Assembly: GCA_951406725.2 (NCBI GenBank)
Contig: OX597824.1
Span: forward strand, 682,001-746,000
Reading direction: 5' to 3'
DNA from: Octopus vulgaris
Taxonomy: Eukaryota
Length of the DNA: 64,000 nt
Shown: piece by piece, positions 1-64,000 of the stretch
Position numbering within the stretch: position 1 is the stretch's first letter
Layout of the letters: each line of letters opens with the position of its first letter
Notes under the pieces: generated by a model
Told to the model about the DNA's origin: nothing
Database searches by the model: none
The model's input: only the letters and a program-made list of their open reading frames with translations
Translations under genes and position numbers: made by a program

Positions 1-3000
1 TGTCATGGTCAGTGCGACGATCACACGCTACACACCTTCCTTCCAAGCACTGTTGTAAACAGAGGGAGTGAGCTAGAACGTTAAAACTTAGTGCGTCCAT
101 CAAATTCCACTCGGCATTGTTCAACCCAAATCTATGATACAAGCCCAAGGTCTCTCGAAGTGAGACCGAACCCAGAACAACTTCGTTGCAAGGTGAATTT
201 ATTTTTAGTACACTCACCACATATTACTTGTATTCTAGAAACAGCCTTCCCTATGATCGTTATCTATCTTCCTTCATAGGTCAGAGCTGTGGAACAGAAG
301 CTATGCTCCAAGAATATGAAGCAATCGATCTAGTTTTAGTTTTGGGTTGTTGCATTTTTATTTCACCTGCATTTTAAATTCTCCTGAAAAGAATATGGAT
401 GTCTTATCTACTTCTGAAAAATTCTGCGATTTCAAATTCACGTACGGAAGCCAACTAAGAAGCTTTCCTATGTGAAACTACGGAGAGACCTTGTCGCATA
501 AAAAATAAAGAAAGACAATTTATATGGAAAAACTATTGGTTTTAAGAAAACAAAATCCGTTCTTCGGAATCGGCCAGAAATATATACTGTCCTCATATGA
601 TATCACTCCTTTAAGAAGCTAAATATTTTGCATTATTAAAGAAATAAATATAAGTTATTTTCTGTTGAGCATATTTTTTTCTTATAAAATACCAGGTAAA
701 TTTGCTGTAAAGAATCACTTTTAAGTCATCACAGCCCATATAATTTTTTACTGAAATTTCAAAGGCTACACACAACCAAAGAAATGGCAAATTGAAATAA
801 AAAAAAAATGTCCGTCTCAAAGTACGGAAATACGGAAGCCAACTACTTTTAAGGAAGTCAGTTTCTATTACAGGATAATGAACACTTGGAACCAGAAGAA
901 AATTTTAAAAAAAGGAACAAAAATTTATTGTATGTACTTTACGGTGAATTCCACTTGAAAGATTTTAATTAGAAAGAAAAAAATGAAAGAGACAATTTCT
1001 TTTCTACATTTCAACATTTTTATATGTTGTAAAATTAAATTTGGAGAGAAATTATCGTTATGTTTCTTTATATTTGTATGAAATAAAGAAATGTAATTTA
1101 AAAAAAATCTATAGCAAAGAACTGTACATTTTCTTAGAAGGAAAAAATACTTGCTTAACTCACTGAAGCATCAGCTCATAAGTTTAAGCACAAATCTGAA
1201 AAACAAACATGTCACACTCCTCTGTGCAACTTTTCCCCCTAAAATAGAAGCATTTTCTTTTCTTTTTTGTAAATTTGGAATATTTTTAGTGGCAGATTTC
1301 TGGAGGTTCGTATCTTGTCTCCACTGACTTACTCAGCCTTTCGAAGGCTTTCGTCGATTCGGCTTTACCATATTTATATATTTCCCATTCCCCACTCTTA
1401 AATATTGCGCCAATGTCCTAAGTTAAAAATCTCTAAAGAATGATGATTTCAAATTTTGGTCCAACTGTTTTTGAGGAGAAAGAATCTTTGCTCAGTTCTT
1501 TGCCGGTTTTAGACCAATGTTTGATGAATTGGGATACGACATTTGTCTCTCCCCACCCCTTAAGAGTATAGAAATAGAAGATAGACACCATCTCTGTTGT
1601 TGTTGTGTTGGTATTTAGCTCCAATTAGCCTTGATAGACCAGAACTATGATAAAAACTGTTCCAGTCGTGACCATCGCGTTATTTTGTATATCTAGCCTT
1701 ACAGTGTCCAATGTACCCTTCCATTTAAAAAAAAACAAAAACGATAGGTTGAGATTTAAAAGAATTTTGTCTGCTATTATTAACAAATTCGAATGACGCA
1801 TAAAGCAGTGCGTGCCAAACCTTTTTTACCATTGTACTAACAGTTTTTCAAGATCATCTTTCTTTTACCAACCGTTTTTCAACGGCCCCTTACAACGATT
1901 CAACAAAATTAAATACACCACGTATACATATGAATATATATACACACAAACAAGTCAGGACATTACCTAACGCTACAGGTGCACTGACCGTCTTTATTGC
2001 ATGTATGCTTAGTGCCAAACGACGGAGATCCGCCATGATAGACTAACGCCCACTTTAGCCATAATTATATACGTTTCTGGTCAGAATTGAGAGAAGGAGA
2101 CAACCCTGATACGTTAATTCCAATCAACTCAATATGAGATGCTATTTAGTGTATCCGAATGTCTTCCTTCATTAAACTAGTAGGAAAATATTTTGTCATC
2201 GTAACCTTGGCTCACCGACGTTTAATCTAGAAGAAAACCCATACTTTTCAAAGCAACTTTTGGTGACGTGATTTTCTGCAAGTTTAGGGAAAATATTCAC
2301 AAAGCCAGGCAGGTAGAAATATACGTGTCTTATCTCACGCAACAATTACAACGGAAACAGCCCGACGGCTAAAGATGTTTCTCCTTTTCTAGCATAAATG
2401 AAAGGATCTTTACTAGTTTAAATGCACTTAAGCATTCTGGTTAGTATCCAAGTTAATTTCTACCGAATTCTTCCCTTCAAAACGATATTTCACCGCGATT
2501 ATGCAAGCAATGCATTTTAGAGCATATGTATGTATGTATATATGTATGTATGTATGCATGTATGTATGTATGCATGTATGTATGTATGTGTTTATGTATG
2601 TATGTGTTTATGTATGTACTTTCTCTAACAGTGCAGTTATTTACTTCCTCCTTTGGTTAAATTACGCACATATTTAAACACATACTGATGCATCTCAACA
2701 CACACACAGACACACACAGACATACACAGAGGCACACACACATATATATATATATGCATGCGTGTATGTGTGTATATATGAATATTAACATCCGATTGAA
2801 GTTATTACCAAGTGGTTTCATGCCAAAAATGGAAAGGTAAATTTAGCAATCATCAGATATGGCTAAATGAGAAAGAAAGCGCAGGGATGTTTGCTACTCG
2901 TGGCCTGAAAACACCACATCCGGTTTTTAGGTTTCATGAATGAAAGAACAGCCACAAGAGATAGACTAACGGAGCAAAACAACAAAACGGATAAGGCTCT

Positions 3001-4204
3001 CTTAAACCCATGGTATTTTTGTCCCCTGCCTTGCTCCCTTTTAGTCAGCTATCTGCAGATGTCACACCGTAGTCAGGTTTTTTTTTTGAGGGGAAAGTCG
3101 GTCGTCAGTGAAACTTCGAAGTCTCAGTCAACATATTCCTTGTAAAAATATATTTTGTTTTCTGCTTCAATATTCTAACCCAACCTTTAGTTAATATTTG
3201 TCTGTTTCAATTTATGATCGAACGTAAAAAAAACCACATTAAAATAGTGGGAAGGGTTGAATATTTTCTCAAGGCTTTTTATATTTTGTTATATATTAAA
3301 TCACAGCCGTAGTTTCTAGTACCTTCGAGTAAAACTCGACTTAAGTTTTCTCTGTTTAATGAAGCCGGTGTTGTTTAATTGTTCTGAATTAGCGATCAAA
3401 TTGTTACACTGTAGAAAATAAGTTTTTGTTTACCCCATGCTACTAAATTTCCTATATTTGCCAATCTATTGTTCTTTTACCCAATTTTTTTTTTATATGC
3501 AATTGTTTTAATTTTCTTTTGTCTTTATCTTTCAATAATATAAAAAAATAAATAATGATTTTTAATATTAATGAAGAAGCAATACAAAGCCTTATTAGGA
3601 AATAAACTTATAAATAAAACATTAGCTTTTGATAATGGTAACGAAGAGAACGAAGACGTATCCGAACACTCTGATATTGTTACTGACTCTGATCAAAGCG
3701 GCTTTGAAAGCGATGTTAATTATACTAAACTTTAATACAACATTGTTTCGTTATTTTTGGCAGTAATGTAAATTTTTATTTCTTATTTTCCCAACTAGGA
3801 AATTTTATTATAATGAGTGTATTTCTACGTGTATATATATTGTTTATTTGTCGATAATATATAGAATATATAAAATATATCATATGCTGACTTTAATTTT
3901 ATGGTTATTGTTTTTAGAAAACAAAAGCTATTTTTACTATTTTTCAACGTAAAAATATATGAATTTCAATCATCTTTTTTTTGCGTTTTAATATTTTTTT
4001 TCTCATTTTAAATTGAGAATTTCTCCTTTTATACCATGTCTCTCTTTTAACTTTACTAACGTGGCATAAAACATAGACATAATGTAGACGCAATACTCTG
4101 CATATTAAATGTAGGAAGAAAAAATAATAGAGCTTACCTCTGTCGCCCCCACCTTTTGATCCTCTCTTCATACACACATCAACATATAGAGACACTTCCT
4201 GGCG

Positions 4205-4405
4205 TAGGCACAAAGCCTGAAATTTTGAGAGAGCAGGCTAGTCGCTTTCGTCGACCACAGAACTTGACTGGTACTTATGTTATCAACCCCAAAGGAGCAG
4301 AAGGAGAAGCCGACCTCAACGGAATTTGAACTCAGAGCAAGAACAGACAGAGGAAATACCGCCAGGCATTGGGTCCAGCGTGCTAACGATGCTTTCCGCT
4401 CGCCA
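4205..4405 (-). mobile_element. Degraded tRNA-derived SINE (family A)
   Basis: Reverse-complement similarity to 5543-5772 (GGAATTTGAACTCAGA, GTGCTAACGA...CTCGCC). Confidence 0.7.
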
Positions 4406-4442
4406 TCTTACAAATAAAAGCAATGATAATTTTTGATGGGAA

Positions 4443-4697
4443 GGCGGCGAGCTGGCAGAATCGTTAGCGCGCCGGACGAAATGCCGCTACTTTTAAGTTC
4501 AAATTCCGCCGAGGTCCAATTTCATACTTTCGGGGTCGATTAAATAAATACCAGTTACGCACTGGGGTCGATATAATCGACTTAATCCGTTTGTTTGTCC
4601 TTGTTCGTCCCCTCTGTGTTTTGCCCTTTGTGGGTAGTAAAGAAATAGGTATTTCGTCTGCCGTTACGTTCTGAGTTCAAATTCCGCCGAGGTCGAC
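4443..4697 (+). mobile_element. SINE family A with start of a second body unit
   Basis: Head GGCGGCGAGCTGGCAGAATCGTTAGC, B-box-like GTTCAAATTCC, tail ...GTAAAGAAATAG, then a second GTATTTCGTCTGCCGTTACGTTCTGAGTTCAAATTCC unit. Confidence 0.85.
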
Positions 4698-5015
4698 AGA
4701 AAGTCAGAAATGCTATTGAAAACGAGGAAGCACAAGATGGAGCAATCACTGTGTGTGTGTGTGTGTGTGCGTGTGTCCTAGTGGTTAAGGTGACGCACTC
4801 ATAATCGCAAAATCGTGGTTTCGATTCCAAAGCCGGCTGCTTTTTGCGTTCTTGAGCAAAACCTTTCATTTCATGTTCTTCTAGTTCATTTAGGTGTAGA
4901 TGGGTCACCCTGCGATGGACTTCTTACCTACGGAGTAGAATCGTTCCAAAGCTACAACAACGCGAGGAAGCACACTGTGATCAGCGGTGTATAACAGCAT
5001 CTGATCGATACAGTG

Positions 5016-5052
<37 letters not shown>

Positions 5053-5542
5053 CTTTTGTTCTTTTAGTTGTTTCAGTCATTGTCCCGCGGCCATGCTAGA
5101 GCACCGCCTTGCCGAGTTAATCTGAATAAACCAATTCCAGCTCTCATTTTAAAATCTAATACTTATTATATCCTTTCTTTTTGCTGAGCCGCTAGCATTA
5201 CGGAAGCGGGGCGCCAACGGATTTCCCTCCACTTGCCAAGTGGTGGAGAGAAAACTAAATCACAAATACGCACTCACGCGTGCACGGTCACACACACACA
5301 TAGGCAAAGGCAAACAGACATACACACATTCGACAGGCTTCACATAGTTTCCACCTACATCACTCATTCACAAGGTGTTGGTTAACTTTGATTTATGGTA
5401 GAAGGCAATGTGACACATAGTGGAACAAAACCTGAAACAACTTGGTTAAGAAACGAACTTCTTAATCTCCTTTTCATGTCTGTGCCAAGGTGAACGTTGG
5501 TGACGTTTCTTTTCTGCTATAATTCTTATTTCTGGTTCTAAA

Positions 5543-5772
5543 GGCGGCGAGCTGGCAGAAATGTTAGCGCGCCGGGCGAAATGATTAGCGGTATTTCGTC
5601 TGCCGTTACGTTCTGAGTTCAAATTCCGCCGAGATCGACTTTGCCTTTCATCCTTTCGGGGTCGATAAATAAAGTACCAGTTTCGCACTGGGATCGATGT
5701 AATCGACTTAATCCCTTTGTTAGTCCTTGTTTGTCCCCTCTATGTTTAGCCCCTTGTGGGCAATAAAGAAAT
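5543..5772 (+). mobile_element. Full-length tRNA-derived SINE (family A) with probable TSD
   Basis: A-box/B-box-like head, central CGACTTTGCCTTTCATCCTTTCGGGGTCGATAAA block, A-rich tail; flanked by near-identical ~20 bp AATT(C/T)TTATTTCTGGTT. Confidence 0.9.
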
Positions 5773-5849
5773 ATATAATTTTTATTTCTGGTTTAATCTC
5801 GAAAAGAACCGCACACTAATCAAATGATAATTTCAATAGATTTTTTAGT

Positions 5850-7140
5850 TTTCTTTCAAAGAACTGTGGACAAAACCCTTCACCTAAAGACATTGTGGTA
5901 GGAAAACCAAAACTGAACTACTTTTGACTGTAGTGTCGGAAGATACTGTTGATAAACCCCAAAATGACTACGAAGGGATTTCGGAATCAAACTTTGCTTC
6001 TCAGCAATGATTTGTTTTTAAAATAGCGATTCCCTTTTCTGGACGGAAAATCAGTTATTATATGTTTTTCTTCACGGTAAAGCAATTTCGCATTTGTTCA
6101 GTAGAAAAGAGTATGGCCTAAAGTAGTAAAGTACTTCCCGAAGCTATTTGAAATGTCAGCCGAGTGATCTTTCAAATCAACTTTTATAAGTTCAGGCATA
6201 TTTTCATTGATCAAAGATAAATCCTAACCCGCAAAACTGAGTAATTCGTTTTGTCAAGACGCCTCATCAAAAGATATAAGTTTCCACGCAAAGAAACAAA
6301 TCTATTTCTTTGGAGTTCTTGTGTGTATTTTTGGCTGATTGATGAGTAAAATTTCCTCTATCTATTTCCACCCAAAATATTAGGCAAAATAAACGGGAAG
6401 TTCACACGACGATACCAAATAGATTAGTAAATATAGATCTTTTCTCTCTTAAAAAAACTTATATAGCAATTCATCAACGGGAATGAGGAATTTGTCAAGA
6501 GATAACCAGAGAATTCTGTACGATAAAGCTTTGTTGCATATTCTGCGACCATTTCTTTAATGTGCTACTGGAGAAGTTCACAGTTTTGATTGCATCTTCA
6601 AAAACATCTTTGTAATAGGTTTGAAGACATTTTGGCCCCAAAACATAACGACGTATAAAACAATAATCAGTATAAGAACTATTTTGTCTTATAGTGAAAT
6701 CATTTCCTTTGACCCATCATGCAAGGAGGACAATCAACAAACACTTATGAAGCGTGACACCAATGTCTTTCTGACGTTTCTAGAAGTCTACAAACTCGTC
6801 TTCTATATTGAAGACATCTTTTCCTTTTACAGTTGTAGACAATTCATTAAAAAATGACAAGGATAATTCTTTTCGCTGTTCACATTCAGTGTAACGGGTG
6901 GAACAACGCAGTGTAACGGGTGGAACAATGCAGCATCAGTTTCGTTAATTCTATAAATTACTTGTCGCTACATATTCAATGTTAGTTACCATATTGTTCG
7001 GTGCCGGTCTGTACGGTTCTTAAGCCCAATAGAGTTCGCAATTCTAAAGAGATTGTTCGCAGTTCTTGTAGGTTCTCTCTCGTCTTGTCGTCAGAGTAAT
7101 GTCTCTGCTTATCTTCTGCGCTGTGGTTCGATATCACTTT
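5850..7140 (-). mobile_element. Heavily decayed hAT (Charlie/Buster-like) transposase remnant
   Basis: Manual minus-strand reading gives fragments such as PCMMGQRK, KDVFEDAIKTVNF and TEFSGYLLTN, loosely resembling hAT DGAPxM, VKIVNF and TEVRWLS motifs; many stops and frameshifts. Confidence 0.45.
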
Positions 7141-7251
7141 ATCGTCTTTACTTTCGTTTTTTTATACTGTAATTGTTTTTCCCTTTCGTTCTAAAACTGA
7201 AACTTCTAGCAGAACACCTCTCGCACGCACGCACACACGCAAACACACTTA

Positions 7252-7292
<41 letters not shown>

Positions 7293-8041
7293 ACACACAC
7301 AGACACACACACACACACACACACACAGACACACACACACACAGACACGTGGGGACAAAGACGAGCAAGAGAGAGAGGATTTAACAAGGTTAAATCGTGT
7401 TGACAAAAGAGACCAACAAGCCAAACAGTCAGTCAACTTGCTAGAAATAACAGTGAAATCTGCCCACAAACAGACCCTACAGTAATTATCAAAGGAAATA
7501 TACATTGTATAATGCAATCCTGCATATGAGAAGGGATGGTCAGTCTGGAGCACTGACTGGACGATGGAAAGTCAGCGTATAATTTGTTAACGGTGACCAT
7601 CTTGCCTGTCGGAATTTAATGTGGAAGGGGAAGCTTCTATGAAGATTTCTTGACAGCCAGGAACTTTATAATCACACCTTCGTGTCTTTAAAACGGACAG
7701 AAACATTGGATAATGTGGTTTTCCAATGATACCTTATAAGGACCGGATGACCACGATTGGGTGGCTTTTGAAGAGAAGTCTGATCAATCATGGCTGACAT
7801 TGGGAACAAGAGCAGCAGCAGCAGCAGCAACCTCAACAAAATTGTCAGGAATAACGAATATACTGGGCAGTCGACAGAATTTATGTTTGTGTGAGTTCCT
7901 GCGCAGAAGGAACGTCTTAGACAGATGTCCATTGCAGTTCGTGGGTTCCAGACAGCAGTAAGTGCAACGTTGAAGCGAATATATTGAAATATCGATTTAT
8001 TGATTTCTCAAATGAGTGACTGACCGACATATGTATCCATG

Positions 8042-8107
<66 letters not shown>

Positions 8108-8338
8108 ATATGTTTATGTATAGATGCATATTTATGTGTGTGTATATATATATATATAAATGCATATATACATGCATGCAAGCACGAACACTAACACACA
8201 CGCGCGCACACACACACACGTATACATAGAGGGTAGATCGATAGACCGTTAGATAGATATAAATAGACAGATTGTCCTTATTCAAGTATTCAACGACAAA
8301 TATTGAATAGATAGCGTGCATCATTGTGGCTTTTACGA

Positions 8339-8369
<31 letters not shown>

Positions 8370-8389
8370 GATAACAATACAACAATAGC

Positions 8390-8428
<39 letters not shown>

Positions 8429-8599
8429 GGCCGACACCAGTACCACCTGGCCACTTATTGATAATTTCCGGATCAGTGAAATATTTCTATAGAGCTTTCA
8501 CTGCAATTTGTTTGTCTCTTTCATGAAGCTCAGTTTTAAGTTTCTCGGCGGCCATAATACACGAAATACTCCCTTGTGTTAGGCAAGAAGTCGCACCAC

Positions 8600-9650
8600 T
8601 GGACAGACATTGCTTATTTTCAATGAATGCCATAGAATATTTGAATGTCTAAGGATTCATTTGAAGATAACTAAATTTACACACAACTGATCGTTCCTCC
8701 TCCCCTATTTCATTAGAGAGCGGGTGGATGGTTTAGTAGGATATTTCCATTTGGTTAAATGCAGTTGTGTAGGTAAGGCTTCTATCAGTAGGCTTAATGT
8801 TGCTGGAGGTGTCAGCTATTACAGTTAAATTGTCTCATTTTACTTGTAGATTTGACAAAGTAGTTTATTTTAATCAAGAATCTAAGCTATATATAAGCTA
8901 CATTGAAGTTTGCATTTTCGCTTTTTATCGTTATTCAGTCGTAGGAAAAGGTGGAAACAGGAAACTCTTGGCAGAAACAGAAGTAAGTCACACTTCCAAT
9001 AAATCTCTAAGTCTTTGTAGAGCGGACCAAATACGGTTTATCTTTGGACAAGCTAGTCTCTCGAAACTTTCAGAAACGCTAAAGTAACTTTTTGAATAAT
9101 GGTAGATCTAATGCCAATCATTGGTTATGGTGTACCGAATTCTTGCAATGAAAAAGCAGAGCTGCTTGTCAGTTGTTTTCTAATAATTTTATCTGACAAC
9201 TAAAACCTTCAGTCAGTTCTAGTGGCCTTCAAACTCCGTAGTAAAATCAAATTACGTAGTAAAATTAAATGTTTTGAGACGTTTAATTCGATTGGCTACA
9301 ACACAGATGCGATAAGGAGATCTAATTGTCATTTCTTGAAGTTCAAGTTGTCATGTAAAGACTTCCATATGTTCCGTTTACATTTTAGAAGGTTGTGAAT
9401 TTCTGAGTGAATGAAAGACATGAAAACCAACCGATATATCGGTGGTTAGTATCTTGTAATTTCGCTAAGTTAATGCCCCCAATTAGCAAATGGAAAATCA
9501 TAAAATTTATTATTGTGTTGATTATTGCATTAATAATTCTTCAACTTACAACCAGCTAATACCTAATGCCTAATTGTTGTTCTGTTCGGAATAATTGCCT
9601 TTCAAAATCTCCAGTGACTGTTAAATCCAATATCCATCCGAAGAGTATTA
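8600..9650 (-). mobile_element. Possible second decayed hAT remnant
   Basis: Minus-strand fragments NSQPSKM (cf. MKPSKLKRH) and LFPPFPTT (cf. LLPFxTTY dimerisation motif). Confidence 0.3.
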
Positions 9651-10049
9651 CCTACATCGGCATAACCGTTAAGCCTTTTAAACGTGTATTCATGACAAAA
9701 AAACACTGAACTCTCTCATGATCCAATCTACCTAGTTATAATCTAAATTATCTCTAACATAGGCGCAAGGCTTGGAATTTTACATGAAAGTGTTAGCCGA
9801 TACCGTCGACCGCCACTTCTTGACTGATATATTATTTTGTCGACCCCAGGGAGGTGAAAGGCGAAGTTGATCCTGGTGAAAATTGAATTCAGAACGTAAA
9901 GAACTCGAACAAATACCAACAAGGCAGTTTTTCCGAAGCTCTGATGACCCTGCCAATCCACCGTCCTTACCAGGTAAGGCTATAACTAGGTACTGCACAG
10001 ATAAGGCTACTGTAAACAAGGTCGGCATTGTAAAACATGACCAATTTTT

Positions 10050-10350
10050 TTAGTGGTGAGGAGCTTGCTTACCAACCACATGGTTCCAGGTTCAGTCCCA
10101 CTGCTTGCTACCTTGGACAAATGTCTCCACTATACCTTGGGCCGACCAAACTGTGAGTGGATTTGGTAGAGGGAAAGTGAAAGAAGCCCGTCGTGTGTAT
10201 GAGTATGTATATGCCTATGTGTGTGTGTGTCTTTGTGCCTGCGTTTCTCCACCGACATTGCTTGACAACCGGTGTTAGTGTGTTTACATCCGCGTAACTT
10301 AGCGGTTCGACAAAAAGGAAACTGATAGACTATGTACCAGGCTTAAAAGG
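10050..10350 (+). mobile_element. SINE family B (partial)
   Basis: GCTTGCTTACCAACCACATGGTTCCAGGTTCAGTCCCACTG...GAAAGAAGCCCGTCG, internal TG tract, TAACTTAGCGGTTCG; matches 10502-10922 in reverse orientation. Confidence 0.85.
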
Positions 10351-10403
10351 CGTAAAAGATACACAAGAGATGTATTTTCCTTTTTTACTTAGAATATACA
10401 TAC

Positions 10404-10487
<84 letters not shown>

Positions 10488-10501
10488 TGTGCATATATAT
10501 A

Positions 10502-10701
10502 TTCTTTTACTTGTTTCAGTCATTTGACTGCGGCCATGCTGGAGCACGTCCTTTAGTCGAGCAAATCAACCCTAGGACTTATTCTTTGTATGCCTAGTAC
10601 TTATTCTATCGGGATCTTTTGCCGAACCGCTAAGTTACGGGGACATAAACACGCCAGCATCGGTTGTCAAGCGATGGAGTAGGGACAAACACACACACAC
10701 A

Positions 10702-10756
<55 letters not shown>

Positions 10757-10922
10757 GTACGACGGGCTTCTTTCAGTTTCCATCTACCATATCCACTCAC
10801 AAGGCTTTGGTCGGTCCGAGGCTATAGAAGAAGACACTCGCCCAAGGTGCCACGCAGTAGGACTGATCCCGGAATCATATGGTTAGTTAGCAAGATACTT
10901 ACCACACAGCCACTCCTGCGCC
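10502..10922 (-). mobile_element. Full-length SINE family B with internal microsatellite
   Basis: RC begins GGCGCAGGAGTGGCTGTGTGGTAAG (tRNA-like head), has a (TA)n(TG)n middle and ends GACTGAAACAAGTAAAAGAA. Other copies or fragments at ~5055-5460, 25540, 27480, 33350, 45665, 49975, 51210, 51680, 59240 and 61210. Confidence 0.9.
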
Positions 10923-10949
10923 TATATATACATATACATGTATATAATA

Positions 10950-12432
10950 ATGGAAGTCTGTCGGGGTTCGACAATGACGTCAGTGAAGCCGGAAGTGGGA
11001 GCGTAACCCAAAGGTGGACGCGCAGATGCGGCTACATGTTGGGCACGTAACAGCAAGTAAGGTTGGGAATCCTTTCTTTTCGGGTTTGTCGCTTCTGGTC
11101 CAGGCACTTGAGGCGCTTTTCCTCAAACAGCCTATCACCCTTTTGGACAGCTGATGCCAGGCACCGCGGTCAGAGGCTAGTGATTCCCAGCCACGGGCTG
11201 AAATGCCGCAGGCCTCAAGGGAAGTTTTCATTCTGTCCTTGTATCGCCTCAGTGGCCTTCCAGGGTTTCTTGTTCCAGAAGCCAGCTCAGAGAAGAAGAT
11301 CATCTTTGGTAGACGCGCGTCGTCCATTCGGACCTCATGTCCGACCCACCGGAGCTGGGCCTTCATGATGAGGGCTTCGATCCCTGGAATTTCGGCTCTG
11401 CGAAGCACCTCAGTGTTGGAGACTCTGTCCTCCCAGGAAACTCCCATGATTCGTCGTAAGCAGCGGAGGTGGAACTGGTCAAGTACTCGTGTCTACATCC
11501 TATACAGTGTCCACATCCCACAGCCGTAGAGCAGAGAGGGGATGATGACTGCCCTATAGAGTGCCAGCTTGGTGGAAATTCTGATGCCTCGTTCGGCCCA
11601 CACACACGTCCAAAGTCTACCAAACGAAGCTCCTACTTTTGCAAGCCTCATGGAGACCTCTTTGTCCATGCTGCAGTTTGAGGACAGGCAGCTTCCCAGG
11701 TATGTAAAGCTCTCCACGTTGTTCAGAGTTGTGCCTTCAATCACGATCTGAGGCTCAGGAGGTGTTAGGCCAGGTGCATCACTTCAGTTTTCGCAGGCTA
11801 ATGGTCAGTCCGAAGGCTTTTGCTGCTTCTGCGACACAAGTGGCAAGTTCTTGCAGGTCTGGTTCATTCAATGCTGCAAGCTCACAATCGTCTGTAAACA
11901 GGAAGTCTCTCACTACGGCGTCCAGGACTTTGGTTTTTGCCATCAGACGTCTGAGGTCAAAGAATCGACCGTCACATCTGTAGCCAATAGTGACACCAGC
12001 ATCAGACTTTGACAGGGCACGGAAGGGCATGGTGGCAAACATGAGGCTGAAGAGCGTGGGAGCCATCACGCAGCCTTGCTTCACGCCATTGGAAACCGGG
12101 AATGGATCAGAGACATCTCCGTTTTCCACGATGCGAGCCATCATGTCATCATCACCATCATGACTGGATGATCCTGACGAGCTTTGGTGGGCAGCCCAGC
12201 TTGGACAAGATATCGCACAAGCCCTCTCGGCTGACAGTGTCAAAAGCCTTCGTCAGGTCCACGAAGAGGATGTAGAGGTTCTGGTTTTGTTCTCGGCACT
12301 TCTCTTGTATCTGCCGTACTGCAATGACCATGTCTATTGTCCCCCTGTTATTCCTAAAATCACACTGGCTCTCTGAGACCACGTCGTCCAGCAGGTGGTG
12401 CGTGATGCAGTTCAGAAAAACACGGGCCATGA
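10950..12432 (-). mobile_element. 5'-truncated RTE-clade LINE with frameshifted reverse transcriptase
   Basis: ORF pieces ESQCDFRNNRGTIDM, FVDLTKAFDTVSRE, GVKQGCVMAPTLF, LFTDD, FTYLGS, QLRWVGH..RMDDARLPK and C-terminal CPTCSRIC..GLRSH zinc finger. Confidence 0.93.
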
Positions 12433-12673
12433 TCTGAATGTGAATGTTGAATTTGACCTCTGCTTATCATGAACTTTTGGACGTACTTGTGTGAGGGGAG
12501 AAAAAGACTTTTTTCAAGATGTATCCGAATTTAATGTTTGTTCTATAACCAATGCTTCTTTATCTTCGTCCCATTTATATTTGGGCACGTCTTTTGCAGT
12601 CCTTTTAAAACCTTTTTTTCCTATAAAAAGGGACAAATATTATTTCTAGTTGCATATATATATTATTTCTAGT

Positions 12674-12715
<42 letters not shown>

Positions 12716-12720
12716 TATAT

Positions 12721-12775
<55 letters not shown>

Positions 12776-12794
12776 TACAATATATGTAAATATA

Positions 12795-13068
12795 TATCCT
12801 CCCGAAGAACCTAAGGGACCTGCATGGGGTGGATGCAGATGTCTTTAAAATGAAACTGGATCTCTTCTTGTCATGTATCCCAGATGAACCAACTTCACGG
12901 CAGGAGGTGCAGATGAGGGCAGCTGCATCGAACTCTCTCATGCACCAAATGGCAGTTGCTAAAAAGCATTCGTGAAGTAAAACCATGTAGCAACACCAAA
13001 TGGCGGTGCCCCAGAATGGCCACAGCTCATGAGCTGAAACTAGAATCAATCAATCAATCAATCAATCA
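12795..13068 (+). mobile_element. 3' end of a CR1-group LINE
   Basis: Reads LPKNLRDLHGVDADVFKMKLDLFLSCIPDEP (typical CR1 C-terminus), then a short 3' UTR and an (AATC)n tail. Confidence 0.75.
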
Positions 13069-13337
13069 TATGTATATACTAATCAGGAGCAAATATTCAG
13101 GAGTGACTATTTGTATCGATATTAATATTGCTATTATTATCAATGGCAATATAAATAGTTGATAATAACAGAAACATTAATTTAGGTGGTTGTAGGCCTA
13201 AAATAGCATTATATAGCTATAAAATTAAAATGATATCAATCATAAGGACGCACGAATTCATCTACCTGCTAAAGATAGAGGTAAAACCCTTATTCAAACC
13301 ACCCAAAATAAAACTGAAAATAACAGAATCAACAGTG

Positions 13338-13419
<82 letters not shown>

Positions 13420-14467
13420 TATAAATATAAATGTATATATATGTAATAAATTCCAAAACGAATTTGTGTGTCAGTGTGTCACACTTTGACCCCCCCCTCT
13501 CTCATTATTCAATGACACTTCTACTATTCCTCTTGCTGGGGTGAGATTAATAATAGTCTTAGAGACAGTGAGGGCGGTAGTAGATTGACAGTTGAGATGG
13601 TAATGCGGTGATAGTAATAGTATGAGCTATAGTTGTGATAAAGGCGGAGGCGACGGTGATGATGATGGTGGTGGTGGTGGTGGTAGCTGAGGCAGTCAAG
13701 ATTGACGGAGAGAGTAAGGGATGTGAAAGACAGTGGTGGTGGAAGGGAGAGCGGCGAAGTCAAGGTGTTGGTGGTGGTGTCAAAGTCTGAATGATGTGCA
13801 TATGGCAGTTGTGGTGGCGATGGTGGTTGTACCACTGATGGTGATGGTTGAAAACAACCAACAGAGAGAGGGAGAGAGAGAGAGAGGGAAGAAAGAGAGA
13901 AAGAAAGAGGTTAGACAGGAAATAAATTGTACTGACCCTCCAAATGGAAAGACAAAAAATGTTGTTTACCATGAAGCTTTGCAATAAGTCCCAAGTCGAC
14001 AAATTATGTCATTGTTTTGAAGAAAATTGTTCATTCCTTGAAAAATATTGGTCGAGTTTAATGAAATTTAATCTGTACTCATTGCATGAAGTGTCATTGT
14101 TGGGTTCAAGGTTCACTGAAGAGTCCTCCACAGGAGCTAGCTTGAAGCCGCCCTATCGGGAGGCTTTGAAGCTAGCATATATATATATACATTTATTTTT
14201 TCGACAGTAAATAGGAAACAGCATTTAATAAAGAAACGGTTGAGAGTTTTATAAGTTATATATAAGTTGACTGTTTTATAACAGTATTCCCATGGTCCTT
14301 GGTGATCATTTTGGAAAGTGCACGCGAATAACACATCTTTTTCGTTATCATTTCATTCTGATGATGAGACCGAAAATGTTACTATTGTACCATAGTTAGC
14401 ATACAGGACTAATAAGGAGATTATAAAGAGATCCTTAACAAAAAAGATTAAACTCATAGTCATCAGT

Positions 14468-14523
<56 letters not shown>

Positions 14524-14868
14524 TGAGTATTAATTTCCATCAGCACTTCAAAGTACTTCAGTAAAGTACAGTGATGCTACCTTCTTCGTCCGTCCCAACG
14601 GGCAGCTTATAATTAGAAAGACATTCCCGCCAGAATTTCTCTATCAGAGCGTTCAAGTTCTGCGCAATTGGATTCGTATTCGTAACGCGAGTATATTGTC
14701 GCCTTAATTGCTGCGCTGTCTTACAATATGAGAATTGCTGTCATAATCAATCGTCCATTTCTTTTGGGAATTTTCGAAATTATGAATGTACTTTCTCTGA
14801 ATATTTTGCCATTTCACTTTGTTTTATGGAGTTTTGTGTTGTGTGTTGGTTGCTGTGATTGTTCTTAA

Positions 14869-14908
<40 letters not shown>

Positions 14909-15145
14909 ACCCTATTATTCATGTTTATTATAATGAATTGCGGTGCCTTTTTGTTGTGAAATCATGGTAGCTGACAAGAAAGGCCATACCACTTCGTCAG
15001 GTGAACTACACACACACACACGCACACACACACATACACACACGCACACACGCACACTCACACACAGACGTAGTACATGATTTAAAATAATATATATTTA
15101 TATGCTTTCGGTGCGATATATATATATATATATATATATATAATA

Positions 15146-15650
15146 CTAGCAGAGATGCCCGGCGTTGCTCGGGATAGAATGACATGGTTCTTTTATTCTT
15201 TTACTTGTTTAAGTCATGTGACTGTGGACATGCTGGAGCACCGTCTTTAATCAAACAGCTGTTTCTGAGGGCACGGTGGTCCGAAATAATTATTGTAAAT
15301 TGCCCCCATCATCGGATGATACGAACCTCCGTCTTCAGGGGGAAAATCTTACATTTGTTAACAGAAAGGAGATTAAAGATGGAATGATTTTGTGGAGAGC
15401 TAATGGGGGGGGGGATTGCGGAGGTATTCAGATAGAGAATAGTGAGAGGGGAAAATGAATTTCAAGGGTTAGAGACTAATAAGGAAGCCAGTAGGGAGTT
15501 ATAGTAGTGGTGGAAAATAGGAGGAAGAGGGGAGGGTAATTTAGGTAGTATGTGAATGGTAACCTTTCTGTTAGTTTGTATGACGGGCTATAGGATTAAT
15601 GGTTGAGACAGTGAGAAAGGAATGGTCATTTTTTGAGGGAAATAATGTAT
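15146..15650 (-). mobile_element. Helitron-like element, 3' terminus (5' boundary uncertain)
   Basis: RC CCCGAGCAACGCCGGGCATCTCTGCTAG|T: subterminal hairpin plus CTAG end, nearly the same as the end of 58526-58908. Confidence 0.65.
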
Positions 15651-15998
15651 TTAATATTCTTTGTATGTATGTATGTATGTGTGAGTGTATATGTGTGTAC
15701 GTCTTTGTGTATATATTTGACCCCATCACTGCCTGACAACCGATGCTGGTTTGTTTACGTACCCGTAACTTAGCGCTCGGGGAAAAAGACCGATAGAGTA
15801 TCAGGCTTTAAAGACATGTGCCGTGAGGGGAGGGGGGGCAATTTATTTGACTTAACCCTTCAAAGCAGTGCACCAGCATGGTCGTGGTCTAAGGATTCAG
15901 ACAACTATAAGATAAAAGGTAAAAGAATATATGCATCAATAAATGTGTGTGAGTGTGTGTGTGTATGTGTGTGTGTGTGTGTGTGCGTGTGTGTGTGC

Positions 15999-16062
<64 letters not shown>

Positions 16063-16300
16063 GTATAATTATATCAAGCGAGATCTGGCGAAAACAACCT
16101 GTCACTAGCATGCTTGAAGTGCCGATATCTCCAAAAACTACCAAAAATCTCCAGCTAAAATATACACGTGGCTGAAAGCGGGCGAGTGTATATTTTAGCT
16201 GGAGTCTTTGGTAGTTTTTGAAGGCATCGGCACTTCATTAACGGGATTTTTATCCTTATATTCTTATATATATATATATATATGTATGCATATGTGTATG

Positions 16301-16355
<55 letters not shown>

Positions 16356-16360
16356 GTATG

Positions 16361-16428
<68 letters not shown>

Positions 16429-16429
<1 letters not shown>

Positions 16430-17469
16430 GGGAAGCTTTATGAAAATAAACAAAAGACGAAGGCAGGTGGAGTACAAACAAACAATTGTATTAGTATGGC
16501 GCTCAGGAATATAAATAAAACAAGTCTTTTATGTTTCGAGCCGACGCTCTTCAACAGAAAGATACACAGAAAAGAAACACAGAAAGAAACAAGGAGAGAA
16601 AAAAAATGCGTGCAGAGGCTAGCGAATCAACATGGCGATCTGATTTCGGCCAGAAGTCAAAGATCAAACGTGAGACGCATGAGCGAAATTAGGGGAGATA
16701 ATAGGGTTAAATGACCTCGCCCCAACATAAGAGTGTGTGTGTGTATGAGAGGGTATGTAGTGCGTATGAGAGGTCTGGACGTGTGTATGTATATATGATG
16801 TGATGTGTAAAGTCGTATGGTGTAGTGTAGAGAGAGGAGATGAGGGGAAGAGGGGACGAGGGGGAGGTAAGGGGGAGAGAGGGGAGAGATGAGGGGGAGA
16901 TGGGGGTGAGGGTGAGGGGGAGAAGGAAAGAGGAAAGAAGAAGAGGAGGGGAATGGGGAGAAGGAAGGAGAGGAGAAGAGGAGGAGAGAGGAGGAGGGAG
17001 GATAGAGGGAGAGGGGGAGAGAGAGAAGGGGAGTGAGGGAGCAGAGAGAAAGAGGGAAGGGGAAGAGAAAGAGAAGGGGAGTGAGGGAGCAGAGAGAAAG
17101 AGGGAAGGGGAAGAGGGAAGAGGAGTAGGGGTGAAAGGATGAAGGACTGAAGAGAAGTAGCTCTATGGGGCAGTTACAGGCGGAGACGATGGGGCGGCCG
17201 GGGTTGTTGGGTTTGTGGATTTTGGGGAGGAAGTAAATGGTGGGGGTGCGTGGGTTTCGCACAATTAGGTTGGATGCGGTGTGGGGGAGACGGGAGGACG
17301 AGATGAGGTCGTGGACAGTAGAGGATACAGTCTGTTGGTAGTAGAAGGAGGTGTCATTGAGTTGGCGGAGAGCCTCGGCCCTGTAGAGGTCCGCGCGCCA
17401 CACCACCACAGCTCCACCCTTGTCAGCCGGTTTGATGATAATGTCAGCGCGCCGTTGGAGGGAACGAAG

Positions 17470-17472
<3 letters not shown>
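16429..17472 (-). mobile_element. Internally deleted Penelope-like element between (TA)n tracts
   Basis: 17160-17472 encodes IIIKPADKGGAVVVW...YFLPKIHKPNNPGRPIVSACNCP (PLE RT N-terminus), followed by a pyrimidine-rich UTR and a terminal module with a hammerhead-like fold (16525-16562). Confidence 0.9.
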
Positions 17473-17542
<70 letters not shown>

Positions 17543-17544
17543 GT

Positions 17545-17870
17545 GAAGGTGCATGGGTCAGTAGTTTGAGCGTCGAGCTTACGATCGTGAGGTTGTGAGC
17601 TCGAATCCCGCACCGGGCTGCGTGTTGTGTTCTTGAGCAAGACACTTTATTTCACGTTGCTCCACTTCACTCAGCTGTAGAAATGAGTTGCGACGTCACA
17701 GGTGCCAAGCTGTATCGGTCTTTGTCTTTCACTTGGATAGCATCAGTGGCGTGGAGAGGGGAGGCTAGTATGCATGGGCGACTGTTGGTCTTCCATAAAC
17801 AACCTTGCCTGGACTTGTGCCTGGGAGGGTAATTTTCTAGGTGCCATGTCGTGACCGAAGGGGGTCTCAG
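17545..17870 (+). mobile_element. tRNA-derived CORE-like SINE (family C)
   Basis: tRNA-like head (GCTCGAATCCC B-box) then GTGTTCTTGAGCAAGACACTTTATTTCAC...CTCAGCTGTAGAAATGAGT; degraded relative at ~4770-5015. Confidence 0.75.
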
Positions 17871-17897
17871 ATAAGTATGTATATATATATATACATA

Positions 17898-17997
<100 letters not shown>

Positions 17998-18034
17998 ATA
18001 TGTATATACATATATATGTATATATATATGTATG

Positions 18035-18097
<63 letters not shown>

Positions 18098-18181
18098 ACA
18101 TGTATATATATGTATATGCATACATATATACATATAAATGTATATATATATTTATATATACATATAAATATATATATATAT

Positions 18182-18455
18182 GGGGAGAATTCACAAAAAA
18201 CAAAAGACGAAGAAAGGTGGTGTAGACAACAAACAAATGTATTAGTTTAACGCTCGGGAAGTGAAAAAGTACTTAACGTTTCGAGCCTACGCTCTTCCAT
18301 AGAAAGAAACAAGGAGAGAAAATAGAGAATGTGCAGTGGCTAACGAGCTATCTTGGCGAATGCTGGACAGAAGGGTCACACAGGAGATCTAGGGAGAAGA
18401 GGAGATAATAAAATAGTGGTGATCCCAAAACGAAGAGAGTTTGTATGTGCGTGTG
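18182..18455 (-). mobile_element. Solo PLE terminal module (same family as 16429-16750)
   Basis: Shares AACAAAAGACGAAG..AGGTGG..TGTATTAGT..CGCTC..GTTTCGAGCC.ACGCTCTT; begins directly after (TA)n. Confidence 0.8.
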
Positions 18456-18491
18456 GAAGAGGGCTATGTATATACATATAAATATATTTAT

Positions 18492-18546
<55 letters not shown>

Positions 18547-18595
18547 TAGATAGATAAGAAAGTTGATTTGTGAAAGCACGTGGTTGAATATATAG

Positions 18596-18944
18596 AAAAT
18601 AGTAAAAAGTGAAAAAACTACAGAAGGCTTACAGGTTAAAAAATATATATATTTGCGTCAATTTGTCTGAAGAATATTAAAATTTTTTTTCTTACAATGA
18701 CATAGTTTAGAAGAAAAGACCGGTTTCGCGTTTAGCTTTTCAAATTTCTTACGACGTTATGTTTATGTTGAACATAAACATAACGTCGTAAGAAATTTGA
18801 AAAGCTAAACGCGAAACCGGTCTTTCTTCTAAATTATGTCATTGTAAGAAAAATTTTTTTAATATTCTTCAGACATATTGACGCAAATATATATATTTTT
18901 TAACCTGTAAGCCTTCTGTAGTTTTTTCACTTTTCACTTTTTAC

Positions 18945-18950
<6 letters not shown>
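18596..18950. repeat. ~355 bp near-perfect palindrome (1-nt spacer at 18770) with a hammerhead-like fold in each arm
   Basis: ...ACGACGTTATGTTTATGTT-G-AACATAAACATAACGTCGT...; arms complementary out to AAATAGTAAAAAG/CTTTTTACTATTT with a few mismatches. Confidence 0.92.
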
Positions 18951-19009
<59 letters not shown>

Positions 19010-20179
19010 GAATATATATATATTCATATATACATATAAATATGTGTATTTCTATGTGCACACACTCACCCTAACACAATCACGTAAGTGTTGCTCTTTG
19101 TACATTATATCTTAAGAGTGTTTCACTGAGTTTAATATGAAATTATATGCAATCTGTTAATTAATGAAGTCGGAATGTAATTAATCCATTAGTTCTGTCA
19201 ATCATAAACTGACATCAGCGGAAAGAAGAGATCGTTGACACTTGGAAATTTTTGTCGGAATGATCGCCGTTATAATGTGATTAAGATCAATGCGTTCCAG
19301 GGTTGAGAATCTCTGGAGCATACCCTTAAGAATAAACGGATCAGCAAGCAGTAATCCTTAAATGTCCCTTAAACCATACTTTACTATCTTAAATAATGAA
19401 GGATAAGCATTAGGCAACGTATTCCTTTAGATACAAGAACAAAGAATCGTCTTGGTTGTTAAATCTTCGTCGATGAAACGTGTGTTTGGTCTGGGTCGGC
19501 GCCTGACTAAAAGTCGAAGAACCATCTGAAACATCTACAGTAGCAGCTACATGAACAACAGCCACAACAACAATGGCAAATACAACGGTCGCTCTTCTCT
19601 TGAAAGTCTTAAAGGCCCAGAATTTCTCAATTCCCACTTTATGTATTTGCAACTACATTAAGATATTACACACACACACACACACAGACACACACACACA
19701 CTCTTACTTGTTTTTATCAGAGGCCGTGACCGCACTGTGACAACGCCATTGGTGTTATTATTTCTTCATTTGATTCCATTTCCACCCCCCTCTCTCTCTC
19801 TCTCCCTGTCTCCTTCATTTGGTGAATGAAGGAATAGAACAACGCTGCCTTCTTTTGCGTTTCTTGCCTGATGTGGGTTTATTTGGTTTCTCAAAAATTT
19901 GTCTAAGTGCTTTTTGTACATATCTACATCTTTGTCTCGTCAGCCTCTGAGGTTTTGCTTTTAGCAAAATATTAAATAATTTTTTCTAGGTATTCTGTGC
20001 TCCTCTGCAGAGAAGACAGTGTCCATGACCATTCACAGGATCTTCGAAACTAGTCGAAGGGAGGAAGCAAGGTATCCTTTAACCCCAGTCTTCCCAACCG
20101 GTGTCAATATGACCCTTGGGGGGCCGTATAGGATTTTGGTGTTAAAGTTTATCTGCAATCAATTGGTTATACTTCTAAA

Positions 20180-20617
<438 letters not shown>

Positions 20618-21907
20618 AATAATTCCTAATAGCGTTTAATTATAAACATACAATAGAATTTGTTTGACCATCGAATGGCTATGAGGGTCCAGTTGAATAA
20701 AATAGGAACCAGAGGGGTTCCGTTGGCAAAATAGAATGGTTGCGACCCAGTGCTCGAAACAGAGATTGGCCCAATTTAAAGGAATTCAAGGTGTCAGGTA
20801 ACGGGTTAAGACTACCAGACAAGTAGGCCATTGTGGGATTTGAACTCAGAACGCAGTGAACCGGAACAAATACTGCAAAGTATTCCATCCAATATTCTTA
20901 TAGTTCCACCAGTCTACCACTTTTTATTGATCCTGAAAGGACAAACGGTGAAGTTGATGTTAGCCGGATTCGAACTCAGATAACAGAACAAACACCATTT
21001 AATATTGTAGGCGATGCTTGATCGACTCTGCCAACACCCCGCATCTTCTATATTCCTCTTTTATACTCTATCGGTTTATTAGATAATATTTTTCTATACA
21101 ATGAATGAAAATATATTTTCACAATCTCTCAGATGCTCCGCCTTTATCTTCTTTGTGTGCGATTTTTCTAATTTTCCGTTAGTAATTCATAAAAGAAAGA
21201 AAACAGATAAAGACATTAATGGATAACTCAATTTTCTTTCTTTTATATTTAAAGTTATTGTCATCGATAACCTCCCTATATAATTACAGTCGACAAAAAA
21301 GAGAAAAAGAACCATCCAAAAAATCTTCATTGTATTCCAGGCTGTTACTGTATTCTGTTTGTGGGTGGCTCAATGCAATGCGATTCTGTTATGTCTCGCG
21401 ATATGAAACTCGTCTATTGCATTGCTAAATAAATGCCTAAACTCATTTTGTGTTTATTTAGCTATTACAGGAAAATAATGATCTTACAAATAAATAAGAA
21501 CTCATGAAAGGGTTTTGCAAAGATTTTTTTCATCCAATTCATAAATATTTCAATATTAGGCCCAGCTATTTCGGTGCCGAGCTGGCAGAATCGTTAGCTT
21601 AGCGACATTTCTCTGTCTCTAATTTCTGAGTTCAAATTCCGCCGAGATCGACTTTGTCTTTCATCCTTTTTTTGGGGGTCGATAAAATAAGTACCAGTCG
21701 AACATTGTTGTCCTCTAAATTAAGGCCTTGTGTTACACTGGAAAGGAAATGATTAGACACAGTTACTCTGTACATAACTCACAAACAAATTTTTTCGTTA
21801 GAGGTGTATTTTGTCATACATTTATTTTGTCATACTTTCAAGCACAACTTCGTCATATGACGCTTCACAATCCTTCTCAAGACTGATCCAGTTCTTTGAT
21901 ATAGACA

Positions 21908-22287
21908 TCCTTTCTACTCTAGGAACAAGGCAATAAATTTTTTGGAGAGGGAGCCAGTCGACTTGACAGACTCAGTACACAACTGGTACTTAATTTATCG
22001 ACCCTGAAAAGATAGAAGACAAAGTCGACCTCGGCGGAATTTGAAATCAGAACGTAGCGGCAGACGAAATGCCTATTTCTTTACTACCCACAAGGGGCTA
22101 AACGCAGAGAGGACAAACAAGGACAGACAAACGGATTAAGTCGATTATATCGACCCCAGTACGTAACTGGTACTTATTTAATCGACCCCGAAAGGATGAA
22201 AGGCAAAGTCGACCTCGGCGGAATTTGAACTCAGAACGTAGCTAAGCATTTCGCCCGGCGTGCTAACGACTCTGCCAGCTCGCCGCC
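21908..22287 (-). mobile_element. Dimeric SINE family A
   Basis: RC reads head-body-tail1 (...GTAAAGAAATAG), then a second body with a different tail (...GCCTTGTTCCTAGAGTAGAAAGG). Confidence 0.85.
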
Positions 22288-22354
22288 TTCTTTGGTATAT
22301 ATATCGTATTCAATAATGTGACTTAAAGATGCTCTGATGTTTTGGTACTCAGTA

Positions 22355-22400
<46 letters not shown>

Positions 22401-23176
22401 TATATATGTATATGTATCTATACATATATACGCACATAGATATATATGTATATGCTTGTGTGTGCGCGCGCGCGCGCGTGTGTGTGCGTGTGTGTATGTG
22501 TGTGTGTGTGTGTCTACGTGTTTCTCGTATGAAAGTGGATAATTAATATTTTATGACCTGTCTTATCATCTGTATAAAAACAACAGTTTTTGCTGATATC
22601 ACCGAAGAAATGTTTTTTCCGAATCAATATCCTTTCCCAATGTTCTCTGATTTATGATCCATACATTTCGAAATGTTCACACTCCTAATTTCATATCTTA
22701 CTTCTTCTCTGCTGTCCTTCGCTCTCTCCAACCACACATTTATATCGTTCATATGTTAGAGTTGTCATAATCTATATTTAATCTCTGTGAGATTATTCCT
22801 TCCATAGTATCTCTTTTTAAAGCCTCATTCTATTCAATCTTTCTAATTCCTCCTGGCATTTCATTTCTTCTGGCGTTCTGCTGTTTCTTACCCATTCAGA
22901 TCATAGATTCCTCTTTGTTTTCTTTATTTTCTCTCGGAATCGAACCTTTCTAGCGATACCTGTCGTTTTTTTTTTGTTAAACGAATGCTTAGGAAGACAA
23001 CTGGCACCTTCAACTCTTTCCTATTCATTTTTAGAGTAGTTACCTTTTGTACTTCTTGTTTGCGAACGTTAATCATTATTCTTTAAATAAAGAAAACCTC
23101 TTTCCTCCTCTTCCTCATCTTTATCTCCCCCTCCGCGCCCTCCTTTCCTCTTCCGCCCTCTCCATTCCTCCACCTC

Positions 23177-23239
<63 letters not shown>

Positions 23240-23317
23240 TAGTTTTTCTTCCTTCAGTTTTGTCTTCATTTCTTGCTGAGTGTCTTCCCGACACCTAGGG
23301 CAAAGAAACTCACTGTA
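23240..23317 (-). mobile_element. Probable 3' end of a non-LTR element with a (TAA)n tail
   Basis: RC ...CCCTAGGTGTCGGGAAGACACTCAGCAAGAAATGAAGACAAAAC... runs into (TAA)n at 23178-23238. Confidence 0.4.
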
Positions 23318-23464
23318 TACATCGATAGGCCGTTAAAATAAATAAATTCCACCAAAGTCGACATTGCTTTTCATTCTTTCGTGGCCGATAAAATAAGTAC
23401 CAGTTAAGCATTAGGGGTCAATGTAATAGACAAGATCCCTGCCCTTAAAACGCAAGATTTGCAA

Positions 23465-23613
23465 ACGATGCAGCACGGAATTTTGCCAGTGAACAGGTCG
23501 CGGTCTCAAAGCGACGAAAATATTTTGACAAATTAAATTTAAATGTTGAAGTGAATCGAACGGCTTTTGTGTGTTTCTTAAATGGCTTATAAACATCTTC
23601 CACGCTGCAATTG
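23465..23613 (+). mobile_element. Short repeat module with a G3:C8-variant hammerhead fold; second copy at 57046-57195 (-)
   Basis: Two ~150 bp copies share GATGCAGCACG...GGTCGCGGT..AAAGCGACGAAAATATTTTGACA...CCACGCTGCAATTG. Confidence 0.75.
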
Positions 23614-24477
23614 TTTTCGTTCCAGCACTCGATCTCAGATCAGGTCACTTGCTATGCAAGTACATCTCCGTATTATTATTACACCTCCGTTATTATTATT
23701 ACATCTCCGTTATTATTATTATTTTCAGTTTACCAGAATTGGCATTTTGTTTTTTTTGCTATTGAAAGGAGGGTCACATGTTTTTACGAAGCTTTGTGCT
23801 GCAAAAAAGCAGGCAGCTGATTCTCAACAGAGTTCAAGCTGCTTTACCACTCACCGTTCCTGTGTCCTGATGTCATTTAATCTCCAGTCTAGAGACAATA
23901 TATTCCATTCTTGTGTACTTCTTCAAAAAAACGACCCTTCATTACTCTTCATCAATCTGCAGGCTTTGGTCCTTTAACCTGAGGGCCCAACAAATCTGTT
24001 ATTTTCTTTTTGCTGTAGCCTGACCACCGTCAATTTCTTCATTAAACAATCAACAACTATTTATATTTGTATATTCAGCTTTTTCAGCTGTATTATTCTT
24101 TTTTCTGTCTCATATAGTTTTACTTTTGTGAAAATAAAGCGGGAGTTAATATTAAAAATTCTATTTTCTAAATATTCTAATTTCTTAATATTTCTTTCAC
24201 TGGAATCTCTCTTTCCTTTGTAATGCTAATGTTTTCACAAGATTTTTCATAAATTTCCTCACACAAAACATTCTTCTGGATATTCTCATATTTAACAAAA
24301 CGTTTTTATTCTTCCCCAAAGAAATATTTGGCTACCACCGTTCTGGGAGTTGATTCCCGCTATCCTCAACCGTAGCCACGTTAACAAAATTCTGGATTAA
24401 ACAAAATAATAAATAACAATATTTCGTTTTTGGATTTGGTTTGCAAGATTCTTTATATGAGTTTGTGTGTCGAAGCA

Positions 24478-24759
24478 TATTCTATTGTGTCTGGGGAGAG
24501 TCATTTTCTTTTTGTGCCTTATTATGTAACAAACTCACCGGTAAAATTTTCACTTTTTTCTTATTTTTATTTTCCTAAAATTTTCGTTGCGCTTTGCAAC
24601 CTTTACAATAGTTTTGAGTAAAAAATATTGAAAAGGTTGCAAGACGCAACGAAAATTTTTAGGAAAATAAAAATAAGAAAAAAGTGGAAATTTTACCGGT
24701 GAGTTTGTTACATAATAAGGCACAAAAAGAAAATGACTCTCCCCAGACACAACAGAATA
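24478..24759. repeat. ~280 bp inverted repeat with a hammerhead-like fold near the centre
   Basis: TATTCTATTGTGTCTGGGGAGAGTCATTTTC... vs ...GAAAATGACTCTCCCCAGACACAACAGAATA; short imperfect centre around 24610-24625. Confidence 0.92.
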
Positions 24760-24959
24760 ACTATATTCTTTTACTTTTAATAATAAGTTTCAACCAACGT
24801 TGTTTTATTCTCCCTCTCCACACCTTCACAAAGAAACTGACGTCAACAAAGTCAAATTTCCTTCTGCTAAATTTGCCGAAGCAGGGGCAATTTGAAAACA
24901 CGGGAGAGTGACAGCCATGTTCATCACTTCTTAGGAGATCTTTTGAGACGATTTCCATC

Positions 24960-25335
24960 TTACGCGCTCGCGCATATACACACGTACGCACGCGCACACA
25001 CAGACGCTCACACACACGTACACACGCGCGTACACACACACGTACACACACACACACGTACACACACACGGACACACACGTACGCACGCACACACACATA
25101 CGTACGCACTCACGCGTGCACACACACACGTACACACACACACATACGCATACACGTACACACATAAGTACAGACACACACACACACACACGCACACACA
25201 CGCACACACACGTACACATACGCGTACACACACACACGTACGCCCTCACACACACACACGTACGCCCGCACACACACACATACTCCCGCACACACACACG
25301 TACCCCCGCACACACACACGTACGCCCCCCCCGCA
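24960..25335. repeat. Compound alternating purine-pyrimidine tract (CA/CG/TA; CACACGTA units)
   Basis: Seen directly in the sequence. Confidence 0.85.
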
Positions 25336-25697
25336 TATGTATACTAATATGCAATCTATTTTCTGAGGAAAAAGGCTAAATTTTACTTTCGGCCATTCCT
25401 ATGTTCGCACGCGCGCGCGCGTATATGTGCATGTGTGCGCGCATGCGTAATATACATTCACTAATTAATGGTTGAAAGTGACTGCAAAACTTCGCTCACA
25501 CTCACACACACACACATAAATATACATACACACACATACAGGTGTGACTGTGTGGTAAGAAGTTTACTTCTCAAACACATGGTTCTTGGTTCAGTCCCAC
25601 GGCATGGTACCTTGGGCAAGTGTCTTCTACTATAGCCTTGTAAACACACGCATGTACATATTTATGTACATGTACGAATGTGTGTGTGTGTGTGTGT

Positions 25698-26465
25698 GAC
25701 TTGAAGTGGCGTAATGTCTGAGAGGTGGGAGAATTGTAGAGTGTGCGATTTGTAGCAAATGGTGGAAATGAAGCTGTGGTTGGGTGACTTAGCAGAAGAA
25801 GCAGAGATGGAAACGGTGTGATGGTGGTTGAAAGAAGATGAAGACTGTTTGGAGAGCGAGTCAGTCTCAAAGTTGTGAATGGTGAATGAAAGTACTCGGA
25901 GTAAATTACTGAGGACTGTGAAAAAGTGGGTTTAGTTCTGAAGTCCCCGAGGACCGTTAGCCTGCAAAGAGATCGAATGGAACAGATGTCCTTGGTGACT
26001 GAAAAGATATAACCGAAGAATTGTTGAAAGCTGAAGGGGTTCGGAGTGTAGTAGGCGGATCCGAGTGGGAGTATATTTTGAGTGACTGAAGTGAGGGGAG
26101 GAACACTTTGAATAGACGTCCTTGTACTCTGATAACAACGAAGGTGAGTGGTAGCGGGGGTGGGGCGGGGTCATTGCAGTCTAAATAACGGCAGACATCG
26201 TCTTTCTGAGTGAGGTTTGAGTGAAGAGTATAACATGAACTCCAGAAATCGATCCTAGATGAAGGGTGAGAGATTCGTGTTAAGGAGTGCAACATGGCGT
26301 TTAGTTTTGGCGTAATTAAGAGATGATGAATAATGTTTAGGGTTGATCGGAATCAGCCAATATTAAAGAAGAGGCGGGAGATTGGCAGAACAGCTTTGAT
26401 GTTATGATTTTGGCATCGAAGTAAGGGAAAAGGGTATCGGTATGGGATGAGGCTAGGATTCTTGG
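25698..26465 (-). mobile_element. Possible highly decayed PLE linker/GIY-YIG region
   Basis: Fragments HSDPPTT..AFNNSSVISFQSPR (cf. QSDPTT..PPLVAFRRP) and SQTLRHFKS (cf. PVARHFNS) occur in the expected order. Confidence 0.35.
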
Positions 26466-28546
26466 TGGGGACCTGATCTAAAACTGTACAATAGAACGAA
26501 CTCCATTAAAGTCGAGCGCTCACAGCGCAGAAGGTCTTTCGTATCGGTTGTACTCTCTGTCTGCCTTGCAAACTAAATATAAAAGAACAGCAGAGACGGT
26601 TCCTCTATGCATTTCCTCGACTACCTTCTCTTCTCCGTTCATAACAACACCATATTAGACGAAATACAACATAATTTATAAGATGACCGAAGGTGAAACA
26701 GTCTATGCAACCAGAGTCTGAAGTATATACGTATATGTGACTGCGTGAACGTGTGTGTATGCAAGTTCATGAATGTGTGTATGAAAGTGCATTTGTGTGT
26801 ATGAGAATGCGAATAAATGTGTGTAACTATGAGTGTGTGTGTGTGTGTAACTTATGCGTGAATTCATGTGTATGTGTGTGCATATATGTCTGCGTATACA
26901 AGTGTATGTATATATAAGCTAGTATAGGTGTATGTAAATTCGCGCAACTAATGCATTCGACCGAAGTGCGGCTTGTCTTCCGGTGATTTTGGAAACTATA
27001 AAAGTCTGCTGCAAACTACAAACCAGATCGTGACTCATTATCTGTCTGCAGTGAAACTGGGTCATCAGACTTTAAATGTAGTCAAATGTCAAGTCTTCTG
27101 TGTAGGAAGCAAGTTTGTAATAAGCCACAGAGAGAACTTGGAAAATATCCCAAAACCAAAGACTGTGTAATTTGTGTATTATGTTTTATACAGTATTATA
27201 GAGTAACAGGGGAATCAACCATTGGGTATCACTGGTTTTATATTTGTGATAATGCTCTGGGTTATGACAGGACCAGTTGGCCATTTTAAGATTGAAAATA
27301 TCTTGTTTTCAAAATACATACAAAGAGAAACCCTTCATGTCTAGAAACGGTTATGGGGTGGGGAGGGGGGTCGCAAAGACACACACACACATGCAACTTT
27401 CACACATACAATACAAGCAAGCATTCACACACATACACACAGACACACACATTCATACGCACACACACATATATACGATGAGATTCCACACAGTTTCTAA
27501 CGACTTGCAAGTCGGCCCGGTACTATAGTTGTAGGCACTTGCCCAAGATGCCGCGCCTGGGGATTGAACCCAAAGCCAAGAGGCTGCAAGGCAAGATTCT
27601 CAACTACATAGTAATGTCTGCGCCTAGATATACATATCCATATTTATGCGTTTGGATTTGCAAACAAGAAAAATAAGTGCTTTATTCAAATACAAGTTTA
27701 GGCGAAGGCACGGCTGAGTTGTAAGAAGTTTGCTTGTCGATCTCATGTTTCCGGGTTCAGTCCCACTGGTGTGTATTTGTTCGATTGAAACCCTTCAGTG
27801 TGGTGCTCCAGCATGACCGCAGTCGAATGCCTGAAACCAGTAAAAGATAAAAAACAAAAGATATAAGATTTAGATAAATTAATTTATTTGTTTTCTGAAA
27901 TTGCAAACAAGGGACAGAAACACTTCCCCCACGAGCAGAGAACTATTCCTTCACTCGAAGCCCGAATCCATACAGTTTCGCTAATCACAATTTCTTCATT
28001 TTGTTTTTTTCTTTCCAGGGTCGTTGCTCAGTATTACGATGTCTTTAACGGTGGAGAAATTCACTCACTTGGGCCATGATTATATGTTATTAATAAGATT
28101 TTGGTCCAATGTGGCATCTTGGCAGTTGTTTCTAATTATTGAAGCAGCAATCCTTTACTTTAACACATCAAACAAATACCTTTGTGTGGCCGCGTGGTGC
28201 AATATTCTTACGCTGAATAAAAGCCAAAAACTCAAGAAGCTTCAGAAACAAACATCGCATAATTTTACCGTTTTCCACTTGTAGCAGGAACTGACTGCTG
28301 CTTAATCAACCACAGCAACAACGTTAATTAATTATGATGGTAATGTTTAGCAAACAACCACACCCCAAAATCACAGCAGACATTACTAAAAGCGCAAGTG
28401 TAACGAATTCTTTGTAAGTTCAGACAGGAAATTTTTGCAAGTCAGCGCAAAGATTGTTGAAGAAGAAATGAGAAATTCTAAGAGAGAGAAGGTGGTGGAG
28501 GACGGGAAGTTTTAGCATTCGAATGAATATATGAATGCCAACGCAT

Positions 28547-28588
<42 letters not shown>

Positions 28589-28750
28589 ATACTCGCGCAT
28601 ATATATATATACACACTCATACAGGCATATGTATGTATGTATATATGTATGTGTGCGTGCGTGTATATATATATATAAGCATGCATATATATATATTTAT
28701 GTATGTACGTATGTATGCATGTATGTATCTATCTGTATATACATGAATAT

Positions 28751-28810
<60 letters not shown>

Positions 28811-29237
28811 AAATCTCTCACCTTCGTAACGTTAATATCAGTTTTTGTAATCGTGAAATAACAGCATAATAACTTACAAATTATCTGCAATGTCCTTCTT
28901 GCCGCTTTATGCATTTGTAACAGAACCACTTTTTTTTCTTTTTGTTTTATGCTAAGTTATTACTTGACTGATATTCTATTGGAGCGGCCCCCTAAGACGA
29001 ATTGGCTCGGTGAGCATTGAATTCTGAACATAAAATGATGGAAGAAGAGCAGTTAAACATTTTGTTCGACACACTAACGATTCAGCAAGCTCGTAGTTGA
29101 TGATGGCGATATGATGATCATCAAAGAGGCGCAGAGGAAGCTGAGATATCAAATGAAAGAATTCTCATTGAATAAATTCGATGCTGTGTTTAGAATTTCT
29201 GTAGTAGGAACTCAAATGATAATGGCTGCAGTTCTAA

Positions 29238-29304
<67 letters not shown>

Positions 29305-29693
29305 GAAGAGAGAGAGAGAGAGATCACCATTCATTTGAAAATGTACTTATTTAACAGAGGGTCATGTTCAAAGCGAGCAACAAAGACCTGTCACTAGCCT
29401 TTTATAATATAAACAAAATTCCGACAATAAGATCACTGAATACTTTTTAGCAGACGTTGATGCCAGCCAATAACCTTGTCAACCATGTAACTCGGTCCAG
29501 TTAATTCATTTCCTTCTTTATATCGATTTTTCGATGATTTTGTTCCGTAAGGTATTAGGGAAAATACAAATCGAATTTTTGTCAAAGTCAATCAATTGAC
29601 AATTTTACATTTGTTTATCTCTTCAAAAACTGCGGAGTTTATTCAGCACGCAATGTCCGCACCAAACGGCGCATTATTATACAAGTACATGGA

Positions 29694-29910
29694 GGCGGCC
29701 AGCTGGTAAAATCGATATCATAGCGGGTAGGATGCTTAGCGGCATTTCGCTTGTCGCTATGTTCTGAGTTCAAGTTCAACCGAAGTCAACTTTGCCTTTT
29801 ACCATTTCGGGGTCGATAAATTAAATACCAGTCAAATACTTGGGTCGATGTAATCGACTTACCTCCTCCCCCTAAATTCCAGGCCTTGTGCATATAGTGG
29901 AAAGGATTAT
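29694..29910 (+). mobile_element. SINE family A (diverged)
   Basis: Colinear with 5543-5772, alternative tail. Further copies at ~9780-9960(-), 21575-21750, 38460-38660(-), 40490-40700, 45945-46145(-), 47200-47310(-) and 55600-55760. Confidence 0.8.
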
Positions 29911-29961
29911 TATACATGTATGCATGCATATATTCACACACATACATATAGTCACACAGGC

Positions 29962-30007
<46 letters not shown>

Positions 30008-30018
30008 TATATTTTATT

Positions 30019-30616
30019 TTATTTTATAGAAGGAGTTCTACAGGACTAGAACTGTTTCATTCAAAAGAAATCATCAGGAAGCTAGTAGACAAGAGTTGTT
30101 TTGACATTTATACATTTAGGCAGGTTTAAATGGGTGGTGGTGGGGGACTTTTTTGGGGGGTAGGCATGGCGCAAAACTGTCATTATAAGGGGAGTGGTCA
30201 AAGGAATCGTTGGTAAAGTAGATAATAGAATAAATAAAAGAATAAAAAAATAAAATAAAAAGATAAAAAAATAGAAAAATATTTTTCTATTTATATTTTT
30301 TTATCTTTTTATTTTATTTTTTTATTCTTTTATTTATTCTATTATCTACTTTACCAACGATTCCTTTGACCACTCCCCTTATAATGACAGTTTTGCGCCA
30401 TGCCTACCCCCCAAAAAAGTCCCCCACCACCACCCATTTAAACCTGCCTAAATGTATAAATGCCAAAACAACTCTTGTCTACTAGCTTCCTGATGATTTC
30501 TTTGAATGAAACAGTTCTAGTCCTGTAGAAGCTCCTTCTATAAAATAAATTAATTTACTCTGCTATGTATTGAGTACCTTATTGACTGTGGTTAACCCCG
30601 ACTCAACCCGGGACCT
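30019..30616 (+). mobile_element. Palindromic PLE-type module: 530 bp spacerless inverted repeat (30019-30548) plus unpaired ~70 nt tail, inside (TA)n
   Basis: Centre ATAGAAAAAT|ATTTTTCTAT at 30280/30281; arms differ by only a few changes; each arm has a hammerhead; tail AATAAATTAATTTACTCTGCTATGTATTGAGTAC. Confidence 0.88.
30484..30533 (+). ncRNA. Minimal type I hammerhead ribozyme (intact core)
   Basis: Stem I AGCTTC/GAAGCT; CTGATGA; stem II TTC-TTT-GAA; GAAA; stem III CAG/CTG; GTA cleavage triplet (cut after 30527). Mirror copy at 30034-30083 (-). Confidence 0.8.
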
Positions 30617-31250
30617 ATATATATATACATATACATAGCTATTTATCACTCTATTTATATTATTTATTTATATTTCTGAAATTAAAATTTATTAATTATA
30701 ATAAAACATCGTTGGAAAAAGCAGAATGTTTAACATAGACCTGATGGAAAGAAAATTTTGTGTAAGTGCTTTTCGCTTTTTTCAAACACATGTCTGACAT
30801 AATCCGTATACGCCTACATAAGCTTTTTGTTCCATCGGGAGTTGTTTCTGTGCTTTTTAAAGACATTTTTAAAAATACATAATTGATAAGTTTTTATTTG
30901 AGGAAATCTTTTCTTCAAAAATTGTGGCCGTAGCAAGCAATTTTCTGCACGCGCGCACACACACACACACACGCGCGCGCGCGCACGCACGCACTATATG
31001 TCATGATCTTGACGTTTGTTTTATTTTGTAATTATAATGCATAGTATATAGAGTGAAAAGGTTTCATAGTATATATCTGCAACCCGATCGCTGACGCGTT
31101 TGATCCAGGAGGATGGTGTCAGAAATGACCTTCTCTTCTTAGTATAGAGGAATATTAATAAAAAAACGATGATAAAACGAACAAGAATGTCATGGCTATG
31201 CGTGGGATCTAATGTTCAGTTGTTTAACGGACACATATATATATACTTAC

Positions 31251-31444
31251 GGTCTGAGGACAAAATTCCCTGAGGACAAATTTGAAACAAAAATACCAAG
31301 AAATAAATATTAAAAATTTTTTAAATAAAATTTCACTTTCTTAAAATATCTTTATTGTAAAGAAAGAACAAAGTCCCGGGAGATATTGACTGTCGGGAAA
31401 TTTTGTCCGGGGAGAATTTTGTCCCCGGGGGATTTTGTCATAGT

Positions 31445-31445
<1 letters not shown>
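31251..31445. mobile_element. MITE-like element with repeated subterminal GACAAAAT/ATTTTGTC motifs
   Basis: GAGGACAAAATTCCC and GAGGACAAATT on the left, three ATTTTGTC units on the right; TA-rich flanks. Confidence 0.5.
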
Positions 31446-31512
<67 letters not shown>

Positions 31513-31934
31513 TAAAATAGCTAGTTGTAAAATCTCAAGAAGAGATCTGAGGAGTAACTATACTAACAAGTAAAGTTAATCGCTACATCAAAGTAGCTGT
31601 TCCATGTTACATCCATGTTTAACCCCAGGCAGATCTTCCGCCGGCTGGTTATCGGTACGGCGCTGCACCCTGTACATATAAATATATTGCTAGCTGGGGG
31701 AGCGAACCCCTGCTATCCTCTAACAGACAACAGGGTCCGCTCCAGCCCGCAATATATCGCTTTCTTTACGATATATTGCTGGTTGGAGCGGAGCCTGGCT
31801 ATCGCTCTGGCAGCCAGGTACTCGCGACTGCAGGTGAGCCAACCAGTTCGAAACAGTCAGTCTCGCGATCCATACACACACATGCGTAGATGCACACCTG
31901 CATATCTACTTACCCACATATTAATGTATACATA

Positions 31935-32820
31935 CGAGGTGGTATCAAAAAGTTCCCGGACTAGCCCCGTAGCGCGCCAACAGATGGCAGCACACAGTTA
32001 TGTGTGCAGTGAGAGCTAGCAGTGACCTTCATAAGGCAGTGTGCCAAATGACATCGCTTTGTCTACTTCGCAAGTTGTAAAATTTGTGCTTTTGTGATCA
32101 CGTGTATGCTGTAATCTGCGATTTTGTCATGGACAAGAACAAAAAAACCATCGTGAAACTTTGTGTTAAACTTGGGAAGTCTGCTACGGAGACATTGGCT
32201 TTGCTTCGGAAAGTTTACGGCGACGTGGTAATGGGTCGTACGCAATGTTTCAAGTGACACGGCTGCTTCAAAAGTGGAAGAACGTCTCTGGAATACGATG
32301 ACCGATCTGGAAGCCCTGCTACGAGCGTCCCACTCGGAAATGTGGTTTTGTGCATCGGGAAATCGTGTTCCAAAGCCAGTGCGCCAATCGAGGGTTCTCT
32401 GGCTAAGTTTGGAAGCCTTTGACGGAGGACATTGAGCGAAAGCGACTGGATCAGCAGAACAGGAAGTATTGGATTCTTCACGACGACATTGCACCCTGTC
32501 ACCGAGCTAGTTTCTCGCTAAAAGCAGCATGGTATTGCTACCGCACCTGACCAATTCGTCAGATTTAGCACCCGCAGGCTTCTATTTCTTCTCCAAGATA
32601 AAAATGTTGCTCAAAGGTCGCCGTTTTAACACCGTTGTCGAGATCCAGAGCGCATCGCAGAAGGTCCTCGACTCGTTTACAGAAAACGACTTCCAGACCG
32701 GATTCTAAAAATGGCAGGAACGCTAGGTGACTATTTCGAAGGAGATGATGCTGAAGTTTAGGTAAATAAGATATTTTTTACTAAACATAACAAGGCCTAG
32801 AACCTTTTAATACCACCTCG
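31935..32820 (+). mobile_element. Internally deleted mariner transposon with TA TSD
   Basis: TIRs CGAGGTGGTATCAAAAAGTTC / GAACCTTTTAATACCACCTCG flanked by TA; decayed transposase LCVKLGKSATET..DDRSGSP..WILHDDIAPCH..SDLAP..LKGRRF. Confidence 0.9.
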
Positions 32821-33564
32821 TATATGCATCTATATACATTTATATACGTGTATACGACTGGTTTTATGTTTCAGCTTCCATCTCTCAAATTCAGTTACAA
32901 GCCATTGGTTGGTGCAGGTCTATAGAAGAGGATACTAATTCAAGGAACCGCATGGTAGGACTGAACTCGAAAGGAAAGGGTTACAAAGCCAACTCCTTAG
33001 CAACACAGCTAATATTTTTGTGGGGAATTTGAAGTGTAAGGTAAACCTTTTGTAATAAATATGCTTTCTAACCCCGCTGCAAAAAGTAAACGAAACGCTT
33101 ACATTGACGCGTATTGTATCTGCTTGTTGCAGAACAAGGATAATGTCGGCTAAATTCTGATCTTTGTAAACCTTTATGAAAGAAATATTATCCAGTTTTT
33201 CTGTCTGTCGAGGGATTAACATTTTTTGACGACTTAATTATAGCGCGTAACATTTGACCGAACTAAACTGGTTTGTCTAATTTGTGTAAGAGGCCAGGAT
33301 TTTGTAAGATTGAGAAAAATATACCGTTTATCTTTTGTCTTTATTTATTTCCATCCTTGGACTGCGGCCATGCTGAAGCACAGACCCCTACACTTATCTT
33401 TTAAAGTCTAGTGCTTATTCTATCGGCCACATTTGCCGAACTGTTAAATTCTAGAGACGTAAAAATACTCAACCCCGGTTGTCGAGAGGTGGGGCGGAGG
33501 TAACCCCCCTCCACACATATACATGCACACACACACACCCGCGCGCATACATACACACGAGTGC

Positions 33565-33720
33565 CGTTGGCGGCTTCTTCTCTATATTTCAACTTTCTCC
33601 TTTCCGACGAAGAGCTATGCTCGAAACGTCAAACTCTCTCCAGTCACCGAGCAGCAAACTAATACATTTCTTGTGGATGTCCTCATGCTCGATTTTTTTC
33701 TTGGTTTGTTTATTTGAACT

Positions 33721-33722
<2 letters not shown>
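33565..33722 (+). mobile_element. PLE terminal module with minimal hammerhead at 33601-33633
   Basis: TTT-CCGACGA-A-GAGC-TAT-GCTC-GAAAC-GTC-AAA (palindromic ACGT stem III typical of PLE hammerheads); tail ends in (TA)n. Confidence 0.7.
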
Positions 33723-33782
<60 letters not shown>

Positions 33783-33784
<2 letters not shown>

Positions 33785-33915
33785 GAAAAAAAACCAAAAG
33801 ACGAAGACAGGTGGTGTACAAAGCAAACAGATGTATTAGTATAACGCACAGGAATAGAAAAAGGCTTTTACGTTTCGAGCCTACCCTCTTCTACAGAAAG
33901 GGACACTGAAAAAAA
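33783..33915 (-). mobile_element. Solo PLE terminal module (16429 family)
   Basis: AAAAGACGAAGACAGGTGGTGTACAAAGCAAACAGATGTATTAGT...TACGTTTCGAGCCTAC.CTCTTCTACAGAAAG directly after (TA)n. Confidence 0.8.
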
Positions 33916-34588
33916 CTAATATATATATATAAAACTAATATATATATCTAACGAGCTTCTTCAGTTTCCGTCTACCAAATCAAGTCCTGGTCGGCACGGG
34001 GTTATAGTAGGATCCACTTGCCCATGGTGGCATATAGAATTAAGTGGAATAACGGAGAAAATCCGTTGCCGTTCAGTTTTACTCTCCCACGGTCGGTAAG
34101 TGCTAAAAATATCCTTCGTTCAATATAAACAGGATTTGAATTTATTTCTGAATTAAGATGTTGATGAGCGCAAAATGGGCAAAATAGGCCATCAGTTCTC
34201 TTATCAATGAATGAAGATAGAGAAGTGCAGTTGGCACCTGTTGTATATTTTTAGGTCTGTAGCAGCAGTGGGAAGATGGGTTTGATACTCCACAAGTAAT
34301 CAAGAAGAGGATAAGCGCGCGCGCGCGTGTGTATATAAATATGCATGTATGTATGTATGTATGTATGTATGTATATATGTATGTATGTATGTATATATGT
34401 ATATATTTATATATATAGCGCACATACTTACACACATGCATGCATATATACATACATGTATACATACATGCATACATGTATATATACATGCATACACGCA
34501 CATATATATGCACACATACATACAGGTATATACACACGCTTATATACATATATACATGCATGCATACATGCATATGTGTGTATATCTA

Positions 34589-37153
34589 TTAGGTTGGCAA
34601 CTAAGTTCTCGCTGTGTTTTTTTTAGTTTTTAAAAAGGTTTAATAAAAAAAAGACAACTATGAGGGGCGTTCAATAAGTAATGCCCCTGACCCACTTCCC
34701 ATAGCAGTAGAGCAACGAAACTTGGCACAGTTATTAGTCTTTTTTTACATAGGAATCACCCAGAGTTACGCATTTCTCCCATTGTTTGATGCAGCTCTGG
34801 AGACCGATTTTGTAGAAGACCCCAGCTTGGTCCTCCAGCCACGACGTGACTTCAGAAATCAAGGCTGCATCATCTGGGAAACGCTTTCCTTTCAAAAACA
34901 ACTTCATGACTGGGAAGAGGTGAAAATCAGAGGGTGCAAGGTCAGGAGAGTAGGGGGATGGGGAGGGGTTCATAGCCGCACACCTGTGCTTCTGATCTGG
35001 CGACACGCGAGTTGTGGACCGGAGCGTTGTCCTGCAAGAGGAGGATGCCTTTGCTGATCTTGCCTCGCCTCTTGATTTTGATAGCTTCTCTTAATTTCCT
35101 CAAAAGTGAAGCATAATAGGCTCCTGTAATTGTGGTACCCTTTGCCAGGAAATCTGTCATCACTACTCCGTCATGGTCCCAGAAGACTGAGCATGATCTT
35201 GCCAGCGGAGGGTTGCACCCTTGCCTTCTTTGGAGGAGGTGAGTCACTGTGCTTCCACTGCATTGACTGGGCTTTGGTCTCTGGATCATCGTGATGGACC
35301 CAGGTTTCATCCTGTGTAATCAGTCTTTTGAAAAATTTTGACTTATCTTCTTGGCACATCTCCAAATTCATCCTCGAGCACTCGACGCGTTCTTGCTTCT
35401 GGAAAGGTGTGAGCAACCTGGGAATCCATCTGGCAGACACCTTTTGCATATGCAAATGGTCATGAATGATAGTTTCCACAGACCCGGTACTAATCTTGAC
35501 CTCATGGGCTATTTGGCGAATAGTTATGCGTCGATCTTCCAAAATGGCAGCCTCAACTTGACGGACAGATGCCTCATCAATGGCAGAAGGGGGACGACCA
35601 GATCTGGGAGCTGTTTCCACAGTGTTCCGACCATGTTTTAATTCACGATGCCAGTGTTTTACAAGGTCATATGATGGGGCATCATCACCATAAGTTACTT
35701 TCATTTCATCAAAAGTCTTCCGTGGTGTGCGTCCTTTCAAATACAAAAACCGGATCACTGCTCGACACTCAACAGGCTCCATTTCACATTTGACTCAGTT
35801 CAAACACCTGTAAATCAGAAACCACAATTAGTTCAGAGCTGTAATTTTCCACTCAATCTATAGAGATATAAATAATTGCACATGCAAACTTTCAGCTAGA
35901 TCAAACAACTTCAAGTGGGTCAGAGGCATTACTTATTGAACGCCCCTCGTACTTAATCAATCATGTATTCACCCGTGTTGTTTACAACTTCTTCAAAACG
36001 TTCAACAAGATTTTGGTAAAAATCACCCGACTTCGACTCGAAAAATAGATATCAACCAAGCTCTCAATTCTGCATCAGTATTGAACGAAACTCCGTGCAT
36101 GGCATTTGAAAGAGAACGAAAGAGGTGGAAATCTGTTGGTGCCAAATCAGGAGAGTACGGCGGGTGTGGCAGCACTTCCCAGCCATGTGTTTGAATGGCT
36201 TCCTTGGTCATATTGGCGATATGAGGGCGAGTGTTGTCGTGCAGCAGAAGAACTCCATGCTGCCGATCAGGTCTTTTCTCTTGAATAGCCATGTTGAGTG
36301 GTTCCATCTGTTGAACATAGAGTTCTGCGTTGACCGTTTGGTTCCGTTCAAGCAATTCGTAATGGATAATCCCTTCCCAGTCCCACCATACGCACAACAT
36401 CGTTTTACGTGGATGAAGATCTTGTTTCATGCGCGGTTTCGCTTGTTTACCGGGGCTAAGCCTTTCCTGATGTTGCTTCATTTTGGTGTACAGGCACCAG
36501 TTTTCGTCGTCAGTAACGATTCGGTAAAGAAATCGTTGCCTGTGCCCATGAGCGGTGACTAGAAAGATTGTGACTCGTTGATTTCTGTTGTTATCACTTA
36601 AAGCATGCGGAACTCATGCTCCATACTTCTGAACCTTTCCCATCGAGTGGAGATGCTTCTCTATAGCAGTGTAGGAGCATTCCATTTTCTCTGCCAGTTC
36701 CCTTATCGTTTGACGAGAATTTTCGTACAAAATTTGGTTTAATCGCTTTTCATCGAACTCATCTGGACGGCCAGAACAAAATACGTCTTTGAAGTCAAAA
36801 TTTCTATTTTTGAACTTGGCATACCAATCACGAGCGGTTCTTTCAGCTGTGGAACCCTCTCCATACACAGCACAAATGTCGCGAACAGCTTTTGCGGCCT
36901 TAGAACCTTGATTAAAAGCAAAAAGGTGTCGAAAATGCTCATTTTTCTTAACTTGACATTCCATTTTTAAAGATCTGAAAATAAACAAAAATTAACTAAA
37001 ATTAAGTAGAAAAACAAAACAAAAGCAAAAACAAAATAGATTCCAAAATGATTCGAAAATAGAATTCTCGAAAAAAAAAATAGATTCCAAAATTTAAAAA
37101 CGCAATAAATTCCAAACTTTAAAAAAACTGCAGGTACTTAGTTGCCAACCCAA
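34589..37153 (-). mobile_element. Mariner transposon (outer), pseudogenised transposase ~36963-35953
   Basis: TIRs TTAGGTTGGCAACTAAGT / ACTTAGTTGCCAACCCAA with TA TSD; HTH, TDDENW, CVWWD, LLHDNTRPH, HPPYSPDLAPTDFHLF, ..GEYMID*; stops and frameshifts. Confidence 0.95.
34661..35949 (-). mobile_element. Full-length mariner (inner, nested), transposase 35782-34734 with two frameshifts
   Basis: ~37 bp TIRs (T/C)GAGGGGCGTTCAATAAGTAATGCC.CTGACCCACTT with TA TSD; WIPRLL, ITQDETW, LQDNAPVH and YSPDLAPSDFHLF motifs. Confidence 0.96.
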
Positions 37154-37651
37154 TATATACATGTATGTATATTACAAATTATTGATAATATTTTAATATT
37201 ACATATATGTATGTGTATATAAAAGAATAGGGATTTAGAATCAAGTACCTTATGGTCACTCTGATACAATCCAGATATGGGTAACCACTTCGAATGATAG
37301 AAAAACATACCGAATGTTTTAAGCTAAACAATGACAAACTACTTCACTCGACAGGTAAATCCTGAGTTCGCTTCATTGGATTTCATGCAACATACAGGGA
37401 GACTGGAGAATGACACATCTTCATGAATTTCTCCTTAAATTCCAATCCTCCGTCACGTGTTTCTGCTGGATAAGGGTCCTAGTGTCCTTTCAGGTATCAT
37501 TTAGTTGATTCATTTGCAGGAGATATTCAGCCAAAACAGACATTGCCATGCGGCTTTGTACAAGGTTTTGCCCCTTCGAGTGAGTGAGGCGAACTCTCCT
37601 CTACTCTTTATATGTATATGTGTGTATCTGTCTGCTTGCCTGCTTGCCTGC

Positions 37652-37745
<94 letters not shown>

Positions 37746-37824
37746 GCCTACCTATCTGTCTGTATGTCTGTCTATCTATATACATACAAAATATACAGAG
37801 GCAGACAGACAGACAGACACACAC

Positions 37825-37878
<54 letters not shown>

Positions 37879-38119
37879 ACACATACACATATATACACGC
37901 ATTAATAAAATGGCAGGCGGATTGGTTTCTTATTCCTTGAATATTCTACATTATTGAAATGAGTTTATTTCGGTCATTTTTCATAGTATTTTTCCGATGG
38001 CCGGATAACTGAAGAGATGGCGGCATGGATTTCCACCTTGGCATGCGAGACTCGAGTTTTATCATGGCTACCGAATAATTGTCACATAATACATTTACAG
38101 ATATATTTATATATATATG

Positions 38120-38396
38120 TAATCAAAATAAGCAACAAGGATATCCAAGGTAGTGCAGTACAATCGTTTCATGCTACTTCATTTAATTAAACAATGTAAT
38201 TATTACATCAGTTTTAAAATGTAGAGCACTCTTCAGCCACATATAGAATTTTTTAATTAAATAGATAATGTTCATTTTTATACTTGTTGCTTATTTTGAT
38301 TATAATCACCCCATGGATTTATATGGATAATACCATACCAAATTCTGGTGCCTTTAACTTAAGTACCATATTCATCTGAATCTAAATTTTGATGAA

Positions 38397-38400
<4 letters not shown>
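38120..38400. mobile_element. Small PLE-type module with 20-bp inverted repeat, tail, and minus-strand hammerhead (38154-38241)
   Basis: TAATCAAAATAAGCAACAAG (38120) / CTTGTTGCTTATTTTGATTA (38283); RC TGTGG-CTGAAGA-GTGCT...AGCAT-GAAAC-GATT-GTA-CTGCA; flanked by TA repeats. Confidence 0.72.
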
Positions 38401-38462
<62 letters not shown>

Positions 38463-38925
38463 TTTCAAATTTTGGCACAAGGCTAACACATTTGGGGGAT
38501 GGGGCTAAGTCGATTAAATCGACCCCAATAATCAACATTTTATCGAGCCCGAGAGGATGAAAGGCTAAGTCGACCTCGGCCGAATTTGAACTGCGAACGC
38601 ATAGACAGACGAAATGTCGCTCAGCATTTCTCCCGGCGTGGGAACGATTCTGCCAACTTCACAATACCTTACCAAAGAAATCTACATGCAGAGGATGTAA
38701 ATGCATTCTAGAAAGACGAGGATGCTGCGCTATCTGACATCTCAGATAAACCAATATGGCGGCAAGAAACGCAATTGAGAACAGCGAAATCACACTCACT
38801 CATTTACAAAAACACCACAGGAAGAGGGCCGCAACCCTCGAGATGGAACTTGTAAGAATGCATACACACATACGTAGGTATATATATGTGTGTGTGTGTG
38901 TCTGTGTATATATATATATATGTAT

Positions 38926-39011
<86 letters not shown>

Positions 39012-39116
39012 ATATGTATGAATATATATATATATATATTTCTATACTCATACACACGCATATATATTTGTATATATAAATTCAATAAATGTATAAATAT
39101 GTATGCATGTGAGTGG

Positions 39117-39148
<32 letters not shown>

Positions 39149-39583
39149 TAATAGGAAGAACACTTAAAGACATGAGTCAGTGGCCGAGAGTTTCGTGTGC
39201 AAACCATTTATGATGCGGTATGGATTTTAGAGATTGCCCCACGTTTGAAAAGGTCACACCGTGGAAACCGATGTAAAGTGGGCTTTCACAATAGTATGTA
39301 TTGAGTGCAGAATCTAAAAGAAACCTATTTCAATTGAACAATATAAGAAAATTAGGAAACACAATCGATCGATCCATTGATCCGTCCGTCCATCTGTCTG
39401 TCTGTATGTCTATCGATATACAGATGCATATATGTGTATATATGTAATATATACATCCATGTATGTCATATTATAATTACTTAATATATATATATATATA
39501 TTTATGTGTGTGTATGTAAGTAAGTAAATATATATATGTGTGTATGTACGAATGTAAATATATAAATGTGTGTGTGTGTGTGA

Positions 39584-39617
<34 letters not shown>

Positions 39618-40002
39618 ACTAGTTATATTATATTTTACACACACACGCACAAACACGCGCGCGCACATGGTTAATATTCAGCGATAACCTTTCCGAATGT
39701 TTCAAAATGTTTTTTCCGCAAATATTTTCCAAACTCCTCACATTTGGAAATAAACATAAATCTTGTTTGAAATATATCGTTTGAGACGAAAAACTATGCA
39801 ATTTGAAAGTTTAAGAGAGGTTATCTAGGAGAATATACTTAAAAAAAAACTTGCCCTGACGGTATATTCCTTGCTCCACAATGATTTTTGTTAAACCTTT
39901 AATATCTGAGTGGTGTCCGAGTGGTGTCCGAGTGGTTGTTTGAATGTTTCACTCAAAGGTCGGTGTTTGATTCCTGCTCTGAACGACTCATTATGTCATT
40001 CC

Positions 40003-40017
40003 GTGACGTCACTTCCG
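40003..40017 (-). promoter_or_regulatory. Overlapping ETS-CRE composite motif CGGAAGTGACGTCAC
   Basis: Exact match in non-microsatellite sequence; function not shown. Confidence 0.35.
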
Positions 40018-41173
40018 TCTAGTCTGCTTGAACGCACATCAGCCGAGTCTTTGTACAGCTCCCTTCTCCTCCCCCCTCTCTCTTTCTCTCCAGCCGTCAC
40101 ATTCTGGATATTCCGCTGGTCCATGGAAAGTTTTCTCCTGACTATCTAGGCACTTAAACCAATTAACGAAAGCAATGGGATATGCTACCATGTTATATTT
40201 GCACGTGGATGGTACCATGTTATATTCGTTTGTAAATGACGGCTGTGAGACGTGTTTCAATCGAAGAATGTGGCGTCTAAAAGTGTCTCGTGACTTGAGC
40301 ATAAGTCATGATTATGTAACTGACATTCTATAACCATTGGTCACTCTAGGTTAATGAAACGCATGTAAGATGGTGTAACGAAATACCTTACAATCTCTCA
40401 TGTCTTGTATTACACACACACACGCACGCACACATACACACAATATAAAATTACCCGTAAGACAATTTAACATTAACTTGAAGGATAAAGCGGCGAGCTG
40501 GCAGAATCGTTAGCACGACGGGCAAAATGTTTAGCGGCGTTTCGTTAATCATTACGCTGTGAGTTCAAATGACGCCGAGGTCGACTTTACCTTTCATCCT
40601 TTCAGAGTCGATAAAATAAATACCAATTGAGGAGTGGGATAGTGATAATTGACTTACCCTATCCCCTGAAATTACTGGCCTTGTGCCAAAATCTGAAATC
40701 CATCTCAAACTGAAAGACTATTCAGCACTTTCTCATATTTATAATCACAATTTTTCCATTTCAAATATATGAAACGTTTCATATTAATTGGCGCGTCTCC
40801 GAAACGACCCGTAGATGAACATTTTTGTAATTTTGTATATTTATCTTTTATGTATTTTTCTGGAATTTTAATACGTCGTTTTAATATGTCAGTATATATT
40901 TTATTGCCCCAAATTTTTAATTTAACAAATTTTTACCAAATGTTTTATGATTTTAAGCGTAAATTCAATGTGTTATATAGGCAACACTGATTCTTATATA
41001 TTTTATACGATGTTTATTTATTTATATATTATTATACTTTTAAACGTCGGGCTTTATGTCTGTTCTGTAGATATAAATGAATATATGAATATGTGTATGT
41101 GTTTGATCTTTCTGTGGATTTTGTAATGTTCCTTTAGTTGTTGTTCACATTGCCTCCCCTCGGATTAATAAGT

Positions 41174-41210
<37 letters not shown>

Positions 41211-41215
41211 AATAA

Positions 41216-41279
<64 letters not shown>

Positions 41280-41280
<1 letters not shown>

Positions 41281-41445
41281 GAAATTTACAGAAAAAGAAG
41301 AGATGAAGACAGGTGTATACACAACAAGCAGGTGTATTAGTTTGACGCTCGGGAAATTGAGAAAGTCTTTTACGTTTCGAGCCTACGCTCATCAACAGAA
41401 AGGAACACGATGAAATAAACAGAGAGAGAATGAAAAAACTTATAT
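41280..41445 (-). mobile_element. Solo PLE terminal module (16429 family)
   Basis: GAAGACAGGTGTATACACAACAAGCAGGTGTATTAGTTTGACGCTCGGGAA..TACGTTTCGAGCCTACGCTCATCAACAGAAAG after (TA)n. Confidence 0.8.
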
Positions 41446-41484
41446 CTAATAATAATAATGATGATGATGATAATAATAATAACA

Positions 41485-41511
<27 letters not shown>

Positions 41512-41516
<5 letters not shown>

Positions 41517-42310
41517 CCTAGGATGGAATATATAAAGATTTAATGCATCGCTACGCGAGTTTCCACAAATCACGTGTCTCTTATGATCACAGTCCGTATT
41601 CTAGGGATGATTACAGTGTAGTTTGTAGTATCCGTGGGTATCCTGTTGATCGTCATCATTGATTCATTTCTTCAGGCGTTATAACATTAGTGGATGAGCC
41701 ACAAAGGAATGTTTTATTCCCTTTTACGAGTATGAAGGTCAAATGAGTCATGTGTGCGTTTTTGTGTGTATTTGGTGGGGAGGAATAGACGGTGGTGGGG
41801 ATAGAGGAAGGAATGGTAGTTGCATGGGAATGGAGGTGTGGTGGTGGTGGTGTTGGGCTTGTTTTGCTTTTCCTTCAGCAGATATTAAGAATAGGTAATA
41901 CATTCTTTTTGTTTGATTTCATTTAAGGCATGAATATCTTCATTAAATTCTGAACTCAACAGGTGCTCAAGTACTGCTGCTAAACAGTAGGGTTTACTGA
42001 CCGAATTGATAAATGCTAATTTCTTATGGTGACCTTTTCGTTGATTTTGTTGCCACAGTGTATGACATCTGAAATATTGGTGGTTCCTTTATTTGTTTGG
42101 GTTCCTTTGCTTTTCTATAATGTGTTATTTCGTTTCAAACTCCATCAATGATGTTTTGTTCCCATGTTTACATGATACGATCATCTCAGAATGCCAGTTT
42201 ATCACGTTTTCCTTGGATATGATGGCTCCCAGGATTTCTTCTAGGCATAGCTTGCATACCCGTGATATTCCGCTATATGGTGCAACATTTCTTATAATGG
42301 ACCAGTGGAT
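41512..42310 (-). mobile_element. 3' end of a second PLE family (endonuclease C-terminus, UTR, hammerhead at 41549-41678)
   Basis: RC reads NVAPYSGISRVCKLCLEEILGAII..VINWHSEMIVSCKHGNK, matching the PY..CxLCLxEK..LNKRSE..CRH tail of GIY-YIG PLEs. Related terminus at 60931-61050. Confidence 0.7.
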
Positions 42311-42338
42311 CGTATATATACATACATATATATATACG

Positions 42339-44475
<2,137 letters not shown>

Positions 44476-46599
44476 GTCTGTCTATCTGTCTGTCTGTCTG
44501 TCTGTATTTCGCAGCTATGGATTAACCTAAAGTTGGTAAATATAATATTTCAAAAATATATTATATAATTGTCATGCCAAAAATCTATCCAGGATATGGG
44601 TAGTATAACAGTTGGTTAGACAGGGTAATAGACATTGATTAAACAATTATACTCCACATACATTGTTTCATAAAGGAAAATAAATGTCAGAGGAATTAAA
44701 CACTTTTTAAGATGGCTGACAAAAATCGAAGCAGTTGCCAATGAAAAAACAGTTTCAGGTATTTGTTGTTACAACTGGAAATAGACAGCGGAAGTTGGCG
44801 GCAAGAATAACTTGCTGAATTGATACATCGGGAACATTCTAAGAGGAATTAGAATTTACATCAGCTGTTAATCGCTTTATAAAAAAAGATTGTAGTCACG
44901 CCTTGTCATTACATATGTTAACAATTTGGTGGCCCTGATTATGAAAGGGCTGTTGTTTGTCGCTATATTGTTAGTCGTACTGTTGTTGTTGAAGGCCTGC
45001 TCAAGTGTTGTCATGTAGATAGATGACACCAAAAAGCATTCCAGCCGTAACCATCCCCTATGATGGTTACGCGGTGTACCAGGAATCCCATTATCCATCT
45101 TGTATAAATTGCCTCTAATTTCATCTTTTAGAAATTGTAATTTATAATTTCTGATATATTCTAACTTCTAAAGATGATTTCACTACGCTTTACTGCAAAG
45201 AAAAATTTCTTGCTTATGGTAAAGGTGTAAACACAGCGTTGTCAGCTCAGTCAGCGCACAATGTATGTATGTATGTATGTGTATGTATGTATGTATGTAT
45301 GTATATGTGTGTATGTATGTATGTATGTATGTATGTGTGTATGTATGTTTGTATATATGTATGTATTTTTGTATGTATGTATTTATGTATGTTTGTATGT
45401 ATGTATGTATGTATGTATGTTTGTATGTATGTATGTATATATGTATGTAAGTATGTATGTATTCATGTATGTATGTATGCATGTATGTATGTATGTATGT
45501 TTGTGTATGTATGTATGAATGCTTGATGTATGTATGCATGTGTGTGTATGTATGTTTGTATGTGTATATACATACATGCATGCATGTATGTATATTGGCA
45601 TGTTTGTGCGTGTGTGTATGTATGCACATATGTACGTGTGTGTGTGTACGTGTTTGTTCTGCCATGCATGGGAACAGCATGATAAGAAGTTTGTCTCACA
45701 ATCGTAATGCCTCTGGTTCGATCCCATAGCTCGCTACCTTGAACAGGTGACCCCTCCCCTCGCTTTGCATTGGCACTGTGAATCAAACAGGATAGACGGA
45801 AACTAAAAGAAGCCTGCAAGGAAAAAGAGTGAGTGATTCTGACCGAGTTCTTCATTAAATGTACATGTCTATGATATATCCGATGCTTTACACTGTAAAG
45901 TTATTATTGTTTAGCCCATGGCCGACCGAGTCAAGCAGAATTTTTTCTACTATAGGTTTAAGGCCTGACATTTCGGAGGGAGGGGCTGGATGATTACATC
46001 GACCCCGGTGCTCAACTGGTTCGTATTTTATCAACCAGAAAAGACAAAAGCAAAGTCGACCTCGGCTCGGCGGTACTTGAACTCAGAACGTAAGAATGGA
46101 CGAAACGCTTAGCAGCATTTCGTCCGGCGCTGTAACCATTCTACTAGGAAGCAGACTTTATAATCAAAGGTATTCTAACCACGATCATCCTGTCAGTTTT
46201 GGTCATAATTTATCTCTGACTTCTCTCCGCAGTAAGACAGTCTCGAATCAAACTTGATTCGAGAAAGATTTGACTGTTATTTCTAGTACGCTAGTGACCA
46301 CGTAGAAGCTAGTCTCTCTCAATAGGTCGACTGAGAATATCAATTCAACGAATAGGCAATTCTATTGACCGAACAACTGCTCAAGTCATCGTAAAAACCG
46401 ACGGAAGTTCCATTCACTGCAATTTTATCAAGTAAAAAACATTTAACCTGAGCTAAAATCTCGAAATGTAATAAGCAGACGACCGCTGTGGCTGATGGTA
46501 GATCGGTCGTTGAGTCATATTTTAATGTTTTGCTATTTGGCAAGTCTTTTAACTAATCTTATCTTTCACTCTAATTTCTCAAACCAATTCTTCAATTTA

Positions 46600-47200
46600 T
46601 CGCCATCGTTCCATAATCTCTCATTTCCCCTTTTCTTTCTTTCTTTATCTGTTTCTCCTTCTTCCTCTTCCTCTCTCTCTTTCCCTACCTTCTCTCTCTA
46701 TCTCTCTCGCCCTCTCTTTACTATTGCTACCCTTTCCCTTTTCTCTCATTCTCCTTCTATATCTTTCTCTTTTCGTCTGGCTGTCTTCCTCTTTCCACTA
46801 CATCTCCTCCCCCTCTTCCTCCAACTTTCTTTCATTCTCTTTTCCTTCATTTCCCTCCCATATCCCTCTCTCTCCAACCCAAATCCCCCCTTCTGTCTTT
46901 TACCCTTCATTTTCTTCATAATTCTTTCCTCTTCCTCTCCACTTCTCATCTCACTCTTTCTAACACAACTTTTCCTTCTCTTTTCTCACTTTCATCTTTC
47001 ATTTTCTTATTTCTTTCTACTCATTCACGCCTCTTTCCTTCTGACACGCCTTCAAAATCTCCTTCCTCCACTCTCTCCCTCCCTGTCTCTCTCGTTCACT
47101 CTCTACTTTTCTTTTACTTCTTCTCCTTTCTCTTTTCCATCCTTCGCTTTCTTCCCACTTATTTCCATCCCTCTCTCTTTAAGACATCCCTCTCCCAATT
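46600..47200. repeat. ~600 bp low-complexity polypyrimidine tract
   Basis: Almost only C/T on the + strand. Confidence 0.85.
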
Positions 47201-47949
47201 TTATCGACTCCCTAAGGATGAAAGGCAAAGTAGACGGCGACGGAATTTGATTTCCGAACGTAACGTACAGAAAAAAAAATGTCGCTAAGCGTTTTGTACG
47301 ACGCACTACTGTATTCATAATTATAAAACGAAAGCTATGTAGAATAATGTGCTCATTCATATCACTATGCCTGAATATCAGTGGGTTGGTCATGGCTGGC
47401 ATGCTTTCGAAAGAACAGCAACAGCAACAATAACCACAGAATAAACTTTCTTTTCTCTTTCACTACGAGCACAGGTGTGCACAGACTAGTGTACCTGCGT
47501 TGATAATGAAACAAGTGGCAACATATTTAAAGTACCTGTTTCTATGAATTTTAATTAATGAAGTCTTTATTCATTAGAATTAAATTACGTTGAACAGTTC
47601 TTGTTAAACGAAACAGATAACGAAGGCTACCTTAACATTGAAACAGATATTGAAAAGATGTGACATCAGCTGGGCCCTATTTAATAAATAATTATAATTG
47701 GAAATAGGAAAAAACAAGGCAGTGGTAGTGGGGAAGGAAGAGTGAATATAGACAGAGAATATCAATAGGTTTCGAGAAAACGCCCAGCCTCGAATAGTAT
47801 AAACGTGTAAACATACGCACTCGCTTAAATTGTTGTGTTTTAACGACCAATTCAAATACGAGTAGAATTACATGTGACTTATCAATCAGATGGCCATTAC
47901 TGGAAAACAATAAGTAAAAGATAATCTAACAATTGAATGGAAGCAACTG

Positions 47950-49660
47950 AATGCGTTGCATTTCCCATTTTAAGACGTACATCATAAATTATTTCACGCA
48001 TGAACAGTTTAAGGGGTAGACAACCGTCATATTTCGATGGCATAAGAAGGATTATAAAGTTCGGTATCTTATTGGTTTGTTGTTATGGATATGTCAGCTT
48101 CTGAAGATGACTCACTTGGAATAGGCAGCTCAACTAAATCGGGCATCGTTGGTTCTCCCCAGTTTCGTTCATAAGACGGATATGCTGTCTTCTAAATTGA
48201 TTATCAACTTCTTTTGATGATTGGATGTGTCATCAGTTTTTGCCGTATTTCTTTGCAGTTGTCGTCTCAACCGCATACGATCCCGGTTTATCACTTTTCT
48301 CTTTGGTCGTTGCTGGTATTCGTGTTTTGTCATTTACCTGTCCTCCTACGTAATTACCTGGTTCTAATGATGTGTGTGGTTTTCCTGCTTGTTGGTCGTA
48401 ACATTTCTTTATCGACCTCTGCCACTCAGCATGCCCATCCTAAACTTCTGATAGATTTTCTTCACGAGAGTACAGCAGCTGATGTGATGGTAGGGTGTGA
48501 GTATTTGTTTCTCTGGAGGCTAATTTGTGTGCGGGTTTGGGGTCTTTTTCTGTAGTTGAAGGGCCTGATGTCTGCGCACTTATTTTCTTTTTTTTCCATA
48601 TTTCACAGTCTACGTTTATTCGGACTCGTGCTGTTCTCCTTCCCATGTATGTTGGGAGCAGCACCACCTCCTTCGTTTTCAGAGGACTCACTGAGTGCTC
48701 TTGGGCTTTTTCAGCCGTCTCGAATCTGGCCTCTATTGTTCCATATGCCCGGCCCCTCGCTATGTGTTTTATATCTTTCCATATAGGGGCCAGGCATTTT
48801 TCTATTTCGCACTTTTCGAAGTGCTCGAATTTCTTCGATGAAGGACAGTACGTTTTGTAAACGACTGTCCTTCTCTTCAGATTTTCAACACTAGGGGAGG
48901 GTGAGATCTTTATATTCCCACCCTCCTCTTTCATCCTTTCAAAAAGCTCGGAGAGCTTCTCCGTTTCTATAACTATATTCTTAGAAGATACAGCGGCTAC
49001 TGCCGCGAACTTTTTTGCTGGCTCATGCAGCTGGTTCGTTTCTGGGATTATTTCGACCGACATAATTCGTTCGAAATAAATGATACACAATTTAATCCCA
49101 GAAAAAAAGAAACCTATAATTGTTTCCTTTTTTTCTTCCTCTTAACGAGGACAACAGTTCAAATCCCACCCCTGCTGGGGAGCGAGACGTAGCAACAAAG
49201 CCTACAACGTTCGAAATTAATTTTTTTTTTCACACAATAATAAAATATAGAATCCCCCAAAACGGGAAACCTATAATATTTTTTTTCCTCACAACGAAGA
49301 CAAGAGTTCAAATCTCACCCACGTTATTGGCGGATGCCACAATAGAGCCTACAACGGCTAAAATTAAATTTTTCTCGCAAAAATAAATTGCTTATCCCCA
49401 AAAACGGGAAACCTATAATATTCCCCCGCCCCTCTTAATGAGGATAACAGTACAACGGCTTTAATAAGTTCAATATTAATAATTTCAATATTTCAATAAT
49501 TACTTTCTCCCGTCACCGGGAAAAAGCACAAAAACTTTCAAAGTTCAACAATGTTTAACATTTCGAAAATATTCAACAATAGACAACAATTCCAATAGAA
49601 AAAAAATAACCACGTGCAACAAAACGTTTGGCTCACCGCCCCCCAAAAAACCCGTCTTTC
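47950..49660 (-). mobile_element. Probable 5' part of an L1/Tx1-like LINE: tandem-repeat 5' UTR plus ORF1-like frame (49090-48440)
   Basis: 216-aa non-repetitive ORF with RRM-like GTIEARFET..A..LLPTYMGRRTARVRI; three ~140-160 bp units upstream sharing GAAACCTATAAT..ACGA(G/A)GA(C/T)AA(C/G)AGT. Confidence 0.55.
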
Positions 49661-49818
49661 CACAACGGAGGTAAGCAAGCTACTTACCACACATCCACTC
49701 CTGCGTCTATGAACATTTTACGATATGAAATGATTAATTAATGAGTAAGAAAAGCTTTGTCATAACTGTTTGGGTCTGAAAACATTTTGATACATTTTCT
49801 CAGCGATATTTACACTAT

Positions 49819-49892
<74 letters not shown>

Positions 49893-50285
49893 GCACATAC
49901 ATTATTTACACTGCATAAGTATATATATGTATAAGTAGACACACACGCACACGCGCGCGCATGTATATGCATATGTGACGGGCTTCTTTCAGTTTCCGTC
50001 TACCAAATCCACTCACAAAGCTTTGGTCGGCGCGAGGTCATAGTAGAAGACTTTTGCCGAAGGTGTCACGCAGTGGGAGTGAACCCAGAACCATGTGGCT
50101 GGTAAGCAAGCTACTTACCACACAGCCACAAACACACACATATATACATGGTCTTTTATTCTTTTATTCTTATATTTATTTTAGTCATTTAACTCCGGCC
50201 ATGCTGGAGCACCGCTATTTCGTACTGAAGAAGATTGTATTTATTTCTTCTTCTTCTTCTTCTTCTTCTTCTTCTTCTTCTTCTT

Positions 50286-50316
<31 letters not shown>

Positions 50317-50319
50317 GGG

Positions 50320-50653
50320 GATTGTATTTCTTTTTTTCTTTTTCTGCCTCTTTGTTTACGATCCTAGAATCAAACGGACATGATGGGTCGATAAGTCAGC
50401 AACTTCGCTTTTCCTTATCCATAATTGTTGTGTCTGGCCTATTTTTTCCTAATTTATTGTCCGTTTGAACTGTAAAGTCCCACAAAATCTCACATTTCTC
50501 CGATTCCAGAACTCTTTCGATTCAAGGATTCTACCAAGTGTTTCCAGCTTCAAATCCCCAATTCTGGCACAGTTTCCACTGTAAAACTTTTACAGCCTGG
50601 TCGTGTTTCCATTTTTATATTCTTCCTGTGCCAAATTGGGGCATTCTGCTACA

Positions 50654-50655
<2 letters not shown>
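50320..50655 (-). mobile_element. Fragment of an RLE-type (R4/Dong-like) non-LTR retrotransposon
   Basis: RC reads IVAECPNLAQEEYK/WKHDQAVKVLQWKLCQNWG..VLESEKCEILWDFTVQTDNKLGKNRPD (zinc knuckle, RHD, WDF and RPD motifs); lies between (TTC)n and (TTA)n. Confidence 0.85.
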
Positions 50656-50722
<67 letters not shown>

Positions 50723-50723
<1 letters not shown>

Positions 50724-51195
50724 GTGAGTGAGAGAGCAGTGCATGCCACCAAAGTGACACTGAGGTAAAATATATGAACCCCAGTATACCCATCACAACT
50801 ACCCGTCTGATAAAGGTACACCAGGCACATGCATCACAACCATGTGTGCGCGACATGGTGATCTCATTTCAAGATAAACAGCGCATGACCTTGCAGGTGG
50901 GGCCCAGTTAGAATTTTCTTCTGGTCAAATAGCCCAATCCGCTCAAAAGGTCCCCAAATAAGGGTTCTTTAAGGATGCTGAACGAAACATCCATGTTTCA
51001 AAGGTGAATTATCCAAACCCCAAAAAATTCATCTCAGCACATGGCTATGATGCTCCCCCACTACTTCTGCTCGTGATCAGAGATGCAAATATCGTCAGCC
51101 ATTAAGGGACATGGTCAACTGGTTAAGGTCAAACAACCGACAAGCAAATCTGAGGTATTGAGCAGAATATTTGCTGTGGCAAATATTCTTTTATA
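50723..51195 (-). mobile_element. Unclassified retroposon-like repeat ending in (TAA)n
   Basis: Complex non-coding ~470 bp segment whose minus strand ends ..GCACTGCTCTCTCACTCAC(TAA)n; single copy in this window. Confidence 0.4.
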
Positions 51196-52638
51196 CCATG
51201 ATATTTTATACTTAGCGGTTCGGCAAAAGAGACCGATAGAATAAATACTAGGCTTATAAAGAATAAGTCCTGGGGTCGATTTGTTCGATTATGAGGCGGT
51301 GCTCCAGTATGGCCGCAGTCAAATGACTGAAACAAATAAAAGAATATACCCATATGCATACGTGTGTGTGTGTGTGTGTGTGTGTGTACAGTATGTATGG
51401 TTTCCCCCATTGTATTTATATACTCCTGCATCCTCACGAACACACAGACATATCAAAATGCTGTAATACGTATCGAAGCTGAGTTAACGTATGGGTATGA
51501 CGAATGCTTTGCGTCGCGCAGTGAGGCAACCCGTACCCCTACCAACACACGCACACGCACACAAGTGCACTTACATCCACACCCAGGTTCGATCCAGTAC
51601 ACACACTCTCGCATACTTACGCACATAGACACACGTACATAGACACACACACACACAGATGCGTTGACTGTTTCGTCTTTTACTTATTGCATTCTTGGAC
51701 TGTGGCCACGCTGGGGCACCGTCTTGAAAGGTTTAAGTCGAAAATATTGACCTCTGTGATCATAGCAAGTCCGGTACATCTTCTATCGGTGTTTTTTGCC
51801 TTACCAGCAAGTTAGAGGGACATAAAAAAACTAACACCGATTGTCATGTAATTGTGCGGGGGAGGGGTAAACACGCGCACACACACACACACACACGCGC
51901 ACACACACACACACGCGCACACACGCCCACACTGCCGCACACACACATGCACAGTTTCCGTCTATCAAATTCACTGCAAAGAACTGTAGAAGACGTTTCC
52001 CTAAGAAGCTGCACAGCGGGATTGAACCTGGGACCACGTGGCCGCAAAACGACCGAATACACACCAAGAGAAGATACACATAACAACACAGACGCATACG
52101 GACTGAAACATCCACACGCACACATGCGCACAACCTTAGCATTTATTCACTTTTAACAGAGGCAGCGCTCGCGTGCGCACACAAGCACACATATACATAC
52201 AGACACACACAAACACATACATACAGACACACACATTTGCCTCTCTTACATACACATCACATGTGCCCTAACACTCACGTACACGCACACACACACACCC
52301 AACTTCATGCCTGTTCATTCATTCATTCACAAACGTACGCTCAACAGAAACACAAACAGAAACAGTTAGAAAAACACTGAAGACTCTCTCACACACACGC
52401 ACCACACACCTTCATTCATAACTAACAAACCACACACACACACACACTCGTTGATATATATATATATATATATATATATGTCTTTAAGAGGTCTTGGGCC
52501 AACAGGTTTTGGGATCTGACGATGTGCCATACAGCTAAACCCTTTATGGACGGGACACCTAAAGGAATCCCGTAAACCGGCTTTCCCCAAATTTAAATCC
52601 ACACACACACACACACAACAGAGTTTCAGTTGTATATA

Positions 52639-52837
52639 TATTTCTTTACTACCCACAAGGGGCTAAACACAGAGGGGACAAACAAGGACAGACTAACGGA
52701 TTAAGTCGATTACATCGACCCTTAAAGGATGAAAGGCAAAGTCGACCTCGGCGGAATTTGAACTCAGAATGTAACGGCAGACGAAATACGGCTACGCATT
52801 TCGCCCGGTGTGCTAACGTTTCTGCCAGCTAGCCGCC
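52639..52837 (-). mobile_element. SINE family A (internal deletion)
   Basis: RC colinear with 5543-5772. Confidence 0.85.
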
Positions 52838-53118
<281 letters not shown>

Positions 53119-53382
53119 AATATATATATGCACACACTCATACACAAACAAAATATATATACACACTATCAAAGAGTAACTGTCTTAGTTACTCGCACAC
53201 CTGCGTTAATTTATACCCCCACACACATACGCACACATACACACACACACACACACACACGTACGCACGTGCGCGCACAAACTCCTAGTCGACCATACAG
53301 TCTTACGCAGATATTAATTTCTCAACACACAAACACACAAACACAAACAAAAATCAGTCTTACATAGTCACTCACACTCTCT

Positions 53383-53412
<30 letters not shown>

Positions 53413-53413
<1 letters not shown>

Positions 53414-53526
53414 ATACACACACACATATACAGACTCGCATACACACACACATATACAGACTCGCATACACACACACATATACAGACTCGCATACACACA
53501 CACATATACAGACTCGCATACACACA
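53413..53526. repeat. 26-bp minisatellite, ~4.4 copies
   Basis: CATACACACACACATATACAGACTCG x4 perfect plus a partial copy. Confidence 0.9.
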
Positions 53527-53884
53527 GATTCATAAATACGTTTATAAATTGCTATGAAAACAGAGCAAAAAGGTTGGTTGGTTATAGAAAGAAAAAAAAG
53601 TCCTGCTCCTGCAGAAGTCATTATTATCCAAGATATTTCACGTGTAAACACAGTTTTGTTGCTGCTACTACAGCAATCGGCGCAACCACTACACAACTTT
53701 TTCCCGAGCGATTTTCACAAATTTATTAACTTAAAAGTATTTATTTATTTATATATTTGTTTATTTATAATTCTATTTTATTTATGTGTTAATTTATTGC
53801 TTGTTTTGCATTTTTTTTGTTATTAATTTATTTTTCTGTTTCTTTTTCTCTCTGTCTGCGAGTTGCTGTGTGTTGACCATTCTT

Positions 53885-53915
<31 letters not shown>

Positions 53916-54673
53916 ACAAAAGACCTTACCAATATGTTGATGTTCTAAGCTCACACACACACACACACACACGCACACACTTTGTTGGCTCATTGTTCAT
54001 ATGTTGCAATATAATACAACATACATACTTAACCGTACGGTATGTTGACAGGGTATGCAATTTAGAAATATAAACGCCAATAGGTTTTGATAGACATATA
54101 AACATACGTGCATACATAGATATAAACATACATACATAGATACAAACACACACACACATATATACAGACACTTATACTTAATAATGTTTCGTCGGCATGT
54201 GAGATATTATAAATCTACATTTACTGGTACATTTGTATGCTAGTGAGCTATAGGTCGTTTTCTTTGGACTGGATACAAAAGCACTATTATACATGCTTTT
54301 ATTTACTTATATATTTATTTGTGTGTGAATTGAATGGAAGGACATTCGTCAAATGAATCAATTTCGTTATATTTCTGATGTTTATTTCACGGATGGAAAT
54401 TCTACTTTCGACCAATATCCAGGATTTTATGTGCGAAACAGACAAGGAAAAATTTAAAACACCGCTGAAGAATTGAACTCACAATTTCGCTGTTTGATCC
54501 AGCCACACCATCGCCACTTATACAGAGCGTGTGAGTGAGTGTGCGTGCGTGTGTGTGTGTGTGTGTGCGTGTGTGCGGTAGAAAGAAAGTGTGTGATTGT
54601 GTGTAAGTGTGTGTGTGTGTAAAGAGAATGATGCTCGTTTATTAAGCAACGGTTCCGCTATGCTGATGTCAAC

Positions 54674-55532
54674 ATGGTTAATGTAAAAAGTCAAAGTTTC
54701 GGAGCATTTTCAATAATGAAGAAATTTTTGTTGTTGATTGTCAGTTACGATACTTTTGGTGGGGGTACAGGTATGACAGGTGCGGCAGGTGTTGCAGGTG
54801 TTACAGCAACTACTGTAACAATAGCGATGATGAGACCCACAAGAGGCCGAAACTCCAGTGGCTACCATCTCAATAGCAATAACACAAACGGCACCATCAG
54901 CAGGAGCAACAACAAAACTAACAAAAACAAATACAACAGCATCATCATCGCCAACAACAACAACAACAACGGCGTCGATAATAGCACGGGCGATGGAATC
55001 GATCTTGAAACTGGAAGTGTAGGTTACCATTTCGACGGTGACCAGCTGCCCCTGAACCAACGCCAGCAGCCAACTCACAACGACCATCCTTATTCTTATC
55101 ACCGCCAACAGCAAAAACGCCGTCACAACAACAACAACAATAACAGCCATCAGCATCCTCATGTGTACGATGGTCTTTTTGACGATATGGATAACATCAG
55201 CGACATCGGGGACAACAACAACAACAATAGCAACACAAATAATGCACGCAACCAAACAACGTCGACTCGAAACTTTAAGCATTGGATTACGGACATTCGG
55301 ATACCGTTTTACATCATAATCTTCATACTGGCCGTTGTTGGTAACTCTTTGGTCATCCTTACCCTTGTCCAAAATAAGCGCATGAGAACCGTGACCAATG
55401 TGTTTCTGTTAAACCTCTCCATCAGTGACCTTCTCCTGGCAGTTTTCTGTATGCCCTTCACACTAATACCTACCATAATGCAGGACTTCATTTTTGGGAA
55501 AACTGTTTGTGTCATGATACGATATTTACAAG
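54674..55532 (+). CDS. CCKAR: Cholecystokinin/sulfakinin receptor-like rhodopsin-family GPCR, first coding exon (N-terminus, TM1, TM2, start of TM3)
   Basis: IPFYIIIFILAVVGNSLVILTLVQNKRMRTVTNVFLLNLSISDLLLAVFCMPFTLIPTIMQDFIFGKTVC..RYLQ closely resembles CCK receptors; splice donor CAAG|GTAGGT at 55532/55533 (phase 1). Start codon and A/B subtype are uncertain. Confidence 0.9.
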
Positions 55533-56744
55533 GTAGGTGACGCTGATTTCTTTATTTTCTTGCTAAAAGTGGATTGGAACGTAAACTGTGATTTGGTAAT
55601 ACCTTTTTACTTTTTGAATTCTGAGTTCGAATACTACTGGAGTCGGTTTCGCAGTTTATCCTTCTGAAAATAAAAAAATAAAGTACAAGTTCAGAATTGG
55701 GTCGATATAATCGACTGCACACACTACCAAAATTTGAGGCCTTATGTCTATATCAGAAAACAATGTGGGCGTTTGTGTATTTTATTGATTTAATGATTTC
55801 TAAATACATTTTTACATCTGTGGTCTGTAATGTTTTGGGTCAGTTATGTGCACATCTATGACCGGGTCAAAAAAAGGGTCGTTTGTTCATTGGTTTCCCT
55901 GTTAAGTGAAAAGATGCGATATGACATATCTGTCTTCGTTAATCACAATGTTATAATGTTCAAATATTTGATTTAAATGCGTTGTGCTTTGTACATTCTA
56001 TGTTTCGACCAAAGTTTACAGTGAATAGATGTAAATGGTTCTACTCCAGATTTCATGTCCGTAGATGACCAGCTCAAGTATTCAGTTTGTGAATTAAATG
56101 TTGGGAGCAAAATTTTTTTCGAGTTAAAAGGTTTTGCACTAAGAACGCTGAGATATTGCATTAAGAATTAAGGATTAAATTATAAGTGAGTTTTTAAGTT
56201 TGAAGCATTTATTTTTGTACATTGTAAACCTTGATCCAAACATTTAACACCAAACCAATTGTTTGAAGCTTAACTGCTATTCTTTGAAGTTTAATGTAAG
56301 CTTCAAACTCGGTTTTGTTGCTTTTTTGTTTTTGATATTTGAAGCCATTATGTACAGAATCAGGAGGAAAGAGAGAGAAAAAAGAAAGAAAATAATGGAC
56401 AAAAATAGATACGAATGATGGCCATAAAATTTCGTTGCTCTTCCTGAACTTGTTTTCGTTCTCTATTGGATAAAATGCTTTTGATTTTGTTACTGAAAAT
56501 GAAGGATTTATTTGTGGGTATTAAGTGTTTGAGCAACAATTAGAGCCCAACAGTAGAGGCAGAGCGATCTCTGGTAAATAAAGGAAATAATGATTACATT
56601 AGTTTAACATCAGACTGATTGGTAGATCGATATCTACGTATCTATAAGCTGGCGATTTGGCATACTCGTTAGAGCTTCAGATACGATTTCTTGTAGTCCT
56701 TTCGAGCTCAACTTTGTCTTTCAAACTTTTGCGATCGTTTGATA

Positions 56745-56830
<86 letters not shown>

Positions 56831-56831
56831 C

Positions 56832-56946
<115 letters not shown>

Positions 56947-56947
56947 C

Positions 56948-56979
<32 letters not shown>

Positions 56980-57218
56980 GTATACATATATATATATATA
57001 TATACATATATGTATATATATATATATACATACATACATACATACAATTGCAGCGTGGAGGATGTTTGTAAGCCATTTAAGAACACTCAAAAACCGTTAG
57101 TATCACTTCAACATTTAAATTTTATTTGTGTCAAAATATTTTCGTCGCTTTTAAAACCGCGACCTCTTCATGAACATAACTTCGTGCTGCATCTGAGAAT
57201 ATATACATATATATATAC

Positions 57219-57252
<34 letters not shown>

Positions 57253-57689
57253 CAATATATCAGTTTATTAGTGGGGGGGGGGCGATTATTTTGTTGTTCG
57301 TCTTCCTTTCTTTATATCTCACTTTCATTTTCTCTCCAAAAGAAATCGGTTGTGTTCCAGAGAGGGATTTTGAACTCTTTCGGATTAAACATTCCACAGA
57401 TGCGTTGCATTTCATAAAACGCCCCTGCAACTTTATCAGGAATTAAGTCATTCGAACTCGCGAATCTACGACTTCTTACACGACTCAGTAAAAAGGAAGC
57501 TGGTTGCTTACAACTTTGTTAATGTAAAGTTGATGCGTTACAAGAAACCATTAATTTATAATACAAATAAGAAAATGGAGAAACAATTTGGTTGGTTCAT
57601 CAACTTTTGGATATTAGAATGTTGGATTATTTATTCATTTAACAAAAATGAGAACCTTAATAGCATACATACATACATACATACATACA

Positions 57690-58470
<781 letters not shown>

Positions 58471-58471
58471 G

Positions 58472-58523
<52 letters not shown>

Positions 58524-58525
58524 TA

Positions 58526-58908
58526 TCTCTCTCTATATAAACGGCAGTTTGTCTGTGCGTTTTCTGTGTGTCTGTTTTCTCGTACCCTCACCCTGACCAC
58601 GGCTTTCAACCGATTCTGATGAAACTTGACACACACATAGCCCAATGTCATAATTCAAAACTAACGCAGCGAAAATTTTGAAAAAGTTCCCCCAGTTCTG
58701 AAAAAAATCGATAAATTCGACATGGGGTCGAGAATCAGAAACCCAAACCACAGACCGTCTAGGGGACGCAACTCCACCTTTTTTAACACTCAAAAAAATT
58801 TACCATCATTTTTTTCCATTTTTTTGCTATTTTTTGGCTATAACTCTCTAAAAATGCTTTATAGTTATTTCCCTTACAAACCTGAGCAACGCCGGGCGAT
58901 ACTGCTAG
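58526..58908 (+). mobile_element. Non-autonomous Helitron
   Basis: 5' TC start after A, (GTCT)-type repeats near the 5' end, 3' hairpin CCTGAGCAACGCCGGG and CTAG|T end; no TSD. Confidence 0.8.
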
Positions 58909-59055
<147 letters not shown>

Positions 59056-59070
59056 GTATATATATATATG

Positions 59071-59117
<47 letters not shown>

Positions 59118-59132
59118 GTATATATATATATG

Positions 59133-59213
<81 letters not shown>

Positions 59214-59664
59214 GTATATATGTATATATATGTGTGTGTGTGTGTTAGTGTTTGTCCCCTATCACCGCTGTTGATTTGTTTATGTACCCATGACATAGTG
59301 GTTCGGTAAGAGAGACTAATCAAATAAGTTCCAGACTTTAGAAATAAGTGCTAGAGGCGTTTTTTTAGTAAACCCTTTAAGGTGGTACCCCAGTATGGCC
59401 ACAATCTAATGCCTGAAAATGGGAAAATATGACATAAATATATCGCTCACCAATGTTTTAGAAACTTAAATCAGTTATCGAGTTATTTTGTTAAATCTTA
59501 TTTATTATTGAAAGCTCTTCAGTGATATCCGAACTGATTTCTGTCCAGAGTGATGTGTAGACAGATTGTGTAGAGAGTAGGACGAAATGGTATTGAATAC
59601 CTAGTTACGCTCCTTCACATTCTGAATTCAAATCTTGGTGTAAATTCGTGGATTGCAACAGAAT

Positions 59665-59841
59665 TTGTTGTATCTCAGGAGGGTCAGTACACCAACAATA
59701 AACACACGCACTGGATCAACTTCACTTCTTTAAAATCTTTCGTCAATTGGCTACCCACTCGACGAATAATTATAAAGAAGTGAAATGAAACCAATGTGTG
59801 TGCTTATTATTTGCACAATGACCTTTCCGAGATGCAACTAA
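59665..59841. mobile_element. Old MITE-like imperfect inverted repeat
   Basis: GTTGTATCTCAGGAGGGTCA..TTCACTTCTTTA..TTCGTC / GACGAA..TAAAGAAGTGAA..TGACCTTTCCGAGATGCAAC. Confidence 0.6.
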
Positions 59842-60560
59842 ACATCTGCATCTATTGTTTATCAATCTATCTGTCTGTCTGTCTGCTTACCTGCCTACCT
59901 GTCTGTCTGTCTGTTTGTCTGTGTGAAAATTATACTTTGGGAGGTTTATTTCTCAAATAAAAATTTTCCGTCCTTTTTTTAAATTTTTATAAGCCAGCTA
60001 ATTAACTAATGAATCAATTATTTAATTAAGTGTTTGATTAATCACTCAGTTAATTGGTCAGTCTGTCTCATCTGCTCTACTAGTTTCACAATCTTTTCTG
60101 ACAGATGTACAGAAGCAGAAGATACATTATCGATAAGGTAGCAGAAGTGTGACAAAAGGACTCTGATAAATTGATTGATCTCTGATGATTGATTAATCTT
60201 GCAAATAATTAATTAGTTAATTAGTTTACTTGTTGATTGATAAGAAGAAAATGAAGTGGCATACTACCAGTGCGTGTATTTTTTGTGGGTAAAAACGACC
60301 TTCCCAAAGCATAAAAATATTGGTTTCAACACACGGTTTCACTCCAAGAATCTTGTGGAACAAATACAAAAACGAGACATGCACACATTCATTCATTCAT
60401 TCATTCATTCATTCATTCATTCATTCATTCATTCATTCATTCATTCGACGCATTAATTGATTAACTAATTCACTAATTCAATAATTCATTAATCTTTGCA
60501 TGCATTCAATCATTCTTTATGGCATTCACTCTTTTCTTCATTCACCTAGTCATTAAATCA

Positions 60561-60632
<72 letters not shown>

Positions 60633-60673
60633 GATAATAGTAATGATATTAATAATAATAATAATAAAAAGAA

Positions 60674-60905
60674 GGCGGCGAGCTGGCAGAAACGTTAGCA
60701 CGCCGGGCGAAATGCTTAGCGGTATTTCGTCTGCCGTTACGTTGTGAGTTCAAATTCCGCCGAGGTTGACTTTGCCTTTCATCCTTTCGGGGTCGATAAA
60801 TTAAGTACCAGTTCCGCACTGGGGTCGATGTAATCGACTTAATACCTATGTCTGTCCTTGTTTGTCCCCTCTAAGTTTAGCCCCTTGTGGGTAATAAAGA
60901 AATAG
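60674..60905 (+). mobile_element. Full-length young SINE family A with TSD
   Basis: Very similar to 5543-5772; flanked by duplicated GATATTAATAATAATAATAATAA. Confidence 0.92.
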
Positions 60906-61101
60906 ATATTAATAATAATAATAATAAGAATCATCCATGGATGAAATTTATGAATATTCTAGTGTATCGCATCGCGCGTTTCCACAAACCACATGCTTTT
61001 TGTGACCATAGACCGCATATGATAACAATATAATCTGTAATATCCATAAGAACTTTTATATGCGTACTCAAAAAAAAAAGTTTACCATAAAAGACATTAA
61101 A

Positions 61102-61188
<87 letters not shown>

Positions 61189-61365
61189 CACTGAAATGAA
61201 TTTTAAAAAAGTGGTTGTGTGGTTAAGAAGCTTGTTTCTCAATCACATGACTTTGGGTTCAGTCCTACTGCGTGGTACTTTGAGCAAGTGTCTTCTACTA
61301 TAGTCCCAAGCCGACCAATGTCTTGTCAGTGGATTTGGTTGACGGAAACTGAAAGAAGGCCGTCG

Positions 61366-61414
<49 letters not shown>

Positions 61415-62209
61415 GTCTGTCTGTCTGTCTGTCTGTCTTATCTAACTGAATGTGTGTGGTGTATGTAACTGTGTATGTTGAAGGCTTTTGAACCTTTCAT
61501 GGCCGACCTTCTTGGAACCCCTGTAAATCTTTATCTCTCTCAGATGTATTGGCTTTATCTTTTCTCTGAACCCAAGATATTCGGGTGAGATAATTCCCTT
61601 GATAAGTGCGCGGGCCACCATAGGTGGCTTAATTCAGTCTTGGTGAGGATTATTAACTCTTCTTAATCTTTAATCACTGTTACATGTATTGATGGGTGAT
61701 TCTGCATTTGTCGTATCTTCGGAAGCGACAAATAAGATTCATTCATTGACCGCATTAATTAAGTCATTCACTCATTCGATAATTCATTAATCAATTCACG
61801 TATTCATTCACTCACTCGTTAATCCCTTCACTCATTCATTATATCATTCACTCTTTCTTTCATTCACTTATTCATTCATTCACTCATTAATTCTCTCATT
61901 CTCTTATACTCTCATTCATTCATTCATTAATTCATTCATTAATTCATTAGTTCGTTCACTCATTAATTAATTAACTCATCTCTTTAATCAAAACGTTCCA
62001 CCCTGCTGCAATTCCATTATATTGTTGCTTCAGTATGTAACAATTCTCTCTCAACGAATTTTAGTTACGTCAGTCTTTTAGACTAAGACGTCCAACCAAG
62101 TACCGTTACACGGTAACTCAATTTGCTAGACATGACAGCTATATTCCCTTCGAAATACATTCAATACCGTTTTAAAACCGGAGATGGTGGACTTTGTAGT
62201 CGAGGTTAT

Positions 62210-62758
62210 ACAAGAAGGGATGTTCATCCATTTCTTACTTCTTTCCTCAAAGCCTTAGAGTTAACTCTGCTGCCTAACATTGAGGACCTGGATAGACAGT
62301 GTATTCAATGGAAGGCCATATGTGTTTCAGTAAGACTCTGCACTATCACACATGGTTCTAGTAATACAGGAAAGGATGGCTGAAAATTTTCATGATCACA
62401 CAACCCCTAATATTTGGCCTCCTAATTCCCCAGATCTCAATCCATTGGACTATTACATGTGGAGCGTTGTTGAGAGAGAGATCAATGAACATACCCATAA
62501 CACCAAAGATTCTTTGAAAGCTGCCATAGTCAGAGTAATGTCCAAAATGAACCAGGACCATTTGATTCGAGCATGTAGATGATTTAAATCTCATATAGAA
62601 GCAGTTGTTGAAGCTGAAGGTGGCTTTCTGGAATAACATTATAGAAAAGGTTTATTTTTATCCTCATAGCATTTTTTGATAAATAAAGTTATTATCTGTT
62701 ATTATATATCTGAATGTTTATGCACATAAATCTGTCCTCAAATATTTTACACACCCTG
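62210..62758 (+). mobile_element. 3' fragment of a Tc1/mariner-superfamily (maT/DD37D-like) transposon
   Basis: WPPNSPDLNPLDYYMWSVVE..SLKAAI..RACR*FKSHIEAVVEAEGG; ends ACACACCCTG|TA. Confidence 0.85.
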
Positions 62759-62958
62759 TACATGCATGCCTGCGTGTACGTTTGTATGTATGTATTCTGC
62801 ATAGTCATGTGTCTGTATGTTCATGTTTGTTTGTGTGTATGTGTGTGTGTGTGTGTGTGTGCCTGCCTGTCCGTATTACCTATCTGTCTGTCTATCTGTT
62901 TACTTACATATCTATTTAGCTACTTACCTACCTACCTACCTACCTACCTACATATCTC

Positions 62959-63014
<56 letters not shown>

Positions 63015-63059
63015 ATAGGATTAGCTCGTATACGAGTAGGTATATATTTGTAAAAAATG

Positions 63060-64000
63060 AAGTTCGAAAATGCTGCTGTATTATACAATTTTTAATTTTT
63101 ATATATATACATTATAACATGTTTCAGTTCCTGAAATGAACTTTATCAAAAAAAGTTATATATAAAAAGAGACAGCTCATGCCGTCAAACACAAGAAATT
63201 CATTTATAATACACAACGGAGTCAGACATCTTAGAGTTCATGTATAGTTGATATATAGTTCATGTATAGTTGATATATAGTTTGAAGTATATGTTCAAAG
63301 TGTTCGATGCAGTGGCCCACGGTGGCGATACGTATTCAATACAAAAAACAGATCAAAGTGGTGGAAAGCGGTCAATACAGAAGATTGATGTTTCCGAAAG
63401 AGCGAGGAATTCATTTTTACCTTAAGCAAATGTGATGACCCATGGTGGTTCAGCGAACATCCACCATGGGTCATCACATGATAACTGCATGGTATGCAAG
63501 ATTAACTGTAGAACTAGGAATGTCGTCTACAGTATAAGATGCATAGAACGTGCTTGTAAAGACAAGAACATGATATACATAGGTGAGACATCTAGGAACA
63601 TTGCGGAAAGACTAGATGAACATCTGAGACTAAATGACGACCAAAACAGCCCTCCATACCCTACCAACATACCAAGGACCAACATGGAGGCACACTGGGT
63701 CAACTTAACATCCACATTTTATCCAAGCACCCGAAGGATCCAACACTGAGACAAATACAGGCGTGCGTCTTCATAAATGAAACATCCCCAGTACTGAATA
63801 GGAAATATACGTAGAAGGTAGTCATACCCCAATACCCACAGTTTATATATACACAGGTAGAGTTGTTAGTAGGCAAATATATATATATATATATATGTTA
63901 TATGTTGTTAGTATATATATATATATATATATATATTTCTTGTGTTTGACGGCATGAGCTGTCTTTTTTTATATATAACTTTTTTTGATAAAGTTCATTT
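63060..64000 (+). mobile_element. PLE fragment with GIY-YIG endonuclease and inverted terminal modules (runs off the window)
   Basis: CMVC..NCRTRNVVYSIRC..C..IYIGETSRNIAERLDEH (63485-63630); 63134-63199 is the reverse complement of 63935-64000. Confidence 0.85.

Follow-up and report, generated by a model that had tools for sequence, protein, structure and literature searches.

A spacerless hammerhead palindrome in Octopus vulgaris and its probable origin from an abundant Penelope-like element

What kind of event leaves a palindrome with no spacer and a ribozyme towards each outer end, and does the resulting DNA have a function? This question was raised by a locus in the window, i.e., the whole 64,000-nt stretch of the Octopus vulgaris contig OX597824.1 analyzed here, which a preliminary description had read as an insertion of a Penelope-like element (PLE) with an inverted pLTR and no coding sequence. 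The spacerless palindrome proved to be real and was recovered as an inverted repeat at 30014-30553 (96.35% over 548 columns). Its arms (30018-30281 on the minus and 30280-30550 on the plus strand) meet with zero spacer in a perfect 12-bp core whose centre lies between 30280 and 30281 (Table 1). The left arm matches its template from 30018, and additional TTTTA slippage units carry it out to 30012. The unpaired tail on one side and the (TA)n on both sides, which had also been described, were found as well, the former with corrected coordinates; as both flanks are (TA)n, a unique target-site duplication is not readable from them. The arms differ at four places in all: private to the left arm are a slippage-type 6-nt deletion adjoining the centre, a substitution at 30104, and the loss of one G from stem I of its hammerhead, and private to the right arm is a T missing in loop II.

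Table 1. Features of the palindromic locus (positions in the window; a point denotes no strand).
Feature	Position	Strand	Remark
(TA)n target, left side	29968..30011	.	
Inverted short-end arm (pLTR copy)	30012..30281	-	Ends ~23 nt beyond the predicted cleavage site
Type I hammerhead lacking one base of the stem I 3' strand	30034..30083 (30083-30034)	-	
TATA box, left arm, facing left	30106..30112	-	29 nt before the putative +1 at 30083
Head-to-head junction, 2-nt TA overlap	30280..30281	.	5' edge of the T-rich tract
Direct long-end arm	30280..30615	+	3' 336 nt of the (probably Hydra-type) PLE unit
TATA box, right arm	30455..30461	+	29 nt before the putative +1
Putative transcription start (+1)	30484	+	Pile-up of sister-copy 5' ends and untemplated G
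Type I hammerhead	30484-30533	+	GUA triplet 30525-30527
One-sided 65-nt tail between short and long end	30551..30615	+	
(TA)n target, right side	30616..30627	.	

The parent element was traced by searching the right arm against the 2.8-Gb genome, which returned 1,508 candidate matches (40 of these were scored, at 94-100%). Some pLTRs that lie beside frames for reverse transcriptase (RT) and GIY-YIG endonuclease share 99% identity with the right arm, which bears out the reading as a non-coding PLE insertion with an inverted pLTR. All 30 right-arm loci retrieved share one long end, followed by (TA)n in 29 cases and continuing into an ORF in one. Partial tandems of the form pLTR-ORF-pLTR were seen at this ORF-joined locus (L018/L031) and in 20 wider regions; pLTRs lie on both sides of the ORF in L058, L067/L068, and L031, and L058 gave a period of 4,784 nt (~4.8 kb). 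In full units the tail sequence continues into the ORF leader, with the ATG at +184.

The frame at L046 is a single ORF of 713 aa in which the RT precedes the GIY-YIG endonuclease. Its motifs comprise RWR, DKT, YRDD, and Y..YIG/R/H/E/N, a CxCx5C linker (CNCPDKTTC) with CCHH absent, CxxC and CxH in the forms CDLC and CMH, and a single Cys between the GIY and YIG positions. Because Pfam and PDB searches using this protein returned no supporting match, the RT/GIY-YIG assignment rests on motifs and on printed alignments. The Hydra clade of PLEs, whose endonuclease is C-terminal, is described by RWK, DKT, CxCx5C, no CCHH, CxxC/CxH around E and N, insertion into (TA)n, a canonical hammerhead, and a length generally under 3 kb, the last not being a strict criterion (Craig et al., 2021; PMC8557442). 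The octopus element resembles this clade in carrying RT and GIY-YIG in that order in one frame, in DKT, CxCx5C, and the lack of CCHH, in the C-terminal CxxC and CxH, in a canonical type I hammerhead within the pLTR, in its (TA)n targets, and in an inverted 5'-truncated copy. It differs in having RWR instead of RWK (a sister family protein has RWK and DKT), a tail of 65 nt compared with the 30-40 bp described for PLEs, and a unit of ~4.8 kb, lengthened by a microsatellite-rich UTR, where Hydra elements are under 3 kb (PMC8557442). Hydra-1_Obim, a member of the clade, differs in protein and hammerhead as printed in the supplement of that paper. Judged by motifs and by eye comparison with the printed alignments, the parent element probably belongs to the Hydra clade, and the sequence data support the palindrome being a 5'-truncated, two-armed, non-coding insertion from this abundant autonomous PLE.

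An assignment to Naiad, Nematis, or the retrozymes was discarded on account of domain order, motifs, and layout. Animal non-LTR retrozymes are similarly small, non-coding DNAs with type I hammerheads and PLE relatedness (10.64898/2026.07.22.740005; PMC4209133). They differ in being a separate family of tandem hammerhead units independent of an ORF, whereas the window DNA consists of two inverted arms from the pLTR end of an autonomous element.

Two outward-facing intact hammerheads had been described at the locus, and this held for one of them. The plus-strand copy is complete, with the 6-bp stem I (AGCTTC/GAAGCT) and the GUA triplet as described, the core elements CUGAUGA and GAAA, a 3-bp stem II after a U.U pair, and a 4-bp stem III with an 8-nt loop; the minus-strand copy is not intact, as it lacks the stem I base. 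Predicted fold energies were -0.2 kcal/mol for the minus copy, -5.4 kcal/mol for the plus copy, and -7.3 kcal/mol for an unmutated sister copy. Since an Rfam search matched no hammerhead at the gathering threshold or at E<=10 (hairpin-shaped miRNA models appeared, below threshold), the identification as a ribozyme is based on motif and conservation. In 101 of 107 copies, variation between subfamilies fell on N7 and two loop bases and left the stems and core invariant, a pattern that the search anchors partly condition. When two copies were cofolded they paired via loop III (-25.2 kcal/mol), which is not a clear active dimer. The G missing from the stem I 3' strand of the left arm was also absent in 4 of 35 partner arms (L151, L115, L123, and L127); its loss takes the bulge out of a small hairpin and may stem either from slippage or from a systematic error of long reads in palindromes.

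The two arms of the palindrome stop at ends that are fixed throughout the family. The exact short end directly borders (TA)n at 1,836 sites of the genome and the exact long end precedes (TA)n at 4,660. Junctions were sampled from 98 long ends, taken from the first 100 listed, all on one contig. An inverted partner was detected for 70 of the 98, some partners being lost to the filter, and it was the short end in 69 cases and the long end in one; inverted long ends also lie beside ORFs in L060, L073, and L074, where the other end is beyond the DNA examined. In the pairs with both ribozymes readable, the two arms had the same subfamily haplotype in 34 of 35, compared with 27% expected if the arms were independent. 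Arms were joined through overlaps of 0-4 nt or small fillers. Fifty-three junctions were tight (gap <=25 nt), and in 43 of these both arms ended between -1 and +36, where +1 denotes the A that opens stem I (window position 30484); thus the commonest product is a palindrome of ~200 bp centred at the 5' edge of the ribozyme. Neither arm was systematically the longer (a split of 21 to 20); the short arm reached at least 15 nt further 5' in 7 of the 53 tight junctions, and in 5 the long arm lay wholly 3' of the short end. In L093 and L185 the arms of short palindromes were separated by foreign DNA (167 and 71 nt, respectively) resembling the filler of double-strand breaks, and in L067 and L069 mini-palindromes of the same family occur in TA tracts within or beside full copies of the element.

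The 5' ends of the arms were positioned relative to +1. Among the long arms 23 ended at +1 (two of these, L111 and L164, falsely, their subfamily missing among the references), 32 at +2 to +36, and none at -4 to -1; about 25 of the 98 broke off in the T-rich or microsatellite UTR and were treated as alignment breaks and not counted as true ends. Short arms ended at +1 in 16 cases, at +2 to +36 in 34, and at -1 in one. No pile-up was seen at the cleavage site: 0 of 98 long arms began there or within 9 nt above it. Starts that abut TA near the cleavage site were few (18), and the 10 of them that fit cleavage fit TA microhomology as well. A TATA box precedes +1 by 29 nt in 128 of the 131 arms holding the box, over an interval in which 6 of 22 bases differ among subfamilies. 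At junctions of (TA)n with +1, the base in between was G in 35 of 48 cases and, in the other phase, in 5 of 20. This G is untemplated, as the element has T at that position and the target holds no G. Control junctions beginning 2-6 nt further in had G in 1 of 45 distinct cases after nine double-listed rows had been merged (Fisher p 1e-13 and 6e-11). In full-length L1 junctions an extra G marks the reverse-transcribed cap (PMC11702581). From the sharp limit at +1, the untemplated G, and the absence of a pile-up at the cleavage site we infer that capped transcripts begin at the first base of stem I, driven by a TATA promoter within the pLTR, and that the PLE template is uncleaved RNA. The latter accords with the preference for unprocessed RNA of Poseidon, a PLE studied in vitro (PMC11167929). 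In the PLE literature searched, which consisted mostly of papers outside subscription, neither a cap-derived G nor a start at stem I was found reported.

The reading that we consider probable is that both ends of the cut target prime on capped, uncleaved PLE RNA at two internal sites and that the two cDNAs are joined head to head. One end of the cut (TA)n would prime reverse transcription at the fixed upstream (short) site and the other 65 nt further down (long), so that the tail would be the stretch separating the two priming sites; most cDNAs would run off at the cap, i.e., at the first base of the hammerhead, before being joined through 0-4 nt of microhomology. In vitro, synthesis by Poseidon starts at two internal sites of the RNA and extends both strands of the target (PMC11167929). 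The window arms extend 204 nt upstream of the putative +1, for which reason their template was likely a read-through RNA, presumably from a partial tandem, with both cDNAs likely released in its U-rich tract. Weak rU:dA pairing may release cDNA in such a tract. The window copy encodes nothing and is most likely an inert by-product that retains two outward-facing, putative core promoters. In an exact-motif search of the genome for palindromes centred in the T-rich tract the window locus alone was found; a query biased toward that centre also gave L011 and L024, two less strict and independent cases that stop in this tract but are joined differently. To the larger proposition, that the capped transcript starts at stem I, that self-cleavage acts as a cap-removing switch, and that asymmetric priming on uncleaved RNA with mostly cap run-off yields the thousands of 200-bp ribozyme palindromes, we give an even chance.

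The same element could also have acquired its inverted arm by fold-back, through snap-back of the cDNA or self-priming of an antisense RNA, with copying to the short end and resolution there by the endonuclease or TA microhomology. Self-priming has been proposed for palindromic PLE junctions (PMC3846280) and it accounts for identical arms. It also fits the window copy: six tight palindromes have their centre above +1 (L113, L137, L157, L011, L024, and the window copy), and in each the long arm equals or slightly exceeds the short arm in length, as fold-back predicts. Against it, unless later deletion is invoked, fold-back could not give the 5 of 53 tight junctions noted above, whose arms have no sequence in common, nor the short arms of L037 and L076, which hold the ORF opposite a small long arm; the short arms of L093, L176, and L185 themselves reach +1 and then the extra G; and the zero-length loop at the centre of the window copy would be hard to fold. 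Fold-back appears unlikely to us, with the qualification that shared arm haplotypes could also reflect gene conversion between arms and asymmetric junctions could reflect later deletion at palindrome centres. More doubtful still is that the 5' limit marks a stop of the RT or a splice acceptor at the ribozyme edge, with the G added by terminal transferase. The pyrimidines and TAG at +1/+2 do resemble a 3' splice site, joints are favoured by the AGCT palindrome at +1 (seen in 17 of the 114 arms examined), and a second family of this genome shows no G. Yet the G is specific to its position (35/48 against 1/45), the spacing from the TATA box stays fixed at 29 while the bases between vary, and splicing would remove the AG with which the arms start and would call for an upstream exon that is absent.

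An origin of the palindrome as a fold-back artefact of the assembly is barely credible. The centre is bridged by no read contig, its low complexity being skipped: in four DNA read-contig sets compared with 30040-30920 the centre was uncovered and neither locus junction was bridged by 31 letters. The mirrored arm nevertheless stops at the fixed short end of the family instead of also mirroring the tail and flank, the flanks are unlike each other, the arms differ, and short-read contigs from three other studies contain head-to-head joints of the family (a joint 30083-30484 was present in X1, and loose ends behind 30083 in X4 and X5). Very improbable, too, is that the locus is retained as a functional dsRNA or cruciform element, serving as an ADAR/Dicer substrate that silences the family or regulating a neighbour. 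The rod that had been described as hiding the ribozyme is indeed predicted for a transcript of the whole palindrome (264 bp, -448 kcal/mol, stem I pair probability ~1e-52), and the nearest gene-like match is a rhodopsin-family GPCR exon at a distance of 24 kb. For RNA driven by the element the description does not hold: the putative starts at stem I face outward in both arms, so that such RNA would lack the antisense arm, and the rod would need host read-through transcription. Cruciform formation is plausible for such an inverted repeat. The locus is, moreover, one young copy among thousands with 2 differences from its nearest sisters and no sign of selection.

An inverted pLTR with a one-sided tail is a published layout of PLE insertions (PMC8557442; PMC3846280). 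Head-to-head pLTRs with the inverted one shorter than the direct, a palindromic junction, and a tail at one end are shared with Pen2a, Pen2, and Pen3a of Adineta and with Penelope of Drosophila, and the Adineta pLTR also has a TATA box (PMC3846280; PMC2377424). The window copy differs from these insertions in lacking an ORF, and its element differs from Penelope of D. virilis, which has a TATA-less internal promoter; the parts of these accounts compared here do not mention a cap mark or a start at the ribozyme (PMC3846280; PMC2377424). The Poseidon element PAc of Anolis is alike in its tail, which two internal RT start sites define, in the cutting and extension of both target strands, and in copying mainly unprocessed RNA (Frangieh et al., 2024; PMC11167929). 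In vitro it shows no strand preference between the sites (PMC11167929), whereas the window family almost always pairs a short with a long end and has both sites before the ATG, with 2-4 nt of TA resemblance to the target. L1 twin priming resembles the proposed process in the priming of both target ends on RNA, the inverted junction with microhomology, and the extra G (PMC11702581); it differs in that the L1 arms do not overlap in the template, whereas those of the window family usually copy the same stretch from two fixed internal sites, without poly(A).

The window locus itself is an ordinary PLE scar of a known pattern, and a young one given that its arms, private errors aside, are at most 2 changes away from the nearest sister copies; mechanism is added by the junction statistics of the family. 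The origin of PLE inverted repeats and tails and the use of hammerhead-cut or uncut template are put as open questions in the parts of two accounts considered here (PMC8557442; PMC11167929). The thousands of insertions supply exact start sites, a cap mark, and a rule for the ends, and the near-intact frames make the model testable. If the model is true, the genome records the full priming geometry behind these repeats and tails, self-cleavage would cut off the cap 140 nt upstream of the ATG, and the pLTR hammerhead at the cap is a candidate switch for decapping or translation and not a tool for making template. In viruses, ribozyme cleavage can support cap-independent translation (PMC13725137).

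A second Hydra-like family is represented in the window by a 200-bp palindrome at 58210-58435, which has the same layout of short and long end and is centred just above the hammerhead. Its ribozyme has 3,458 exact matches and adjoins ORFs 43-47% identical to those of the window family (protein identity 43%). The 5' limit of this family also lies just above the hammerhead, with 16 of 30 arms reaching <=12 nt, 14 more than 95 nt, and none 13-95 nt above it. No clear TATA box was present, and no extra G was observed in 10 TA-abutting limit junctions (39 distinct sites from the first 100 rows listed). Two more spacerless or near-spacerless palindromes were noted at 18515-19010 and 24478-24759 (513 and 283 bp, respectively), the former lying within microsatellites and having inward-facing CTGAAGA motifs. 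The remaining features comprised Mariner-type transposase fragments at 35174-36613 (minus strand), the exon with the rhodopsin-family 7TM match at 54632-55537 (plus strand, E 6.7e-16), and a GIY-YIG fragment at 63426-63746 (plus strand) with cysteines before YIG, reminiscent of a Naiad-type PLE endonuclease.
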